A stretch of 64,000 bases of DNA from Anaerolineae bacterium (GTDB lineage Bacteria > Chloroflexota > Anaerolineae > Promineifilales > Promineifilaceae), in contig JAHDWL010000002.1 in NCBI GenBank assembly GCA_023384355.1, positions 159,667 through 223,666 of the forward strand, read 5' to 3'. Each line of letters begins with the position of its first letter. Position 1 is the stretch's first letter. The notes under the pieces were generated by a model. The model was not told the origin of the DNA. It did not search any database and worked only from the letters and a program-made list of their open reading frames with translations. A program made the translations under genes and the position numbers. This document shows, piece after piece, positions 1 to 64,000 of this stretch.

Positions 1-508
1 GTCCGGGCGGTGCATGGTCCAGCGTGAACTGGAGGGCATTGTGGATGATGGCTGACTGGATTTTGTGGTAGTCGTCCAGAACCAGGATCAACGGCCGTTG
101 CTCCTCAAGGTTGCCGGTTTCGTTCAGCAGGGATGTGATGATTGCCTCGACGGGCAGCGGATCGGAAACCCCCCACAGGGTTTGGTTCAACGGCCGCCAG
201 TCGATTCCCGCCTCCTGAATTCCGGCGGCGACATATTCAAGGAAGCGACCGGGGTTGTTGTCGTCATCGTCCAACGATACCCAGGCAATGTGGACGGGCA
301 GGTCGGCCGGTTCTGCCTCTAGCTGATGCAACCAGGCGGCGATCAGGGTTGTCTTGCCGTACCCGGCCGGAGCCGAGACCAGCGTCAGCGGACGCCCGAG
401 GCGCAACCCTTCCTCAAGCTGCCGGCGCAGACGCGGGCGCGTCACCATGTTGGCCCGCGCGGGCGGGATGTAGAATTTGGTTCTGAGTAGATCGCCCTTG
501 ATGTCCAT
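1..508 (-). CDS. MalT-type LuxR-family transcriptional regulator, N-terminal part (runs off window start)
   Basis: Not in ORF track; manual translation from ATG at 508: MDIKGDLLRTKFYIPPARANMVTRPRL...LTLVSAPAGYGKTTL (Walker A)...WVSLDDDDNNPGRF...LILVLDDYH...LDHAPP, the MalT-like STAND N-terminus. Divergent from the ABC exporter. Confidence 0.85.
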   Translation of the reverse strand, partial: MDIKGDLLRTKFYIPPARANMVTRPRLRRQLEEGLRLGRPLTLVSAPAGYGKTTLIAAWLHQLEAEPADLPVHIAWVSLDDDDNNPGRFLEYVAAGIQEAGIDWRPLNQTLWGVSDPLPVEAIITSLLNETGNLEEQRPLILVLDDYHKIQSAIIHNALQFTLDHAPPG

Positions 509-681
509 CTGCCCGGCCCGATCCGTGCCTGTTGTCTCCTCGGCCCGACCTTGCCGGAGTATAACACCGCCGGTCGATCCAGGGGCAGCAATTGTCCCGA
601 CTACTGCCGATTAATCCGCCAGTGACCTTGACACCGGCTTCCCCTGCCGTTACAGTGCAAACTATCGCGGAGTCAAGCAAG

Positions 682-1602
682 ATGATCAACACAAGCAATC
701 TGACCAAAACATTCGGGGAACACGCCGCCGTCGACCGGCTGACGCTTGATATCGCCGACGGGGAAGTCTTCGGCTTTCTGGGGCCGAATGGGGCGGGCAA
801 GACGACGACCATCCGCATGCTTACCTGCCTCATCGCGCCGACTTCAGGCAGCGCGCGTGTTCTCGATTACGAAGTCGGCCGCGACGACCAACAGATTCGG
901 CGTAATGTCGGCATCCTGACCGAAACGCCGGGCATGTACGACCGGCTGTCGGCGTACCGCAATCTATCCATCTTCGCCCGCCTGTATGAGGTTGAGAAGG
1001 TTGATTTCCAGGTGGAAAAGTATCTGAAGCTGCTGGGCCTCTGGGAGCGACGCAACGATCCGGTGGGTGAGTTCAGCAAGGGCATGCGCCAGAAGCTGGC
1101 CATCGGACGCGCCTTGCTCCACGAGCCGCGGGTGCTTTTCCTCGACGAGCCGACGTCGGCCCTCGACCCCGAAGCGTCCCGCCTCGTCCACGATTTCATC
1201 GGCGAGTTGAAGGGGCGTGGACGGACGATCTTCCTCTGCACCCACAACCTCGACGAAGCGGATCGCCTGTGCGATCGTGTGGCTGTCTTCAAGACCCACT
1301 TGCGCGTGGTGGACACGCCCGGGCGTTTGCGACAGCAAGTCTACGGACGGCAGGTCGTCTTTCATCTGGCGGGGCCGGCTGAGACGTTTCTGCCCATCGT
1401 TCAGGCGTTGCCGTTCGTCAAGGCGGCCGAGGCGAAAGAGGATAAGCTGATTCTTTCTCTTGACGATCCGGAGACCCACAATCCCGATATCGTTCGCGCT
1501 CTGGTCGGAGCCGGGGCCGGGATTCAATTCGTGGGCGAATTACGCTACTCTCTGGAGGATGTCTATCTGCAGCTCATGAAGGAAGAGCCGGCGACCGCCT
1601 GA
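682..1602 (+). CDS. ABC exporter ATP-binding protein
   Basis: GPNGAGKTT Walker A, FSKGMRQK signature, LFLDEP Walker B; start moved to ATG 682 (MINTSNLTKTFG). Confidence 0.92.
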   Translation: MINTSNLTKTFGEHAAVDRLTLDIADGEVFGFLGPNGAGKTTTIRMLTCLIAPTSGSARVLDYEVGRDDQQIRRNVGILTETPGMYDRLSAYRNLSIFARLYEVEKVDFQVEKYLKLLGLWERRNDPVGEFSKGMRQKLAIGRALLHEPRVLFLDEPTSALDPEASRLVHDFIGELKGRGRTIFLCTHNLDEADRLCDRVAVFKTHLRVVDTPGRLRQQVYGRQVVFHLAGPAETFLPIVQALPFVKAAEAKEDKLILSLDDPETHNPDIVRALVGAGAGIQFVGELRYSLEDVYLQLMKEEPATA

Positions 1603-1623
1603 GCGCCATGCGGGGAAAACGTC

Positions 1624-2415
1624 ATGGATAAAATCATCACGATCATCAGCAAGGAATGGGCTGAGGTTTTCAAGAACAAGCTGGTCTTTTTTTCGGTGCT
1701 GTTTCTGCCGCTCATTCTGGCTGCCCTCCCGCTGGGGATGTTATTCGCCTTCTCCCGGATCGAGGGGATGGAAACGGAACTTAACGATCCGGAAATCATG
1801 AAACTGGCGGGGCAAATGTGTGTTGGCCTGAACCCTATGGACTGTTCCCTGGTTTATACACTCAACTTGTTTGTCCTCATGTTCATGATCCTGCCGGTCG
1901 CCATTCCCGTCACCATCGCCGCCTACAGCATCGTCGGCGAGAAGATGACGCGCAGCCTGGAGCCGCTGCTGGCGACGCCGATCACCACCGTCGAGCTGTT
2001 GACGGCCAAGATTATCGCCGCCGTCGTGCCGGCTATCGCCGCGACGTGGGTGGCGTTCGGTATATTTTTTATCGGCGCGTGGTTGTTGACGCCGCCGGCG
2101 GTCTTCGCTGCGTTTTTCAAACCCCACTGGTTGCTGGCCATCTTTGTGGTTGCTCCGCTGCTGACGATCCTGGCCACCTGCATCGCGGTTATCGTGTCCT
2201 CGCGTGTAACCGACCCGCGCGTGGCTGAGCAACTTTCGGCGCTTGTTATCCTGCCGCTGATTTTGCTCGTGGTCGGGCAATCCATGGGGCTGATACTCAT
2301 CGATGAGCAATTGATGTTTCTGCTGGGCGGAATCGTTCTTGCGCTCGACGTGATCCTCCTCTATCTTGCCATCCGGCTTTTCCAGCGCGAGACGATTCTG
2401 ACGCGCTGGAAGTAG
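1624..2415 (+). CDS. ABC-2 type exporter permease
   Basis: About 6 hydrophobic segments; IVGEKMTRSLEPLLATP motif typical of ABC-2 permeases; follows the ATPase. Confidence 0.88.
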   Translation: MDKIITIISKEWAEVFKNKLVFFSVLFLPLILAALPLGMLFAFSRIEGMETELNDPEIMKLAGQMCVGLNPMDCSLVYTLNLFVLMFMILPVAIPVTIAAYSIVGEKMTRSLEPLLATPITTVELLTAKIIAAVVPAIAATWVAFGIFFIGAWLLTPPAVFAAFFKPHWLLAIFVVAPLLTILATCIAVIVSSRVTDPRVAEQLSALVILPLILLVVGQSMGLILIDEQLMFLLGGIVLALDVILLYLAIRLFQRETILTRWK

Positions 2416-2487
2416 GTTGGAGGACCGAAATCTAATTAAATTCCGATAGACGATTTAATGTGGGAATGATATACTATGGTCACATTC

Positions 2488-2901
2488 GGGGATGACTGGC
2501 TTCGACGGGGAAGGCTGGCCCTGGATTGCAAGCCGAGCACGCTTTACATCTCGTAAAACTGGAAGCAAACGCATAAGTGCCAACCGCACCAATGCATACA
2601 GCGCTCTCCCCATGGCTGCCTAAAGCGGCCCAGGGATAGCCAAGATGTTCCCCTAAACAAGGAACCCGTTCGCTTTTGTCCTCTCGTCGGCTGGGCAATT
2701 GCGGGCGACATCAATGCCGACGTGCTCCGCGCTGATCCCGATAAGCGAGGCTAGAGACGCCCTTTCGGGGGTAATCGGGTAGGGCCGGCTGACCCAGTTG
2801 ATCGGGGCGCCCGGCACCGAACCTAAATAGATCGACTAAGCTTGTAGACATCCGGAGGTCGAATTTTTCGGACGCGGGTTCGATTCCCGCCATCTCCACC
2901 A
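2488..2901 (+). ncRNA. ssrA: tmRNA (transfer-messenger RNA); tag reading frame 2579-2623 encoding ANRTNAYSALPMAA*
   Basis: 5' GGGGATGACTGGCTTCGAC pairs with 3' CATCTCC-ACCA, with a G3-U wobble; T-arm GCGGG-TTCGATT-CCCGC; internal tag ORF after ATAAGT ends in Ala-Ala-stop. Confidence 0.95.
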
Positions 2902-2916
2902 CAGGCATTTGCCCGG

Positions 2917-2951
2917 CAACAGGCCACCGCACAAGTGGCCTGTTGTTGTTT
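2917..2951 (+). terminator. Intrinsic terminator downstream of ssrA
   Basis: CAACAGGCCAC-cgcacaa-GTGGCCTGTTG perfect 11-bp stem followed by TTGTTT. Confidence 0.75.
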
Positions 2952-3030
2952 CACGGGCGTGGGGTGTGACCCTTATAATGTCACTGTTCCGGCGACATTC
3001 AGGAAACTTCGTCACCTGTTTGTTACTAAT

Positions 3031-3059
3031 TTGACAGGAAAACTGTAGCGCACTATACT
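3031..3059 (+). promoter_or_regulatory. Sigma70-type promoter of the ABC importer operon
   Basis: TTGACA-17 nt-TATACT. Confidence 0.75.
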
Positions 3060-3397
3060 AGCCAAATCAGGTTTGTAATGCTTTAAATATAATGACATTG
3101 TCTGTCCCGACACTGGTTATAAATAGTTCCGCGAAAATAAAACGCAACCACAACCCGCGCTGACGCACGGGCGAAGGTTGCGTTTTTGTATTTCAGGCAG
3201 GAACATCTGAACGGGAAGCAAGAGGAGGTGGTGCCGCGGTCCAGAGTGAACCAGGAAATTAAAACCAAGTGCAGATTGGAGCCAATTTCAAATTTGTAGA
3301 TGCTGTTTGGTAGACGTCGAAAAAGTCCGGCCCGATTACGCAATCGAGTACAGGCCGGGACAAAAACCTGACTATCGTTAGAGGAGGACAATCTAAC

Positions 3398-5998
3398 ATG
3401 TCGAAGAAAACATGGGCACTCGTTGCCCTGCTGGTATTGGTAGGTGGCATCCTCGCCGCCTGTGGCGGGCAGACCGTCGTCGAAGTTACCCGCGTCGTCA
3501 CCGAGACTGAGGTCGTCGAGGGTGAGCCTGAGGTCGTCGAGGTCGAAGTGACCTCCGCGCCTGTTGAAGTCGAAGTTACCCGCGTTGTCGAAGTTGAAGC
3601 TGTTGATCCTGAAGAGACCACCCGCACCGGCGGCTGGCTCGACACGATCGTGATCGTCCGTGAGCCGGATGCCAACGCGGCCGTTGCCCGTCTGGAAGCC
3701 GGCGACATGCACATGTACGCTGACGACATCGCCGGCGAAGCCGCTACACAGGCTATCGCCTCCGATAACATCCAGACCCGTACCCAATACGGTCTTTTTG
3801 ACGAGTTGCTCTTCAACATCGCCACCTGCGCCGATGAGACCAAGTTCAACCCGTTCTCCAACATGAAGATCAATGAGGCGATGAACTACGCCATTGATCG
3901 CGACTACGTCGCCCAGGAGCTGTATAACGGTCTGGCCGTGCCCAAGTACACGACCATAGCCGAAGCCAGCGCCGACCGCGGTCGTTTCGCCAAGGAGATC
4001 CGCGAGCTTGAGGCGAAGTATGCCTATAACTATGACAAGGCTGTTGAAACTATCACGGCTGAGATGGAAGGCATGGGCGCCGAGATGGTTGACGGCAAGT
4101 GGACCTACAACGGTCAGCCGGTCACGTTGATCTTCCTTATCCGTACCGAAGACACCCGCTTGCTGATCGGCGGTTACATCGCCACCCAGCTGGAGAACAT
4201 GGGCTTCACCGTTGAGCGCGTCGAGCGCACCTCGGGCGAGTTGAGCCCGCTGTGGGTTTCGGGCGATCCGACCCTCTGCGAGTGGAACCTCTACACCGGC
4301 GCCTGGAGCCAGACGGCCATCGACCGCGAATCCAACTCCTCCTTCGAGCAGTATTACACCAATCGCGTCCTGCCCTGGCCGCTGTGGGCGCTCTACGCCC
4401 CGCCCGCCGAACTGGACGAGGCTGCGGCGAAGGTCTTCAACGCTGATTTCGCCTCGATCGATGAGCGCAACGAGGTGTTCCGCACCGCACTGCCGCTGTC
4501 GATGGAATACGCGACCCGCGACTGGATCACCAGCCGCACGACCGTTGTCCCGTTCCGCAATGAAGTCTCTGTGACGACCGACCTGGCCGGTGGCGTCAGC
4601 GGCGCCGCGCTGTGGTCCAAGACCATCCGCTTCGCGGACGAGGTCGGCGGCGCCATGAACGTCGGTCTGCCCAGCGTCTTCACCGAGCCCTTCAACCCGT
4701 TTGGCGGTTCGAACTGGGTCTTCGACCAGATGGTAATCCGCGGCGTCGGCGATCTGGGTATCTACTCCGACCCGAATACCGGCCTGGGCATCCTGGGCCG
4801 TGTTGAGCGTGCCGAGCTGACGGTCCGCGATGGCTATCCCATGACGTCGTCGTCCGACTGGGTTACGCTCTCCTTCGAGCCTGAAGTCGTCGTTCCCGAC
4901 GACGCCTGGGCCGGCTGGGATGCCGAGAACCAGGTCTTCCTGACCGCGGCCGATGTCTACACCGAGACGCAGACCGCGTTGCTCAAGTCGACCGTCTATT
5001 ACCCGGCGGACATGTACCAGACCGTTACCTGGCACGACGGCAGCCCGATCAGCGCGGCCGACTTCGTCATGGCTATGATCACGGCCTTCGACCTGGGCGA
5101 TCCGGCCAGCGCGAACTACGATGAGGCGCTGGTACCGACCCGCGAGCAGTTCCTGTCCGCTTTCAAGGGTGTCCGCATCGCCTCCGTCGATCCGCTCGTG
5201 ATCGAGACCTGGACCGACGCGGGTAGCCTGGACGCCGAGAACGCTGTCCAGACCTGGTGGCCGGCTGCTGCCTACGATTACTCCGACGCCGCCTGGCACA
5301 ACATGGCGGTCATGCTGCGCGGTGACGCGAATGGCGGGTTTGCCTTCACGCCCGACAAGGCCGCCGCTAACGAGATCGAGCAGGCCAACCTGGTTGCGGG
5401 CCCGTCCCTCGAGGTTCTGGCTTCCGAGCTGATTTCGGCCACCGCCGAGTCCTACATCCCCTACGCCCCGACCCTGGGTCAGTATGTGACTGCTGAGGAC
5501 GCGACCGCCCGGTATAACAACCTGGCCGAGTTCGCGCGCCGCTACGGCCACTACTACATCTCCACCGGCCCGTACTTCCTGTCCGGTGTGTTCCCGGTCG
5601 AGGGACAGGCTGTTCTGACCCGCTACGCGGCCCACCCCGATCTGGCCAGCCGCTACGCCGCTTTCGCCGCCCCGGCCTTCCCGGTGACGGAGATTGACGG
5701 ACCGGCACGAGTGACCATCGGGGAGGAAGCAGCCTTCGATATCTTCATCGACGTCTTCGATGGACCGTATCCGGTCGATGATATCCAGTCTGTGAGCTAC
5801 ATGGTCTTCGGCGCTGACGGTTCGATGGTTGCTGACGGCACGGCTGAGGCTGTGGAAGACGGTGTCTGGCAGGCGGTTCTGCCCGCTGACGTGACCGGAG
5901 CCATGGCCGAAGGGTCGAACCGGCTGGACGTCGTCGTCGTCTCCAAGCTGGTTGCCATCCCCGGCCTGTCCAGCTACGAGTTCGTAACTGCCCCGTAG
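3398..5998 (+). CDS. Peptide/nickel (family 5) ABC transporter substrate-binding lipoprotein, 866 aa
   Basis: Signal peptide with lipobox ILAAC; strong RBS GAGGAGG; SBP5-like motifs (NPFSNMKINEAMNYAIDR, TGPYFL); strongly C/T-biased codons consistent with high expression; followed by two permeases and ATPases. Confidence 0.9.
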   Translation: MSKKTWALVALLVLVGGILAACGGQTVVEVTRVVTETEVVEGEPEVVEVEVTSAPVEVEVTRVVEVEAVDPEETTRTGGWLDTIVIVREPDANAAVARLEAGDMHMYADDIAGEAATQAIASDNIQTRTQYGLFDELLFNIATCADETKFNPFSNMKINEAMNYAIDRDYVAQELYNGLAVPKYTTIAEASADRGRFAKEIRELEAKYAYNYDKAVETITAEMEGMGAEMVDGKWTYNGQPVTLIFLIRTEDTRLLIGGYIATQLENMGFTVERVERTSGELSPLWVSGDPTLCEWNLYTGAWSQTAIDRESNSSFEQYYTNRVLPWPLWALYAPPAELDEAAAKVFNADFASIDERNEVFRTALPLSMEYATRDWITSRTTVVPFRNEVSVTTDLAGGVSGAALWSKTIRFADEVGGAMNVGLPSVFTEPFNPFGGSNWVFDQMVIRGVGDLGIYSDPNTGLGILGRVERAELTVRDGYPMTSSSDWVTLSFEPEVVVPDDAWAGWDAENQVFLTAADVYTETQTALLKSTVYYPADMYQTVTWHDGSPISAADFVMAMITAFDLGDPASANYDEALVPTREQFLSAFKGVRIASVDPLVIETWTDAGSLDAENAVQTWWPAAAYDYSDAAWHNMAVMLRGDANGGFAFTPDKAAANEIEQANLVAGPSLEVLASELISATAESYIPYAPTLGQYVTAEDATARYNNLAEFARRYGHYYISTGPYFLSGVFPVEGQAVLTRYAAHPDLASRYAAFAAPAFPVTEIDGPARVTIGEEAAFDIFIDVFDGPYPVDDIQSVSYMVFGADGSMVADGTAEAVEDGVWQAVLPADVTGAMAEGSNRLDVVVVSKLVAIPGLSSYEFVTAP

Positions 5999-6054
5999 CC
6001 TCGCTTTTCTATCCGGTAGCACGGTCAAGTGACTGTGCTAGAATTTAAGTAGTG

Positions 6055-6086
6055 AGGAGGAGGTGACTTTTGAGTCACCTCCTCCT
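6055..6086 (+). terminator. Stem-loop between SBP and permease genes (partial terminator or mRNA-stabilising hairpin)
   Basis: AGGAGGAGGTGACT-tttg-AGTCACCTCCTCCT perfect 14-bp stem. Confidence 0.6.
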
Positions 6087-6132
6087 GCATGATTTCGTGC
6101 TCTCGGATCACAAACGTACATGAGGTGTGGCT

Positions 6133-7296
6133 ATGGCCGCAAACACTATCACAGGCGATTTTAATATTAACGCTGAAGTGGATGTCGAATCCATTGAGGC
6201 CTCGGCCCGCAAAGCCCGCATGCAGGGTATCAAGCGCCTGGTGCGTTATACCCTCCTTAAGCTGGTGGCGCTGGTGTTCACCGTAGCCGTCGGCGTGTAT
6301 ATCACGATTGTCGTGGCCAATATGGGCGGTGCGGTGGACAAGATCCGCCTGGGCACGATACGTGAAAGCGTGGCCCTGGCTGCCACTGCCGACCCAGCCT
6401 TCAAAACAATGAATAGCGAGCAGCGTGTCGCGTACATAAATTCGCGCGTTGACCTCGAAATCAAACGATATGGGCTGGATCGTCCGTTCCTAGTGCGCAG
6501 CTTTGAATATCTGTGGGACGGCATGACCCTGAATTTTGGCTTTTCCCAGCAGTTGGTCAGTGACAGCGGCTCACGCCTGGTGAGGAACATCCTTTTGGAA
6601 CGACTGCCCTCCACCTTGCTCCTGTTTGGCAGCGCAAACCTGATATTATTTTTTGTGGCCTTGTTTGCCGGGCTAAGCCTATCGCGACGTTACGGCAGTA
6701 TGGCGGACAAGGTGGTGCTGGCTCTGGCGCCGACCTCGGCCGCGCCAGCCTGGTTCTATGGTTTGTTTTTGATCCTGATATTTGCGGCAATGCTCAAAGT
6801 ATTGCCTTTTGGCGGGATGGTGTCCGCGCCGCCGCCCGATAACCCCGTGGATTACCTCCTGAGCCTGTTGAACCACATGATCTTGCCGATGGCGGCGTGG
6901 CTCATATCGGCGATTTTCTTGACGGCCTATAACTGGCGCACGTTCTTTCTTATCTACTCAAGCGAGGACTACGTGGAGATGGCCAAGGCGAAAGGTCTTT
7001 CGGACAGGATGATCGAGCGGCGCTATATCCTGCGCCCTACCCTGCCCAATATCATCACCAGCTTCGCCTTGCTCCTGATCACGCTCTGGACCGGGGCCAT
7101 CATCTTTGAGACCGTCTTCAACTGGCCCGGCATCGGCCAGCTTTACTATCGGGCTATCGGCGCTTTTGATACCCCGGTGATTGTTGCCAATGTTGTGTTG
7201 TACGCTTACCTGCTGGCACTGACCGTCTTCGTGCTGGACTTTGTCTATGCGCTGGTCGATCCGCGCGTCCGGGTGGGCGATGGGGGCCGAAAATAA
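6133..7296 (+). CDS. Peptide/nickel ABC transporter permease (OppB/DppB-like)
   Basis: ERLPSTLLL; EAA loop EDYVEMAKAKGLSDRMI; FETVFNWPGIG motif. Confidence 0.9.
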   Translation: MAANTITGDFNINAEVDVESIEASARKARMQGIKRLVRYTLLKLVALVFTVAVGVYITIVVANMGGAVDKIRLGTIRESVALAATADPAFKTMNSEQRVAYINSRVDLEIKRYGLDRPFLVRSFEYLWDGMTLNFGFSQQLVSDSGSRLVRNILLERLPSTLLLFGSANLILFFVALFAGLSLSRRYGSMADKVVLALAPTSAAPAWFYGLFLILIFAAMLKVLPFGGMVSAPPPDNPVDYLLSLLNHMILPMAAWLISAIFLTAYNWRTFFLIYSSEDYVEMAKAKGLSDRMIERRYILRPTLPNIITSFALLLITLWTGAIIFETVFNWPGIGQLYYRAIGAFDTPVIVANVVLYAYLLALTVFVLDFVYALVDPRVRVGDGGRK

Positions 7297-8657
7297 TGAA
7301 AGGGATTCTGAGCAGCCTGCGACAACTACGCCAGTATCCAACCGCCGTCATCGGCATGATTATCATTGGCTTGTTGTTGGTCGTTTCCATCATAACACCG
7401 ATCATCATGCCCTATAGCGAGGCTATCCGGCTTTGGCGCGGGGGCGAGCTTGTCTGGCGCTACTATCCCCGAAATGCCGCTCCGGCGTGGCAAAACTGGT
7501 TCACCAGTACTGACCTGGCGGCCTCGGTGATTATTGACAGCTCCAAAGGGGATATTGAACCGACATTCGAGCAGATATCGGCCGACACCCGCGAGGGTTT
7601 CTACAGCTATGAGTTTGACTTCCCTTACGATACCTTCCCCCCCGAAGTCATCCTGTTCGCCGCCGCCAAATATGCCAGTAAACAGCCTTTTGTCGAGTTG
7701 ACCTGGATCACACCGGACGGGCGCGAGATTCGCGCCGGTGAGTTTTCGGCCACAGCCAACACTTCGGTGCGCTTCGATCAGGATACCCGGTTGCAGCGTC
7801 GTCTGGAACGGGAGACGGGGATTAAAGGCATCACAGTTATTGAAGGCCTCTTCGATGATCCCAGCAAGGAAGGTATACAGGTACTTCAGGGAACCTACCG
7901 GCTCGATGCGACCGCGCTGTTGTTCGAGCCTGAATCGACTCTTGACATGACCTTTGTCAGCTATGGCAAGGTTCATGGACTGGCCGGGACCGATCACCAG
8001 CGGCGCGATTTGACGGTCGCCTTGCTATGGGGCACACCGATCGCCATGGCTTTTGGCTTGTTGGCCGCTGTTTTCACGACTGTCACGACGATGAGTATCG
8101 CGGCGTTCGGCGTGTGGACAGGCGGTTGGGTTGACGGGACCATTCAGCGCATCACCGAGGTCAACGCCATCATCCCTCTATTGCCAATTCTGATCATGGT
8201 CGGCACGCTATACAGTCGAAGCATCTGGCTCATGCTGGGTCTGGTCATCGTGCTCAGCATCTTTGGCCTGCAGATCAAGAATTACCGCGCCATCTTCCTG
8301 CAAGTCAAGGAATCACCCTACATCGACGCCGCTCGCGCCTATGGGGCCGGGAGCAACCGGATCATCTTCCGCTACCTGATCCCCCGTGTTCTTCCGCTGA
8401 TCATCCCCGCTATCGTGATTCTGGTGCCCGGCTTTGTGTTCCTTGAGGCTTCGCTGGCCGTCCTTGGTCTGGGTGACCCGGTTCTGCCGACCTGGGGCAA
8501 GTTGATCAACGACGCAAACACCCAGGGAGCGCTTTTCAACGGTTACTACTACTGGATTTTGTTACCGTCGGCGCTGCTGATGATCGCCGGCCTGGCGTTC
8601 GCTATGGTCGGTTTTGCGCTGGACCGGATATTCAATCCTCGTTTGCGTGAAGTGTAA
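7296..8657 (+). CDS. Peptide/nickel ABC transporter permease (OppC/DppC-like) with large extracytoplasmic insertion
   Basis: LAGTDHQRRD, EAA loop YIDAARAYGAGSNRII, EASLAVLGLGDP..PTWG motifs; start overlaps the upstream stop codon. Confidence 0.9.
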   Translation: MKGILSSLRQLRQYPTAVIGMIIIGLLLVVSIITPIIMPYSEAIRLWRGGELVWRYYPRNAAPAWQNWFTSTDLAASVIIDSSKGDIEPTFEQISADTREGFYSYEFDFPYDTFPPEVILFAAAKYASKQPFVELTWITPDGREIRAGEFSATANTSVRFDQDTRLQRRLERETGIKGITVIEGLFDDPSKEGIQVLQGTYRLDATALLFEPESTLDMTFVSYGKVHGLAGTDHQRRDLTVALLWGTPIAMAFGLLAAVFTTVTTMSIAAFGVWTGGWVDGTIQRITEVNAIIPLLPILIMVGTLYSRSIWLMLGLVIVLSIFGLQIKNYRAIFLQVKESPYIDAARAYGAGSNRIIFRYLIPRVLPLIIPAIVILVPGFVFLEASLAVLGLGDPVLPTWGKLINDANTQGALFNGYYYWILLPSALLMIAGLAFAMVGFALDRIFNPRLREV

Positions 8658-8661
8658 AGCT

Positions 8662-9627
8662 ATGGAACAGAAAAACGAACTGGTACTGAAGGTTCGCAAC
8701 CTTCGGTTGTACTTTAATACGCGCGGAGGCCCGGTCCAGGCAGTGGACGGAGTTGACTTCGATCTGCGCAAGAACGAGGCCACGGTCATCATTGGCGAAT
8801 CCGGTTGCGGTAAAAGCTCACTGGCCAAGGCCATCCTGCGCTTGTTGCCACGCAACGCCGGGATCTACGACGGCGAGATATGGCTCCACGATCAGAATAT
8901 TATGACGCTCGACAAGGAGGCCTACCGCAAGGAAATTCGCTGGAAGCGGATCTCGATGGTGCCTCAAGCGGCCATGAACGCCCTGAACCCGGTCATGAAG
9001 ATCGGCGACCAGGTGGCCGAGCCGGCCATGATCCACATGAACATGAACAACGAGGAGGCTACGAAAGCCGCGGTGCGCATGCTGGAGCATGTCGGCGTGC
9101 CCATTGACTTCCTCCATCGGTACTCCTTCGAGCTGAGCGGCGGCATGCGTCAGCGTTCGGCTTTGGCTATGGCGCTGGTCACGCTGCCCGATGTGGTCAT
9201 CCTGGATGAGCCGACTTCAGCCCTCGACGTGCTGACACAGGCAAGCATCATGAACTTGATGAAAAGGATGAAGCACGAGCTAGAAACTGCCTTTATCCTC
9301 ATCACCCATGACATTGCCACCTCCAGCGAACTGGCCGATAATGTCGCCGTCATGTATGCCGGCCAGGTTGTCGAGGTTGGCGATGCCCGTCGGTTCTTCA
9401 CACAACCGCTGCATCCCTATTCCCATGCCCTGATGGCCAGCGTGCCACGGCTCCGGGAAGTCGTTGAGCCGGAATTTATATCCGGACAGCCGCCCAGCCT
9501 GCTCAATCCACCCACGGGTTGCCGGTTCAAGGACCGCTGCCCGAAACGGTTTGATAAGTGTGACGAAGAACCACCGACTATCCTCTATGATGTCGACCGC
9601 AAGGTGAAGTGCTGGCTGTATGTATAA
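8662..9627 (+). CDS. Oligopeptide ABC ATPase (OppD-like)
   Basis: [25 protein letters not shown]-terminal PTGCRF...C oligo-ABC tail. Confidence 0.92.
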   Translation: MEQKNELVLKVRNLRLYFNTRGGPVQAVDGVDFDLRKNEATVIIGESGCGKSSLAKAILRLLPRNAGIYDGEIWLHDQNIMTLDKEAYRKEIRWKRISMVPQAAMNALNPVMKIGDQVAEPAMIHMNMNNEEATKAAVRMLEHVGVPIDFLHRYSFELSGGMRQRSALAMALVTLPDVVILDEPTSALDVLTQASIMNLMKRMKHELETAFILITHDIATSSELADNVAVMYAGQVVEVGDARRFFTQPLHPYSHALMASVPRLREVVEPEFISGQPPSLLNPPTGCRFKDRCPKRFDKCDEEPPTILYDVDRKVKCWLYV

Positions 9628-9666
9628 GGCATCCGTATTGCCTGACCGAATGGAAACGACAGCGAT

Positions 9667-10707
9667 ATGAGCAATAATAACGGCGAGATAAACGAAACGT
9701 CCCAAGTGAATGGTCGACCTCTACTGGAGATCAAGGATTTGCATGTCTGGTATGAGTTGAAGCGGTTTGGCTTTGGTCATGCCGGCTATGTTCGGGCGGT
9801 CGACGGCGTGAACTTTTCCCTGGAGCACGGCGAGGCGATCGCCTGTGTGGGTGAGAGTGGTTGCGGGAAGTCGAGCCTGATGAAAACGATTCTTGGCTTG
9901 AATGTTCCCACCAAGGGGGATGTGATCTTCGACGATACCTCCCTAAGCACCACCAAAGGCAATGAGTTACGCCAATACCGCTCCAAAATCGGCTATGTGC
10001 AGCAAGATCCCTTTGGGGCATTGCCGCCGTTCATGAATATCGAGACAATTCTTGAAGAGCCGTTAAAAATTAACGGCGTATCTGATAAAGCCGAGCGCGC
10101 CAGCCGTATCAGGAAGATCCTTGAGGAAGTTAAGCTGACGCCGGTTGAAGAAGTATTGCCCAAGTATCCCCACATGCTGAGCGGCGGCCAGCAACAACGC
10201 GTTGTCATCGCAAGAGCGATGATCATGGAGCCGAAGTTGCTGGTAGCCGACGAGCCGGTGTCGATGCTGGACGCCTCAGTGCGCGTCGAGATCCTGCGAA
10301 TCCTGCGCAAGTTACAGGAAAGCCACAACCTGGCTGTCCTGTATATCACCCATGATCTGTCCACCGTGCGCTATTTCTCCGAGTTTATCTTCGTCATGTA
10401 CGCGGGTGAAATCGTTGAATTTGCGCGGATGGAGGACTTGCTCGACGACCCCAAACATCCATATACAAATGCATTGCTGGAAGCATCATCTGACCCAAAC
10501 GCGGATAATGCGCTTGTCCAGCGTGAAATCCCCAAGGGCGAACCGCCGAGTCTGGTGAAGCCGCCTACCGGTTGTCGGTTCCATCCACGTTGCCCGGCGT
10601 TCATGGAAGGGATATGCGATGTTAAGGAGCCGCCTAATTTTGAGGTCTCCCCCAGACATCTGGTGGCTTGTTGGCTCTATGACGAGAACAAGGGGCATGC
10701 CGTTTAA
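9667..10707 (+). CDS. Oligopeptide ABC ATPase (OppF-like)
   Basis: [34 protein letters not shown]. Confidence 0.92.
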   Translation: MSNNNGEINETSQVNGRPLLEIKDLHVWYELKRFGFGHAGYVRAVDGVNFSLEHGEAIACVGESGCGKSSLMKTILGLNVPTKGDVIFDDTSLSTTKGNELRQYRSKIGYVQQDPFGALPPFMNIETILEEPLKINGVSDKAERASRIRKILEEVKLTPVEEVLPKYPHMLSGGQQQRVVIARAMIMEPKLLVADEPVSMLDASVRVEILRILRKLQESHNLAVLYITHDLSTVRYFSEFIFVMYAGEIVEFARMEDLLDDPKHPYTNALLEASSDPNADNALVQREIPKGEPPSLVKPPTGCRFHPRCPAFMEGICDVKEPPNFEVSPRHLVACWLYDENKGHAV

Positions 10708-10915
10708 TCGATTGATCCTGATCGGTTTTGTTCTGGCTGTCATCGGCGCTGTCTTGCCGTTTCTTATCGTCATGCGAGTTGTGCCATCAACCTATTTGAC
10801 AAATTTCCTGGCCTACACTGCCTCGACTCTGGGAATTTTTCTGGCAGTAATCGGCGTGGCCATGTATGTAGGTGGGGAGCGGCGCAAAAATCGGGATGAT
10901 TGGGACGACAAGTAG
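10697..10915 (+). CDS. Small hypothetical 2-TM membrane protein (72 aa)
   Basis: ATG 10697 after AAGGGG; two hydrophobic helices and a charged C-tail (ERRKNRDDWDDK); overlaps the oppF-like stop. Confidence 0.7.
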   Translation: MPFNRLILIGFVLAVIGAVLPFLIVMRVVPSTYLTNFLAYTASTLGIFLAVIGVAMYVGGERRKNRDDWDDK

Positions 10916-10951
10916 CGACCGGCCCAATCTCCCAAAAACCCTTTTCGACTC

Positions 10952-10990
10952 ATGACCTGACAGGTTGCCGCAAATGACCTGTCAGGTTAT
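10952..10990. repeat. REP-like palindrome (ACCTGACAGGT / ACCTGTCAGGT)
   Basis: ATGACCTGACAGGT-N11-ACCTGTCAGGTTAT; a second 12-bp copy of TGTCAGGTTATT lies at 11037-11048. Confidence 0.55.
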
Positions 10991-11088
10991 TGTTTGGGCC
11001 AATTTCGCTCGGCGAAATTCTACCCAGAATGGGTGATGTCAGGTTATTATTCAGCAGGCTTGATACCACCTTCGAAAATCAGGACGAC

Positions 11089-12141
11089 GTGGAAAAAGAA
11101 AAAGACGTAATACTCGATATAAAGAACCTGCATACCCAGTTTTTCACGGAGGCCGGTGTTGTGCGTGCTGTCGACGGTATCGACTTTACCGTTAGACGTG
11201 GGGAGGTTGTGGGATTGGTGGGCGAGTCGGGCTGCGGCAAGAGCGTCACTTCGCTCTCGATCATGCGCCTGCTCAGCCGGCCGGGCAGGGTCGTCGAGGG
11301 CAAAATTATATTCGATGACCAGGATTTGCTGGAATTGCCTGAATCACGCATGGTCGAGATTCGTGGCAATCGAATTTCGATGATATTCCAGCAACCACAG
11401 AGCAGCCTGAACCCCGTTTTTCGCATCGGCGACCAACTATCGGAAGTCCTGCAAATCCATCAGGACTTGGGAAAGGATATTGGCCAAAAGCGAGCCATTG
11501 AGTTGCTGGCGATGGTCGGCGTGCCTGACCCTGAAAGACGCGCCAACGCTTACCCTCATGAGTTATCGGGAGGAATGGCCCAGCGAGTCATGATCGCCAT
11601 GGCATTGGCTTGTGTGCCGGAATTACTCATCGCAGACGAACCGACGACGGCCCTCGATGTGACGATTCAGGCCCAAATTCTCGATCTGATGCGTAACCTG
11701 CGATCGAAGATGGACACGGCCATTATCCTGATCACCCACGACCTGGGCGTCGTGGCCGAGATGTGTGATCGGGTCAATGTGATGTATGCCGGGCGAATTG
11801 TGGAACAAGCGCCGGTAATTGAGTTGTTCCAGGCTCCCAAGCACCCTTATACCGATGCGCTCATTGGATCCACACCGATTCTGGGCCACGCTGATAAACC
11901 ATTAACCACAATACCCGGCTCGGTTCCCAATCTGGTTAACCTGCCCAGCGGTTGCAAGTTTTCGCCACGGTGCAAGGCGCGACTCCAGTATAACCTGGAG
12001 ATATGCCTGCATGAGGAACCGGAACTCAAGTTACTGTCTCCCGGCCACACGGTGCGTTGCTGGTTATATGAGGATTTGCCCGAGATGGCTGACGCACCGG
12101 AAGGTCTGTGGATGGCCGACCGCCGGGAAATTGCTCATTGA
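11089..12141 (+). CDS. Second oligopeptide ABC ATPase (OppD-like)
   Basis: [34 protein letters not shown]; GTG start 11089 after AGGA. Confidence 0.92.
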
Positions 12142-12151
12142 GGTAATGCGG

Positions 12152-13249
12152 ATGCCAGAAGAGATTTACCACCAGACCCCAGCTGCGGCCGTTGCGCCTC
12201 GCAAGAAACTGATCGAAGTCAGGAACCTCGTTAAATATTTCCCGGTGCGGGCCGGGTTACTACAGCGCGTTCAGGCGTGGGTCAAGGCTGTGGACGATGT
12301 GTCGTTCTTTATCAACGAAGGCGAAACATTCGGCTTGGTCGGAGAGTCGGGTTGCGGCAAAACGACTGTCGGCCGGACGATCCTTCGTCTCATCCCGGCG
12401 ACCTCGGGCGAAGTGATTATGGACGGCGAAAACATCTTCGACTACAAATCATCTGAACTGAAGAAGATGCGCGCCGAGATGCAGATTATATTTCAGGACC
12501 CGTATTCATCGCTGGATCCCCGTTTGCCGATTGGCGAGAGCATTTCCGAGGGGTTACGAATCCACACCAACATGAATGCCCAGGAGCGATATGACATCGT
12601 GACTGAAATGCTGACGCGCGTCGGTATGCGTGCCGAACATGCCCGACGCTACCCGCATGAATTCTCGGGTGGTCAGCGACAACGAATTGGCATTGCACGG
12701 GCTTTGGCCCTGCAACCGAAATTCATCGTCTGCGATGAACCGGTTTCAGCCCTTGATGTGTCTATCCAGGCCCAGGTGCTCAACATCCTGCGCGAATTAC
12801 AGCGCGACTTTGGGTTAACCTATCTCTTCATCGCCCATAACCTGAGTGTTGTGGAGCATTTCAGCGAACGTGTCGGTGTGATGTATCTGGGCAAGATGGT
12901 AGAGATGGCTCCCCGCGATCAGCTCTATAGCGATCCGCTCCACCCCTATACACAGGCGCTGATGTCGGCTATTCCTGTGCCTGATCCCACGTACAAGCGA
13001 CAGCGCATCCTGCTGGAGGGAGACGTCCCCAGCCCTTTGAACCCGCCAACGGGTTGTCGCTTCCATACACGCTGCCCAATTGCTTTTGACCTTTGCTCAC
13101 AGCAGGAACCAGAGTTCAAGGATTACGGCAATGGGCATTATGCCGCCTGTCATTGGCTCGAGACCGGCAATCAGGGAGCCAGCAAGCTGACGCCCGATAA
13201 TATTGCCGCTAGGAAAGGGCGCGACGCCGCCGAAAAGGTGGTTCATTAG
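12152..13249 (+). CDS. Second oligopeptide ABC ATPase (OppF-like)
   Basis: [39 protein letters not shown]; RBS GAGGT. Confidence 0.92.
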
Positions 13250-13262
13250 GATCTCCGGACCT

Positions 13263-14204
13263 TTATCCGTCTCGCTTCCCAAGCGCCGTCGGGCTTCGCA
13301 CGGCATTCTCCGCCAACTCGACGATTTTCCCGGCAACATTAATACCGGTGGCTTTCTCGATCCCCTCCAGGCCTGGGGATGAATTGACCTCCAGCAGCAG
13401 GGGGCCACGTCGCGACAGGATAAGGTCCACCCCGGCCACCGCCAGGCCGTGGGCCGCGGCGGCCGCCACGGCCAGAGCCGCTGTCGGCTTGTCCGGCACG
13501 AAAGGGGCGGCGGTCGCGCCACGGTGAAGGTTGGCCCGAAATTCCCCGCCGGGAGCCTGACGCTCCATCGCTGCGACGCATTGGTCGCCGACCACGATGA
13601 GTCTGAGGTCTCGGCCGCCCGCCTCGGCGATGAACTCTTGCACGATTGCTTGCCGGTTCAGCTCGGCAGCGCGTTGCAATAGCGCTGAGATAGTCGCCAT
13701 TTGATGGGCCAGAAACACGCCGCGCCCCTGTGTGCCGTGTATGAGTTTGACCACAGCGGGCAAACCGCCAACCGCTTCGACGGCCGCGTAGAGTGCTTCC
13801 GGCCGCGCGACGACGGCCGTTCGGGGGATTGGTAGCCCGGCTTGAGCCATGGTTTGCAAGCTTTGAAGTTTATCGCGAGAGCAGGTGATGGCGTAGGAGG
13901 AAGCCGTGGTGGGGATGCCGGCCGATTCAAATTGGCGAACGACCGCCAGACCATAAAAGGTCACTGAGGTGCCGATGCGGGGGATGACGGCGTCCAGCGC
14001 GGGGAGCATCAACGGTCTGGTCATGTCGGGCAGCTCGGCAACCATCATCTGCGGACGGTTGGGCGAGCTGCCATCGTCCCCGATGTGCACGGCAACACGA
14101 GTCGTGTCGATAATTTCTGCCACATGACCGCGATCGCGAATCTCCGACGCAAGCCGTCGAGTGCTGAACAGATTTGGGTTACGGGAGAGGATGCCGATGC
14201 GCAT
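13263..14204 (-). CDS. rimK: RimK-family ATP-grasp alpha-L-glutamate ligase
   Basis: MRIGILSRNPNLFSTRRL, VIPRIGTSVTFYG, GTQGRGV, QEFIAE, FRANLHRG, LEVNSSPGLEGIE. Confidence 0.88.
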   Translation of the reverse strand: MRIGILSRNPNLFSTRRLASEIRDRGHVAEIIDTTRVAVHIGDDGSSPNRPQMMVAELPDMTRPLMLPALDAVIPRIGTSVTFYGLAVVRQFESAGIPTTASSYAITCSRDKLQSLQTMAQAGLPIPRTAVVARPEALYAAVEAVGGLPAVVKLIHGTQGRGVFLAHQMATISALLQRAAELNRQAIVQEFIAEAGGRDLRLIVVGDQCVAAMERQAPGGEFRANLHRGATAAPFVPDKPTAALAVAAAAAHGLAVAGVDLILSRRGPLLLEVNSSPGLEGIEKATGINVAGKIVELAENAVRSPTALGKRDG

Positions 14205-14316
14205 GATGCAGGTAATTGTCCGTCTGACAGTCGTCGGAGGCCACTAATCGGGACGCCACGCATTTTGACCACCCTATCGCTTGTCGTTACAATCCATCCG
14301 GCATGGAGCAATCCGA

Positions 14317-15090
14317 ATGAGCGAAACTTTTGTCATCGTTCCTACCTATAATGAGGCCGATAACCTGGATGAGTTGCTGGAGCAATTGCTCGCTCTTCCG
14401 GACCAGATTGGCGTCATAGTTGTGGACGACAACTCGCCCGACGGAACCGGCGATATGGCTGATCGCTGGGAGGGGCTTTATCCCGGCCGCGTCTACGCTC
14501 TTCACCGCCCGGCCAAGCTGGGGTTGGGCACGGCCTACATTGCCGGGTTTAACAAGGCGATCCATGAGATTGGCGCGGAGCGCATCCTGACAATGGATGC
14601 TGATTTTTCCCATAACCCGCGTTACATTCCCGATATGATCGCGATGAGTCGCAGCAAGCATGTTGTCATCGGTTCACGATATGTGCCGGGCGGAGGCACG
14701 CGCAACTGCACCCGGAAGCGGATCTATCTAAGTCGCTTGGCGAATTTTACGGCGCGGGCGCTGCTCGGCCTGAAAGCGAAGGACGCCACGGCCGGGTTTC
14801 GTCTCTATCGTCGCGAGGTGTTGCTATCCATCCCTCTGAACGAGATATTCTCCAGCGGATATTCATTTTTGGTCGAGATGTTGTTTCTCTGTCAGCGTCG
14901 TGGCTGGCAAATCGGCGAAGTCCCGATAATTTTTGAGGACCGGCGAAAAGGAAAGACCAAAATATCCCGGCAGGAAATCTTCAAGGCCCAGTATACTGTG
15001 ATGCGGCTGTTCGTGCGTCGTCTGCGCGGCGGAGAGCCGCGTCGACCGGCTGTTGCTGTCGCGCCTGTCACCGGTAATGATAAAAGTTAA
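14317..15090 (+). CDS. Polyprenol monophosphomannose synthase-like glycosyltransferase (GT2)
   Basis: IVPTYNEADN, VVDDNSPDGT, KLGLGTAY, MDADFSHNP, VIGSRYVPGG, DATAGFR. Confidence 0.9.
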   Translation: MSETFVIVPTYNEADNLDELLEQLLALPDQIGVIVVDDNSPDGTGDMADRWEGLYPGRVYALHRPAKLGLGTAYIAGFNKAIHEIGAERILTMDADFSHNPRYIPDMIAMSRSKHVVIGSRYVPGGGTRNCTRKRIYLSRLANFTARALLGLKAKDATAGFRLYRREVLLSIPLNEIFSSGYSFLVEMLFLCQRRGWQIGEVPIIFEDRRKGKTKISRQEIFKAQYTVMRLFVRRLRGGEPRRPAVAVAPVTGNDKS

Positions 15091-15982
15091 TTGTAATCTG
15101 TGTGGCCGGGATGATTATCGCGTCCGTTTTCCGGCCACGGCAAATGGAGACGCGCTCCATGTCGAGGCTTTCCGTTGTACCCATCCCGGATATGGCCATC
15201 ATGGCCAGATAGTTGAATGTCGTAATTGCGGCCTGGTATATGCCAATCCGCGCTGGCCCGCCGACGATGTGCTGGAAGCGTATACGGCGGTCGAGGATAT
15301 GACCTATGTGGAGGAGCGGGAGGGGCGCGAGCTCACCTTCCGACACCACCTTCGCCGGATAGAACGGATTGCAGGACCGGCCGCTGGTCGTGACTTGCTC
15401 GATGTAGGCGCTTATATCGGCGTTTTTGTCGAGGCGGCGATCGAAGCCGGATGGCGAGCGCGTGGGATCGAGCCGTCGGAATGGGCAGCGGCCGAGGCCC
15501 GGCGGCGCGGTCTTGACGTCCGGACGGGCACGCTGGAAACGGCTGCGTTGCCCGAAGAATCATTTGATGTGCTCACCCTCTGGGATGTCATCGAGCATCT
15601 GGCCGACCCGGCGACCGAACTGGAACGGGCGCGCAAGCTGCTGCGACCCGACGGCTGGCTGGTCGTCCATACCATGGACATCGACGCGCCGATAGCCCGT
15701 CTTCTGGGGCGGCGATGGCCGTGGTTGATGGATATGCACCTTTATTTTTTCAGCGCGAAAACATTGGAGCGGATGCTGGCCGAACATGGGTATGAGGTTG
15801 TCTGGCAGGGACCAGAGGGGCGGTATCTAAGCCTGGGGTATTTGGCTTCGCGTGTCGCGGCTATGCAGGCGGTCCTGGGGCGTGTCGCTCGCGCAGTAGT
15901 GAATGGTCTGGGCTGGCAGCACGCCGAAGTTAGTGTCAATACCGGCGATTTAAGAACGTTTATCTGCCGGCGTGTGCGTTAG
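15077..15982 (+). CDS. Class I SAM-dependent methyltransferase with N-terminal Cys-rich segment
   Basis: LLDVGAYIG motif I, FDVLTLWDVIEHL; N-terminal CNLCG...CRNCG. Confidence 0.85.
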   Translation: MIKVNCNLCGRDDYRVRFPATANGDALHVEAFRCTHPGYGHHGQIVECRNCGLVYANPRWPADDVLEAYTAVEDMTYVEEREGRELTFRHHLRRIERIAGPAAGRDLLDVGAYIGVFVEAAIEAGWRARGIEPSEWAAAEARRRGLDVRTGTLETAALPEESFDVLTLWDVIEHLADPATELERARKLLRPDGWLVVHTMDIDAPIARLLGRRWPWLMDMHLYFFSAKTLERMLAEHGYEVVWQGPEGRYLSLGYLASRVAAMQAVLGRVARAVVNGLGWQHAEVSVNTGDLRTFICRRVR

Positions 15983-16061
15983 GGTTTGAATGGCAGGGGC
16001 ATGATGAACGATATCGTGATATACTGGCCATGCAGGTACAGAAGTACTGGGGTTATGACGC

Positions 16062-16757
16062 ATGGATCCGATTAAGGTACTAATTGTTGACGATCATCCT
16101 CTCTTTCGACAGGGGATCGCCGATGTATTGGAGAACGATCCAGGGTTGTCCGTCGTGGCTCAGGCGGCCGATGGCGAGGTGGCTCTCCATTACGCCATGG
16201 AGTATCGCCCCGACATTGTGGTCATGGATGTCAATTTGCCCAATGCCAATGGCCTGCGTGTGACTCGTCGTATTTTGAACGATCTGCCTGAAACAAAGGT
16301 CATCATCCTGACTGGTTACGATGATGCCGAGCAGGTATTTCATGCCTTGCGGATTGGCGCAGCTGCCTATTGTTCGAAAGACATCCCTCCGGAAGGGTTA
16401 TTGAATACTGTTTTCGCCGTACATAAGGGTAACTACGTCATCCATGGCCAAGTCATGACGTATGACGAAGTTCTGAACTGGGTACAACAACGTCTTGGAC
16501 GATACAACTACCCGGTGGACGAGCAATCGGCCGAAAACTACACGCCCCTTTCACCGCGCGAAATGGAGATTTTGGAGATGGTGACACGCGGCGCGAGTAA
16601 CAAGGAAATCGCAGCGCGCCTGAACATCAGCCAGCAAACCGTCAAGAATCATATGACGGCAATCTTGCGAAAATTGAACGTGGACGATCGGACGCAAGCG
16701 GCCGTCTATGCCTTGCGTCATGGATGGGTCCGCATGGAAACTTCCTCGACCGACTAG
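16062..16757 (+). CDS. NarL/DegU-family response regulator (REC + LuxR HTH)
   Basis: VLIVDDHPLFRQG, VVMDVNLP (phospho-Asp), LSPREMEIL...NKEIA...TVKNH; no adjacent kinase. Confidence 0.92.
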   Translation: MDPIKVLIVDDHPLFRQGIADVLENDPGLSVVAQAADGEVALHYAMEYRPDIVVMDVNLPNANGLRVTRRILNDLPETKVIILTGYDDAEQVFHALRIGAAAYCSKDIPPEGLLNTVFAVHKGNYVIHGQVMTYDEVLNWVQQRLGRYNYPVDEQSAENYTPLSPREMEILEMVTRGASNKEIAARLNISQQTVKNHMTAILRKLNVDDRTQAAVYALRHGWVRMETSSTD

Positions 16758-16804
16758 GAGGCGAGGATAGGGATAGAGAAGTGTATTCGCGGAGGAACGA
16801 TATT

Positions 16805-16975
16805 ATGCGCTTCTTCAGGAGCGAAGATGGACAAGGATTAGTGGAATTTGCGTTGGTGATCGTCCTTGTCGCGGTTGTTGTGATTGCTATACTGGCTCTG
16901 TTCGGACCGGATATAGGTAACTGGATTAACAAGGCCGCCGCATGGTTAGGTGCGCTCTTCGGAATCGGTGGCTAG
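16805..16975 (+). CDS. flp: Flp-family type IVb pilin
   Basis: RBS GGAGGA; short leader MRFFRSEDG then QGLVEFAL (Glu at +5) and a hydrophobic helix; 56 aa. Confidence 0.8.
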   Translation: MRFFRSEDGQGLVEFALVIVLVAVVVIAILALFGPDIGNWINKAAAWLGALFGIGG

Positions 16976-17026
16976 AGAACAAAAATTGCAGGTCTGATAA
17001 ATTCAGCCGATCAGGGGAGTTTGCGG

Positions 17027-17329
17027 GTGGCTGACAAAGTGAATGACAATGACCGGCGGAATAAGGACGAGGACCTGAGCGAATTACGCGTTCTACGCGA
17101 CTCGCCCGTCCCGGTGACGCGGGATGCCTTTTTGGATCTCAGGGATAAGTTGTGTGCCCAGATACTGCGGACGCTTGAGCCGGGAATCGACGTAACCCAG
17201 AGGGCCCAGATACGCCCCTATGTTCATGACCGCCTGGATGCTTTGCTGGAGGAACGCAATATCGTGCTCAATCGCGGCGAGAAACGCCAGCTACTCGAGG
17301 CAATCCTGACCGGACTGAACAGCTCATAA
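17027..17329 (+). CDS. Hypothetical protein resembling the isolated N-terminal helical domain of CpaF/TadA pilus ATPases
   Basis: GTG after GGGGAG; LDLRDKL..QIL..LEPGIDV....IR..V...L..LLEERNIVLNRGEKRQLLEAI pattern recalled from CpaF N-termini; no ATPase domain follows. Confidence 0.6.
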   Translation: MADKVNDNDRRNKDEDLSELRVLRDSPVPVTRDAFLDLRDKLCAQILRTLEPGIDVTQRAQIRPYVHDRLDALLEERNIVLNRGEKRQLLEAILTGLNSS

Positions 17330-17334
17330 ACACT

Positions 17335-18081
17335 GTGAACGTCTCGGGACATCCGGTCAGAGAGACCCAAAGGTGGTTGCGTCAACTGGTGGCTTTCTGT
17401 GTGGATGTGGTTTTCCCACCCGCATGCGCCAGTTGCGGGCGGGTGGGTTGGCTGATTTGTCCGGCTTGCGAGGCGGAGATGGTCAAGGTGCCGGCACGGG
17501 TGTGCTCACGTTGTGGCCGTTTCCATGAAGTCATATTGACATCGGGGCCCGACCCGATTTGCAATGAATGTCACCAGAAGCCCCCGACGCTTACCCGGAT
17601 GCGCGCCCCCTTGTGCTACATGGAGCCGACCAGCCGAATTATCCATCGCTTTAAATATGAAGGATTGTTTGCATTGGCGGACCCATTGGCCCGGTTTCTA
17701 ATTGCCGGATGGCCGGAGTGGACGCAGCCGCCCGATCTCGTGCTACCTGTCCCCCTCCATCCGCGGCGAATGCGGCAGCGCGGCTATAATCAGTCTGAAC
17801 TGTTGGCCCGGCCATTGAGCATGGCGAAGCGTATCGCAATGGAACCGACATTACTCCAACGGACGCGCCACACAATGCCCCAGGTTGGCCTTGGCCCGGA
17901 GGATCGCCTGCAAAACGTACGCGGTGCCTTCACAGCTGATGCTGCCGGGGTCCGCGGCTGCCACGTGATGCTTGTGGACGATGTGCTGACGACGGGGGCT
18001 ACCATGTCGGCCGCAGCCGAAGCGCTTCTCGAAGCAGGGGCAACCAGCGTCGCAGCCTATTGTTTGGCACGGGTTAGCTAG
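17335..18081 (+). CDS. comF: ComF-family competence protein (double zinc ribbon + PRTase-like)
   Basis: FPPACASCG...CPAC, CSRCG...CNEC, VPLHPRRMRQRGYNQS, VDDVLTTGAT. Confidence 0.9.
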   Translation: MNVSGHPVRETQRWLRQLVAFCVDVVFPPACASCGRVGWLICPACEAEMVKVPARVCSRCGRFHEVILTSGPDPICNECHQKPPTLTRMRAPLCYMEPTSRIIHRFKYEGLFALADPLARFLIAGWPEWTQPPDLVLPVPLHPRRMRQRGYNQSELLARPLSMAKRIAMEPTLLQRTRHTMPQVGLGPEDRLQNVRGAFTADAAGVRGCHVMLVDDVLTTGATMSAAAEALLEAGATSVAAYCLARVS

Positions 18082-18190
18082 ACATGGGATAATAGAATGA
18101 CTGAGCGTTTTGCCCGACAAACGTGTAACCCGGCCGGCGGGCTTTCTGATAACGCACCCAATTTAACTTGAAAGGAGCAGGTGTAACCTT

Positions 18191-18748
18191 ATGGAACTGC
18201 AAATCTTCTCGACCAATATGGATGTCACTCCACGTTTACGTGATTACGTGGAGAAGAAGACCGCGCGACTCGATCGCTATCTTCCAAATCTCTCCAGCGT
18301 TCAGGTTGATCTGGCCATGGAGAATACGCGCAGTGCCGTGCAACGGCATGTGGCCGAGATCACTATCCGCGACGAGCGCGGCACGATTCTGCGGGCCGAA
18401 GAACGCAACAGCGATATGTTTGCAGCCATCGACGCCGTTGTGGACAAGCTCTATCGGCAGATTGAGCGGTATCGCGGAAAGGCCAAAAACCGGACGCGAG
18501 GCAAAGGTGAGGCGCAAAGCGTAGGTGAGCCACTGCCGGGTGTTGAGGAATATGTCGAAGAGGACCAGGCCATCGTTCGCTACAAGCGATTTGCCCTGCA
18601 TCCCATGTCCGCGGAAGAAGCTATCGATCAAATGGAACTGTTGGGGCACGATTTCTACGTGTTCTTCAACTCTGCGGATGACGCGGTGAACGTGATTTAC
18701 CGCCGCCGTGATGGCACTTTCGGTTTGCTTCAACCCGAAATGGGGTAG
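18191..18748 (+). CDS. hpf: Ribosome hibernation promoting factor, long form (HPF/RaiA)
   Basis: VTPRLRDYVEKK, DMFAAIDAVVDKLYRQIERY, C-terminal PMSAEEAIDQMELLGHDFYVF. Confidence 0.93.
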   Translation: MELQIFSTNMDVTPRLRDYVEKKTARLDRYLPNLSSVQVDLAMENTRSAVQRHVAEITIRDERGTILRAEERNSDMFAAIDAVVDKLYRQIERYRGKAKNRTRGKGEAQSVGEPLPGVEEYVEEDQAIVRYKRFALHPMSAEEAIDQMELLGHDFYVFFNSADDAVNVIYRRRDGTFGLLQPEMG

Positions 18749-18766
18749 GGTGGAGCGCAGTATCTT

Positions 18767-19246
18767 ATGCCCAATGTATTGATAATCTGTACCGCGAATA
18801 TTTGCCGGTCTCCGGTTGCCGCGGCGATGTTACAGGACCGTTTGCGGAAACGCGGGTTGGCAAACTGGACGGTGCGCTCGGCCGGCACGTGGGCTATCGT
18901 GGCGCGTGGCGCTTCGCGCTACAGCATTGATGTATCCCGCCGCGGCGGCCTTGATATCAGCAATCACCGCGCCAGGATGGTTGACGAAGACCAGATGAAC
19001 CAGGCCGATCTGGTACTGACGATGGAAGTCGGCCATGCCGAGGCCCTGCGAGCGGAGTTCCCGAAACAAGCTCATAAGGTGTACATGTTAACCGAGATGA
19101 CCGGCCATGCTTATAACGTCCCTGATCCATACGGTGGACCACTTGAGGGTTATGAGCAGATGTACGACAGTCTGGGTGAGTTGATCGATGGTGGGCTGGA
19201 TCGCATAATCGATCTGGCGCAAAAAAATACGAACGGCCGCGGTTGA
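18767..19246 (+). CDS. Low-molecular-weight protein tyrosine/arginine phosphatase
   Basis: P-loop CTANICRSP, SAGT, DPYGG general-acid motif. Confidence 0.9.
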   Translation: MPNVLIICTANICRSPVAAAMLQDRLRKRGLANWTVRSAGTWAIVARGASRYSIDVSRRGGLDISNHRARMVDEDQMNQADLVLTMEVGHAEALRAEFPKQAHKVYMLTEMTGHAYNVPDPYGGPLEGYEQMYDSLGELIDGGLDRIIDLAQKNTNGRG

Positions 19247-19270
19247 AAGATGTCCGCGGCCGTTATATTT
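19232..19270. terminator. Hairpin terminator between convergent genes
   Basis: AACGGCCGCGG-N11-CCGCGGCCGTT followed by ATATTTTT and preceded by an A-run. Confidence 0.6.
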
Positions 19271-19307
19271 TTGCTTGGCTATTGTGCCCGCTATCGGGCC
19301 TGAACTT

Positions 19308-19829
19308 TTACCAACCCTCAATAAATTGGGCCCATTCCTGGTGCTGCTCCAGATGTGTGCCGAAACGGTAGGCGGCCGAGGGGCTTGGTTCAAAGGGCAT
19401 GCGGCTGAGTACCATGTCGGCCTCGGCAGCCAGCTTGCCCCCTTTGCGCCGGTTGCAGGGCGAACAGGCCGCCACCAGGTTTTCCCAGCTATGGGGGCCG
19501 CCGTAGCGGCGCGGCACGACGTGATCGAGCGTCAGCGTGCGCATCTTGCGGCCGCAATATTGACAGGTGTAGTCGTCGCGGCGCAATATTTCGCGCTTCG
19601 ACAGGGCGATGCGCGGTCGAGGTCGCCGGACCATGTGGCTTAATTTAATGACAGAGGGGATTTCAAACTGAGATGCAGCACTATGAATGGTCCCGCGACC
19701 ATTGATGACGATTTCGGCTTTTCCAGAGAGTACCAGAGCCAGAGCTCGCTTCGTGCTGCAAACGTGCATTGGTTCAAATGTCACGTTCAGGATGAGCACT
19801 GGCTCCTGCAATAGGCCATCGCTGCTCAT
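19308..19829 (-). CDS. HNH endonuclease family protein
   Basis: RRDDYTCQYCG...TLDHVVPRRYGGPHSWENLVAACSPCNRRKG. Confidence 0.9.
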   Translation of the reverse strand: MSSDGLLQEPVLILNVTFEPMHVCSTKRALALVLSGKAEIVINGRGTIHSAASQFEIPSVIKLSHMVRRPRPRIALSKREILRRDDYTCQYCGRKMRTLTLDHVVPRRYGGPHSWENLVAACSPCNRRKGGKLAAEADMVLSRMPFEPSPSAAYRFGTHLEQHQEWAQFIEGW

Positions 19830-19838
19830 ACGAACGGG

Positions 19839-19867
19839 AGTATAGCCGGATGGGCTTCAATCGTCAA
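19839..19867 (-). promoter_or_regulatory. Sigma70-type promoter of the HNH gene (leaderless or near-leaderless)
   Basis: Minus strand TTGACG-17 nt-TATACT, 9 nt before the ATG, with no SD. Confidence 0.6.
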
Positions 19868-19912
19868 TCGGCTTGTGTATGAGTGGTTTGTTCACCATTA
19901 AGCGAGGATATC

Positions 19913-21097
19913 ATGCAAGACGGACGCACCGCGTGGCTGCAGCAAGAAATCGATAATCTGAAATCGGCCGGTCTCTATAATCACATTCGCACCCTGGATT
20001 CGCCGATGGATGCCTGGGTGACCATCGACGGCCGTCGCCTGCTCAATTTTTGCGCCAACAACTATCTTGGCCTGGCCAATCATCCGCGTATAACCCAGGC
20101 GGCCCGGGACGGCATCGAAAATTATGGAGTTGGGCCGGGCGCTGTGCGCTCTATTGCCGGCACGACGTCGTTGCATGTCCAGCTGGAGCAGCGTCTGGCC
20201 GAATTTAAGAATGCCGAGGCGTGCATCACTTTTCAGAGCGGCTTCACGGCTAACCTGGCCACTATCCCTGCGCTGGTCGGTCCCGGCGATCTCATTTTCT
20301 CCGACGAATTGAACCACGCCAGTATCATCGACGGTTGCCGCTTGAGCCGGGCCGAAGTCGTTCGCTATGCCCACAACGATGTCGCCGATTTGCGGCGCGT
20401 TATCGCGGAACGAACTGATTACAAGCGGCGGCTGATCATCACCGATGGGGTCTTCAGCATGGACGGCGATATCGCCCCGCTGGACAAGATCGCCGGGGTG
20501 GCTGAGGAACACGGCATCATGCTCATGGTTGACGACGCCCACGGCGAGGGTGTGCTCGGTCGCGGCGGCCGCGGCATCGTGGATCATTTCGGCTTGCACG
20601 GTCGGGTCGACGTCGAGGTCGGGACGCTGAGCAAGGCGTTCGGTGTGGTCGGCGGCCTGGTGGCCGGCAAGGCCATCATCATTGAATGGTTGCGGCAGCG
20701 CGGCCGGCCTTTCCTGTTCAGCAGCGCCATGACCGCGCCGGATACGGCGGCTTGCATCGAGGCAGTGGCTATTCTGGGCGAGTCCACGGAATTGATCGAC
20801 CGCCTGTGGGCCAATGCTGAGCTGTTCCGCAAGGAGATGCAGGCGATGGGTTTCAACACCGGCTTTAGCCAAACGCCCATCGTGCCGGTGATGCTCGGCG
20901 AGGCGTCGCTGGCTCAGCAGTTCAGCCGTCGCCTGTTCGAGGAGGGCGTCTTTGCGATGGCGATCGGTTTCCCGACGGTGGCCAGGGGCAAGGCCCGCAT
21001 CCGCGTGATGAATTCGGCCGCCCACAACCTGGCCGACATCGAGATCGCCCTGGAGACGTTCAGTCGGGTAGGCCGGGAACTGGGTGTTATATCGTAA
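19913..21097 (+). CDS. kbl: Glycine C-acetyltransferase (AONS/KBL family, PLP-dependent)
   Basis: [56 protein letters not shown]. Confidence 0.88.
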
Positions 21098-22496
21098 ACC
21101 GTTGCCCCAATTCGGGCACGATGACCTGGGGAAACCCGAGCTGGGAGCGCATCCGCTCGGCCAGGGCAAAGGCCGCCTCCGACTCGCCGTGCACGAGGAA
21201 TGTTTGGCGCGGTGGCTGGCTCAGATGTCCCGCCCACGCCAATAATTCGGAGCGGTCGGCGTGGCCGCTCATGCCGGTCAGGCTTTCCACGCGGGCGCGA
21301 ACATCGTAATCCTCACCGAAGATTTTAATGCGCTTGTGGCCGTCGAGAATGCGGCGGCCGAGCGTGTCCGGTGCCTGAAAGCCGGTGATGAGCACTGTGT
21401 TGCGGCTGTCTTCCACGTTGTTCTTCAGATGGTGGAGGATGCGGCCTGCCTCGGCCATTCCGCTGGCGCTGATGATGACGGACGGGCCTTTCAGGAAGTT
21501 AAGCGCCTTGGACTCCTGGGCAGAGCGCGTGTAGTGCATGAGCCTGAAGCCGAAGGGATCGTGATCGGGATCGGTCATCATGATCTCGGCCGTTTCCTCA
21601 TCATACGCTTCGGGGTGGGCACGGAAGATGCTGGTCGCGTCGATGGCCAGGGGACTATCGACGTAGACTGCCAAATCGGGGGGTAAATCCCCGGCCTCAA
21701 CGAGGTTATTCAGCCGGTAGACGAGTTCCTGTGTCCGTCCAATGGCGAACGCCGGCACGATTACCCTGCCGCCTTGTTTGACCGTGTCGCGGATGATGGC
21801 CTCGAGCGTCTCGTCTGTGTCCTGGTCTTCGGGATGTTCGCGATTACCGTAGGTGCTCTCCATAATGAGGATGTCGGCGCGATCCGGGAACGCCGGGTCG
21901 TTGAGTATGGGGCGGTTGGCGCGGCCGATATCACCGCTGAAGATCAGTCGCAGAGGTTGTCCGCCTTCCTTATCCTCGATGTCGAGGGCGACGAAGGCCG
22001 ACCCCAGCACATGGCCCGCGTCGTGGAAAGTTAGAGTGATGCCGGGCGCGACCTGATAGGGACGCTCATAGCCGACACCCAGAAACAGTTTCAGGCTGGC
22101 CAGCGCGTCGGCCATGGTGTAGATCGGCTCCAATGGTGGCAGGTCCTGCCGGCGACGCTTTTTGTTCAGGTATTCCATGTCGAACTCCTGAATCTTTGCG
22201 CTGTCGCGCAGCATGATGTTGCACAGGTCGCGTGTGGCGAAGGTTGAGATGATATCCCCATTAAAACCGCTGCGTACCAGGTTGGGGATATTGCCGCTGT
22301 GGTCGATGTGGGCGTGGGACAGGATCAGCACGTCGATGGAGCGGGCGTCAAAGGGCAGATGACGATTACGGTCCTTGCTCTCCTGACGCGGCCCCTGATA
22401 GAGTCCGCAATCGAGCAGGATGCGATAGCCGTTAACATCGAGCAAGTGCTGTGATCCGGTGACCGTTCGCGCCGCGCCAAAAAATGTAATATCCAC
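21087..22496 (-). CDS. MBL-fold beta-CASP ribonuclease (RNA-metabolising metallo-hydrolase)
   Basis: [38 protein letters not shown]. Confidence 0.9.
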
Positions 22497-22546
22497 TGTT
22501 CAGTCCTCCACATACCTGCCCGAATTGACGGCCAGGCCCAAATTCA

Positions 22547-23719
22547 TCAAAGGGCGTTCAAAATTTCATCCCCGTAAGTTGCCAATCGCCAGGGGCCGAG
22601 CACATCGAGGGCTTCCAGCTCATTCATCGACCGCGGGTTGGCCTGGGCGATGGCCCATAAAGATTCACGCCCGGCGATGACATCGGACTCCACGCCACGG
22701 GCCTGGGCGCGCGTCTTGCGCCAGCGATGCAGCCGGTCATAGCGGTTCAGGACGCTGTCGGGCGGCCGCGGCGACCGTTTGGGCGGTTGCGGTCGCTCGG
22801 CCTCGCGCGCGCCGGCGATCAGGTCAAGTATCGCCTCGCCGTAGCGTTGCTGCTGTCCGTCGGACATGCCGTGGATGTCGTCGAGTTCGGCCATGCGTGA
22901 CGGCATTCCGGCGGCCAATTCCAGTAGCGTCCGATCGCTGACTACCTTGAAATGGGGGATATTGCGCCGTTTGGCCTCGCGGTCGCGGTATAGATACAGC
23001 GCTTGCAAGGCGGTCTGCTGATCGGGGGATAAATCAAACGCACCGTTGATGTTCCAGAAACCGTCGGGGTCGAAGCCGTTGTTGGGCAACCTGACGCGCG
23101 ATTGCTCCCGGAAGATTTCCGCGGCCTCGGCCGCGTGCCCGCCGGCCTCGATCTCAGCCATCAGGATATCGCGCAGCGACAGCAGGTAGTGGGTGTCTTT
23201 CTGGGCGTAGGACAGCTCAGCCGGCGAGAGGGGGCGCTTGCACCAGTTGGCCTTTTGGAAGCGCTTGCTGGTCGTGACGTTGAAGAATTTCTCCAGCAGG
23301 CTGGCCAATCCCATCTGGGCATAGCCCAGGATGCGCACCGCCCACATGGTGTCGAACAGATTGTTCAATTGCCAGCCGTAATCGCGTCGCATCAGGATTA
23401 GGTCATATTCAGCCGCGTGGAAGACCTTCTCGACCGCCGGGTCGGCGATGATCTGGCCCAGGCCGGCCAGATCGATGCGTCGGGTCGGGTCGATGATGTA
23501 GTCAAAATTGGCGGTTGAAACCTGGATCAGGCAGGCACGTTCCTGATAGGCGAACATGCTGTTAGCCTCCAGGTCGATGGCCAGGCGGGGGGCAACCCGC
23601 AGTTCGCGCAGGCAATCCTGCCAGGCGGATTGATTGGCGACGTAGTGGAACGGGCCGAGCGCCGCCGGTTTGCCGGTTTGATCGGTGTGAAGCGGCCGGT
23701 TATCGTTGCCCGACGTCAT
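22547..23719 (-). CDS. rnd: Ribonuclease D (DEDDy 3'-5' exonuclease + HRDC domains)
   Basis: AIDLEANS, VFHAAEYD, LFDTMWA, KANWCKRPL, YAQKDTHYL, two HRDC-like repeats; start moved to ATG 23719. Confidence 0.88.
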   Translation of the reverse strand: MTSGNDNRPLHTDQTGKPAALGPFHYVANQSAWQDCLRELRVAPRLAIDLEANSMFAYQERACLIQVSTANFDYIIDPTRRIDLAGLGQIIADPAVEKVFHAAEYDLILMRRDYGWQLNNLFDTMWAVRILGYAQMGLASLLEKFFNVTTSKRFQKANWCKRPLSPAELSYAQKDTHYLLSLRDILMAEIEAGGHAAEAAEIFREQSRVRLPNNGFDPDGFWNINGAFDLSPDQQTALQALYLYRDREAKRRNIPHFKVVSDRTLLELAAGMPSRMAELDDIHGMSDGQQQRYGEAILDLIAGAREAERPQPPKRSPRPPDSVLNRYDRLHRWRKTRAQARGVESDVIAGRESLWAIAQANPRSMNELEALDVLGPWRLATYGDEILNAL

Positions 23720-24662
23720 ATTGCTGATACCACTCCCAAAATTGCCGCACGCCTTCGTCGACCGAGACGGAAGGATTAAAGTCGAGCAATCGCCGGGCCT
23801 TGCTGATATCGGCCTCGTTGCGGGCAAAGTCGGCGGCCAGCCGCGGGGTCGGGACAACGTTGGCCTTGCGGCCGCTCAGTTGTTCCATGATCTCCACAAA
23901 GTGTCGCAGGAGAACCGGCTCGCCGCGGCCGAGGTTGATGATCTCGTAACCCAACGGGCGGTCGATGGCCGCTATGACGCCGTTGACGGTGTCATCAACG
24001 AAAGTCCAGTCGCGGTACATATGACCGTTGTCGTAGAGGGGGATCTCCTTGCCCTTCATGATGCTGTCGGCCAGCAGGTAAGCCATCATGTCCGGGCGGC
24101 CGTTGGGACCATAGACGGTGAAGAAGCGCAGCACAGTGAAGTTCAGACTGAACAGGTGGTGATAGCTGAAGCCTAGAATCTCGGCCGCGCGTTTGGCGGC
24201 GGCATAGGGTTGTAGCGGCCGGTCGCAGGGATCCGTCTCGATGAAGGGGATTTGCGTCGTATTGCCATAGACGGAGGACGTGGAGGCGAAGACGAAATTG
24301 CGGACACCGCCGGCCGCCCGCGCCGCGTCGAGCAGGTTTTGCGTGCCGTTCAGATTGACGTTGACGTACAAATCCGGATGGGTGACGGCATTGCGAACGC
24401 CGGCCATGGCCGCCAGGTGGGCGACGGCGTCTATTTTCTCCGTCGCGAATAGCTCGAACATCCGTTCCCGGTCGCGGATATCCGCCTCCACCATGCGGAA
24501 GTTCGGATAGGCGGCGAGTCGCCGCTCGTTGGCTCGCTTGCGCGCGGGAGCGTAATAATCGTTGAAATTATCGAGGCCGATGACCGTGTCACCGCGCCGG
24601 CATAGCTGTTCGGCAAGATGGCTGCCTATGAAACCGGCTGCGCCGGTGACTAAAAGGCTCAT
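23700..24662 (-). CDS. NAD-dependent epimerase/dehydratase (UDP-glucuronate 4-epimerase-like)
   Basis: TGAAGFIG, AHLAAMAGVR, FASTSSVYG, YAAAK, RFFTVYGP, RDWTFVDD. Confidence 0.9.
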   Translation of the reverse strand: MSLLVTGAAGFIGSHLAEQLCRRGDTVIGLDNFNDYYAPARKRANERRLAAYPNFRMVEADIRDRERMFELFATEKIDAVAHLAAMAGVRNAVTHPDLYVNVNLNGTQNLLDAARAAGGVRNFVFASTSSVYGNTTQIPFIETDPCDRPLQPYAAAKRAAEILGFSYHHLFSLNFTVLRFFTVYGPNGRPDMMAYLLADSIMKGKEIPLYDNGHMYRDWTFVDDTVNGVIAAIDRPLGYEIINLGRGEPVLLRHFVEIMEQLSGRKANVVPTPRLAADFARNEADISKARRLLDFNPSVSVDEGVRQFWEWYQQYDVGQR

Positions 24663-26440
24663 GTGGCAACGCTCTCTTCCTGTTGGGCAGGGCGGATATC
24701 CTCGACGACAAGCTGGAGGGTTGAGTTGCCCTGCCATTGGTTGACGCTGACGCGGTAGATCATGTCGATGTAGCGGGGCATCGAGCCGGCCCACTCGCCC
24801 TGGCGAAAGGCGATGGCCGGGAAGGCTTGCGCCGGCCGTCCGATTGCGCCGGCATAACGGCCCCCGCCGTTGCGACGAGGATCGATGACCTGGAGCTGAA
24901 GGTGGCTGCCGTCGGAGCCGACAGGTCGGTGGCTGACAACCTCCACGCCGCGGCTAAGCAAATAAGGCTGGGGGTTCATCGTTCCGGTCGGCTCCAGTTG
25001 CTCCAGCGTAGCCTGCAAGGCCCAGTCGATATCGCTCAGGGGCATGGTGGCGTCGACGGAGATGCTCGGTCGCAGGTCCTGACCGGCCAGACGCTCGGCG
25101 GCGATCACGGTCAGGCGCTCGATGAACTCCGGCACGTGTTCGTTGCGGATGGTGAAGCCGGCCGCCTGGGCGTGACCACCATGGCGCACGAGCAGATCAG
25201 CCACCTCGTCGAGCGCCCTGGTGATATGAAATTCGGGGATGGAGCGGCAGGAACCCCGGCTCTCCTCTTCTCCACGCTCCATGACGATGGCCGGCCGGTA
25301 TGATTTCTCGGCAAGCCGGCTGGCGACCAGACCGACGATGCCCGATTTAAATTCGGGACTGCCGGCGATGATGATGGGCGCGTCCGGATCGACCATCTGC
25401 TCGGCCAGCGCGCTGAGCTGACGGGTCAGGGACTGGCGTTTGCGGTTTAATTCGTCCAGCAACCGCGCCTGATCCTGGGCGCTTCCGGAGTCGGGAGCGA
25501 TGAGCAGGCGGGCAGCATCGTAGGCGTGGGCCAGCCGGCCGGCGGCGTTGATGCGCGGCCCCAGGGCGAAGCCGATACTTTCGGCCGTCATGTGTCCCGG
25601 CTGCAAGCCGCTGACGTTCATCAGGGCGGCAATCCCCGGCCGGCGCACTTCGTTGAGGACGGCCAACCCCTCAGCCACCAGTTTGCGGTTCTCGCCTACA
25701 AGCGGGGCCAGGTCGGCCACCGTGCCGATGGCGACCAGGTCCAGATAGTCCGATTCATCCGCCGTTACCCTGTCGGGGAACGCCTGCCGCAGCGCCTGCG
25801 CCAGCTTGAAGGCGATGCCGACCCCGGCCAGCATGCGTTCCGGGTATTGTGAGTCGGGGCGCTTGGGGTTGATGATCGCCGTGGCCGGTGGCAATTCGTA
25901 ACCGAGGCTATGATGGTCAGTGATAATCATGTCCAGGCCCATGGCGCGGGCATGGGCGGCCTCGACCGGGGAGCGGATGCCGCAATCGACACTGATGACG
26001 AGACTCGCCCCCTTTTGCCGCAGGGACGTTAGCGCCTCCATGTTCAGGCCGTATCCCTCATCAACCCGGTCGGGAATATAGGGAACGATGAGACGGCGAT
26101 CGTCGACCATATCCCGCAACGCTTCCGTCAGCAGTACCGTGGAAGTGACCCCATCGGCGTCAAAGTCGCCATAGACGACGATGGTCTCGTTGTCGCGCAG
26201 CGCGCGGCCGATGCGTTCGACAGCCCGGTCCATGTCGGCCAGAAGATAGGGATCGCGCGAGGGCAGGTAATGATTGGCCAGAAAGGCCTGTATCTGGCCC
26301 GGCTGCGTGAGGCCGCGGTTGTGCAGAATCCGCCGCAATACGGGATGTACCGCGTCATCGGCCGTCCATAAGGACGAATCGTCGGGGATTTCGGGCGCGA
26401 CGAGCCAATGGTACTCGCGCAAGGATGACGGCCGTTTCAT
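24659..26440 (-). CDS. recJ: Single-stranded-DNA-specific exonuclease RecJ
   Basis: YGDFDADG, GYGLN, SVDCG, ITDHH (DHH), GTVADL, GPRINAAGRL, GGHAQAAG. Confidence 0.95.
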   Translation of the reverse strand: MKRPSSLREYHWLVAPEIPDDSSLWTADDAVHPVLRRILHNRGLTQPGQIQAFLANHYLPSRDPYLLADMDRAVERIGRALRDNETIVVYGDFDADGVTSTVLLTEALRDMVDDRRLIVPYIPDRVDEGYGLNMEALTSLRQKGASLVISVDCGIRSPVEAAHARAMGLDMIITDHHSLGYELPPATAIINPKRPDSQYPERMLAGVGIAFKLAQALRQAFPDRVTADESDYLDLVAIGTVADLAPLVGENRKLVAEGLAVLNEVRRPGIAALMNVSGLQPGHMTAESIGFALGPRINAAGRLAHAYDAARLLIAPDSGSAQDQARLLDELNRKRQSLTRQLSALAEQMVDPDAPIIIAGSPEFKSGIVGLVASRLAEKSYRPAIVMERGEEESRGSCRSIPEFHITRALDEVADLLVRHGGHAQAAGFTIRNEHVPEFIERLTVIAAERLAGQDLRPSISVDATMPLSDIDWALQATLEQLEPTGTMNPQPYLLSRGVEVVSHRPVGSDGSHLQLQVIDPRRNGGGRYAGAIGRPAQAFPAIAFRQGEWAGSMPRYIDMIYRVSVNQWQGNSTLQLVVEDIRPAQQEESVAT

Positions 26441-26573
26441 AGCAGGGGGAATAGTAGCACGGAGGGCGCCGATCCTCAAGCAGGCGGGTCGTCGTGAGAT
26501 ATGACATCTATATTTGGATTATCAGCGCGCATGTGATTATACTCTCTCCAAGGAACAGGCGATCCAGGCATAT

Positions 26574-27500
26574 ATGAGCGATTTGACTCCCCCACCACAA
26601 CAAGCCCCGATTGGGCGCGTACAGCAGGCGACGGCCGAGTTCCTGCCGACGGTCAAATTGTTGAGTCGCCTGACGCTGCGCTCCTTCCAGGATGCACTGG
26701 CCCCGGAATCCCAACTTGTCGCTTCCTCCATCGGTTATTACACGCTGTTCTCCGTCTTCCCGCTGGCGTTGCTCGTAGTCGCCATCGCCAGTAACTGGCT
26801 GGACCCGTTGCTGGCCGAGACGCGGATCGTCGCTGAGCTGGAGTTCATCGTGCCCGGCCTCGAATCGTTGCTGGGCGAGAATTTACAAAACCTGGTTCGA
26901 GCACGAGGCCCAATCACCGGCGTGGCGGCGCTCATGCTGCTCTGGTCAGCGTCGAGCGTCTTCAACGTCATCACCCGGACGATGGATCGCATCTGGGGGG
27001 CCGATATCAACCATCGCCGGTCGGTCTGGCGTCACCGGACGCTGGCCGTCGTGATGGTCCTCATCGTCACGACCTTGTTGCTCATCGCCTCCACCATAGA
27101 GGGGACGGTATTGACGATCATCAACAGCCTGCTCCCCGACGCGCTGGCCGGCTTCGGGCCGTACACCACGAGATTCTGGGCTGTTTTCATCAATTTCCTC
27201 CTCTTTTCCCTGCTTTATTATTTTATTCCTCACGTGAAAGTCGGCTGGCGGGAGGTTCTGCCTGGGGCCGTCCTGGCCGGCATCCTCTGGCAGATTGCGA
27301 AGCAATTGTTTCTGTATTTTGTGGCCAATTACCTCTCGCGCTCGAACCTCATTTATGGCTCGGTAGGGACGATCATCGCCTTTCTGACGTGGACTTACTT
27401 CAGCAGCCTGGTGCTCCTCATCGGCGCGTATCTGAATCGCCATGTCGCGGCATCCCGTCAGGCGACAGCAGTCGCAGTCTTCGAATCGCCCGCCGGCTAA
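26574..27500 (+). CDS. YihY/virulence factor BrkB family membrane protein
   Basis: SIGYYTLFSVFP, LLWSAS, LYYFIP, YGSVGTIIAFLTWTYFS..VLLIGA. Confidence 0.88.
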   Translation: MSDLTPPPQQAPIGRVQQATAEFLPTVKLLSRLTLRSFQDALAPESQLVASSIGYYTLFSVFPLALLVVAIASNWLDPLLAETRIVAELEFIVPGLESLLGENLQNLVRARGPITGVAALMLLWSASSVFNVITRTMDRIWGADINHRRSVWRHRTLAVVMVLIVTTLLLIASTIEGTVLTIINSLLPDALAGFGPYTTRFWAVFINFLLFSLLYYFIPHVKVGWREVLPGAVLAGILWQIAKQLFLYFVANYLSRSNLIYGSVGTIIAFLTWTYFSSLVLLIGAYLNRHVAASRQATAVAVFESPAG

Positions 27501-27506
27501 ACGTCC

Positions 27507-27534
27507 TTGACGCGGCATGAGAAATAAATATAAT
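27507..27534 (+). promoter_or_regulatory. Sigma70-type promoter giving a leaderless transcript for the Cas4-like N-half gene
   Basis: TTGACG (27507-12)-16 nt-TATAAT (27529-34); ATG at 27542. Confidence 0.65.
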
Positions 27535-27541
27535 AGAACAT

Positions 27542-27781
27542 ATGAGCGATCGTTGGATTAAGGCCAGTGAGATTAGCGAATATGTCTATTGCCGCCGGTC
27601 GTGGTGGTTGCGGCGCATGCGCGCTGTCCCTTCCTCAAACGTGGCGAAGATGCAGGCGGGAACGAAATACCACGAACGACACGGCCGCCTGCTGGAGACT
27701 TCGGCATGGCTGCGCCGGTTGGCTTATGCCGCCATTTTTTGCGCGATGGCCTTGCTTGTCTACCAGATATTGTCAGGTTAG
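27542..27781 (+). CDS. Cas4-like nuclease N-terminal half with C-terminal TM helix (79 aa)
   Basis: IKASEISEYVYC17RRSWWL (Cas4 N-terminal Cys motif), G40-TKY-H44, then LAYAAIFCAMALLVYQIL helix. Confidence 0.7.
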   Translation: MSDRWIKASEISEYVYCRRSWWLRRMRAVPSSNVAKMQAGTKYHERHGRLLETSAWLRRLAYAAIFCAMALLVYQILSG

Positions 27782-27864
27782 GCGCGCTGGATTGACCGAC
27801 CAGCGTCGAAGCGAAAGGATAACGCTGGACGCCGGCTGACCGGTTGCCTGGAGAAGTTAAAACC

Positions 27865-28398
27865 ATGATGATGAGTGGCTTGCCGTTGATACTGGTGCTG
27901 GGGTTGCTGTTTTTGGCTGCCCTGTTCTGGTTTCGCGGACGTAACCTGCGCGAGGAGAGCGGCTTGCCCGCCGGAAATGTCATCTACACTGACACCGGCA
28001 CCTGGCGAGCCAACAGCGCAGTGTTACACGCCGCTCACCTGCGTTTGGCCGGCAAGCCGGATTACCTGGTGGAACAGCGGGACGGGTCAATCATCCCGGT
28101 CGAGATCAAGTCCAGCCTCGCTCCGAACTCTCCCTGGGATGGTCAGGTGCTCCAGTTAGCCGCCTATTGCGCGCTGGTCGAGACGAACTACGGCGTGCGG
28201 CCGCCATACGGGATTCTCCAATACAAGGACCGCGCTTTCGCCGTCGATTTCACCGATGATCTGGAAGCTGACCTGCTCGATCTGCTGGACGAAATGCGCC
28301 AGACTAGCGCAGACCCTGACCCCGAACCCGATCACGGCGATCGGCGGCGCTGCCTGGCCTGCGGTGTCCGCGAGGCCTGCGGCCGCCGGCTGGCCTGA
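27865..28398 (+). CDS. Cas4/Dna2-like PD-(D/E)xK nuclease, C-terminal half, with N-terminal TM anchor (177 aa)
   Basis: RBS GGAGAAG; TM LPLILVLGLLFLAALFWF; GKPD66, E80-I-K82, QLAAY, C-terminal C-x2-C-x5-C. Confidence 0.85.
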   Translation: MMMSGLPLILVLGLLFLAALFWFRGRNLREESGLPAGNVIYTDTGTWRANSAVLHAAHLRLAGKPDYLVEQRDGSIIPVEIKSSLAPNSPWDGQVLQLAAYCALVETNYGVRPPYGILQYKDRAFAVDFTDDLEADLLDLLDEMRQTSADPDPEPDHGDRRRCLACGVREACGRRLA

Positions 28399-28525
28399 AC
28401 GCTCCCGGCCTGAGGGAGCGCGAAACCTCACCCGCCCGTTTCAAAATCCCCTTTTCCCGGTATAATTAAGCGATTAAATTGTCGACGGGCGGCCTGATCG
28501 GTCGCCTGCCATTGTGGAGGCTGCA

Positions 28526-29809
28526 TTGTCGAAACAGATTCAGCGGCTTACCGGTATGCACGACGTGCTGCCGGACGAGCGGCGCTATTGGGACACGATC
28601 TCCCGCGCGGCCGAGGAAGTGACCCGGCGCTTCGGCTTCCAGCGCATTGACACCCCGATTCTTGAGGCCACGGAGTTGTTTGCCCGCGGCGTGGGCGAAG
28701 GTTCGGATTTCTTCGTCCAGAAAGAGATGTACACCATCGTGGAGGCCGACGGCTCAAGCATCACCTTGCGCCCGGAGTTCACAGCCGGGTTCGTGCGCGC
28801 TTATATTTCCAACGGGCTGCACAACTGGTCACAGCCGGTCAAGCTTTATACCATCGGCCCCAGCTTCCGGCGCGAACGACCACAGGCAGGCCGGTTACGG
28901 CAACATAGCCAGTTCAATTGCGAGATCATGGGCGAGGAAGACCCTGCGGCCGACGTCGAAGTCATGATGGTGGCCATGAGCCTCTACCGCGAACTGGGTT
29001 TCAAAGGGTTGGTCTTCCAACTGAACAGCACCGGCTGCCCGGTTTGCAAACCCGGCTACATCAGGGAACTCGTCGCCTTTCTGGACAATCATTATGACAG
29101 GCTGGCCGACATCGATAAGGAACGGCTGACCAAGAACCCGTTGCGCGTGCTCGACAGCAAGGCCCCGGGTATGGAAGCGCTTTTGGCCGGCGCGCCGCAC
29201 ATTGCCGACTACCTGTGCGACGATTGCCGCGAGCATTTTGCCGACGTCCGGTCGCTGCTCGATGTGCTCGGGCAGTCGTATACGATCAATTTCCGGCTGG
29301 TGCGCGGCATTGATTACTACACCAAGACCGTCTTCGAGGTGTGGCAAGAGGGGATTGGCGCCCAGGCGGCGCTCTGTGGCGGCGGCCGTTACGATGGACT
29401 GTCGGAGGACATCGGCGGCCCGCCCACGCCCGGTGTCGGTTTCGGCTCCGGCATCGAGCGCGTGATGCTGGGAATGAAGGAGCAGGGTATCGAGCCGGCG
29501 GCAGCCACCCCGTTGCCGATTCTGGTGGCGCATTTTGGCGGGGCGACCAAGACGGCCGCCGTGCGACTGGTCTACCGACTGCGTGACGCAGGGATCGGCG
29601 CGAGACTAGCTTTCGCCCGCGGCAGTCGCAGTCTGAAGAGCCAGATGCGCGAGGCGGATCATCATGGCGCGCGCTACGTCCTGATCCTCGGCGAGGACGA
29701 GATAACCCGTGGCGTCGTCGCCGTCAAGCCGCTGGTCGAGGGTGAGCAACAATCCCAGGTCGCACTGGATGAGATTGTCGGGTGGCTGGCGGAGCGAATT
29801 ACCTCGTGA
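28526..29809 (+). CDS. hisS: Histidine--tRNA ligase
   Basis: GMHD, QKEMY, LRPEFTA, FRRERPQAGRLRQHSQ, LVRGIDYY, GGGRYDGL; probable TTG start after GGAGG (alternative GTG 28514). Confidence 0.96.
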   Translation: MSKQIQRLTGMHDVLPDERRYWDTISRAAEEVTRRFGFQRIDTPILEATELFARGVGEGSDFFVQKEMYTIVEADGSSITLRPEFTAGFVRAYISNGLHNWSQPVKLYTIGPSFRRERPQAGRLRQHSQFNCEIMGEEDPAADVEVMMVAMSLYRELGFKGLVFQLNSTGCPVCKPGYIRELVAFLDNHYDRLADIDKERLTKNPLRVLDSKAPGMEALLAGAPHIADYLCDDCREHFADVRSLLDVLGQSYTINFRLVRGIDYYTKTVFEVWQEGIGAQAALCGGGRYDGLSEDIGGPPTPGVGFGSGIERVMLGMKEQGIEPAAATPLPILVAHFGGATKTAAVRLVYRLRDAGIGARLAFARGSRSLKSQMREADHHGARYVLILGEDEITRGVVAVKPLVEGEQQSQVALDEIVGWLAERITS

Positions 29810-29906
29810 GCGGGATCGGCCACAGGGGACTGCCCGGCAATCATTCGATTTGGCGGATGATGCCCGTTCCTGTCACCAACAATATCCAACCGGTCGATCC
29901 CTGCCT

Positions 29907-30776
29907 ATGAAACTCGTCGGTATTCTGGAGCAACCGCGTATACCGGAGTCCGCGCCATTGGCGATAGACGTGCGCAACTGGCTGGCCGAGCGCGGCCTGC
30001 AATCGTGGACAGCCGCGCCGCTGAATGATGAAGACCTGAACGCTCCGCTGGAGGAGTCCTCGTTGCTGGTCGTCCTCGGCGGCGATGGATCGACACTGCG
30101 CGCGGCGCGTTGGACAGTCCCCTATAGCGTGCCGATTTTCGGCATCAACGTCGGCCGCGTCGGATTCCTGAGCGAGGCGACGCCGGAGAACTGGCCTGAA
30201 AAGCTGGAGCGCGTGTTGCGCGGGGAGTACTGGATCGAGCGGCGACTGTTGCTCCAGGCCGAGCTGTGGCGGGATGGCCGTCTTGTCGCGCCTTTCTCGG
30301 CGTTGAACGAGGTCGTGATCGGCCGCGGCGCTCAGGCGCGAGTTGTCCATCTGCACCTGCGGGTCGACGGCGATCTGGTGACGACTTACATCGCCGACGC
30401 GCTTATCGTCGCCACGCCTACCGGCTCCACCGCCTATGCGATGGCTGCCGGCGGTCCGCTCATGCCGCCGCAATTGCAGAACCTGGTGGTCGTGCCGGTG
30501 GCCGCGCATCTGAGCCTCAACCGGTCGCTGGTGTTGCATGAAAACGCGAAGATATCGGTTCAGGTAGAGATGAGTCATGAGGCCTTTCTGACGGCCGACG
30601 GGCAAAAGAGCACGCCGGTGATGGATGGCGACGAGATCATCATCACCAGGAATGATCGGACGTGCAGCTTCGCGCGCGTCGAAAGTTCGGGCTATTTCTA
30701 CCGTCGGCTGATGGGCCGGTTAGGCTTCAGCTGGCCGCATTTGAATATAGGTCAGAACCGGGACGGCAAAGCTTAG
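29907..30776 (+). CDS. nadK: NAD(+)/NADH kinase
   Basis: LGGDGSTL, GINVGRVGFL, ALNEVVI, ATPTGSTAYAMAAGGP. Confidence 0.95.
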   Translation: MKLVGILEQPRIPESAPLAIDVRNWLAERGLQSWTAAPLNDEDLNAPLEESSLLVVLGGDGSTLRAARWTVPYSVPIFGINVGRVGFLSEATPENWPEKLERVLRGEYWIERRLLLQAELWRDGRLVAPFSALNEVVIGRGAQARVVHLHLRVDGDLVTTYIADALIVATPTGSTAYAMAAGGPLMPPQLQNLVVVPVAAHLSLNRSLVLHENAKISVQVEMSHEAFLTADGQKSTPVMDGDEIIITRNDRTCSFARVESSGYFYRRLMGRLGFSWPHLNIGQNRDGKA

Positions 30777-30863
30777 TGACCATTCATCCGCCTCTTGCCG
30801 AAAATTCAGGTGATGCGAGGAAAATCGCCAGGCAATCGTACCTAACGATGGAAATCAGGGAAT

Positions 30864-31757
30864 ATGGCAATAAAAGAACCGCGACTCCGCTCGTTGCTTG
30901 TACAGGCTGAGCGTAACGCAAATTACGGGAAAAACGCGGCCGCGGAGAGTATCTACCGGCAAATACTGGAAGAATCGCCCGATGCTGAGGAAGCCTGGGT
31001 TGGTTTGGCCGGCGTGCTCACCGGCCCCGACGAGAAGCGTGCGGCCTACGAGCGAGCGTTGACCTTCGCGCCGGACTATCCGGAGGCCGTGGCCGGGCTG
31101 GCGCGGCTGGACGGCCGGCCGGTGCCGCCGGAAATTGAGGCGAAGCTGGCCGCGAAACCAGGCCCGGAGGAGCCGACTACCCTGAAACCCACGGTGGAAA
31201 CGGAGGTGGAGGAGGAAGATGATGCTCCATACGCGGCCGAGGTTCAATACGATCTGTATTGCTATCGACATCCGGACCGCGCCACTTCATTGCGATGCTA
31301 CAACTGCAACCGGCCGATCTGCATCAGTTGCGCCAATAAAACGCCTGTCGGTTATATCTGCCCTGAATGCCAACGGGAGGCCGAGGACGCCTTCTTCAAC
31401 AGCAAGCCACTCGATTACCTGATCGCCGCGCTGGTGTCGTTTCCGATCAGCCTGCTTGCCGGATATCTGATCGTCCGGTTTTTCAACGGTGTTTTTTTGT
31501 ACTACATCCTGATTTTCTTTGCCAGCGGGGCGGTCGGCAGCTTCATCGGCCGGATTACCAAGCGCGCCATCGGCGGGCGAAGAGGTCGTTATCTGCCGGG
31601 ACTGGTAGTGGCGATGATGATTCTGGGGGTTGTCATCCCTGCCCTGCCGTTCCTGCTGGCGATATTGGTTGGAGACCTCCGGGTATTGCGGCAGCTCCTG
31701 GGGCCGGGCATTTACCTGTTTGTGGCCGCCAGTGCCGCCTACTGGCAAATGCGCTAA
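30864..31757 (+). CDS. Hypothetical TPR-like + Cys/His zinc-finger + multi-TM membrane protein
   Basis: N-terminal TPR-like helices (EEAWVGLA...AAYERALTFAPDYPEA), CYRHP..CYNCNRPICISC...ICPEC, about 4 C-terminal TM segments. Confidence 0.7.
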   Translation: MAIKEPRLRSLLVQAERNANYGKNAAAESIYRQILEESPDAEEAWVGLAGVLTGPDEKRAAYERALTFAPDYPEAVAGLARLDGRPVPPEIEAKLAAKPGPEEPTTLKPTVETEVEEEDDAPYAAEVQYDLYCYRHPDRATSLRCYNCNRPICISCANKTPVGYICPECQREAEDAFFNSKPLDYLIAALVSFPISLLAGYLIVRFFNGVFLYYILIFFASGAVGSFIGRITKRAIGGRRGRYLPGLVVAMMILGVVIPALPFLLAILVGDLRVLRQLLGPGIYLFVAASAAYWQMR

Positions 31758-31769
31758 TATTTAATTGTC

Positions 31770-33536
31770 ATGCTATCGGAACTGTTCATCCGCAATTTTG
31801 CGATTATCGATGAGCTTCGCCTTCGACTGAACACCGGCTTCAACGTCCTGACGGGCGAGACGGGGGCCGGAAAATCCATCATTCTTGACGCCGTTACGTT
31901 GGTCATGGGCGGTCGCGCCGACGCGACGTCGATCCGCGCCGGAAGCGATGCGGCTCATGTGGAGGCCACTTTTCGCCTGGAGGAAGCCCTTCAGTCTACC
32001 CTGCAACCCATCCTGGAAGCCGAGGGTTTGGACGAAGAGGACGTCGAATTTCTGACGCTGGCGCGGGAGATGCGGGCCAACGGCCGGAATATCTGCCGGG
32101 TCAACGGCCGCACAGTCAGTCTCTCCGTCCTGCGCCAGATCGCCGACCCGCTTATCGATATTCACGGCCAGGGGGAGCACCTGTCTCTGCTGCGGCCGCG
32201 CGCCCACCAGCCGCTGCTGGATGCGTTCGGCGGGCTGGAGCCTGAAAGGCGCGAGTTGTCGGCCGAGGTCCACAAGCTCCATACCTTGCAACGCGAACTT
32301 GACGGATTGCTGCGCGATCGGCGCGACATGGCCTTGCGGATGGAGATGCTCCAGTTCAAGGCCCAGGAGATCGCTGCTGCCGCGTTGCAGCCGGGCGAGG
32401 AAGAGTCGTTGCGCATCGAACGGGTGCGGCTGGCCAATGCCGAGCAACTGGGGCGCTATGCGGGCGAGGCGGTGGCCCTGCTCTCGACGGTTGATGAGGA
32501 TCGCCCGTCGGTGATCGATTTGTTGGGTCGGGTTGAACACCTTATGACCCAACTGGCGCGGCTGGACGACACGCGGCAGGAATCTCTGGCCGGTCTCCAG
32601 GGAATCAGCTTTCAGTTGTCCGAGACGGCGGCCGAGATTCAGGATTATCTGGAAGCGCTGGAGTATGAGCCGCGCCGCCTTAACGCGGTCGAAGGACGGC
32701 TGGAGCTGATCAGCGACCTGAAGCGTAAGTACGGCGAGAGCGATGTCGCCGGATTGATGGTCGCCGCCGAGCGGGCGGCCGCCGAGTTGAAGACGCTGGA
32801 GAACAGCGGCGCGCGCGTGGCCGAACTGGAGGCCGAGCAGGAAGATTATTTACATCGTATCGGGCAGATGGCGGCGAGATTGTCCGGGAAGCGGCGGGAG
32901 GTGGCTGTGCGGCTGTCGGCCGCCGTGGAATCCCACCTGGCCGATCTCAAGATGGAAGGCGCGCGCTTTGGCGTCGATTTTCAAACACAGACAGCCGCCG
33001 GCGGTTGCTATGTCACGACCGACGACGGCGAGAAACGTCTCGCGTTCGACCAGACCGGCATCGACCAGATCGAGTTCCTCATCTCGGCCAACCCCGGCGA
33101 GCCGCTGAAGCCATTGGCGCGGGTCGCCAGTGGCGGCGAGACGGCGCGACTGATGCTGGCGCTGAAGACCGCGCTGGCCCAGGTAGACCGGACACCGACG
33201 CTTATCTTCGATGAGATCGATCAGGGCATCGGCGGGCGGGTCGGCGATATCGTCGGCCGCAAGCTCTGGGGACTGGCGGCCGAGGGAGGCCACCAGGTTG
33301 TCGTCGTCACCCATCTGCCACAACTCGCCGGTTATGGCGACGCCCATTTCCACGTCAGCAAGGTGGTGGATGACGGGCGCACCATCACCCACGTGGCCGG
33401 ACTGGACAGGGCCGGCCGGCTGCGGGAACTGGCGGCCATGTTGGGCACGCAGGGCGATACGGCCGTCAGGGGCGCGGAATCCATCCTGAGCCACGTTGAC
33501 CAAATAAAAAACGGCCTGCCGATCGAGGAGTATTAG
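31770..33536 (+). CDS. recN: DNA repair protein RecN
   Basis: LTGETGAGKSI, IHGQGEH, coiled coil, ASGGETARLMLALK, IFDEIDQGIGG, VTHLPQ. Confidence 0.97.
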   Translation: MLSELFIRNFAIIDELRLRLNTGFNVLTGETGAGKSIILDAVTLVMGGRADATSIRAGSDAAHVEATFRLEEALQSTLQPILEAEGLDEEDVEFLTLAREMRANGRNICRVNGRTVSLSVLRQIADPLIDIHGQGEHLSLLRPRAHQPLLDAFGGLEPERRELSAEVHKLHTLQRELDGLLRDRRDMALRMEMLQFKAQEIAAAALQPGEEESLRIERVRLANAEQLGRYAGEAVALLSTVDEDRPSVIDLLGRVEHLMTQLARLDDTRQESLAGLQGISFQLSETAAEIQDYLEALEYEPRRLNAVEGRLELISDLKRKYGESDVAGLMVAAERAAAELKTLENSGARVAELEAEQEDYLHRIGQMAARLSGKRREVAVRLSAAVESHLADLKMEGARFGVDFQTQTAAGGCYVTTDDGEKRLAFDQTGIDQIEFLISANPGEPLKPLARVASGGETARLMLALKTALAQVDRTPTLIFDEIDQGIGGRVGDIVGRKLWGLAAEGGHQVVVVTHLPQLAGYGDAHFHVSKVVDDGRTITHVAGLDRAGRLRELAAMLGTQGDTAVRGAESILSHVDQIKNGLPIEEY

Positions 33537-33546
33537 TCAGGGTACC

Positions 33547-34968
33547 ATGACCACGCAGCGAGTTCGCACGCTTTTTGCCGTCTGGCTGATGATGCTGGAC
33601 GTATTAATGATAGCGCTGGCATTTGTCGCGGCATATCAGCTTCGCGTGTCAATCGACTGGCCGGAACCGCTCGCCAACCAGGTGCCGCTGGCTGACTACC
33701 TCTCTATATTTATTGCCCAGGCGCTGGCCATCGTCACTCTCCTGTTTCTGAATCGGCAGTATTACCTTCCACGGGCGGCTTCGCGCATCGATCAGGTGGT
33801 CTATGTCTTCATCAGCGTGTCGGTGGGCATGCTCATCGCTATCGCGCTGTCGACACTCTTCTACCGGAGCGATCAAGCAATCCTGGATTACCCGCGAACG
33901 ATGCTCGTCTACAATTGGTTCCTGACTATTCTCCTGCTGATGCTCGGCCGGTTCTTCACGAACTGGCTCCGCAAGCGCCTTCAGGATCGCGGTATCGGCA
34001 AGGACAAAGTGCTGCTGGTGGGCACGGGCGACACGGCCCGCATGATCCTGCAACGCATCGTCTGGACGCCGGGACTTGGCTACGATCTGGTGGGCATCAT
34101 TAACGGCGACGGCCAGGAAACTGAAATTCTTGGCGTGCCGATTCTTGGACGACCGGAAGATCTGCCGGAGTTGATTGAGGAATACCGGATCGATGAGGTC
34201 ATCGTGGCCATCCCGGAAAAGGGTCACCGCGAGACGCTGCACGTCATCTCGTATTGCGAGCGTGGCCGCGTCACCATCAAGGTGTTCCCTGACTTGTTCC
34301 AATATATCACCTCAACGGCGGGCATTGAAGACCTTGGCGGCCTGCCGTTGCTCTCCGTGCGCGATTATGCCTTGCGCGGCTACTTGCTGACGCTCAAGCG
34401 TGTGATCGATTTCGTCGGCTCGACGGTCGGGCTGATCTTTCTTTCGCCGTTGATGTTTCTGACTGCGGTGGCCATCAAGCTGGAATCCCCCGGGCCAGTG
34501 TTCTTCGTGCAGCCGCGCATGGGCCTGGACGGCCGCGAGTTCATGATGATCAAATTCAGGTCGATGCGCACCGATGCCGAAAAGGATGGCCCCGGCTGGA
34601 CGGTAAAGGATGACCCGCGCCAGACACGTCTGGGAACGTGGCTGCGCCGGCTTGAGGTCGATGAGCTGCCGAACCTGATCAACGTCTTCCTGGGCGAGAT
34701 GAGCCTGGTCGGCCCGCGGCCGGAGCAGGCCTATTACGTCGAGCAGTTCCGCCGCTATGTACCCCGATACATGGATCGTCACCGAGAAAAAGGGGGGATG
34801 ACGGGTTGGGCACAGGTCAACGGATTACGCGGAGACAGCTCCATCAACGAGCGCACCAAGTATGACCTATGGTACTCGGAGAACTGGTCCATCCTCCTGG
34901 ATACGAAAATTCTGCTGCGAACCCTTTGGCAAATCTTCTCCTCGCGCAACGACGAGCCACGATATTAA
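33547..34968 (+). CDS. Undecaprenyl-phosphate glucose phosphotransferase (WcaJ-like polyprenyl sugar transferase)
   Basis: N-terminal TMs, CoA-binding-like domain, KRVIDF, IKFRSM, DELPNLINV..GEMSLVGPRPE, GMTGWAQV, DLWY. Confidence 0.9.
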   Translation: MTTQRVRTLFAVWLMMLDVLMIALAFVAAYQLRVSIDWPEPLANQVPLADYLSIFIAQALAIVTLLFLNRQYYLPRAASRIDQVVYVFISVSVGMLIAIALSTLFYRSDQAILDYPRTMLVYNWFLTILLLMLGRFFTNWLRKRLQDRGIGKDKVLLVGTGDTARMILQRIVWTPGLGYDLVGIINGDGQETEILGVPILGRPEDLPELIEEYRIDEVIVAIPEKGHRETLHVISYCERGRVTIKVFPDLFQYITSTAGIEDLGGLPLLSVRDYALRGYLLTLKRVIDFVGSTVGLIFLSPLMFLTAVAIKLESPGPVFFVQPRMGLDGREFMMIKFRSMRTDAEKDGPGWTVKDDPRQTRLGTWLRRLEVDELPNLINVFLGEMSLVGPRPEQAYYVEQFRRYVPRYMDRHREKGGMTGWAQVNGLRGDSSINERTKYDLWYSENWSILLDTKILLRTLWQIFSSRNDEPRY

Positions 34969-35010
34969 GTTAGCCCATCATCAGTTCAAACCGATCTAAC
35001 GCGCTTCTTA

Positions 35011-35039
35011 TTGACGTCGATCCGGCGGCATGTTATGAT
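35011..35039 (+). promoter_or_regulatory. Sigma70-type promoter of the hrcA-grpE-dnaK-dnaJ operon
   Basis: TTGACG-17 nt-TATGAT. Confidence 0.7.
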
Positions 35040-35053
35040 CAAAAAAGCCTGAA

Positions 35054-35080
35054 TTAGCACTCGTTATTAAAGAGTGCTAG
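35054..35080 (+). promoter_or_regulatory. CIRCE operator (HrcA binding site)
   Basis: TTAGCACTC-GTTATTAAA-GAGTGCTAG, one mismatch from TTAGCACTC-N9-GAGTGCTAA, directly upstream of hrcA. Confidence 0.93.
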
Positions 35081-35168
35081 CAGGATGTGAAATCGAGAGA
35101 GGCGACACGACCGGGTTCAGCCGCGGGAGATGGCTGGTCACCCGGTCGATGATTGCATTGTGGGCACG

Positions 35169-36260
35169 ATGGAATTGCAGCAATTGACCGAGCGACAGGA
35201 ACGAATCCTGGCCATGGTTGTCCGTAGCTACATTGAGACGGGCAGGCCGGTCGGTTCACGCGCGCTGGTCGAGGAATACGGCCTTGACGTCAGTTCCGCC
35301 ACCGTGCGCAATGACTTTGCAACTTTGGGGGAGTTGGGGTACGTGACCCAGTTGCACACCTCGGCCGGTCGAATCCCCACAGAGCGCGGTTACCGCTACT
35401 TCGTCCAGAAGCTCCTCGGCGAGTTCCATCTGCCGCTCCACGAGCGCCAGATGATTCGCCACCAGTTTCATCAGGCGCGGCTTGAACTCGAACAGTGGAT
35501 GCGGTTGTCGGCGGCCACACTGGCCCGCACATCAGGCAGTGCCAGCTTCGTTACCGCCCCTCAATCCAGAGCCAATCGCTTCAAACACGTGCAACTCATC
35601 GCCACGCAAGACCGTCTGGTGTTGATGGTTCTGGTATTATTTGGCGGTGAGGTCAAACAGCAGATGCTGACCCTGGCTGAGCCGTTGCCTCAGAATCGCC
35701 TGAGCGTCGCGGCCGACCGGCTGAACGCGTTCTTCCTGGATATGGAGGCGGACGACATTGCCGCCCGTCTGAGCGGCCTGCACCTTGACACACTTGAGAC
35801 CGAAATTGCCGGCCTGGTGCTCGATATCTTGCATCGCAAGGACAACCAGCCGATCAGCGATATTTATCGCGATGGACTGGTCAATATTTTGGATGACGAG
35901 GGTACCCGGCAGGCGGTTCGGCTGCTCGAGGAGCGCACGCTGCTGGCGTCTGTTCTGTTGGAGCAGGAAGCACAGGGCGGCGAAGGGGTTCAGGTGGTCA
36001 TCGGTGGCGATGGCCGGTGGGAGGAACTGCGGGATTGCACGATGATCCTCTCACGATACGGTGTGACGGACAGTTTTTCCGGCACGCTGGCCGTCGTTGG
36101 TCCCACGCGGATGCCTTATGACCGTAATGTGGCCGCGGTGCGCTATGTGGCGGACCTGATGAGCGGCTTTGTCTATGATTATTTCGTACAGGCGTCGACG
36201 GACACGCGCGGCAACACCCTGTACCAGATTGAGGTTGATGAAAGTGACAGTATCGAATAA
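35169..36260 (+). CDS. hrcA: Heat-inducible transcription repressor HrcA
   Basis: LTERQERIL..VVRSYIETGRPVGSR, VSSATVRND, HTSAGRIPTERGYRYFV, VGPTRMPY. Confidence 0.96.
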   Translation: MELQQLTERQERILAMVVRSYIETGRPVGSRALVEEYGLDVSSATVRNDFATLGELGYVTQLHTSAGRIPTERGYRYFVQKLLGEFHLPLHERQMIRHQFHQARLELEQWMRLSAATLARTSGSASFVTAPQSRANRFKHVQLIATQDRLVLMVLVLFGGEVKQQMLTLAEPLPQNRLSVAADRLNAFFLDMEADDIAARLSGLHLDTLETEIAGLVLDILHRKDNQPISDIYRDGLVNILDDEGTRQAVRLLEERTLLASVLLEQEAQGGEGVQVVIGGDGRWEELRDCTMILSRYGVTDSFSGTLAVVGPTRMPYDRNVAAVRYVADLMSGFVYDYFVQASTDTRGNTLYQIEVDESDSIE

Positions 36261-36792
36261 CGAACATGAGTGGGAAGCGGTTGCCGAAGCCGGCGACGGG
36301 GTTGACCCCGCCGATATTGAGGAGCAGGAAACCGCGTCCCTGGAAGAACAACTGGCTGCGGCCCAATCCGAGGCCGCGCGAAATCTGGACGGCTGGCAGC
36401 GTACTCAGGCCGAGTTTGCCAACGCGCGCAAGCGGTTCGACAAGCAACGCGCCGAGACTTTTATGGCCGCCAATATCGATCTCGTCAGCAAGCTGCTGCC
36501 GTTGATCGATGATTTTGAGCGCGCTCTGGACTTGGTGCCGGAGGGCGAAAGAAACGATCCCTGGGTCTCCGGCATGGCGCTTGTCCATCGCAAAATGCTG
36601 GCGATCCTGGAGGAAATGAATGTGCAGCCGATTGTGGCCGTGGGTGAGGACTTTGATCCCACGCTGCATGAGGCATGGTCCCACGAGCCGTCCGACATTT
36701 ACGGCAGCGGTGTTGTGGTTCGCGAAATGAGGCGTGGATATCGACTAGGTGACCGGGTGATTCGACCGGCGCTGGTATCGGTCGCCCCCTAA
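36244..36792 (+). CDS. grpE: Nucleotide exchange factor GrpE
   Basis: QRTQAEFANARKR, LLPLIDDFERA, FDPTLHEA, GYRLGDRVIRPALVSV; start uncertain (36238 or 36244). Confidence 0.93.
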   Translation: MTVSNNEHEWEAVAEAGDGVDPADIEEQETASLEEQLAAAQSEAARNLDGWQRTQAEFANARKRFDKQRAETFMAANIDLVSKLLPLIDDFERALDLVPEGERNDPWVSGMALVHRKMLAILEEMNVQPIVAVGEDFDPTLHEAWSHEPSDIYGSGVVVREMRRGYRLGDRVIRPALVSVAP

Positions 36793-36820
36793 CAATCTAT
36801 CAAGAATGAGGTCACACTAA

Positions 36821-38728
36821 ATGGCAACAATAATCGGTATCGACTTGGGCACAACGAACTCCGTTGTCGCCGTGATGGAAGGTGGGGAGCCGGTCGTCAT
36901 CCCCAGTTCGGAGGGGAGCCGCCTGTTCCCTTCCGTGGTCGCCGTTAATCCGAAGACGGGTGAGCGACTGGTGGGTCAGGTGGCCAAGCGTCAAGCGGTC
37001 ATCAACCCTCACAACACGATCTATTCGGTCAAGCGGTTTATGGGCCGTAAATTCAGCGACCCAGAAGTTAAGCGTGCCCTTGCCTATGTGCCCTACGAGG
37101 TGAAGGAAGCGCCGAATGGCGATGTGCGCGTGATCATGAACGGCCGGGAATATTCCCCGCCGGAAATCTCGGCCATGATTCTGCAGAAGATCAAGGCCGA
37201 CGCTGAGGCTTACCTGGGCCAGACTGTGACCCAGGCCGTCATCACGGTGCCGGCCTACTTCAACGACAGCCAGCGCCAGGCCACGAAGGATGCCGGGAAA
37301 ATTGCCGGGCTGGAAGTACTGCGTATCGTCAATGAGCCGACAGCCTCATCGCTGGCCTACGGGCTGGGCAACAAAAAGGACGAAGTTATCGCCGTCTATG
37401 ACCTGGGTGGCGGCACGTTCGACATCTCCATCCTGGAAGTCGGCGACGGCGTTTTCGAGGTGAAGTCGACCAACGGCGACACCTTCCTGGGCGGCGACGA
37501 CTTCGACCAGCGAATCATCGACTGGGCGGCCGACCAGTTCAAAATGGAAGAGGGGATCGACCTTCGCAACGACAAACAGGCGCTGCAACGTTTGCGCGAA
37601 GCGGCCGAGAAGGCGAAGGTGGAGCTTTCGACCACCATGCAGAGCGAGCTGAACCTGCCGTTCATTACCGCTGACGCCACCGGCCCCAAGCACATGAACC
37701 TGACCCTGACCCGCGCCAAGCTTGAGCAGCTCACCGAAAATCTGGTGCAACGCTCCATCGAGCCTTGCCGCAAGGCCCTGAAGGATGCCGGGCTGACGGT
37801 CAACGACATCACCGAGGTCATTCTGGTCGGCGGCATGACGCGCATGCCCGCCATCCAGGAAGCGGTGCGCTCGTTCTTCGGCAAGGAGCCGCACAAGGGT
37901 GTGAACCCTGATGAAGTTGTGGCTCTGGGCGCGGCCATCCAGGCCGGCGTTTTGGGCGGCGACGTCAAGGAAGTCGTTTTGCTCGACGTCACGCCGTTGA
38001 CGCTGGGCATTGAGACGCTGGGCGGCGTGGCGACACCCCTGATCGAGCGCAACACGACCATCCCGACCAAGAAGAGCCAGGTGTTTTCGACGGCCGCCGA
38101 CGGCCAGACGCAGGTGGAGATACATGTCGTCCAGGGCGAGCGCCCCATGGCCGGCGATAACAAGAGTCTCGGCCGCTTCATTCTCGACGGGTTGCCGCCC
38201 GCTCCGCGTGGCGTGCCCCAGATCGAGGTCTCTTTTGACATTGACGCCAACGGTATCCTGAACGTGAGCGCCCGCGACAAGGCGACGAACCGCCAGCAGG
38301 CCATGCAGATCATCCCCTCCAGCGGTTTGGCCAAGGAGGAAATCGACCGAATGATGCGCGACGCCGAAAGCCACGCCGCCGAGGATACCCGTCGCAAGGA
38401 AGAGGTTGAGGCGCGCAACATCGCCGATTCGGCTGTCTACGGCGCTGAGAAGTTCCTGTCCGACAATGGCGACAAGATCCCTGAGCAAAACCGGGCGGAT
38501 GTCCAGACCCAGATCGAGGCGGTCAAGTCGGCCATGAGCAGCGGCGACACGACCGGGATGCAGCAAGCGGCCGAGCGCCTGCAGCAGGCTTTGCAGCAGG
38601 CCGGTGCGGCCATGTACCAGGCGGGCGCTGCCGGCCCGGAGAGCGACGGCGGCCCCGAAGCCGGCCCCTCGAGCAATGGCCGTTCCGATGAGGATGTGGT
38701 CGAGGGCGAGTTTAGCGACGCGAACTAA
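36821..38728 (+). CDS. dnaK: Chaperone DnaK (Hsp70)
   Basis: [48 protein letters not shown]-terminal VVEGEF. Confidence 0.99.
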
Positions 38729-38748
38729 ATCATCCAGACGGTTCCGGA

Positions 38749-38811
38749 CAGGTCGGCGATATGTGGCTCGATTAGCACTGATGCCTAAATCGCCGACCTG
38801 CCGGGTTTTTG
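38749..38811 (+). terminator. Hairpin between dnaK and dnaJ
   Basis: CAGGTCGGCGAT...ATCGCCGACCTG 12-bp inverted repeat followed by ccgggTTTTT. Confidence 0.55.
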
Positions 38812-38846
38812 GTTTGACGTTTATATTTTCTGATTCTCACTAATCT

Positions 38847-40007
38847 ATGTCTTCAAAGCGCGACTACTACGAAGTTCTGGGCGTATCCCGGACGGCGACC
38901 AAAGAGGAACTGAAAAAGCAGTACCGAAATCTCGCGCGTCAGTATCATCCCGACGTGAACGACGAACCCGATGCAGGGGAGCGGTTCAAGGAGATCGGCG
39001 AGGCCTACGAGGTGTTGTCCGATGATGACAAACGGGCCGCCTACGATCGCTTCGGGCACGCGGGTGTCGGCAACGGCGGATACTCCGGTGGGTTTGACCA
39101 GGGATTCGGGGGCTTTGCCGACATCTTTGAAGAGTTCTTCGGGACGTTTGGCGGGGCGGGCAATAGCCGTCGCCGGCGACGCGGACCACGTCGTGGCCCC
39201 GATCTGCGCTACGATCTGACGATCTCTTTCGAGGAAGCGATCTTCGGTGGCGAGCGGGAGATCGAATTTCGCCGGGCGGAGATGTGCCCCGTTTGCAGCG
39301 GAAGCGGCGCGGAACCGGGCACGCGGCCGATCACCTGCACGACATGCAACGGCTCCGGCGAGGTCCGGCGCGTGCAGCAGTCGATCCTCGGCCAGTTTGT
39401 CAACGTTACCACCTGCACCACCTGCAACGGCACCGGCGAGCTCATTCCAAACGTTTGCCGCGAGTGCAACGGTCGCAAGCAGGTCGAGCGGACGGTCACC
39501 AAAAAGGTAAAAATCCCCGCGGGCGTCGACAGCGACACGCAGATACGTCTAACCGGCGAGGGTGGGGCGGGGCTCGACGGCGGACCGCCGGGCAATCTGT
39601 TTGTCGTGCTGAACGTGGCGCAACATGAATTCTTCCAGCGCCGTGGCGATGATATCGTGCTCGATCTTCAGATTAACGTCGCGCAGGCTGCCCTTGGTGA
39701 TGAGATCACAGTACCGACGGTCGACGGCGATATGCCGCTGCAAATTCCGGGCGGCACGCAATCGGGGCGGGTGTTCCGCATGCGTGGCCTGGGTGTGCCC
39801 AAATTGGATCGCAGCGGGCGTGGCGCGAACGTCGGTCGGGGCGATCAGCTCGTTATCATCAATGTTTTCATTCCCAAGCATCTGTCGGCTGACCAGCAGG
39901 CGCTCTTTAAGGAACTGTCGCGTACGCTGGGTAAGGAAGTTGTTCCCCAAAAGGACAAGGGCATCCTGAGTCAATTAAAGGACGCCCTCGGCGATTTGTT
40001 TGGTTAA
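38847..40007 (+). CDS. dnaJ: Chaperone DnaJ
   Basis: J-domain YHPD, G/F region, four CxxCxGxG-type repeats, C-terminal domains. Confidence 0.98.
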
Positions 40008-40428
40008 GACCTGGTGTGTGTGTTATCGGCTCTAACGTAAATAATCCGCCGCGAGGTGCTTGCGAACCGCGCCAATAATCCCGCCTTTACCTGTTTTCAC
40101 TGGGGTCATCCCCTATATCGTTCTCATTCGCGTATTGGATGGGCAGACCCAACCAGTCATAGGCGTCAGCCGGCGCGCGGTTGGCGGACCTGCCGAACTG
40201 GGCCTGTTCGTTTCAACTGCTCGAAAAGGACGCTGGGTGGAAGGTAGACGGCCAGACTGCTTCGGCCATGGAAACCTAACCGCCCACCGACTGGGGATCG
40301 GTGGGCGGCGGGTGACCTGTTCGGGCCAGGAATGAATAGAGAGCCTGTGACGGCAACCTCCCGACGGAGGCCCAAATGACCAAACCGGTCAGTCGGGGCG
40401 TCGCGAGGTCGGTTCAGTGGGTGATGGA

Positions 40429-40983
40429 TTACCGCCCTTCGTGGCTCATCATGTCGATGACCGCGGCGACGGCCAGAATAAGGACATCGTTCTGACCAGG
40501 TTCGATTTCGATACCGTAGCTGTCGGCGATGCGGAACCACTTCTTGGACACCTCGGCCACATGGCCGATTCTATACTCGTGGTCGAGAATATTGCCCTGC
40601 ACTTCCATGTCGCTTGCGCCGGGGATATCGACCGACCAGCGCTCGCGTACCGGCGTGATTAAGGCTTTCTTGACCATCGCTACCCGGTTGCCGTGCGCGT
40701 CCTCGATCTCCATGCTGTCCTTGACGCGTACTTTGCGCTCCTGGATCTTCAACAATTCGTTGCCGTGAGCGTCTTCGAAGATCAGGGTGTCGCGAACGCG
40801 CAACGCCTTGCCGTTGATCTTGTAAACTTTCTGGCCGCTGCCGTTCTCGATCCAGAAATCATCGCCGATGGAGGCGATCTTCTGCCGCATCTGATAGCGG
40901 TGATCGCCGCCGCCGCTATGCCCACCCGGACCGCGGTCTTCCCGGCGGTCCTCACGTCTTTCTTGTCGTCTGCCGAATCCCAT
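40429..40983 (-). CDS. LURP-one-related/scramblase-like (Tubby C-like) family protein
   Basis: YQMRQKIASIGDDFWIE, KALRVRDTL, GNILDHEY, VSKKWFRIADSYGIEI, LILAVAAVID. Confidence 0.8.
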   Translation of the reverse strand: MGFGRRQERREDRREDRGPGGHSGGGDHRYQMRQKIASIGDDFWIENGSGQKVYKINGKALRVRDTLIFEDAHGNELLKIQERKVRVKDSMEIEDAHGNRVAMVKKALITPVRERWSVDIPGASDMEVQGNILDHEYRIGHVAEVSKKWFRIADSYGIEIEPGQNDVLILAVAAVIDMMSHEGR

Positions 40984-41084
40984 AATTTTTTACTCCTGGT
41001 TTACTGGTGGGGTTTCTGGCCTGGTCCGTGACACGGGTTCTCAACCCAAGGGCAGGCAGAAACGCTCTCTGGTTGATAATAAAT

Positions 41085-41927
41085 TTACTCGGCGTTCGCG
41101 GCCAGGGTCTGGGCCAGGTCGTCAAGCGACTCCGAGGCGGCCATGTCGGCTGCCCCGGCGGCCAACTCCGACGCGCCTTCGGCGACCATCCCGCGAACGA
41201 GCTCGTCCGCGGCTACGGCGACACCCACCTCGACAGCGCCGCGCGTCGCCAGGAGGTCGCTGGCCACGGCCAACTCTTCCGCGCGTTGCGCGGCCGCGTC
41301 GGAAGCCATGAGGCGGACTACGCCTTCGTCGACCTCGTTCTCGCCCAGGTCTCCGATCTTCCGGCCGGTGTCCGACATCACCTGCGAGAGCGAGCGTGTG
41401 GCCGCTGCCTGCATGATCACATCCACGGCGACTTTCTTGAGGTGCGCGCCGCGATCGGACAGAAAGACCGTCAGTACGGGCATCTCCAGCGCGTCAGTCA
41501 CATGGCTGACGGCCTCCAGCTCCCCGGCCAAACGGGCTAATTCGAGACCGCGCTCCAAATCACCGTAGCTCATCAAGCCGACGATGGCGCTCATGGTCTC
41601 AACGTCTTCGGAATGGGCGATCAAATCGGCACCCTGGGAGATGTCATCGATGCCCGCTGTCTCGACGATTTCGCTCAATGTGGACAACCGGTCGGCCACC
41701 ACGGCAGCATCGACGGCGCGGGTCAGATCGCTTGCCCCCGCCGCGACGGCCGCCGTGCCGATGGTGAGCACGTCGCCGGCTTCCCGCAAGGTAGTGATCC
41801 CCGCGTTTTCCATTTCCGAGCCTTCAAGGGCCAGGGCTTTGGCATCCTGGTCGGCCTGAATCGCAGCTTCCGCAAGCGTTTGTTTGCTAAGCTCTACAGT
41901 CTCTGAACTTTTGACTATCGTTCCCAT
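41085..41927 (-). CDS. Hypothetical acidic Ala-rich helical protein (280 aa)
   Basis: Clean ORF with RBS AAGGA; no family recognised; degenerate 28-residue periodicity. Confidence 0.7.
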   Translation of the reverse strand: MGTIVKSSETVELSKQTLAEAAIQADQDAKALALEGSEMENAGITTLREAGDVLTIGTAAVAAGASDLTRAVDAAVVADRLSTLSEIVETAGIDDISQGADLIAHSEDVETMSAIVGLMSYGDLERGLELARLAGELEAVSHVTDALEMPVLTVFLSDRGAHLKKVAVDVIMQAAATRSLSQVMSDTGRKIGDLGENEVDEGVVRLMASDAAAQRAEELAVASDLLATRGAVEVGVAVAADELVRGMVAEGASELAAGAADMAASESLDDLAQTLAANAE

Positions 41928-42278
41928 TTTCTTTTTCCTTCGTGGTTAATTGACCATCTGGTGTTAGGACAGAATGGCTTGTCGAAAACATTGAGACGTA
42001 TTCCGATAAAAACCGGAATACGAACTGTCACAATTGTAGAACCTGAAGAAGGTTTGAAACAGCACCAAAAAGGTACATAAATGTTGTACCATCAGGGAAT
42101 TCGTGAACTCCCGAATTAATTATGCCGGCCTTTGGCCAGTGTGGGTTTTGGGTTGATGCCAGCCCACGACAGCAACTCATTGATGCGACGAAAAAAACCA
42201 TCCTGCATGGTTTACACTTGTGCGGTATGTTTTCTGATCCATGGCCCGCGGGTATAATCGCGCTAATCGTTAAGGTTC

Positions 42279-43256
42279 ATGATAGACCCTATGTACTGGC
42301 TCGAAATAAGCGTTAGAACTGACGGAGAGGGAGCCGAGGCCGTGGCGGAGGTGTTGCGACCTTTTGCGTATCAGGACAGTGTTGTCCTGGAGCAGCTCGG
42401 TGACGAGACGACAGTTGACCCCGACGCTCTGGAATCGGTGGTGACTGTCAAGATATATGTGCCCGAAGAGGAGGACTCACCCGCACTTCGTCGCCGCGTT
42501 GAGGAGATCCTTTATCACATGGGCCGGCTTTACCCCATCCCGGAACCTGTTTTCAGGGAGTTGGCCGACGAGGATTGGGCCAACGCCTGGAAGGATCATT
42601 ACCGCCCGTTCCGGCTTGGGACGCATTTGAAAATCTGGCCCACGTGGCTGCCGCGCGAATCGGATGAAGACGCGCAGCCAGATGATATCGTGCTGGTGCT
42701 CGACCCGGGCATGGCATTTGGCACAGGTCTGCATCCAACGACGCAGGGCTGTTTACGCGCTCTGGAAGAGATCGTCCAGCCAGGTATGAGCGTACTGGAT
42801 GCCGGTACCGGCTCGGGGATTCTGGCGATCGCCGCGGCGAAACTGGGGGCGACCGAAGTAGCCGCGTTCGACACAGACTCCCTGGCGGTTCGTGCCACCC
42901 TTGACAACGCGGCCCAGAATGGTGTGGAACAGGCGATCCATGTCTGGCGCGGGGAACTGGACAGCGTGCACGAAGAGAGCGCGCGGCGACAATGGGATGT
43001 TGTCGTTGCCAATATCCTCGCGCCGGTGATTATTCAATTGCTGAATGACAGCGGATTGTTGACTTATGTCGCGACCGCCGGTCGGTTGATCCTGAGCGGT
43101 ATTATCCTGGAGCAGGGGTCGGCCGTTGAGGAGGCGATCCAGGCCGTCGGTGGCCAAGTGGAACGAACCATCACCGCTGGGGATTGGGTGACCTATGTAG
43201 CCGGCCATCGCCGAACGAACGACCGGCCACCAAGTCAACCATTACGAAGGGGATGA
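42279..43256 (+). CDS. prmA: Ribosomal protein L11 methyltransferase
   Basis: DWANAWKDHY, LDPGMAFGTGLHPTT, VLDAGTGSGILAI, VVANILA, LILSGII. Confidence 0.95.
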   Translation: MIDPMYWLEISVRTDGEGAEAVAEVLRPFAYQDSVVLEQLGDETTVDPDALESVVTVKIYVPEEEDSPALRRRVEEILYHMGRLYPIPEPVFRELADEDWANAWKDHYRPFRLGTHLKIWPTWLPRESDEDAQPDDIVLVLDPGMAFGTGLHPTTQGCLRALEEIVQPGMSVLDAGTGSGILAIAAAKLGATEVAAFDTDSLAVRATLDNAAQNGVEQAIHVWRGELDSVHEESARRQWDVVVANILAPVIIQLLNDSGLLTYVATAGRLILSGIILEQGSAVEEAIQAVGGQVERTITAGDWVTYVAGHRRTNDRPPSQPLRRG

Positions 43257-43275
43257 TCCCCGGGCAAAAAGAGGC

Positions 43276-43524
43276 TTACGCTTCGGCCGCAGCCTGGACA
43301 TTGCGGCGATAACGGTAGGTGATGCGGCCGCGTTCCAGGTCGTAGGGTGTCATTTCCACACGCACGCGGTCGCCCAGCAAAATGCGTATGTAATGCTTGC
43401 GCATACGACCGGACAAGTACGACAACACCTTGTGCCCGTTGTCCAGCTCAACCATAAACTGCGTATTCGGTAACAATTCGATGACCGTGCCTTCAACCTC
43501 TAACTTATCTTCCTTATTAGCCAT
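43276..43524 (-). CDS. infA: Translation initiation factor IF-1
   Basis: [17 protein letters not shown]...[34 protein letters not shown]. Confidence 0.97.
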
Positions 43525-43542
43525 AAACTCCTGAAATAACTG

Positions 43543-45042
43543 CTAACTCTTGTCCTGGGTGGCGGCTTCGACGGCGTCGCCGGCGGAGTCACTGAAATCT
43601 TCCACGACTGCTTCGACCGCCTCTTCAGCGGAGTCGGTCGCTGAGGAGGCGACTTCATCGATGGACTCGATGGCATCAGCCGCCGATTCCACAGCATCAT
43701 CGGCCGTTTCGGCCACGTTGCCCGCAGTCTCTTCGCCGTTATCGACGACCACCCCGGCGATCTCGCTCACGGTTTCCACGGCAACTTCCTCGGCGGTCGT
43801 CGTTCCGTCGGCCGCCGTGTCCACCGCCTCAGGGACGGCCGATGTGGCTTCTTCAACATGGTGTGCCGATCCACGTGAGGCTTCGACCGCTTCCTCTTCT
43901 TCACGACGCAGCGCTTCAGCCAGCTCTTTCTGCGCCATCCACTCGATCTGTTCGGTCGACGTCACCGCCTTGAGGCTCAGACCGATACGCTGGCGCTTCT
44001 GGTCGATGCTGACCACCCGCAGAAGATGGACTTCGCCTTCCTTTACTACCGCGCGCGGGTCCTCCACCGGATTTCGGGAGAGTTGCGAGATATGCAACAG
44101 CCCTTCGACGCCCGGCTCAATCTCGGCAAACGCGCCATAATCCAGGATGCGCGTGATTTTCCCTTCGACAAGTTGATTTTGCACGTAGCGTTGTGCCACA
44201 GTGTCCCACGGGTTGGGCAGCAGCTTTTTGCGACTCAGGCTGATGCGGCCCGTCTCCTGATCGACGCCGAGGACGATAACCTGGACTTCGTCGCCCAGCT
44301 TGACGACCTCGCGCGGGTGATCGATGCGGTGCCAGGACAGCTCGGAAATGTGGACGAGACCGTCGGCTCCGCCCAAATCGACGAACGCGCCGAAATCGCG
44401 CATGCCGCTAATACGGCCGGTGCGGATTTCACCGGGCTGGAGAATCTCCATTAACTCGCCGCGCTTCTTCTCTTCCCACTCTTTTTGTGCCTCACGCTGT
44501 GACATCACGAGGCGATGGCGCTGGCGGTCGACCTCGATGATCTTGACGCCGATCGTCTCGCCGCGCAGCCGGGCCAATCGTTGCTGGCGGCGACGCTCGC
44601 CCATGCCGGGGGTAACGTCACTGAGGTGGGAGATAGGCACAAAGCCACGAATGCGGCCGTAAGGGACGATAACGCCGCCCTTGTTATAGCCGATCACCTC
44701 GCCTTCGATGATTTGCCCGCTGGCCATCAATGCCTCGGCTTCCGACCAATCCTGATTCAGTCGGGCCAGATGAATGGAAACGACAAGAGCCTCGGGGTCT
44801 TCGGTCTGGACCACGTAGACAGGAACTTCATCGTTCACCTTCAGAGCGTCACGCTCGCCCGGCTCCAGCTTGGCAAGATCGGATTGAGGCACGATCCCGT
44901 CGCGCTTCAGACCCAGATCGATGATAAGTCCTTGCGGTGTGTTGGCCACAATCACGCCCATGCGAATATCGCCCTCGGAGGGCATATCATAGTCGTGCTG
45001 GTCCAGCAGATCTTCCAGTGAGTTCATCGATTCGTCAGACAT
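43543..45042 (-). CDS. rpsA: 30S ribosomal protein S1-like protein (4 S1 domains + acidic tail)
   Basis: Four S1 repeats (GAFVDLGGADGLVHISELSW, GAFAEIEPGVEGLLHISQLS, etc.), then about 125 aa of low-complexity Ala/Glu/Asp/Ser tail. Confidence 0.88.
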   Translation of the reverse strand: MSDESMNSLEDLLDQHDYDMPSEGDIRMGVIVANTPQGLIIDLGLKRDGIVPQSDLAKLEPGERDALKVNDEVPVYVVQTEDPEALVVSIHLARLNQDWSEAEALMASGQIIEGEVIGYNKGGVIVPYGRIRGFVPISHLSDVTPGMGERRRQQRLARLRGETIGVKIIEVDRQRHRLVMSQREAQKEWEEKKRGELMEILQPGEIRTGRISGMRDFGAFVDLGGADGLVHISELSWHRIDHPREVVKLGDEVQVIVLGVDQETGRISLSRKKLLPNPWDTVAQRYVQNQLVEGKITRILDYGAFAEIEPGVEGLLHISQLSRNPVEDPRAVVKEGEVHLLRVVSIDQKRQRIGLSLKAVTSTEQIEWMAQKELAEALRREEEEAVEASRGSAHHVEEATSAVPEAVDTAADGTTTAEEVAVETVSEIAGVVVDNGEETAGNVAETADDAVESAADAIESIDEVASSATDSAEEAVEAVVEDFSDSAGDAVEAATQDKS

Positions 45043-45324
45043 ACACTCGTCCTAACAGCGGCTTATGTTTTATGGGTAGCAAGTCCTGTAATAAAAAACT
45101 CGGTCCATATGCGGCGAATAAATCGCAGCAGACGGCCGAGTTCACGACGCAAAAAGCACTGGTCAAGTGCTATCGCGGTCAATTCAGGGTGATTGGCCAT
45201 ACCCTGAGCGATACGCTCATCCTGGTCATAATTGGGAAACCTCCAGAGTTACGCACGAGTCGCTTCTTCCGGTTTCGGCAATCGCTCCAAGCCGCCCAAC
45301 CCTTACCCACTCAGCCAACTCCCG

Positions 45325-45352
45325 ATTATACCATCACAGACGGCTATGTCAA
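45325..45352 (-). promoter_or_regulatory. Consensus sigma70 promoter upstream of the rpsA leader
   Basis: Minus strand TTGACA-16 nt-TATAAT. Confidence 0.75.
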
Positions 45353-46224
45353 TCCGCCATCGCCACGGCAAGTCGGTTACGGATTGCCCCAATGCCTTCG
45401 ATGGCACACTCTACAACGTCGCCCGGGCGCAGGAAGACGGGCGGTTTCATGGCAAAGCCGACGCCGCTCGGGGTGCCGGTGGCGATGATATCGCCCGGCA
45501 GGAGTGTCATACCACGCGAGAGGTGCTGGATGATGGTGGGGATGTCGAAGGTCATGGTCTCATTGGCGCTGTCCTGGCGCAATTCGCCGTTGACGTGGCA
45601 GGTGATCCGCAGGGCGTATGGGTCGGGGATTGCGGCGGTCGTCACAATCCACGGCCCCATCGGACAACTGCCGTCGAGACTTTTGCCCTTGAAGAATTGC
45701 TTGTGCGCTGTTTGCAGGTCGCGGGCGGTGATGTCATTGAGCACGGTGTAGCCGAACACGGCCGCCAATGCCTCGTCCCGATCGGCGTTCTTAATCCGCT
45801 TGCCGATGATGACGGCCAGCTCTGCCTCGTAGTCGATCTTCTCCGAGACGGCGGCGTCGAACGGGATATCGTCATAGGGGCCATTGATGCAGGTGGTCGT
45901 CTTGGTGAAGATGACCGGATACTCGATCGCCTCCGCGCTCTCGCCGCGCGCCTCGTAGGATTCACGGGTGTGCTCGGCGTAGTTTTTGCCCACGCACATG
46001 GCATTCCGGCGTGGGGTAGGGATGGGAGCCAGCAGGCGCACTTCGGCTAACGGAATCCCGCCCGTGACTGTGGCGGCGTAAGTCTCGACCTGCTCCAGCC
46101 CCGCATGGCTCAACTCGATCAGGCTGATCATATCCGGCGCGACAGCCGACAGATCGACGACTGTGTTTTCCCGCACCAGGCCGATAGATTGGCGGCCTGC
46201 ATATCGGTAAGTGACAAGTTTCAC
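45349..46224 (-). CDS. Fumarylacetoacetate hydrolase family protein
   Basis: CVGKNYAEH, IDYEAELAVII, GYTVLNDITARD, KGKSLDGSCPMGP, IATGTPSGVG; GTG start after GAGGA. Confidence 0.92.
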   Translation of the reverse strand: MKLVTYRYAGRQSIGLVRENTVVDLSAVAPDMISLIELSHAGLEQVETYAATVTGGIPLAEVRLLAPIPTPRRNAMCVGKNYAEHTRESYEARGESAEAIEYPVIFTKTTTCINGPYDDIPFDAAVSEKIDYEAELAVIIGKRIKNADRDEALAAVFGYTVLNDITARDLQTAHKQFFKGKSLDGSCPMGPWIVTTAAIPDPYALRITCHVNGELRQDSANETMTFDIPTIIQHLSRGMTLLPGDIIATGTPSGVGFAMKPPVFLRPGDVVECAIEGIGAIRNRLAVAMAD

Positions 46225-46321
46225 GACATTCCTCACTGAGTCTTAAAAACAGTTTGTGTGATGGGTATGAGACACCCGGATAATTGTACCTCGTACTTTA
46301 AAACTTTGCTCTATTCGGTGT

Positions 46322-46333
46322 GAACGTATGTTC
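46322..46333. promoter_or_regulatory. LexA (SOS) box-like operator upstream of priA
   Basis: GAAC-GTAT-GTTC (GAAC-RNRY-GTTC) over the -35 position of a TACAAT (46351-56) promoter. Confidence 0.65.
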
Positions 46334-46362
46334 TGATTTGACGATTGGGATACAATACAGGC

Positions 46363-49359
46363 ATGAGCGCCGGTCAATTTGCCGAGGTTGTCGTCAACAT
46401 CGAGATGGGGATCTCCGATACTTACCATTATCACATACCCTCTGACATGCGTGCAGAGCTGCGCCCTGGTCACATGGTAGAAGTTGAATTCGGCCGCCGG
46501 CTGGCGCAGGGCATTGTCGTCGCCTTCGCCGACATCGCGCCGGTGGAGGAGACCAAACCGATCATCAGTCTCATCGATCCCGAACCGGTGTTGTGGCCGT
46601 GGCAGATCGACCTTGCCCGTTGGCTGAGCGAGCGCTATATGGCCCCGCTCAACGCCTGCTTCCGGCTGCTGTTGCCGCCGGGATTGACGCGATGGTCTGA
46701 CAACACCTACGATATCAACCCGAACTGGGAAGGCGGGGGGCATTTGACCGACCTGCAACGGGAGCTGGTTGCGTTGCTGCGCGAACGCGGCGACCTGCGT
46801 GGTCGCCAAATCGGACGGGCGATAAAGGACAAGAAGTGGCCAACGGCAGCGACCCAGTTGGTGAATCGCGGTATCCTGCGTCGTGCGTCTGTTCTCGACC
46901 CGCCGACCGTGCGACCAAAGCACGTACGGATGGTGGAACTGATCGCCGGGCCGTCACAGATACGGGCCGCCGCGCCCCGGCTCGGTCGATCCGCCAAGAC
47001 GGCCGACATATTGGCGTATCTGGCCGATTCGCCCGACCCGTTGCCCGCGGAAAGCGACATCCGGGCGGCGACCGGCGCGGAGGAAAAACACCTGGCCTCG
47101 TTGGCGAAGGAAGGGCTGATCGCCCGCTTCCCGGCGACAACGGTAATCCTCCCCGGCGACCGGGGGGAACCTCCAACCGAAATGCGGCCGTTGCTGGCGA
47201 TGTTGCCGTCGGCTCCCGATCAGCTACCACAGTCTGAGCTGCTGCCGGCATTGCTAACGCTGGGCTATGCGCGTGCCGAAGAGCAGCCCGCCACCGCCGG
47301 ATTGGCCATCCCTGCCCGGCAGGTGACGGCCGAGATTTTGCGCTTGGGCCGTGGCGAGATCTTTGGACGGATCCTCGACATGCTGGTGGAGGAGGCTCGC
47401 GCTGTGCCTGTCGGTGAGGTGTATGCCGCCACCGGCGCGACGTTGCGCCACCTGCGACGGCTGGCGGAGCTTGATCTGGTGCGATTGGGAGATGTGCACG
47501 TTTGGCGCGATTCGCTGGCCGACCGCGACTTTGCCCCGGTCGATCCTCCCGAACTGACGCTTGACCAGGCCCGCGTATGGGGGCGAATCAAGATCGCCAT
47601 GATTGAAGGTGCAACGGCCGATGAGGACACATGGGACTATGACGACGGCGAACAGCCCGGTGACGTTCTTGAAGATGGCGCGGCCCTTGATCCGATGGAC
47701 GCCGCCACGCCGTTCCTGCTCCACGGCGTCACCGGTAGCGGCAAGACGGAAATCTACATGCGGGCGATCGAATATGCCCTGGCGCGCGGCCAACAGGCCA
47801 TCGTCCTCGTCCCGGAGATCGCCCTGACACCGCAGACGGTGCGACGCTTTTCCGCGCGATTCCCCGGGCGGGTGGCTGTGCTCCACAGCTCGCTTTCGGC
47901 AGGCGAGCGCTATGACACCTGGCGGCGTGCCCGGCGTGGCCTTTTCGATATTGTTATCGGACCGCGCAGCGCATTGTTCACACCACTTCCCAACCTGGGC
48001 GTCATCGTTATCGACGAGGAGCACGACAGCAGTTATAAGCAGACCCCACCGGTGCCGCCGCCGTACTACCATGCGCGCGAGGCGGCTATCGCCCTTGCTG
48101 GTTTCACTGGAGCGCTCGTCATCATGGGCAGCGCAACCCCCGATGTGGTCACCTATCATCGCGCCCGCGCCGGTCGCTATCAATTACTGGAATTACCCAA
48201 GCGGATTATGGGTCATCGCCGCCGCGTCGAGAGCCAGGCCGGGCGTTTGCATATCGAGAGTCGTTACCGGCCGTTATCAGAAGGGGGCGATGGGGAGGAT
48301 ATTCTGCGCATGGACGAGGCGCTGACGATCCCCCTGCCGCCCATCCAGGTGGTCGATATGCGTCAGGAGTTGCGAGCCGGGAACCGCGCTATCTTTAGTC
48401 GGGCGCTGGACGCGGCCGTGACCGAGACGCTGGCCCGCGGCGAGCAGAGCATCCTCTTCCTGAACCGGCGCGGCACGGCCACCTTCGTCAATTGTCGCGA
48501 CTGCGGTCATGTGATGGCGTGCCGGCAGTGCGGCATCCCGCTCACCTACCACCAGCCGCGCATGATGCTCGTTTGTCATCAGTGCGGCCGCCGCGAAGCC
48601 CAGCCGCAGTCATGTCCCAACTGCGGCTCGGATCGCATTCGTTACTTTGGACTGGGGACGGAAAAGCTCGCGGAGCTGGTGCGCGAGCGATGGCCGGAGG
48701 CGCGGCTCGTGCGCTGGGACCGCGACACCACCAGCGAGGAAGGCTCCCATGAGGCGCTGCTGGCCGGGTTCATCGATCGCGAGTCGGATATCCTCGTCGG
48801 CACACAAATGATCGCCAAGGGGTTGGACCTGCCCTTTGTCACGCTGGTTGGCGTCATCTCGGCCGACATTGCGCTTGGTCTGCCTGATTACAACACCGGC
48901 GAGCGCGTCTTTCAGGTACTTGCTCAGGTGGCAGGCCGGGCCGGACGGGGTTTGCTGGGTGGCCGGGTGCTCATCCAGACCTACAACCCGGAGCATTACG
49001 CCATTCGGGCCGCGGCCGAACACGATTACGATGCTTTCTATGTGGAAGAGATTCGCTTTCGCACACAACGAGCGCTGCCGCCGTTTCGGCGAATGGTGCG
49101 CTTGCTTATCAGCGATCCGGTGAGTGACCGTGCCGAGAGGGCGGCGAAAGACATGGCGCGGGTACTGCAATTGGCTGTCAGGGAGCGCGCCTTGGCCGCG
49201 ACAGATATCCTTGGCCCCACGCCGGCGTTCTTCACCCGACTGGACGGCCGCTATCGCTGGCACATCGTCATCCACACCCCCGATCCCCACCGACTATTGG
49301 AGGGAATCGCTATCCCGAAGGCGTGGGTGGTGGACATTGACCCGGAAAGCACGCTATAG
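46363..49359 (+). CDS. priA: Primosomal protein N' (replication restart helicase)
   Basis: LLHGVTGSGKTEIY, LVPEIALTPQ, VIVIDEEHD, SATP, FLNRRG, eight-Cys zinc region, LVGTQMIAKGLD, QVAGRAGR. Confidence 0.97.
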   Translation: MSAGQFAEVVVNIEMGISDTYHYHIPSDMRAELRPGHMVEVEFGRRLAQGIVVAFADIAPVEETKPIISLIDPEPVLWPWQIDLARWLSERYMAPLNACFRLLLPPGLTRWSDNTYDINPNWEGGGHLTDLQRELVALLRERGDLRGRQIGRAIKDKKWPTAATQLVNRGILRRASVLDPPTVRPKHVRMVELIAGPSQIRAAAPRLGRSAKTADILAYLADSPDPLPAESDIRAATGAEEKHLASLAKEGLIARFPATTVILPGDRGEPPTEMRPLLAMLPSAPDQLPQSELLPALLTLGYARAEEQPATAGLAIPARQVTAEILRLGRGEIFGRILDMLVEEARAVPVGEVYAATGATLRHLRRLAELDLVRLGDVHVWRDSLADRDFAPVDPPELTLDQARVWGRIKIAMIEGATADEDTWDYDDGEQPGDVLEDGAALDPMDAATPFLLHGVTGSGKTEIYMRAIEYALARGQQAIVLVPEIALTPQTVRRFSARFPGRVAVLHSSLSAGERYDTWRRARRGLFDIVIGPRSALFTPLPNLGVIVIDEEHDSSYKQTPPVPPPYYHAREAAIALAGFTGALVIMGSATPDVVTYHRARAGRYQLLELPKRIMGHRRRVESQAGRLHIESRYRPLSEGGDGEDILRMDEALTIPLPPIQVVDMRQELRAGNRAIFSRALDAAVTETLARGEQSILFLNRRGTATFVNCRDCGHVMACRQCGIPLTYHQPRMMLVCHQCGRREAQPQSCPNCGSDRIRYFGLGTEKLAELVRERWPEARLVRWDRDTTSEEGSHEALLAGFIDRESDILVGTQMIAKGLDLPFVTLVGVISADIALGLPDYNTGERVFQVLAQVAGRAGRGLLGGRVLIQTYNPEHYAIRAAAEHDYDAFYVEEIRFRTQRALPPFRRMVRLLISDPVSDRAERAAKDMARVLQLAVRERALAATDILGPTPAFFTRLDGRYRWHIVIHTPDPHRLLEGIAIPKAWVVDIDPESTL

Positions 49360-49379
49360 ATGGGAAACCTTGTCTGGAG

Positions 49380-49451
49380 TGTCCCCGCACGGACTCGAAC
49401 CGTGATCTATCGCTTAGGAGGCGATTGCTCTATCCTTTGAGCTACGAGGAC
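49380..49451 (-). tRNA. tRNA-Arg(CCT)
   Basis: GTCCTCG/CGGGGAC acceptor stem, GCTC/GAGC D-arm, ATCGC-CTCCTAA-GCGAT anticodon arm, CACGG-TTCGAGT-CCGTG T-arm; CCA not encoded. Confidence 0.95.
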
Positions 49452-49473
49452 CGATAGCTGGATTTTAACCAAA

Positions 49474-49914
49474 TTGGGATGTGGTGACTACTTGAGAGCG
49501 GATGCCCCGCAACTCCCCTTCTTTGTATATGGCACGCTGCTGCCGGGCGAGGCGAACTTTTACCTGTGGCGCGAGGCGATAGTCAGGTTTCGCCCGGCGA
49601 TCCTGAACAATGCGCGTATGTTTAGCCTGGGGCGATTTCCGATGGCTATCGACGCGCCTGAGGGCGAAGTGCGCGGACTGGTGGTTGATATCCGTCCGTC
49701 TTCCTATCTTGCGGCGCTGTCTCTGCTGGATCAGTTGGAAGGTGTCCGCTTGCACCCTGTTCACGGGTCGGGATATACGCGGGTGCGTCGCCTTGTTCGG
49801 CCGGCGGGCGAACCGGCTGTCGTGGCGTGGGTCTATTTGGGCGACGCGTTTTTCGTCAGGGGGCGGCGACCGATCGATGTGGCCTGGAAAACCTACACCT
49901 GCAAAGGGCCATAA
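49474..49914 (+). CDS. Gamma-glutamylcyclotransferase family protein
   Basis: FFVYGTLLPGEAN, LDQLEG, GYTR, AWVY; start codon uncertain. Confidence 0.82.
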   Translation: MGCGDYLRADAPQLPFFVYGTLLPGEANFYLWREAIVRFRPAILNNARMFSLGRFPMAIDAPEGEVRGLVVDIRPSSYLAALSLLDQLEGVRLHPVHGSGYTRVRRLVRPAGEPAVVAWVYLGDAFFVRGRRPIDVAWKTYTCKGP

Positions 49915-50168
49915 CCCCATTAATATTGTTGCCTTGCGCGCCGATCCTAGTAGTATTGAGGGGATATTCCCACTCCACCGCACGCTGACAATCACAATAA
50001 TGTAGCCTGACGGATCACCACGAAATACCTTTCCCCCTGGTCCCGGTTTGAACACCTGCGATCGGATAAAATGCGATAGCCTGGTAGAGGCTACCAGGTG
50101 GGTCTATCGGACTGGTCATCTGTCAGGTCTATTGATAGAGCGATGTTGAGAACAATGGAACCAATCCC

Positions 50169-52409
50169 ATGAAACGAATAGGTGTTTTTACGAGCGGCGG
50201 CGATGCTCCAGGCATGAACGCGGCACTGCGCGCCGTGGTGCGCACGGGCTTGAACCACGGGCTGGAAGTTTACGCGATCTACGAAGGGTATTCAGGCCTG
50301 GTGGAAGGTGGGGAAAATATCCGGCCGATGAGCTGGGGCGAAGTCGGCGGTATCCTGCATCTGGGAGGTACCGTCATAGGCTCTGCGCGTTGCAAAGAGT
50401 TCCGGGAACGGGCGGGCCGGTTGCGCGCCGTGCGTAATCTGCTGCTGCACGAGATCGACGGATTGATCGTCATCGGCGGCGACGGAAGTCTGACCGGTGC
50501 TTACCTGTTACACAACGAATGGCAAGACCTGGTCGAGGAACTGGTCGAGACCGGCCAGGTGACGAAGAAAGCCGCGAGCCGCCACAAGGCGTTGCCGGTC
50601 GTCGGCATCATCGGCTCCATCGATAACGACATGTTCGGATCGGACATCACCACCGGCACGGACACCGCCCTGCATCGCATCGTCGATGCCACGGACGCTA
50701 TCTCCAGCACGGCCGCCAGTCACCAGCGCAGCTTTGTCGTCGAGGTGATGGGTCGAAATTGCGGCTATCTGGCGTTGATGGGCGCGATGGCTTCCGGCGC
50801 TGATTGGGTGCTCATACCTGAATCGCCACCGGATGTGGATGACTGGGAAGAGAAGATGTGCGAAAAGCTGCGGAAGGGCCGTCTGATGGGGCGTCGCGAC
50901 AGCATGGTCATCGTCGCCGAAGGCGCGCGCGATTGCAACGGCAACCCCATAACCAGCCGGCACGTGAAGGAAGTCATCGAGGAGCGGCTGGGCGAGGATG
51001 TGCGTATCACCGTTCTGGGACACGTCCAGCGCGGTGGCTCACCAAGCGCATTTGACCGCAATTTGAGTACACAGCTTGGCGTGGAGGCGGTTGAGACCAT
51101 CTCCACCATGGCGGGAGAGGCGGAGCCGCTGATTGTCGGCTTTCAGGGCAACAAGCTAACCCGTACCCCGTTGCGGGTGGCGCTGGAGAAGACAAAGGCT
51201 GTCGCCGACGCCGTGGCAGCGCGGAAGTTCGATGAGGCTCTGGAATTGCGCGGGGCGGCGTTCGGTAGATCCTTCGAGGTTGTGCGCACTCTGGTTCGCG
51301 CCACGCCTCATCCCCCCGCACCCGACCAAAGACGGTTGCGGATCGCCATCATGCACGGAGGCGGCCCCGCGCCGGGAATGAACACGGCCGCCCGGGCAGC
51401 GGTCCGCATCGGCATTGACCGTGGCCATATCATGCTCGGCGTGCGCAACGCATTCCGCGGCCTGATTAACAACGAAATAAATGAGTTCAACTGGATGAGC
51501 GTGAATGGCTGGGCTACCCGCGGTGGGTCAGAACTGGGCACAAACCGGACGATCCCCAAGGGGCGCGACCTCTATGCTATCGCGCGCAGTCTCGAGGAGC
51601 ACCAGATTGACGGTATCCTGATGATTGGCGGCTGGTCGGGCTATCAGTCTATTTTGGAACTGTATAACCAGCGCAAGAATTATCCTGCGTTTGATATCCC
51701 CATGATTTGCCTGCCGGCGACGATCAACAACAATCTGCCCGGCACCGAGTTGAGCGTGGGGGCCGACACCGCGCTGAACAGTATTGTGTCCGCGGTGGAC
51801 AAAATAAAGCAGTCGGCTGTGGCCTCGCAGCGGGCTTTTATTGTTGAGGTCATGGGCTACTATTGCGGCTATCTGGCCCTGATGGGCGCGTTGGCCACCG
51901 GGGCCGAGCGCGTCTATCTGCACGAGGAAGGCGTTTCGATGCGCGACCTTGTGGCGGATGTTGAGGAGTTTCGCGAAGCATTCAAGAAAGGCAAGCGGCT
52001 GGGACTGGTTATTCGCAACGAGATGGCCAACGAGGTCTACACGACGAACTTCATGCGTATGCTCTTTGAAGAAGAGGGTGGCGACCTGTTCGATGTGCGC
52101 CAGGCGATTCTGGGTCACATGCAGCAGGGCGGCACGCCGTCCCCTTTCGACCGCATCTTTGCCACGCGCCTGGGTGTGAATTGCATCGATACGTTGGTAG
52201 ATTATATCGAACGTCGCGAGACGGTTGGCCTGTGCATAGGGCAGGTTCGGGGTGAGGTAAGCTTCACCCATCTCGACGATGTGCCGCGCCTCATGGACTA
52301 TGAGCACAGCCGTCCTGTTAGGCAGTGGTGGATGGACCTGCGGCCGATCGCTAACCTGTTAGCCCGGCAAGGATATTCGCTTACTGGTGAGGGCGAAACG
52401 GCCGAGTGA
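50169..52409 (+). CDS. pfkA: ATP-dependent 6-phosphofructokinase, eukaryote-type tandem-duplicated (746 aa)
   Basis: N-half TSGGDAPGMN, GGDGSLTGA, GSIDND, EVMGRNCGYLAL; C-half GPAPGMN, PATINNN, EVMGYYCGYLAL, LGHMQQGGTPSPFDR. Confidence 0.93.
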   Translation: MKRIGVFTSGGDAPGMNAALRAVVRTGLNHGLEVYAIYEGYSGLVEGGENIRPMSWGEVGGILHLGGTVIGSARCKEFRERAGRLRAVRNLLLHEIDGLIVIGGDGSLTGAYLLHNEWQDLVEELVETGQVTKKAASRHKALPVVGIIGSIDNDMFGSDITTGTDTALHRIVDATDAISSTAASHQRSFVVEVMGRNCGYLALMGAMASGADWVLIPESPPDVDDWEEKMCEKLRKGRLMGRRDSMVIVAEGARDCNGNPITSRHVKEVIEERLGEDVRITVLGHVQRGGSPSAFDRNLSTQLGVEAVETISTMAGEAEPLIVGFQGNKLTRTPLRVALEKTKAVADAVAARKFDEALELRGAAFGRSFEVVRTLVRATPHPPAPDQRRLRIAIMHGGGPAPGMNTAARAAVRIGIDRGHIMLGVRNAFRGLINNEINEFNWMSVNGWATRGGSELGTNRTIPKGRDLYAIARSLEEHQIDGILMIGGWSGYQSILELYNQRKNYPAFDIPMICLPATINNNLPGTELSVGADTALNSIVSAVDKIKQSAVASQRAFIVEVMGYYCGYLALMGALATGAERVYLHEEGVSMRDLVADVEEFREAFKKGKRLGLVIRNEMANEVYTTNFMRMLFEEEGGDLFDVRQAILGHMQQGGTPSPFDRIFATRLGVNCIDTLVDYIERRETVGLCIGQVRGEVSFTHLDDVPRLMDYEHSRPVRQWWMDLRPIANLLARQGYSLTGEGETAE

Positions 52410-52467
52410 TCGGCATGTCCAGCCAACTAATAATAAATACTATTCTTTTTAAAGGAGAATTATCGGC

Positions 52468-53634
52468 ATGAGAATTGGAATCCTGACAGGCGGCGGCGAT
52501 GTGCCGGGCCTGAACCCATGTATTAAGGCAGTTGTTAACCGTGCCGTCGACGCTGGCCACGAAGTCGTCGGTATTCGTCGGGGGTGGGGTGGCCTGTTGC
52601 AGGTCGATCGCGACGATCCGGAGACCATCGAGAGGTTTATCGTGCCGCTCGACAACAACGTGGTTCGCACAATTGACCGCACCGGCGGGACGATGCTCCA
52701 CACCAGCCGAACCAATCCCGGCAAGGTAAAGCCCGGAAGCGTCCCTGAATTCCTTAAGGACCCGGAGCATCCGGAAGCGGAAGCGGCCGACGATTCGCCG
52801 CGCGATTTCACGCCCCACGTGTTGAAAAACCTGGAGTACCTCAAAATCGACCGTCTGATCCCTATCGGCGGCGACGATACGCTGAGCTACGGCGAACGAC
52901 TTCATCGGGAAGGGTTTCCGGTGGTTGCGATTCCCAAGACGATGGACAACGATGTCTATGGCACCGATTATTGCATCGGCTTCAGCACGGCTGTCACGCG
53001 CAGTGTGCAGTTCATTCACCAGTTACGCACGAGTGCGGGTTCGCACGAACGCATCGCTGTAATCGAGCTGTTCGGTCGTAATTCAGGCGAAACCAGCCTG
53101 ATCAGCTCCTATCTGGCAGGCGTCGACCGGGCGCTCATCTCTGAAGTGCCGTTCGACCCGGAGCGACTGGCGGCGCTGGTGATGAGGGATAAGAAAGCCA
53201 ACCCCAGCAACTACGCCATGGTCACCGTGAGCGAGGGGGCGCATATGGTCGGCGGGAAGGTTGTTGAGTACGGAGAGACCGATGCCTATGGACATCGCAA
53301 GCTGGGGGGCATCGGTGAAATTACCGGCGAAGCGCTCAAGAAACTGACCGGCGAAAACATCATCTCCCAGAAGATAGGCTATCTCATGCGTTCCGGCGCG
53401 CCCGACGCACTCGATCTGATGGTGGGCACGAACTATGCTCAACTGGCGGTCGATCTGATCGTCGGCGGGTCGAGCGGCCGCATGGTGGCCTTGCGCGATG
53501 GTGCGTATACTCACGTTGCCATGAGCGTAGTGACCAGCGGCGTCAAGCGGGTCGATGTCGACGAACTTTATGACGTGCAGAACTACCGGCCCAAGGTGCG
53601 TCATGTTCTGGGCAAACCCATGTTCCTGTATTGA
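52468..53634 (+). CDS. PfkA-family phosphofructokinase, probably pyrophosphate-dependent
   Basis: [16 protein letters not shown] (Asp at the Gly104 position), PKTMDND (Lys), ELFGRNSG. Confidence 0.85.
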
Positions 53635-53749
53635 TCCGGGCACGCTTTGAGTCGATTCATGGGGCGCGGCAAATCCCGGCGGGTTTGGCGCGCCCTAATT
53701 ATTTTTCCGCGGATTGTCTGATAGATGTCTAAGTCATGATCGATGTCAC

Positions 53750-53791
53750 TTGACGATTTCGCCATCGTCTCATTAGAATAGTTGTATTCTA
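53750..53791 (+). promoter_or_regulatory. Promoter of the htrA-like gene with overlapping palindrome
   Basis: TTGACG-18 nt-TAGAAT; TAGAATA-GTTG-TATTCTA inverted repeat. Confidence 0.5.
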
Positions 53792-53850
53792 CCCGGCTTG
53801 GAAAGTTCGTCCCCCGGATAACGGGCACCAGCTTCGCATAACCTTAACTC

Positions 53851-55062
53851 ATGCATCGTCTACATCGTTCACCGCTACTGCTATTCTTTACCGTTCTCAT
53901 CCTTTCCGCGCTCGCCTGCCAGGCGCTGTCGATCAACCAGCCCGTAGACTCATCCGTCACCCTTTCACAATATGACCAGCAAGAGGTGGTGACCATGGCG
54001 GTCGCGACTGTGACCGCCCAACTAGCCCAGGCGACGGCAAATGCCCCGCTGAGTTCCGTCGACGGCCAACCGGCAATGGCCGGCACCGATATGGAGAAAT
54101 CACTGGTCGATCTGTACGCGCGGGTCAACCCGGCCGTCGTTCATATTTTTGTGCTGGATGAGCAATCCTTTGTAGTCGGCACGGGTAGCGGGTTTGTTTT
54201 TGACACCGATGGCCACATCGTCACCAACAACCATGTTGTCACCGGTTCCAGTGGCCTGGAAGTCGTCTTCCCTGACGGTCAGCGCCGTTCGGCCGAAGTG
54301 GTCGGCACGGATGTCGACAGCGATCTGGCTGTTATTCGGGTCGATCAATTGCCGGAGGGCGTTATCCCTATCCCGTTGGGCGATTCCAACAATGTTAAGG
54401 TGGGGCAGTTTGTTGTCGCCATTGGCAACCCGTTCGGCGAGGCAGGTTCACTGTCACTGGGCATCATCAGTGGCCTGGGGCGCTCGCTATCCTCTGATCG
54501 GATCGCTGAAGGGGGCGGTCGTTATTCCCTGCCACAGGTTATCCAGACGGATGCGGCCATCAACCCGGGCAATTCCGGCGGGCCGCTGCTGAATCTGGCC
54601 GGCGAACTGGTCGGCGTCAACAGCGCCATCCGCACCAGCACCGGCACAAATTCCGGCGTCGGTTTTTCTATCCCGGTGAACGCTGTCCGGCGGGTAATTC
54701 CCGCCTTGATCGCCGAGGGAGTTTATCATTACCCCTTCCTTGGCATTCGAATGACCAGCCTGGACCTGGCAACGCAAGAGGAATTGGGTCTGTCGCAGGC
54801 GGCCGGGGCCTATATCACCGACATCACGCCTGACAGTCCGGCCGCGCGGGCGGGCCTGGTGGCGAGTGGTTTCAATGACACGGTCGGCCTGATACCCGGC
54901 GGCGATCTGATCGTCGCCGCAAACGGCCGTCCGATTGCCAGCCCGGATGATTTGATTAGCTTTCTTGTATTCGACGCGGAAGTTGGCCAGACGATCACAT
55001 TGACGGTTATCCGGGACGGCCAGCAGATCGACGTGCCTCTGACGCTCGGCGAACGCCCCTAA
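53851..55062 (+). CDS. HtrA/DegP-like trypsin serine protease with PDZ domain (lipoprotein)
   Basis: Lipobox LSALAC; TNNHVV, DSDLAV, QTDAAINPGNSGGPL catalytic triad motifs; single PDZ. Confidence 0.93.
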   Translation: MHRLHRSPLLLFFTVLILSALACQALSINQPVDSSVTLSQYDQQEVVTMAVATVTAQLAQATANAPLSSVDGQPAMAGTDMEKSLVDLYARVNPAVVHIFVLDEQSFVVGTGSGFVFDTDGHIVTNNHVVTGSSGLEVVFPDGQRRSAEVVGTDVDSDLAVIRVDQLPEGVIPIPLGDSNNVKVGQFVVAIGNPFGEAGSLSLGIISGLGRSLSSDRIAEGGGRYSLPQVIQTDAAINPGNSGGPLLNLAGELVGVNSAIRTSTGTNSGVGFSIPVNAVRRVIPALIAEGVYHYPFLGIRMTSLDLATQEELGLSQAAGAYITDITPDSPAARAGLVASGFNDTVGLIPGGDLIVAANGRPIASPDDLISFLVFDAEVGQTITLTVIRDGQQIDVPLTLGERP

Positions 55063-55149
55063 GGCGTGCCCAGCAGGCGAGGCAATTAACAACGCCGAAA
55101 CCGGTCAGGCGATCGGTAAAAACGGCAACACAACAGGTAGGAGGTTTTC

Positions 55150-56256
55150 ATGTTTAGCCAGGAACACATGCAGGAGCTGGTTACTTATGAGGGCAACGGC
55201 CGTGGCGTCGTCAGTGTCTATCTGGACACCGACAGCACCCGCCAATCTGTGGAGGCGATCAAGTTGACCGCCAGAGGCCTGCTCAAAGAGGTCCAACCAC
55301 AGCATGATGAGGAGGCGCAAGCCATTGAACGCTACCTGGATTTGAGCTACGACTGGTCGAAGCCCGGTCTGGCTCTGTTTTGCGGAAAGGGGGGCAGCTT
55401 CTTCCGCGCCTACCGTTCCCCGGTGGCATTCCGCAATCGGGTGCGCCTGAGCTCGCGCCCCTATGTGAAGCCGCTTGCGCACCTTCTCGATCACTACGCC
55501 CATTTTGGTGTCATCGTGATCGACCGCGTCGGTGGCCGGTTCTATGAATATCATCTGGGCGAGTTGCAAGCCTCGGATGACTACGTCGGCGATGAGATTC
55601 GTCGGGTGAAGGACGGGGCGGGATCGTCGGCCGTCGGCCGACGCGGCGGCGGCGGAGGAGGCGGCAAACACGAGGATGAGGTGGCGGCGCGAAACATGCG
55701 CGAATGCGCGGCCTCGGCCAACAAGTTTTTTGCCGAACGCCCGATTCGCCGTCTTTTCCTGGGCGGAACGAACGAAAATGTGGCCCAGTTCCGCGAATTG
55801 TTGCCCCGGCAACTCCTGAGTTGTCTGGCGGGCTCTTTCCCCGTAGATATCGAGGCGGGCGAGCCGGAGGTGCGACAGCGCGCTCTCAACATGTTGCGCG
55901 AGGTGAACGCCGAGCGCGAGGCCAGGTTGGTCGATCGGATGCTGACGTTGAACGCCCAGGGAGCGAATGCCGTAACAGGTCTTGACGATACGCTGCAGGC
56001 CATCTCCGACAAGCGCGTGGAGACACTCATCATCAGCGACGGCTATCGCGTGCCGGGCTATGTGCAGGAGTCCTCGGGTTTTCTCGTGGCGAATTTGGCT
56101 CGCAGCCCGCTGGCCGAATCTGAGTTATCGGAAGCGGCCGACGTCGTCGAGGCGGCCGTAGCCCAGACCGTGGCCCAGGGCGGACACGTTGAGGTTATCT
56201 CCGAAAACCCGTATCTGGAAGATGCCGGGCGGATCGGCGCGATACTCCGCTATTAG
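55150..56256 (+). CDS. Bacterial aRF1/eRF1-like (baeRF) protein
   Basis: VVSVYLDTD N-domain; PYVKPLAHLL..Y...VIVIDR...RFY RNase-H-like middle domain; C-terminal AVTGLDDTL.AI...RVETLII...IGAILRY eRF1 domain-3 pattern. Confidence 0.8.
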   Translation: MFSQEHMQELVTYEGNGRGVVSVYLDTDSTRQSVEAIKLTARGLLKEVQPQHDEEAQAIERYLDLSYDWSKPGLALFCGKGGSFFRAYRSPVAFRNRVRLSSRPYVKPLAHLLDHYAHFGVIVIDRVGGRFYEYHLGELQASDDYVGDEIRRVKDGAGSSAVGRRGGGGGGGKHEDEVAARNMRECAASANKFFAERPIRRLFLGGTNENVAQFRELLPRQLLSCLAGSFPVDIEAGEPEVRQRALNMLREVNAEREARLVDRMLTLNAQGANAVTGLDDTLQAISDKRVETLIISDGYRVPGYVQESSGFLVANLARSPLAESELSEAADVVEAAVAQTVAQGGHVEVISENPYLEDAGRIGAILRY

Positions 56257-56340
56257 TCACTGGTGAATCAAAAGGGTGCGGCAGACACTCGTCCGTCGCA
56301 CCCTTTTGTGATCAGGTTGGTGGAAGTCCGCGAGCCGAAA

Positions 56341-57960
56341 TTACGGCTCCAGCGCGGTGAAGTAGGCGCGAACCAGATCTTGCAGGCCTGGCGGGATGTC
56401 GCTCGTTCCCAGAGCCTCGAAAGCAGCGTCACGATAGTCGCTGAACACCCGGTCATAAGGGACGAGGCCCCCGCCGGATGCCTGTCCGGTGGTGGTGGAG
56501 GGGGATTGTCCGGCCAGTGGCCCGCAAGCTGCGGGGTCTGCCAGGCATTGCGCTTCCAGCTCGAGATTCTGGCCCTGCCCTTCGAGGTTGGCAGGCGGGG
56601 GAATAAAGACGTTTTCCACATGACCGCCACCCTGGCTGGAACCGCCTGTACCACCATCCTGTCCACCGGCGGCGGAGCTGCCACCCGTGGAGCCGCCGGA
56701 GCCGCCGGAGGCTGCCGGCCCCTCGCCGGTCCCGGCCGTTTCTCCTTCACCAGAATTGCCGCTCCCGCTTTGGGCAACTTCTGACCTGGCCGCGCCCAGT
56801 TGCTCGGCCGCCCGCGCGGCTTGCGCGGCGGCCGGTGCGGTCTGCCCCCGTTCGGCCAGTTGGGCCGCGGTCTTGTCCAGTGCGGCTTGAGCGGCAGTGG
56901 TATCGCCCTCGGTCAGCGCCTCGGCGGCCTGCTCCAGCGTGGCGGCTAACTCCGCGTCGGCGTCGCGCAGCTTGTCCGCCGCTTCGGCCAGATGCTCGGC
57001 TAGTTCGGCGCGTTCGACGTCGGTCAGATCGCCCACCCCATCCGCCAGCGCGGCGGTGGCTGCGGCGGCCTGCGACAGTTGGCCCGCCTGGAGTGCGTCT
57101 GCCAGCCCGGCCGTGGCCTCGTGATTTTCCAGAGAGGCGGCCGCCTCGGCCAGGGCGTCATTTAGCGCGGTGTTGTCGAATTCCTGGCTCAGAGCCTGCA
57201 TCTCCCGCTCGGCCTGCGAGAGCGCGGCCACGGCCGACTCGCGGCTGATGCCCGGCTCGTCAAGGGCCGCCAGTGCCTCATCGATCGGCCGCGTCAGGGA
57301 TGCGGCCTGTTCGGGCGTCAGGGTGTCGTCGGCGGCGATGTCGGCGGCCAGCGTCTCCAGCGTCGCAGTTTCCTGGGCGACCGCCTCGGCCACGGCTCGC
57401 TGTTCAATAAGAGCCGCCTCCTGCGGGTTCGGCAGCCAGAGGACGAGCCCGAAAACCAGCGCCAGCGCCAGAATGGGCAGCCAGTCAGCCGGTTGGGGGC
57501 GTACAGGCAGTTGGCGAGCGGTGTCGACGGTTGCAGCGACAGCCAGCGCGTCGTTGAGTTGGCGGGTGGCGATGTCGTCGTCCACGGTGAGCCGCCCGGT
57601 GCGGATTTCAACGGCCGTTGTCATTCGCTCGCGAAGACCGAACTGGCGGTCAGCGAAGAGGGCTTGCGCGACGAGCGGTCGGCGACGCAAGAGGACGACC
57701 AGACCCGCGAGCGACGCCCCGATGAGTGCCGTCGCCAGACCCAGAAAAGCCAACTCCTCACGCATCAGCAGGGGGCGCTGCCGGCTGAGGAGCGCCACTA
57801 CAAATCCGACGAGCAGCCCGGTCAGCAAGCCGCGGGGTAGCCAGCGCCACAATTCCTGCCGGCGGCGGCGGCCGTCCCATTTGTGCAAACAGGTCGTCAG
57901 TGATTCGTAGACCTGTCGGGCAGAAGGTCCACCGGTCAGATCATCGCTTCGAGGGGTCAT
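56341..57960 (-). CDS. Hypothetical membrane-anchored coiled-coil protein
   Basis: Three N-terminal TM segments, ERMTTAVE motif, long Ala/Glu-rich helical region, Gly/Ser linker, C-terminal PPGLQDLVRAYF. Confidence 0.75.
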   Translation of the reverse strand: MTPRSDDLTGGPSARQVYESLTTCLHKWDGRRRRQELWRWLPRGLLTGLLVGFVVALLSRQRPLLMREELAFLGLATALIGASLAGLVVLLRRRPLVAQALFADRQFGLRERMTTAVEIRTGRLTVDDDIATRQLNDALAVAATVDTARQLPVRPQPADWLPILALALVFGLVLWLPNPQEAALIEQRAVAEAVAQETATLETLAADIAADDTLTPEQAASLTRPIDEALAALDEPGISRESAVAALSQAEREMQALSQEFDNTALNDALAEAAASLENHEATAGLADALQAGQLSQAAAATAALADGVGDLTDVERAELAEHLAEAADKLRDADAELAATLEQAAEALTEGDTTAAQAALDKTAAQLAERGQTAPAAAQAARAAEQLGAARSEVAQSGSGNSGEGETAGTGEGPAASGGSGGSTGGSSAAGGQDGGTGGSSQGGGHVENVFIPPPANLEGQGQNLELEAQCLADPAACGPLAGQSPSTTTGQASGGGLVPYDRVFSDYRDAAFEALGTSDIPPGLQDLVRAYFTALEP

Positions 57961-58901
57961 ACGTCACTAACACGTCGAACGCGCCGAACGGCGGCGATGT
58001 AGAAGATGATCGCCGCTGCGACATGGAAGATGATGAACAGTATCCAGGGTGATGGTAGCCAGAGGCTTCGGGTAACAATCGTCTCCGTGGCGCCGATAAG
58101 GGTGTCCCGTTCCAGCAAAAAAATCTCGCTGATCAAGAGCGTCGCCGGCAGGTTGGTAGCAGCCAACGCCAGCCCGATGTAGACGAGAGCGATCTCGACT
58201 GAAGTTGTCAGGGACGATCCCGTCATGAAACCCATGCTGCCGAATATCAACAGGCCGATAAAGGCGATCGTGGGGATGCCAAAGGTGACGAACAACGTGC
58301 CGGAGAACGTGGCTACCGTCGCGGTCAGCGTCGAACGCATGGCTGCAGAGCACCACAGGCCGTAGAGAGCGTAGGTTATGGCGGCTATGAGAATGAGCAC
58401 CTGGGACAGGATGAGCTCCACGCCGGAGAGGCCGCCGAGGAGGAATGCGATGCTCTGCAGCGGAATGGACACCACGACCAGCAGCAGGATGTAGCTCAGC
58501 GAGGAGATGAGCTTGCCCAGAACAAAGGCGTCGGCCGACAGCAACGTCGTGCGCAGCAGGTCTAACGTCTGCCGTTCGCGCTCGCCGCTGACCGCCGCTG
58601 CCGTGAAAGCGGGACCGATAAAGGTGACCAGTAGCACCTGTACGCCCAAAATAGCAGCGAACAGCCCTTTTCCGGCCGTGCGCGTCATTGTGTTGCCGGG
58701 ATAGCTGCCGCTGGAGACATAAACAAGGTTGACAAATATAATCGCCGCGCTAAGGACGAGCAGATAGAGCGTGAGCACCACGAAAGCGCGGCGACCGCGC
58801 ATCCGGCTGCGCAATTCCTTGACCGTGACGGGATTGCTGAAGATGCCGGACAATTTGCCCCGAAAGGCGGCGGGTCTTGTGTTGGAAGTGGTCTCGGCCA
58901 T
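57957..58901 (-). CDS. ABC-2 type permease
   Basis: NPVTVKELRSRMRGRRAF, AVSGERERQTLDLLRTT, FVLGKL. Confidence 0.88.
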   Translation of the reverse strand: MAETTSNTRPAAFRGKLSGIFSNPVTVKELRSRMRGRRAFVVLTLYLLVLSAAIIFVNLVYVSSGSYPGNTMTRTAGKGLFAAILGVQVLLVTFIGPAFTAAAVSGERERQTLDLLRTTLLSADAFVLGKLISSLSYILLLVVVSIPLQSIAFLLGGLSGVELILSQVLILIAAITYALYGLWCSAAMRSTLTATVATFSGTLFVTFGIPTIAFIGLLIFGSMGFMTGSSLTTSVEIALVYIGLALAATNLPATLLISEIFLLERDTLIGATETIVTRSLWLPSPWILFIIFHVAAAIIFYIAAVRRVRRVSDV

Positions 58902-58925
58902 TGTCTTGTACCGTGGGTGGGACAG

Positions 58926-59882
58926 CTAATCAGCCGCACCTTGCGTCACTTGCAGGAATACATCTTCAAGGTCGCCGCGCTCCTCGCTGAAGGTGAGCAC
59001 GGGCAAACCGTGGCCGACCAGCCGGGCCAGTAGCGCGCTCAGTTCGGAATCGTCATCGCCGAAATCGAGACGCAAGGTGGAGGGCATGGCGGCATCAACC
59101 TCGGCCGACAGCACGCCGGGTTCGTTCTCCAAACCGGCGGCGACAGCGGCAAGGTCGACACCGGCCGACGGCACGAAACGAACGACGACGGACCGGTGGG
59201 CGCGCAACCGGCTCATCATATCGCCAACGTTGCCGGTCGCCACCAGACGGCCGTTCTCGATGATGCCGATGCTGGTGCAGATGTCGGCCACCTCGGAAAG
59301 GATGTGGGATGAGAAGAAGATCGTCTTGCCCATCTTTTGCAGCTCGCGCAGCAACTCGCGCATCTCGATTCGCGCCCGCGGGTCGAGGCCGGACGCCGGC
59401 TCGTCGAGGATCAGCACCTGCGGGTCGTGGGCCAGCGTGCGTGCCAGGCAAAGGCGCTGTTTCATGCCCCGACTCAGGGTCTCGACGTAGGCATCTCGCT
59501 TGTGACCCAGGTCGACGAGAGCCAGCAGGTCGTCGATCATCCCCGGCCGGCCGGCGGCGGGGACGTCATAGCAGGCGGCAAAGAAGTCGAGATATTCCCA
59601 GACCTTCATGTCTTCGTAGACGCCAAAGAAGTCGGGCATGAAGCCGATGGCCCGACGCACATCGCGAGGGGCGGCCATGACCGAATAGCCGGCAACGCGA
59701 GCCTCGCCCGATGTCGGTCGCAGCAGGGTGGTCAGGATGCGCATGGTGGTCGTCTTGCCCGCGCCGTTTGGGCCGATGAAGCCGAAGACAGCCCCTTCCT
59801 CTATGTCGAGGGTGATGTCGTCGACCGCAGTCAGGTCGCCGTAACGCTTGGTCAGCTCGCGCAGCTCGATGATGGACGCCAT
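58926..59882 (-). CDS. ABC transporter ATP-binding protein
   Basis: GPNGAGKTT, LSRGMKQR, ILDEPASGLDP, FFSSHIL. Confidence 0.92.
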   Translation of the reverse strand: MASIIELRELTKRYGDLTAVDDITLDIEEGAVFGFIGPNGAGKTTTMRILTTLLRPTSGEARVAGYSVMAAPRDVRRAIGFMPDFFGVYEDMKVWEYLDFFAACYDVPAAGRPGMIDDLLALVDLGHKRDAYVETLSRGMKQRLCLARTLAHDPQVLILDEPASGLDPRARIEMRELLRELQKMGKTIFFSSHILSEVADICTSIGIIENGRLVATGNVGDMMSRLRAHRSVVVRFVPSAGVDLAAVAAGLENEPGVLSAEVDAAMPSTLRLDFGDDDSELSALLARLVGHGLPVLTFSEERGDLEDVFLQVTQGAAD

Positions 59883-59888
59883 AATCAC

Positions 59889-61853
59889 CTATTGGGTGGG
59901 TATCTCCAGAAGCAGCAAAGTTGTGCCATATTGGTTGGCCGGGTTGCCGGAGACGCTCACGGCCTGATCGCTATACGGCAGGAACCCGGCCAGAGTTACC
60001 AGATCGTCGGCTGCGGGCAAAGCGTTGAGGCCGGTCGTATCGCCCATGTAGCTGGACTGGATAAGCTGCCAGCGCGGGTAGGCGACCGGGTCATTGTAGT
60101 AGTCGGCTGTTCCCAGGATGAGACTGGGATCGTTGACGAGGGGGTTGGTGATGACGAATCCACTGGGGAACATCGGATCGGGTGTGGGGACGGCCGAGGA
60201 GCCGGGGGTCAACGAGATCACGACCGTTTGTTCTCCGCCGGCGGGGACATCGCCAACAGCGGCCTGGTCCTGACCGTGGATGATCACCGCGTCCTCCAGA
60301 GTATATTCGGAGTTATTGCGAACAGTCACGGTGACAGTCCTCTTTTCGGGTGACAGGACGGCGGTGGCTTCGATCGGCGGGCGGGCTTGATGTTCCTCCA
60401 CGATGAAGGTGGCGACTTCGCCGGTGTCGGTTCGTACGTCGCGCAAGGCGACTTCCCCGGTTCGCTCGATAGTGGCAACGTTGTCGCCACCCATCAGCGT
60501 ACCGAAGGCTTCCTGGAACGGAAAGGTTGTGGCCTGGTAAGGGAGAGCCACGTCATACCGGTTGCGACGAGGGGAATACAGCCCGACGATGGATTGGCTC
60601 CGCAACCTTTCGGCGTTGGCCGAGCCGAAAGCGACAGTCATGACGTTCAGCGTGGGATTATTGCCGCGGCTGCGAAACCCGGCGATGAAAGTAGCGGCGC
60701 TGAACAGCAGAACAAGCGCCGGGATTGTTACCCAGCCCAATTCGCGACGGTTGAGGCGGCGCAACACGAGGTAATTGATCGGTCCAATAATCGCCGTGTA
60801 GATGAACAGGAACAGGATCAATTGCCATATGGACGGCAGGCTTAAGCCGGGGATGCTTGAGACGGCCTGCGTCGCGCCATAACCATCCTGAACGCCGGAA
60901 GCCCATGGCGGCAGAGCCGGCGCGCCCTCGGCTATTGCCGTCCACAGTTCGCTGCTGAGCGCACGTCCGGTGAGCGGTGGCGATTTCGGGTCGAGGGCCA
61001 GGAAATAGACGCTGCCGCGCCCTATTTCTCGTCGGGCCAGGAGCGGCAAACCATTTTCCTCCACGAGGGCCTCGCCGTTGACCAGTTCGCCTTGAGTGAC
61101 CACGAATGGGCCGGCGCCGACAGGTTCACCGGTGAACTCGCCCAGTGAGGCAAGGTCGTCGACGGTCTGGGTGCCGCCAACGGCGACCGGCAGGAGATCG
61201 GCTACGCCGGCGGCCGTCGCTGGACCGCCCGGCCCGCCGGTAACGACTAGTTGGCCACCGCTCTCCACCCAGGCGCGCAGGGCTGACGATTGCGCCGGGG
61301 TCAGGCGACTGGTGTCGGTGTCGTCCAGTATGAGGACGTCCAGCCCGCTCCAGGCGATTGACACATCGGGAAGATCGGCCGGGTTGAGAAAGGCGACGGC
61401 CGCGTCAGTTCGCCCGCCGCTGATCGTCTCAAGGAAGGCCAAACCGCCGGGATCCGCGCTCACGACGCCGTAGAATAGCTCCTCGCGAGAGACGGTGCGG
61501 AGCGGGTTGGTATCGGTTTCGGCGACTACCTGTCCGTCGCTGATCAGTTGAACTTTGACCCTGCTGCCGAAAGCGGAATTGTGGATGACCAGCGGCACCC
61601 GTTTGTCCGCGCCGGTGGGCAGGGAGACGGGGGCGCTGTAGACCAGGTCATTGCCGCCGGATGGTACCACCGCCCGAATCTCGCCCTCGAGCGGCGGGCC
61701 GTCGTTGTGGACGGTGATGAACAGAGGTATCGGCGACCCGGCTTCGTATATTTCGTCGTAACCGGCTTGCGCGCTCAGGGATACACCGCCGCCTTGCACG
61801 AGAGCGAAATGAGAGAGGGCCAGTAACCAGATGAGGGAGAGAGAGGCGACCAT
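59889..61853 (-). CDS. Hypothetical secreted/membrane protein with class I glutamine amidotransferase-like domain
   Basis: Signal peptide; DVLILDDTD..RLTPAQSSALRAWVESGGQLVV GATase1-like fold; REIGRGSVYF; two TM helices (FIYTAIIGPINYLVLRR...WVTIPALV). Confidence 0.72.
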   Translation of the reverse strand: MVASLSLIWLLALSHFALVQGGGVSLSAQAGYDEIYEAGSPIPLFITVHNDGPPLEGEIRAVVPSGGNDLVYSAPVSLPTGADKRVPLVIHNSAFGSRVKVQLISDGQVVAETDTNPLRTVSREELFYGVVSADPGGLAFLETISGGRTDAAVAFLNPADLPDVSIAWSGLDVLILDDTDTSRLTPAQSSALRAWVESGGQLVVTGGPGGPATAAGVADLLPVAVGGTQTVDDLASLGEFTGEPVGAGPFVVTQGELVNGEALVEENGLPLLARREIGRGSVYFLALDPKSPPLTGRALSSELWTAIAEGAPALPPWASGVQDGYGATQAVSSIPGLSLPSIWQLILFLFIYTAIIGPINYLVLRRLNRRELGWVTIPALVLLFSAATFIAGFRSRGNNPTLNVMTVAFGSANAERLRSQSIVGLYSPRRNRYDVALPYQATTFPFQEAFGTLMGGDNVATIERTGEVALRDVRTDTGEVATFIVEEHQARPPIEATAVLSPEKRTVTVTVRNNSEYTLEDAVIIHGQDQAAVGDVPAGGEQTVVISLTPGSSAVPTPDPMFPSGFVITNPLVNDPSLILGTADYYNDPVAYPRWQLIQSSYMGDTTGLNALPAADDLVTLAGFLPYSDQAVSVSGNPANQYGTTLLLLEIPTQ

Positions 61854-61856
61854 TGG

Positions 61857-62159
61857 CTAAAGGATTTCGATGGCGTAGGCAGCGACGGGCGCATCCGGCC
61901 GGTGAGTCTCGACCCACTCGACAGACTTTTCCAGCAGCCGATGGAGATAGGCCTTGTCATTACCCACAGCGGCCAAACCGATGACGGCCGTCCCCCAGGC
62001 GTCCTGGCCGTCGACCTCAGCCACCGACAGGTTGAATTCGCGATGGAGCCGGGCGACGATCGACTTGACGATGCTGCGCTTCTCCTTAAGAGAGTATACG
62101 CCATCCAGTTGCAACGTAAGGACGCATGTGGCCACGAACATAGGCGCAATTGTCCCCAA
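61857..62159 (-). CDS. DUF503 (YlxP-like) protein
   Basis: SLKEKRSIVKSIVARL..EFNLSVAEVD.QD.W...IGLAAVGND. Confidence 0.88.
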   Translation of the reverse strand: MGTIAPMFVATCVLTLQLDGVYSLKEKRSIVKSIVARLHREFNLSVAEVDGQDAWGTAVIGLAAVGNDKAYLHRLLEKSVEWVETHRPDAPVAAYAIEIL

Positions 62160-62324
62160 ACGGCGCGCGGCGGCAAATGAGGAGCTTGTGAGCCGAGCGC
62201 CTCAATTTGAGCCTTGCTTAAGGTAAAATTCGTATCCTGTTAAGGTATTGCATATGCGTATCGGGTATAGTGTGGATGTTTATTGTGGTTATCATATTAT
62301 TTGGTCTCATTGAACAGAGAGAAA

Positions 62325-63107
62325 ATGACAAAGGAAGAATTGGTTGAAGACAAGCCGCGTTCCCGAGCGAAAGCGGTGCTGATAGGGTTGGCCGTGCTGC
62401 TGTTTTTGGCGGTGGCCTTCCTTGTGTTTTCGATTGCCAGTCTGGTCAACACCGTCAATGACGGCGCATCGGCAGCCATTGAGCCAATCGGCGATCGCGT
62501 TCGCTCGCTGCTCTTGCCGGCCACACCGGTAATCCTGCCCAATCCGGCGACGGTGGTGAAGCAGATCAACGATCTCTCGCGCCTGGAGACAGCTTCCTAC
62601 GAGATGGAGAAGGTCGTCACCGCCGACTCGGAGCAGGACGGGATCTTGGGCGTGTTGTTGGGGGAATCGATGATCTTCATCGCCTACGGCAAGGTGTATG
62701 CCGGGGTCGATTTCAGCCGGATGACGCCGGCCGATCTGGTCGTGGTGGATCCTGATACAGTGATGGTTCACCTGCCGGACGCGGAGATTTTTGCCGATAT
62801 TCCTGTACTGGATAACGAGCGCTCGTTTGTCGCCGACCGGGATACAGGCCTGTTGACGCGGGCCGACCCGGAGCTGGAGACGAAGGTGCGCCAGGCGGCC
62901 GAGAGCGCGATCCGCGAGGCGGCGCAGAGCAGCGACATCCTGACGCGAGCCAACGCCAACGCCCAGGCCTACATGCAAACCTTCCTCGGCGGGCTGGGTT
63001 TCACGGAGATTATCTTCACCCCGGACACGCCGCCGGCCGTCGACCCGTATCAGCAGGAAATTCCGAAGGGGTACTATCTGGTGCCCGCGGCGACGCCTGC
63101 TCCCTGA
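62325..63107 (+). CDS. DUF4230-like membrane-anchored protein
   Basis: N-terminal TM; LETASY.MEKVV, IAYGKV.AGVDFS, VMVHLPDAEI, GIL..A..NA....TFL..LGF. Confidence 0.75.
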   Translation: MTKEELVEDKPRSRAKAVLIGLAVLLFLAVAFLVFSIASLVNTVNDGASAAIEPIGDRVRSLLLPATPVILPNPATVVKQINDLSRLETASYEMEKVVTADSEQDGILGVLLGESMIFIAYGKVYAGVDFSRMTPADLVVVDPDTVMVHLPDAEIFADIPVLDNERSFVADRDTGLLTRADPELETKVRQAAESAIREAAQSSDILTRANANAQAYMQTFLGGLGFTEIIFTPDTPPAVDPYQQEIPKGYYLVPAATPAP

Positions 63108-63122
63108 GCGCTGTAACGATTC

Positions 63123-63545
63123 ATGCTGGAGATCCCGCGGACGATCCCCTATTTGAGGGCGGCGACCCTGTTAGCCGCCCTCTACGGGATCGTCTGGCTT
63201 GGTCTTGAGGGAGCCTTGTGGCGGGACCTGACCTGGGCCGCGCTGCTGACGGTTATGGGGCTGACTTGGGGTGTGACCCGATTTCTCGGCGGGCGATCTG
63301 TATCCGTAAAGGTGTTTGTGGCGTTGATGGCCGGGCTGGGGTTGGCGGCCGGTCTTGGGACAGGGCTGTTGTTGCTGTTCCTGATGAGCCTCAAGACGGG
63401 GTTACACGATCACGGCTCAGAATATTCAACAGCGGCGGCGGTATGGGTTTGGCAACAACTGCCGCTGTGGGCGGGCGTCGGCGCGTTGGCCGGTGCGGGG
63501 ACCGGATTGCTGACGGCCGCGATGATCAAGCCGGCAGACCGGTAG
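63123..63545 (+). CDS. Hypothetical membrane protein (4 TM)
   Basis: Hydrophobic ORF; LKTGLHDHG loop; follows the DUF4230-like gene. Confidence 0.65.
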   Translation: MLEIPRTIPYLRAATLLAALYGIVWLGLEGALWRDLTWAALLTVMGLTWGVTRFLGGRSVSVKVFVALMAGLGLAAGLGTGLLLLFLMSLKTGLHDHGSEYSTAAAVWVWQQLPLWAGVGALAGAGTGLLTAAMIKPADR

Positions 63546-63585
63546 GTCGAAATGCAATGGGGCGACGACTTTCGCGGGTCCGCTC

Positions 63586-64000
63586 TTAACAAATTCGTGG
63601 CAACATCTCACCCGCCAGCATATCCACCACCCGCGTGCTGCCGATGCATGTCCGCAGAAGGACGCGGCCGCCGGGCGAGGCTTGCACACTACCGATGATC
63701 GTCGCCTCTTCCCCGTAGCGTGTGGCGCGCATGACCCCAATCACGTCGTTGGCATCTTCGGCCGGGACGAAGGCCAGCAACTTGCCCTCGTTGGCGATAT
63801 AGAGCGGATCGAAGCCCAGCATCTCGCACGCCGCGGCCACGGGCGGTCGTATCGGGACGGCTCGTTCATCCAGTATGATGGCCACGTTCGATTGCCGGGC
63901 GATTTCGTTCAGCGTTGTGGCCACGCCGCCGCGCGTCGGGTCGCGCAGTACGTGGATGCGATCGCTTGCCGCCATCATAGCCATCATCAGATGGTTGAGC
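63586..64000 (-). CDS. hypE: Hydrogenase maturation protein HypE, C-terminal part (starts beyond window end)
   Basis: HVLRDPTRGGVATTLNEIA, CEMLGFDPLYIANEGK, C-terminal GEMLPRIC. Confidence 0.95.
   Translation of the reverse strand, partial: LNHLMMAMMAASDRIHVLRDPTRGGVATTLNEIARQSNVAIILDERAVPIRPPVAAACEMLGFDPLYIANEGKLLAFVPAEDANDVIGVMRATRYGEEATIIGSVQASPGGRVLLRTCIGSTRVVDMLAGEMLPRIC

Follow-up and report, generated by a model that had tools for sequence, protein, structure and literature searches.

Two adjacent genes of Chloroflexota probably encode the complementary halves of a membrane-anchored, CRISPR-independent Cas4-family nuclease

The genes analysed here are located in a 64,000-nucleotide stretch of contig JAHDWL010000002.1 from an Anaerolineae bacterium (Chloroflexota; Promineifilaceae), hereafter referred to as the window; all positions refer to it, and both ORFs, with the promoter elements and motifs described for them, are on the forward (+) strand. 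ORF1 (27542..27781) encodes 79 amino acids. ORF2 (27865..28398), which starts 83 nt downstream of ORF1 in a different reading frame, encodes 177 amino acids when counted from its ATG. ORF2 has its own ribosome-binding site, GGAGA at 27850..27854, positioned 10 nt before the ATG, and no Shine-Dalgarno sequence precedes ORF1. The pair is flanked by yihY/BrkB and hisS with recJ upstream, and a ComFC-like gene is present at 17335-18081 of the window. Thus, the core locus and the upstream comF gene named in a preliminary description of this DNA were recovered, and the coordinates and residues that it had assigned to both ORFs were all found in the sequence. A CRISPR-associated Cas4 is accompanied by cas1/cas2 and a repeat array. 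Here, no Cas1 was detected in the whole, 98%-complete genome and no array-like repeats were found within the 64-kb window. Moreover, Cas1 is present in 12 of 41 relatives as compared to ~32 of 41 for the pair. That is, the locus is CRISPR-independent, as had been proposed.

ORF1 carries the N-terminal helices of a Cas4 protein. The codon of C17 (27590..27592) specifies the predicted first ligand of a [4Fe-4S] cluster; this residue is invariant in the alignment of ORF1 homologues (A1), aligns with the first cysteine of Cas4 in structure 8D3L, and is embedded in an S-E-x2-aro-x-aro-C motif that recurs in 140/149 ORF1-family representatives. The helix motif G40-x3-H44 (27659..27673) provides H44, which is predicted to bind the catalytic metal and corresponds to His62 of SSO0001, a metal ligand according to PMC13621843, which cites Lemak 2013. 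G40, H44 and H47 are invariant in alignment A1, the GxxxH signature is found in 148/149 representatives, and the motif aligns with GQHLH of Cas4 8D3L. The ORF1 family comprises 533 clusters at 50% identity, with lengths of 54-133 aa in all of the best 149 of them. The remaining Cas4 motifs reside in ORF2, which is N-terminally anchored and combines a PD-(D/E)xK core with a C-terminal cysteine triad. Nuclease motifs II and III, D66 (in GKPDY) and E80-x-K82 (28060..28110), are invariant and align with the core of Cas4 in structures 7MI4 and 8D3L. They are followed by Q97-L-A-A-Y101, a QxxxY motif, and an invariant C102 (28153..28170). The three predicted C-terminal cluster ligands are arranged as C163-x2-C166-x5-C172 (28351..28380), invariant and aligned with CxxCx5C of Cas4 structures. 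The RecB-type motifs D66, E80-x-K82 and Q97-x3-Y101 are invariant in 48 ORF2 homologues. Between the transmembrane (TM) helix and the first β-strand, the family-specific linker motif G33-L-P-x-G37-x3-Y41-x-D43-x3-W47 (27961..28005) has invariant columns in alignments A2 and A4. C102 of ORF2 represents a fifth invariant cysteine, which could in principle replace C17.

Profile searches place the two proteins side by side on one and the same fold. In the 180 positions of the NCBIfam cas4 model TIGR00372, ORF1 covers positions 2-49 (E 6e-8) and ORF2 covers positions 52-178 (E 9e-15), and this complementary pattern is repeated in Pfam and PADLOC. Relative to the TIGR00372 cut-off of 65, ORF2 scores 55.0 and ORF1 32.8, giving a simple sum of 87.8. 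With Pfam PF01930 Cas_Cas4 (cut-off 22.7 bits), the scores are 36.9 for ORF2 and 20.6 for ORF1; thus, ORF2 exceeds the Pfam Cas4 threshold by itself, as it does for PDDEXK_1. Sequence similarity to PDB Cas4 profiles is remote (E 1e-5). Together with the alignments to solved Cas4 structures, the profile matches bear out the idea that both ORFs rebuild one Cas4: on this evidence they are complementary halves of a single Cas4 fold. The four cysteines of Cas4 are accordingly distributed over two polypeptides, C17 in ORF1 and C163/C166/C172 in ORF2, all of them invariant. Whereas Cas4 is typically a single continuous soluble polypeptide of ~160-220 aa, the present version is encoded by two genes, and a TM helix borders the split on either side.

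The C-terminal TM helix of ORF1 (27716..27775; ~aa 59-78) is preceded by RR and followed by only 1-2 residues, and reaches a top 19-residue Kyte-Doolittle score of 1.98 at aa 60-78. Among ORF1 homologues the mean 19-residue score is 2.36, with 3.0 K/R residues before and 0.2 after the helix and a C-tail of ~2 aa, and a C-terminal TM segment is present in 146/149 family representatives (median tail 3 aa). Hydropathy thus predicts ORF1 to be tail-anchored, i.e. to possess a single TM helix at its extreme C-terminus with a K/R-rich stretch in front of it. ORF2 begins with its TM helix (27874..27933; ~aa 4-23), which is followed by RGRNLRE, scores 2.52 at aa 5-23 and is predicted to adopt an N-out/C-in orientation. 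Its homologues have a mean score of 2.46 with a minimum of 1.26 (79 loci), and K/R residues average 0.14 before and 2.53 after the helix. Conservation of both hydropathy and charge bias corroborates one TM helix per ORF at the split point, and the charge bias supports a cytoplasmic location of both soluble parts.

To determine how widely this arrangement occurs, 301 Chloroflexota genomes were surveyed, with a strong ORF2 match defining a carrier. Strong ORF2 matches were obtained in 85 genomes, 80 of which also possess ORF1, while weak ORF1-like matches were seen in 8 of the 216 genomes without a strong ORF2 match (Fisher p ~7e-57 for co-occurrence). ORF1 lies immediately upstream of ORF2 on the same strand in 62/80 named loci and is non-adjacent in 14/80. 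Both genes are retained even when they are unlinked (genomes G034 and G039) or when another gene lies between them (G038). Hence, ORF1 has homologues that are tightly linked to those of ORF2, and the pairing extends through the phylum. Split genes are frequently artefacts, and fragmented copies do occur in two genomes (G017 and G019), which raises the question of a decaying cas4 pseudogene or of an assembly or sequencing error breaking one gene. However, the identical split recurs in hundreds of independent assemblies from several classes, complete genomes included, and the TM helices are conserved exactly at the junction. Both genes are under purifying selection, with dN/dS values of 0.18 for ORF1, TM part included, and 0.15 for ORF2. 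ORF1/ORF2 is not a pseudogene, and this conservation across genomes effectively refutes decay or error as an explanation. A single polypeptide, in effect a Cas4 interrupted by a two-TM hairpin, could also arise by stop-codon read-through or frameshifting, and in 14 related loci the genes indeed share one frame with a single stop between them. We regard this as highly improbable, however: the frame relation is random, with 22 of 62 adjacent pairs sharing a frame, a number that chance would produce, the gaps range from overlaps to ~200 nt and often include multiple stops, some genomes carry the genes unlinked, and in the window the frames differ and ORF2 has a ribosome-binding site of its own. 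No fused ORF1-ORF2 gene was found in the best 149 of the 533 ORF1-family clusters or in the 301 genomes, and more distant fusions are possible. One candidate for a natural fusion, P0084 (256 aa), was rejected, because its gene call is over-extended at the N-terminus into a stretch that is out of frame. It is plausible that a two-TM hairpin was inserted into Cas4 and subsequently cut, but no fused relative was found that would prove this origin.

As a structural stand-in for the complex, we used the natural ORF1-stop-ORF2 read-through chain of a relative (L039), in which the halves are covalently linked rather than two free chains; the comparison concerns differences in confidence and fold coverage. 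AlphaFold2 predicted a complete Cas4 fold for this chain (pLDDT 93.4, pTM 0.88). ORF2 alone yielded a pLDDT of 82.3 and a pTM of 0.63, with a confident core and low confidence in the linker and the cysteine region. The pLDDT of the linker motif was ~45 in ORF2 alone versus ~94 in the combined chain, and the cysteine region was predicted with confidence only when the ORF1 part was present. Foldseek gave target-normalised TM-scores of 0.68 for the combined chain versus 0.45 for ORF2 alone with 8D3L_I, and of 0.29 versus 0.18 with 7MI4_A, corresponding to ~50-60 additional residues of Cas4 fold coverage upon addition of ORF1. The predictions and the invariance of the four cysteines lend indirect support to the earlier proposal of a cluster ligated in a 1+3 manner across two chains. 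Could ORF2 instead be a self-sufficient nuclease that uses C102 as fourth ligand or lacks a cluster, with ORF1 acting as a separate regulator, inhibitor or localiser? Such a role would agree with the Pfam scores and the confident core of ORF2 alone, with the invariance of C102, with the loci in which ORF1 is non-adjacent, and with the reported activity of cluster-free Cas4 (PMC12501428). Nevertheless, we consider it very unlikely, as ORF1 matches exactly the missing Cas4 segment, including the invariant first cysteine and the GxxxH histidine, co-occurs with ORF2 in 80/85 genomes, and supplies the fold coverage without which cysteine region and linker are poorly predicted. We rather infer that ORF1 and ORF2 form a heterodimer with an Fe-S cluster and nuclease activity. 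The cluster may be structural only, because cysteine mutants of the solo-Cas4 from M. mazei lose the cluster and keep nuclease activity (PMC12501428).

Cas4 proteins outside of CRISPR loci are not new to this phylum. A survey published in 2017 recorded a monophyletic group of solo-Cas4 from 'many Chloroflexi' (Hudaiberdiev et al. 2017, PMC5704561), which very probably corresponds to the ORF2 family. The preliminary description knew of no system with this architecture; that judgement holds for the split and the membrane anchoring, which are absent from PMC5704561, but not for the ORF2 family as such, which is already known and annotated as Cas4 in databases. In hundreds of Chloroflexota genomes ORF2 is called 'CRISPR-associated exonuclease Cas4' and ORF1 'hypothetical protein', annotations that should be corrected to halves of one, apparently CRISPR-independent enzyme. 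The pair shares with solo-Cas4 the fold, the N-terminal cysteine plus CxxCx5C, the GxxxH, D, ExK and QxxxY motifs, the absence of cas1/cas2 from the neighbourhood, a vertical mode of inheritance and purifying selection of ordinary strength. In contrast, the solo-Cas4 proteins described so far are single soluble polypeptides, often oligomeric, as opposed to two genes with a TM anchor on each half. In the papers searched, we found no mention of the split, of membrane anchoring or of the promoter with similarity to those of SOS genes described below. The best structural and sequence matches are CRISPR-associated Cas4 proteins, i.e. the type I-C Cas4 (8D3L), the G. sulfurreducens Cas4-Cas1 fusion (7MI4) and SSO0001 (4IC1), whose catalytic and cluster residues align with those of ORF1/ORF2. 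However, these proteins serve spacer acquisition with Cas1-Cas2 and are soluble, either single-chain or fused to Cas1, whereas the genome harbouring ORF1/ORF2 lacks Cas1. Iron-sulfur RecB-type nuclease domains of the AddB/AdnAB/Dna2/Exo5 type, which act in DNA end processing, rank after Cas4 in Foldseek and have in common with the pair an 'iron staple' in which 1+3 cysteines surround a PD-(D/E)xK core. They differ in being domains of large soluble helicase-nuclease machines, while ORF1/ORF2 come without helicase or fusion and are predicted to be membrane-tethered. A search of the own genome with PF12705 for AddB-like proteins returned a single 309-aa nuclease but failed to detect ORF2 itself, a sensitivity too low to conclude that AddAB is absent. 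Cytoplasmic catalytic domains are held at the inner membrane by N-terminal TM segments also in RNase Y and RNase E, which act on RNA, and in the DNA translocases FtsK/SpoIIIE. ORF1/ORF2 resemble these proteins in the predicted tethering of a catalytic domain to the inner membrane surface, but differ entirely in fold and activity, and to our knowledge none of them is a two-chain split enzyme.

Upstream of ORF1, a sigma-70-type promoter, TTGACG-16 nt-TATAAT (27507..27534), matches the consensus at 11/12 positions, and a TTGAC-N17-TAAAAT/TAAATT arrangement is kept in ~55 related loci. The -10 element ends just 7 nt before the ATG of ORF1, so that the mRNA translated into ORF1 is probably leaderless. 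Beginning 1 nt after the -10, the 12-mer GAACATATGAGC (27536..27547) overlaps both the start of transcription and the start codon of ORF1 and constitutes a putative LexA (SOS) operator. The lexA promoter contains, at the same position after the -10, a conserved second box, GAACAAATGAGC, from which the 12-mer deviates by a single base in the spacer; the SOS box of ssb, GAACATATGTGC, is likewise one base away. The second half of the putative operator reads GAGC as compared to GTTC or GTGC in the best SOS boxes; ftsK of the same genome likewise has a GAGC-type box. The genome contains 89 GAAC-N4-GAGC sites, and only two of them are located just behind a good promoter, namely those of lexA and ORF1. 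The AGAAC part of the operator is invariant in at least 55/56 related loci. The Ser2 codon of ORF1 is AGC in 55/56, whereas the equally invariant Ser9 uses AGC/AGT/TCT in 35/20/1 cases. That is, GAACATATGAGC is conserved at the DNA level in 55/56 related loci beyond coding need. Distant lineages lack this operator and promoter, as do loci in which ORF2 stands alone, and no independent SOS box was found upstream of stand-alone ORF2 genes. Therefore, SOS control cannot explain the whole family. The conserved operator with its near-identity to those of lexA and ssb predicts LexA binding, induction by DNA damage and a role in DNA repair only for the Promineifilaceae/Ardenticatenales-type clade, in which expression of the pair should consequently rise after DNA damage.

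Considering all evidence, we think it likely that ORF1 and ORF2 constitute a two-subunit, membrane-anchored and CRISPR-independent Cas4-family nuclease of the PD-(D/E)xK type with a [4Fe-4S] cluster, which in this clade would be under SOS control. In this enzyme, tail-anchored ORF1 would contribute C17 and the metal-binding H44 through its cytoplasmic N-terminal helices. ORF2, whose N-terminal TM helix would insert it in an N-out/C-in orientation, would provide the β-sheet core (D66, E80, K82, Q97/Y101) and the three other cysteines. Pairing of both TM helices in the membrane, in the manner of a hairpin whose outer turn has been cut, may join the halves at the cytoplasmic face such that both chains contribute to the active site as well as to the cluster. 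Neither protein would be expected to be active alone, and the enzyme would be positioned right at the inner surface of the membrane. Within the Promineifilaceae/Ardenticatenales-type clade, it would be expressed from its own strong promoter with a LexA operator over the start site and a probably leaderless first cistron. If correct, this would be an enzyme of a kind rarely met in nature, with a catalytic centre and an iron-sulfur cluster both divided between two separately encoded and separately inserted chains, useful for studies on split-protein assembly, on tail-anchored insertion in bacteria and on Fe-S ligation between chains.

As to its function, conservation of the pair across Chloroflexota, its independence of CRISPR and, in this lineage, its apparent induction by DNA damage point to what is probably a previously undescribed membrane-bound DNA-repair nuclease. 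Its most likely role would be to act, as part of the SOS response, at the membrane or septum by processing DNA ends or trapped DNA. The preliminary description had offered DNA uptake, defence and repair as options, among which repair gained support from the LexA-type operator. The DNA-uptake reading gained none and was discarded, as ComEC (PF03772) is near-universal in the phylum (270/301 genomes) and hence does not discriminate. An unlikely alternative is that the two-chain nuclease mainly serves innate defence by degrading foreign linear DNA of phages or plasmids emerging at the cytoplasmic face. A nuclease on the inner membrane surface would be well positioned for incoming DNA, Cas4 relatives are associated with defence, CRISPR is missing from many carrier genomes, and ORF2 also matches the Druantia nuclease DruK (PADLOC, E 1e-13). 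However, as is typical for solo-Cas4, the pair shows a clade-consistent, vertical distribution, being single-copy and located among housekeeping genes (hisS, nadK, recN, rseP, ssb) outside of defence islands, and no family members were found on viral contigs. In addition, purifying selection is of ordinary strength and the promoter has an SOS-type operator in common with lexA and ssb. The neighbourhood was dropped as a guide to function, as the neighbours are clade-specific (hisS-nadK-recN; ssb-DUF-translin; rseP) and no partner is kept throughout. More tentatively, and in our view doubtful in its full extent, the membrane-bound repair nuclease could represent an unrecognised phylum-wide DNA-repair machine, with active site and [4Fe-4S] cluster assembled across two anchored chains, that is SOS-induced together with FtsK and, in filamentous Chloroflexota, acts at the membrane on DNA that is broken or trapped by the septum. 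In this case, its assembly would depend on co-insertion into the membrane and on cluster availability, i.e. on iron and redox state. For studies on the biological role of solo-Cas4, the variant described here offers two handles: a fixed predicted location at the cytoplasmic membrane face and, in one clade, a predicted regulatory input through LexA. With respect to the latter, boxes of this type are located upstream of lexA, recA, ssb, uvrB, priA and ftsK, providing a first outline of the SOS box and regulon for Promineifilum-type Chloroflexota.

ORF1 (27542–27781, 79 aa) and ORF2 (27865–28398, 177 aa from an ATG preceded by GGAGA) both lie on the plus strand between yihY/BrkB (26514–27500) and hisS (28514–29809), the gene order given in the preliminary description, and every residue named there was found in the two sequences. 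In the window the ORFs are 83 nt apart and in different reading frames; the spacer (27782–27864) carries a 7-bp inverted repeat (CCAGCGT...ACGCTGG). Profile searches with each ORF separately (Pfam, NCBIfam, PADLOC) revealed that both match identical Cas4 models in complementary portions, as anticipated: of the 180 positions of TIGR00372, ORF1 covers 2–49 (E 6e-8) and ORF2 52–178 (E 9e-15). The ORF1 family profile aligns C17 with the first cysteine of the type I-C Cas4 8D3L and G40-x3-H44 with its GQHLH motif, while the ORF2 family profile aligns with the rest of Cas4 in 8D3L and in 7MI4, the G. sulfurreducens Cas4-Cas1 fusion. In the single-chain Cas4 SSO0001, according to a passage citing Lemak 2013 (PMC13621843), the ligands of the catalytic metal are His62, Asp99 and Glu113. 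As H44 of ORF1 aligns with the histidine equivalent to the metal ligand named in that passage, the predicted active site is split across ORF1 and ORF2, and so is the predicted 1+3 cysteine set.

Among ORF1 homologues, the best 19-residue hydropathy averages 2.36, and K/R residues number 3.0 in the 12 residues before the TM helix as compared to 0.2 after it, where ~2 residues follow. In ORF2 homologues the TM helix begins 3–5 residues from the N-terminus, with a mean hydropathy of 2.46 (minimum 1.26 in 79 loci) and 0.14 K/R before versus 2.53 after the helix. By the positive-inside rule, this bias predicts that both soluble parts are cytoplasmic, in agreement with the preliminary description, and that the extracytoplasmic ends comprise a few residues each. 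The predicted geometry is that of a TM hairpin severed at its outer turn, and the pair could plausibly have originated that way.

The window comes from a Promineifilum-type member of the Chloroflexota. Across 41 related genomes, both halves occur together in the same ~30 and are nearly always adjacent. In a phylum sample of 301 genomes, a strong ORF2 match, TM region included, was obtained in 85, and ORF1 was also present in 80 of these (Fisher p 7e-57); the remaining 216 genomes yielded weak ORF1-like matches in only 8. An ORF2 relative occurs in at least 581 species-representative genomes, the best 80 all being Chloroflexota. ORF1 homologues exist and are linked to ORF2 homologues, being located directly upstream in 62 of these 80 loci (4 are cut by contig ends; in 14, at least 2.4 kb upstream of ORF2 is present without ORF1). 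Both genes, TM helices included, are also kept in genomes where they are unlinked (G034 and G039) or have another gene between them (G038), and variants in other classes follow the same plan, e.g. with a ~150-aa ORF1 homologue in G151. In a library of 1.8 billion proteins, the ORF1 family forms 533 clusters at 50% identity. The best 149 are 54–133 aa long throughout, and no fusion of ORF1 to a nuclease core was found among them; their representatives keep the S-E-x2-aro-x-aro-C motif (140/149), GxxxH (148/149) and the C-terminal TM helix (146/149). Among close relatives, ORF1 has a dN/dS of 0.18, with 0.22 in its TM part, and ORF2 one of 0.15; together with the co-occurrence in 80 of 85 genomes, these values make a pseudogene or an assembly artefact unlikely. 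The pair is a conserved two-gene system and not a broken gene. In two same-genus assemblies (G017:C3:348651–349444 and G019:C19:228177–228881) both halves appear frameshifted or fragmented, which could reflect local pseudogenisation or poor assembly. Production of a single recoded polypeptide from both ORFs is likewise unlikely: spacing among relatives ranges from overlaps to ~200 nt without conservation of length, and ORF1 and ORF2 share a frame at 22 of 62 loci, matching chance expectation, so that neither read-through nor frameshifting can be obligatory.

At 14 related loci, ORF1 and ORF2 are in one frame with a single stop codon between them. As a stand-in for the complex, the covalently linked read-through chain of one relative (locus L039) was predicted as a single chain from an alignment (A3) of paired rows plus unpaired ORF1 and ORF2 rows. 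This chain reached a pLDDT of 93.4 and a pTM of 0.88, with target-normalised TM-scores of 0.68 to 8D3L_I and 0.29 to 7MI4_A, as compared to 82.3, 0.63, 0.45 and 0.18, respectively, for the window's ORF2 alone (alignment A4); the gain for 7MI4_A corresponds to ~60 residue-equivalents. Confidence rose from ~45 to 94 in the invariant GLPxG linker and from 58–72 to 87–95 in the C-terminal cysteine region. In the model, one long helix spans the GxxxH segment and TM1, and TM2 continues into the core. The higher confidence and TM-scores of the two-part chain suggest that the ORF1 domain occupies the position of the Cas4 N-terminus in this covalently linked chain. Set beside this model, it appears unlikely that ORF2 acts by itself with ORF1 as an accessory protein.

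The proposed independence from CRISPR holds: Cas1 is absent from the window's 98%-complete genome, the window contains no CRISPR array, and among the 41 relatives Cas1 (12 genomes) does not track the pair (~32 genomes). The neighbouring genes have housekeeping functions and vary between clades. hisS and the NAD kinase gene are each found downstream in 45 of 80 loci; in the window, recN follows these two. Upstream of the pair, a row of three nuclease genes occupies the minus strand (21087–26479), namely an RNase J-like beta-CASP enzyme (21087–22496), an RNase D-like 3'-5' exonuclease with HRDC domains (22547–23857) and recJ (24659–26479). Rfam also places a tmRNA gene at 2488–2901 (plus strand, 154.7 bits) and a tRNA gene at 49380–49451 (minus strand). 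Several Anaerolineae carry ssb, a small DUF and a translin-like gene upstream of the pair. In distant members (loci L018, L020, L021 and L120–L123) the translin-like gene (~215 aa), often preceded by the other two, lies directly upstream on the same strand at a median of 68 nt, and its product may be a functional partner there. In Chloroflexia-like families (f27, f43, f64, f73; loci L124–L129), an RseP-type M50 membrane protease (HELGH motif) is encoded 0 nt upstream, which suggests co-transcription.

ORF1 is preceded by a near-consensus promoter, TTGACG-16-TATAAT (27507–27534, plus strand), which ends 7 nt before the ATG, and no Shine-Dalgarno sequence precedes ORF1, implying a leaderless or nearly leaderless transcript. 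In ~55 loci whose proteins are merely ~50–80% identical, TTGAC-N17-TAAAAT followed by AGAACAT-ATG-AGC is conserved. Overlapping the ORF1 start, the 12-mer GAACATATGAGC (27536–27547, plus strand) is a putative LexA operator resembling the Gram-positive-type box GAAC-N4-GTTC. The genome's own lexA promoter (contig C97:6061–6096) reads TTGACA-gc-GAACATGTGTTC-gtg-TTATACT-ca-GAACAAATGAGC, with one operator between −35 and −10 and the other right after −10. Both boxes are conserved in ~25 relatives, sister family included, and the second is a full palindrome, GAACAGATGTTC, in one lineage; thus, GAAC-N4-GAGC is a predicted operator variant. The ORF1 site shares 12-mer type and placement after −10 with this second box, and the ssb box GAACATATGTGC differs from the ORF1 site by one base. 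Similar boxes, likewise in promoter contexts, are found ahead of recA, ssb, uvrB, priA and ftsK, as well as of an FtsK-like ATPase gene just downstream of lexA (C97:6904), a typical SOS set. The genome contains 89 GAAC-N4-GAGC sites, of which only those of lexA and ORF1 lie directly behind a good promoter. AGAAC within the ORF1 operator is fixed in at least 55 of 56 loci and the Ser-2 codon is AGC in 55 of 56, whereas the equally invariant Ser-9 uses AGC/AGT/TCT in 35/20/1 and the operator spacer bases vary, which indicates selection on the DNA at this putative site. As the element was not found in distant lineages or at stand-alone ORF2 loci, the predicted SOS wiring is clade-specific.

From sequence and modelling, we consider it likely that the pair constitutes an obligate two-subunit, membrane-anchored nuclease of the Cas4 family that is DNA-damage-inducible in this clade. 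It would probably act at the membrane, processing DNA ends or trapped DNA. The main rival on function, defence at DNA entry sites, seems improbable to us; no family members were found on viral contigs in IMG/VR. ComEC, being near-universal across the phylum, is uninformative on DNA uptake. The pair shares fold and motifs with Cas4, but differs from typical members in being two-chain, predicted not to be soluble, and not CRISPR-associated, and is thus a variant within the family. Databases label ORF2 'Cas4' or 'PD-(D/E)XK nuclease' and ORF1 'hypothetical protein'. A 2017 phylogenomic study of Cas4 reported a monophyletic solo-Cas4 in many Chloroflexi and mentions neither a split nor membrane anchors (PMC5704561); a full-text literature search found no description of this architecture.

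Among other candidate SOS genes, recA is represented by just four fragments, two N-terminal and two C-terminal, located at contig ends (C23:48894, C115:13586, C67:3, C155:3), reflecting either two strain variants or an element inside recA that interrupts assembly. A perfect SOS-type palindrome, GAACGTATGTTC (46322–46333), lies 23 nt upstream of the gene for a 1004-aa PriA (Pfam PriA domains), which points to priA as part of this organism's LexA regulon. ftsK (C2:50490–53249; Pfam FtsK_4TM, alpha, SpoIIIE and gamma domains) carries GAACATTTGAGC, the same GAGC variant as ORF1, 1 nt before its ATG. Finally, a 297-aa predicted membrane protein without Pfam match (C143:106858–107748) is preceded by two SOS boxes laid out as in the lexA promoter, making it an uncharacterised candidate SOS gene.
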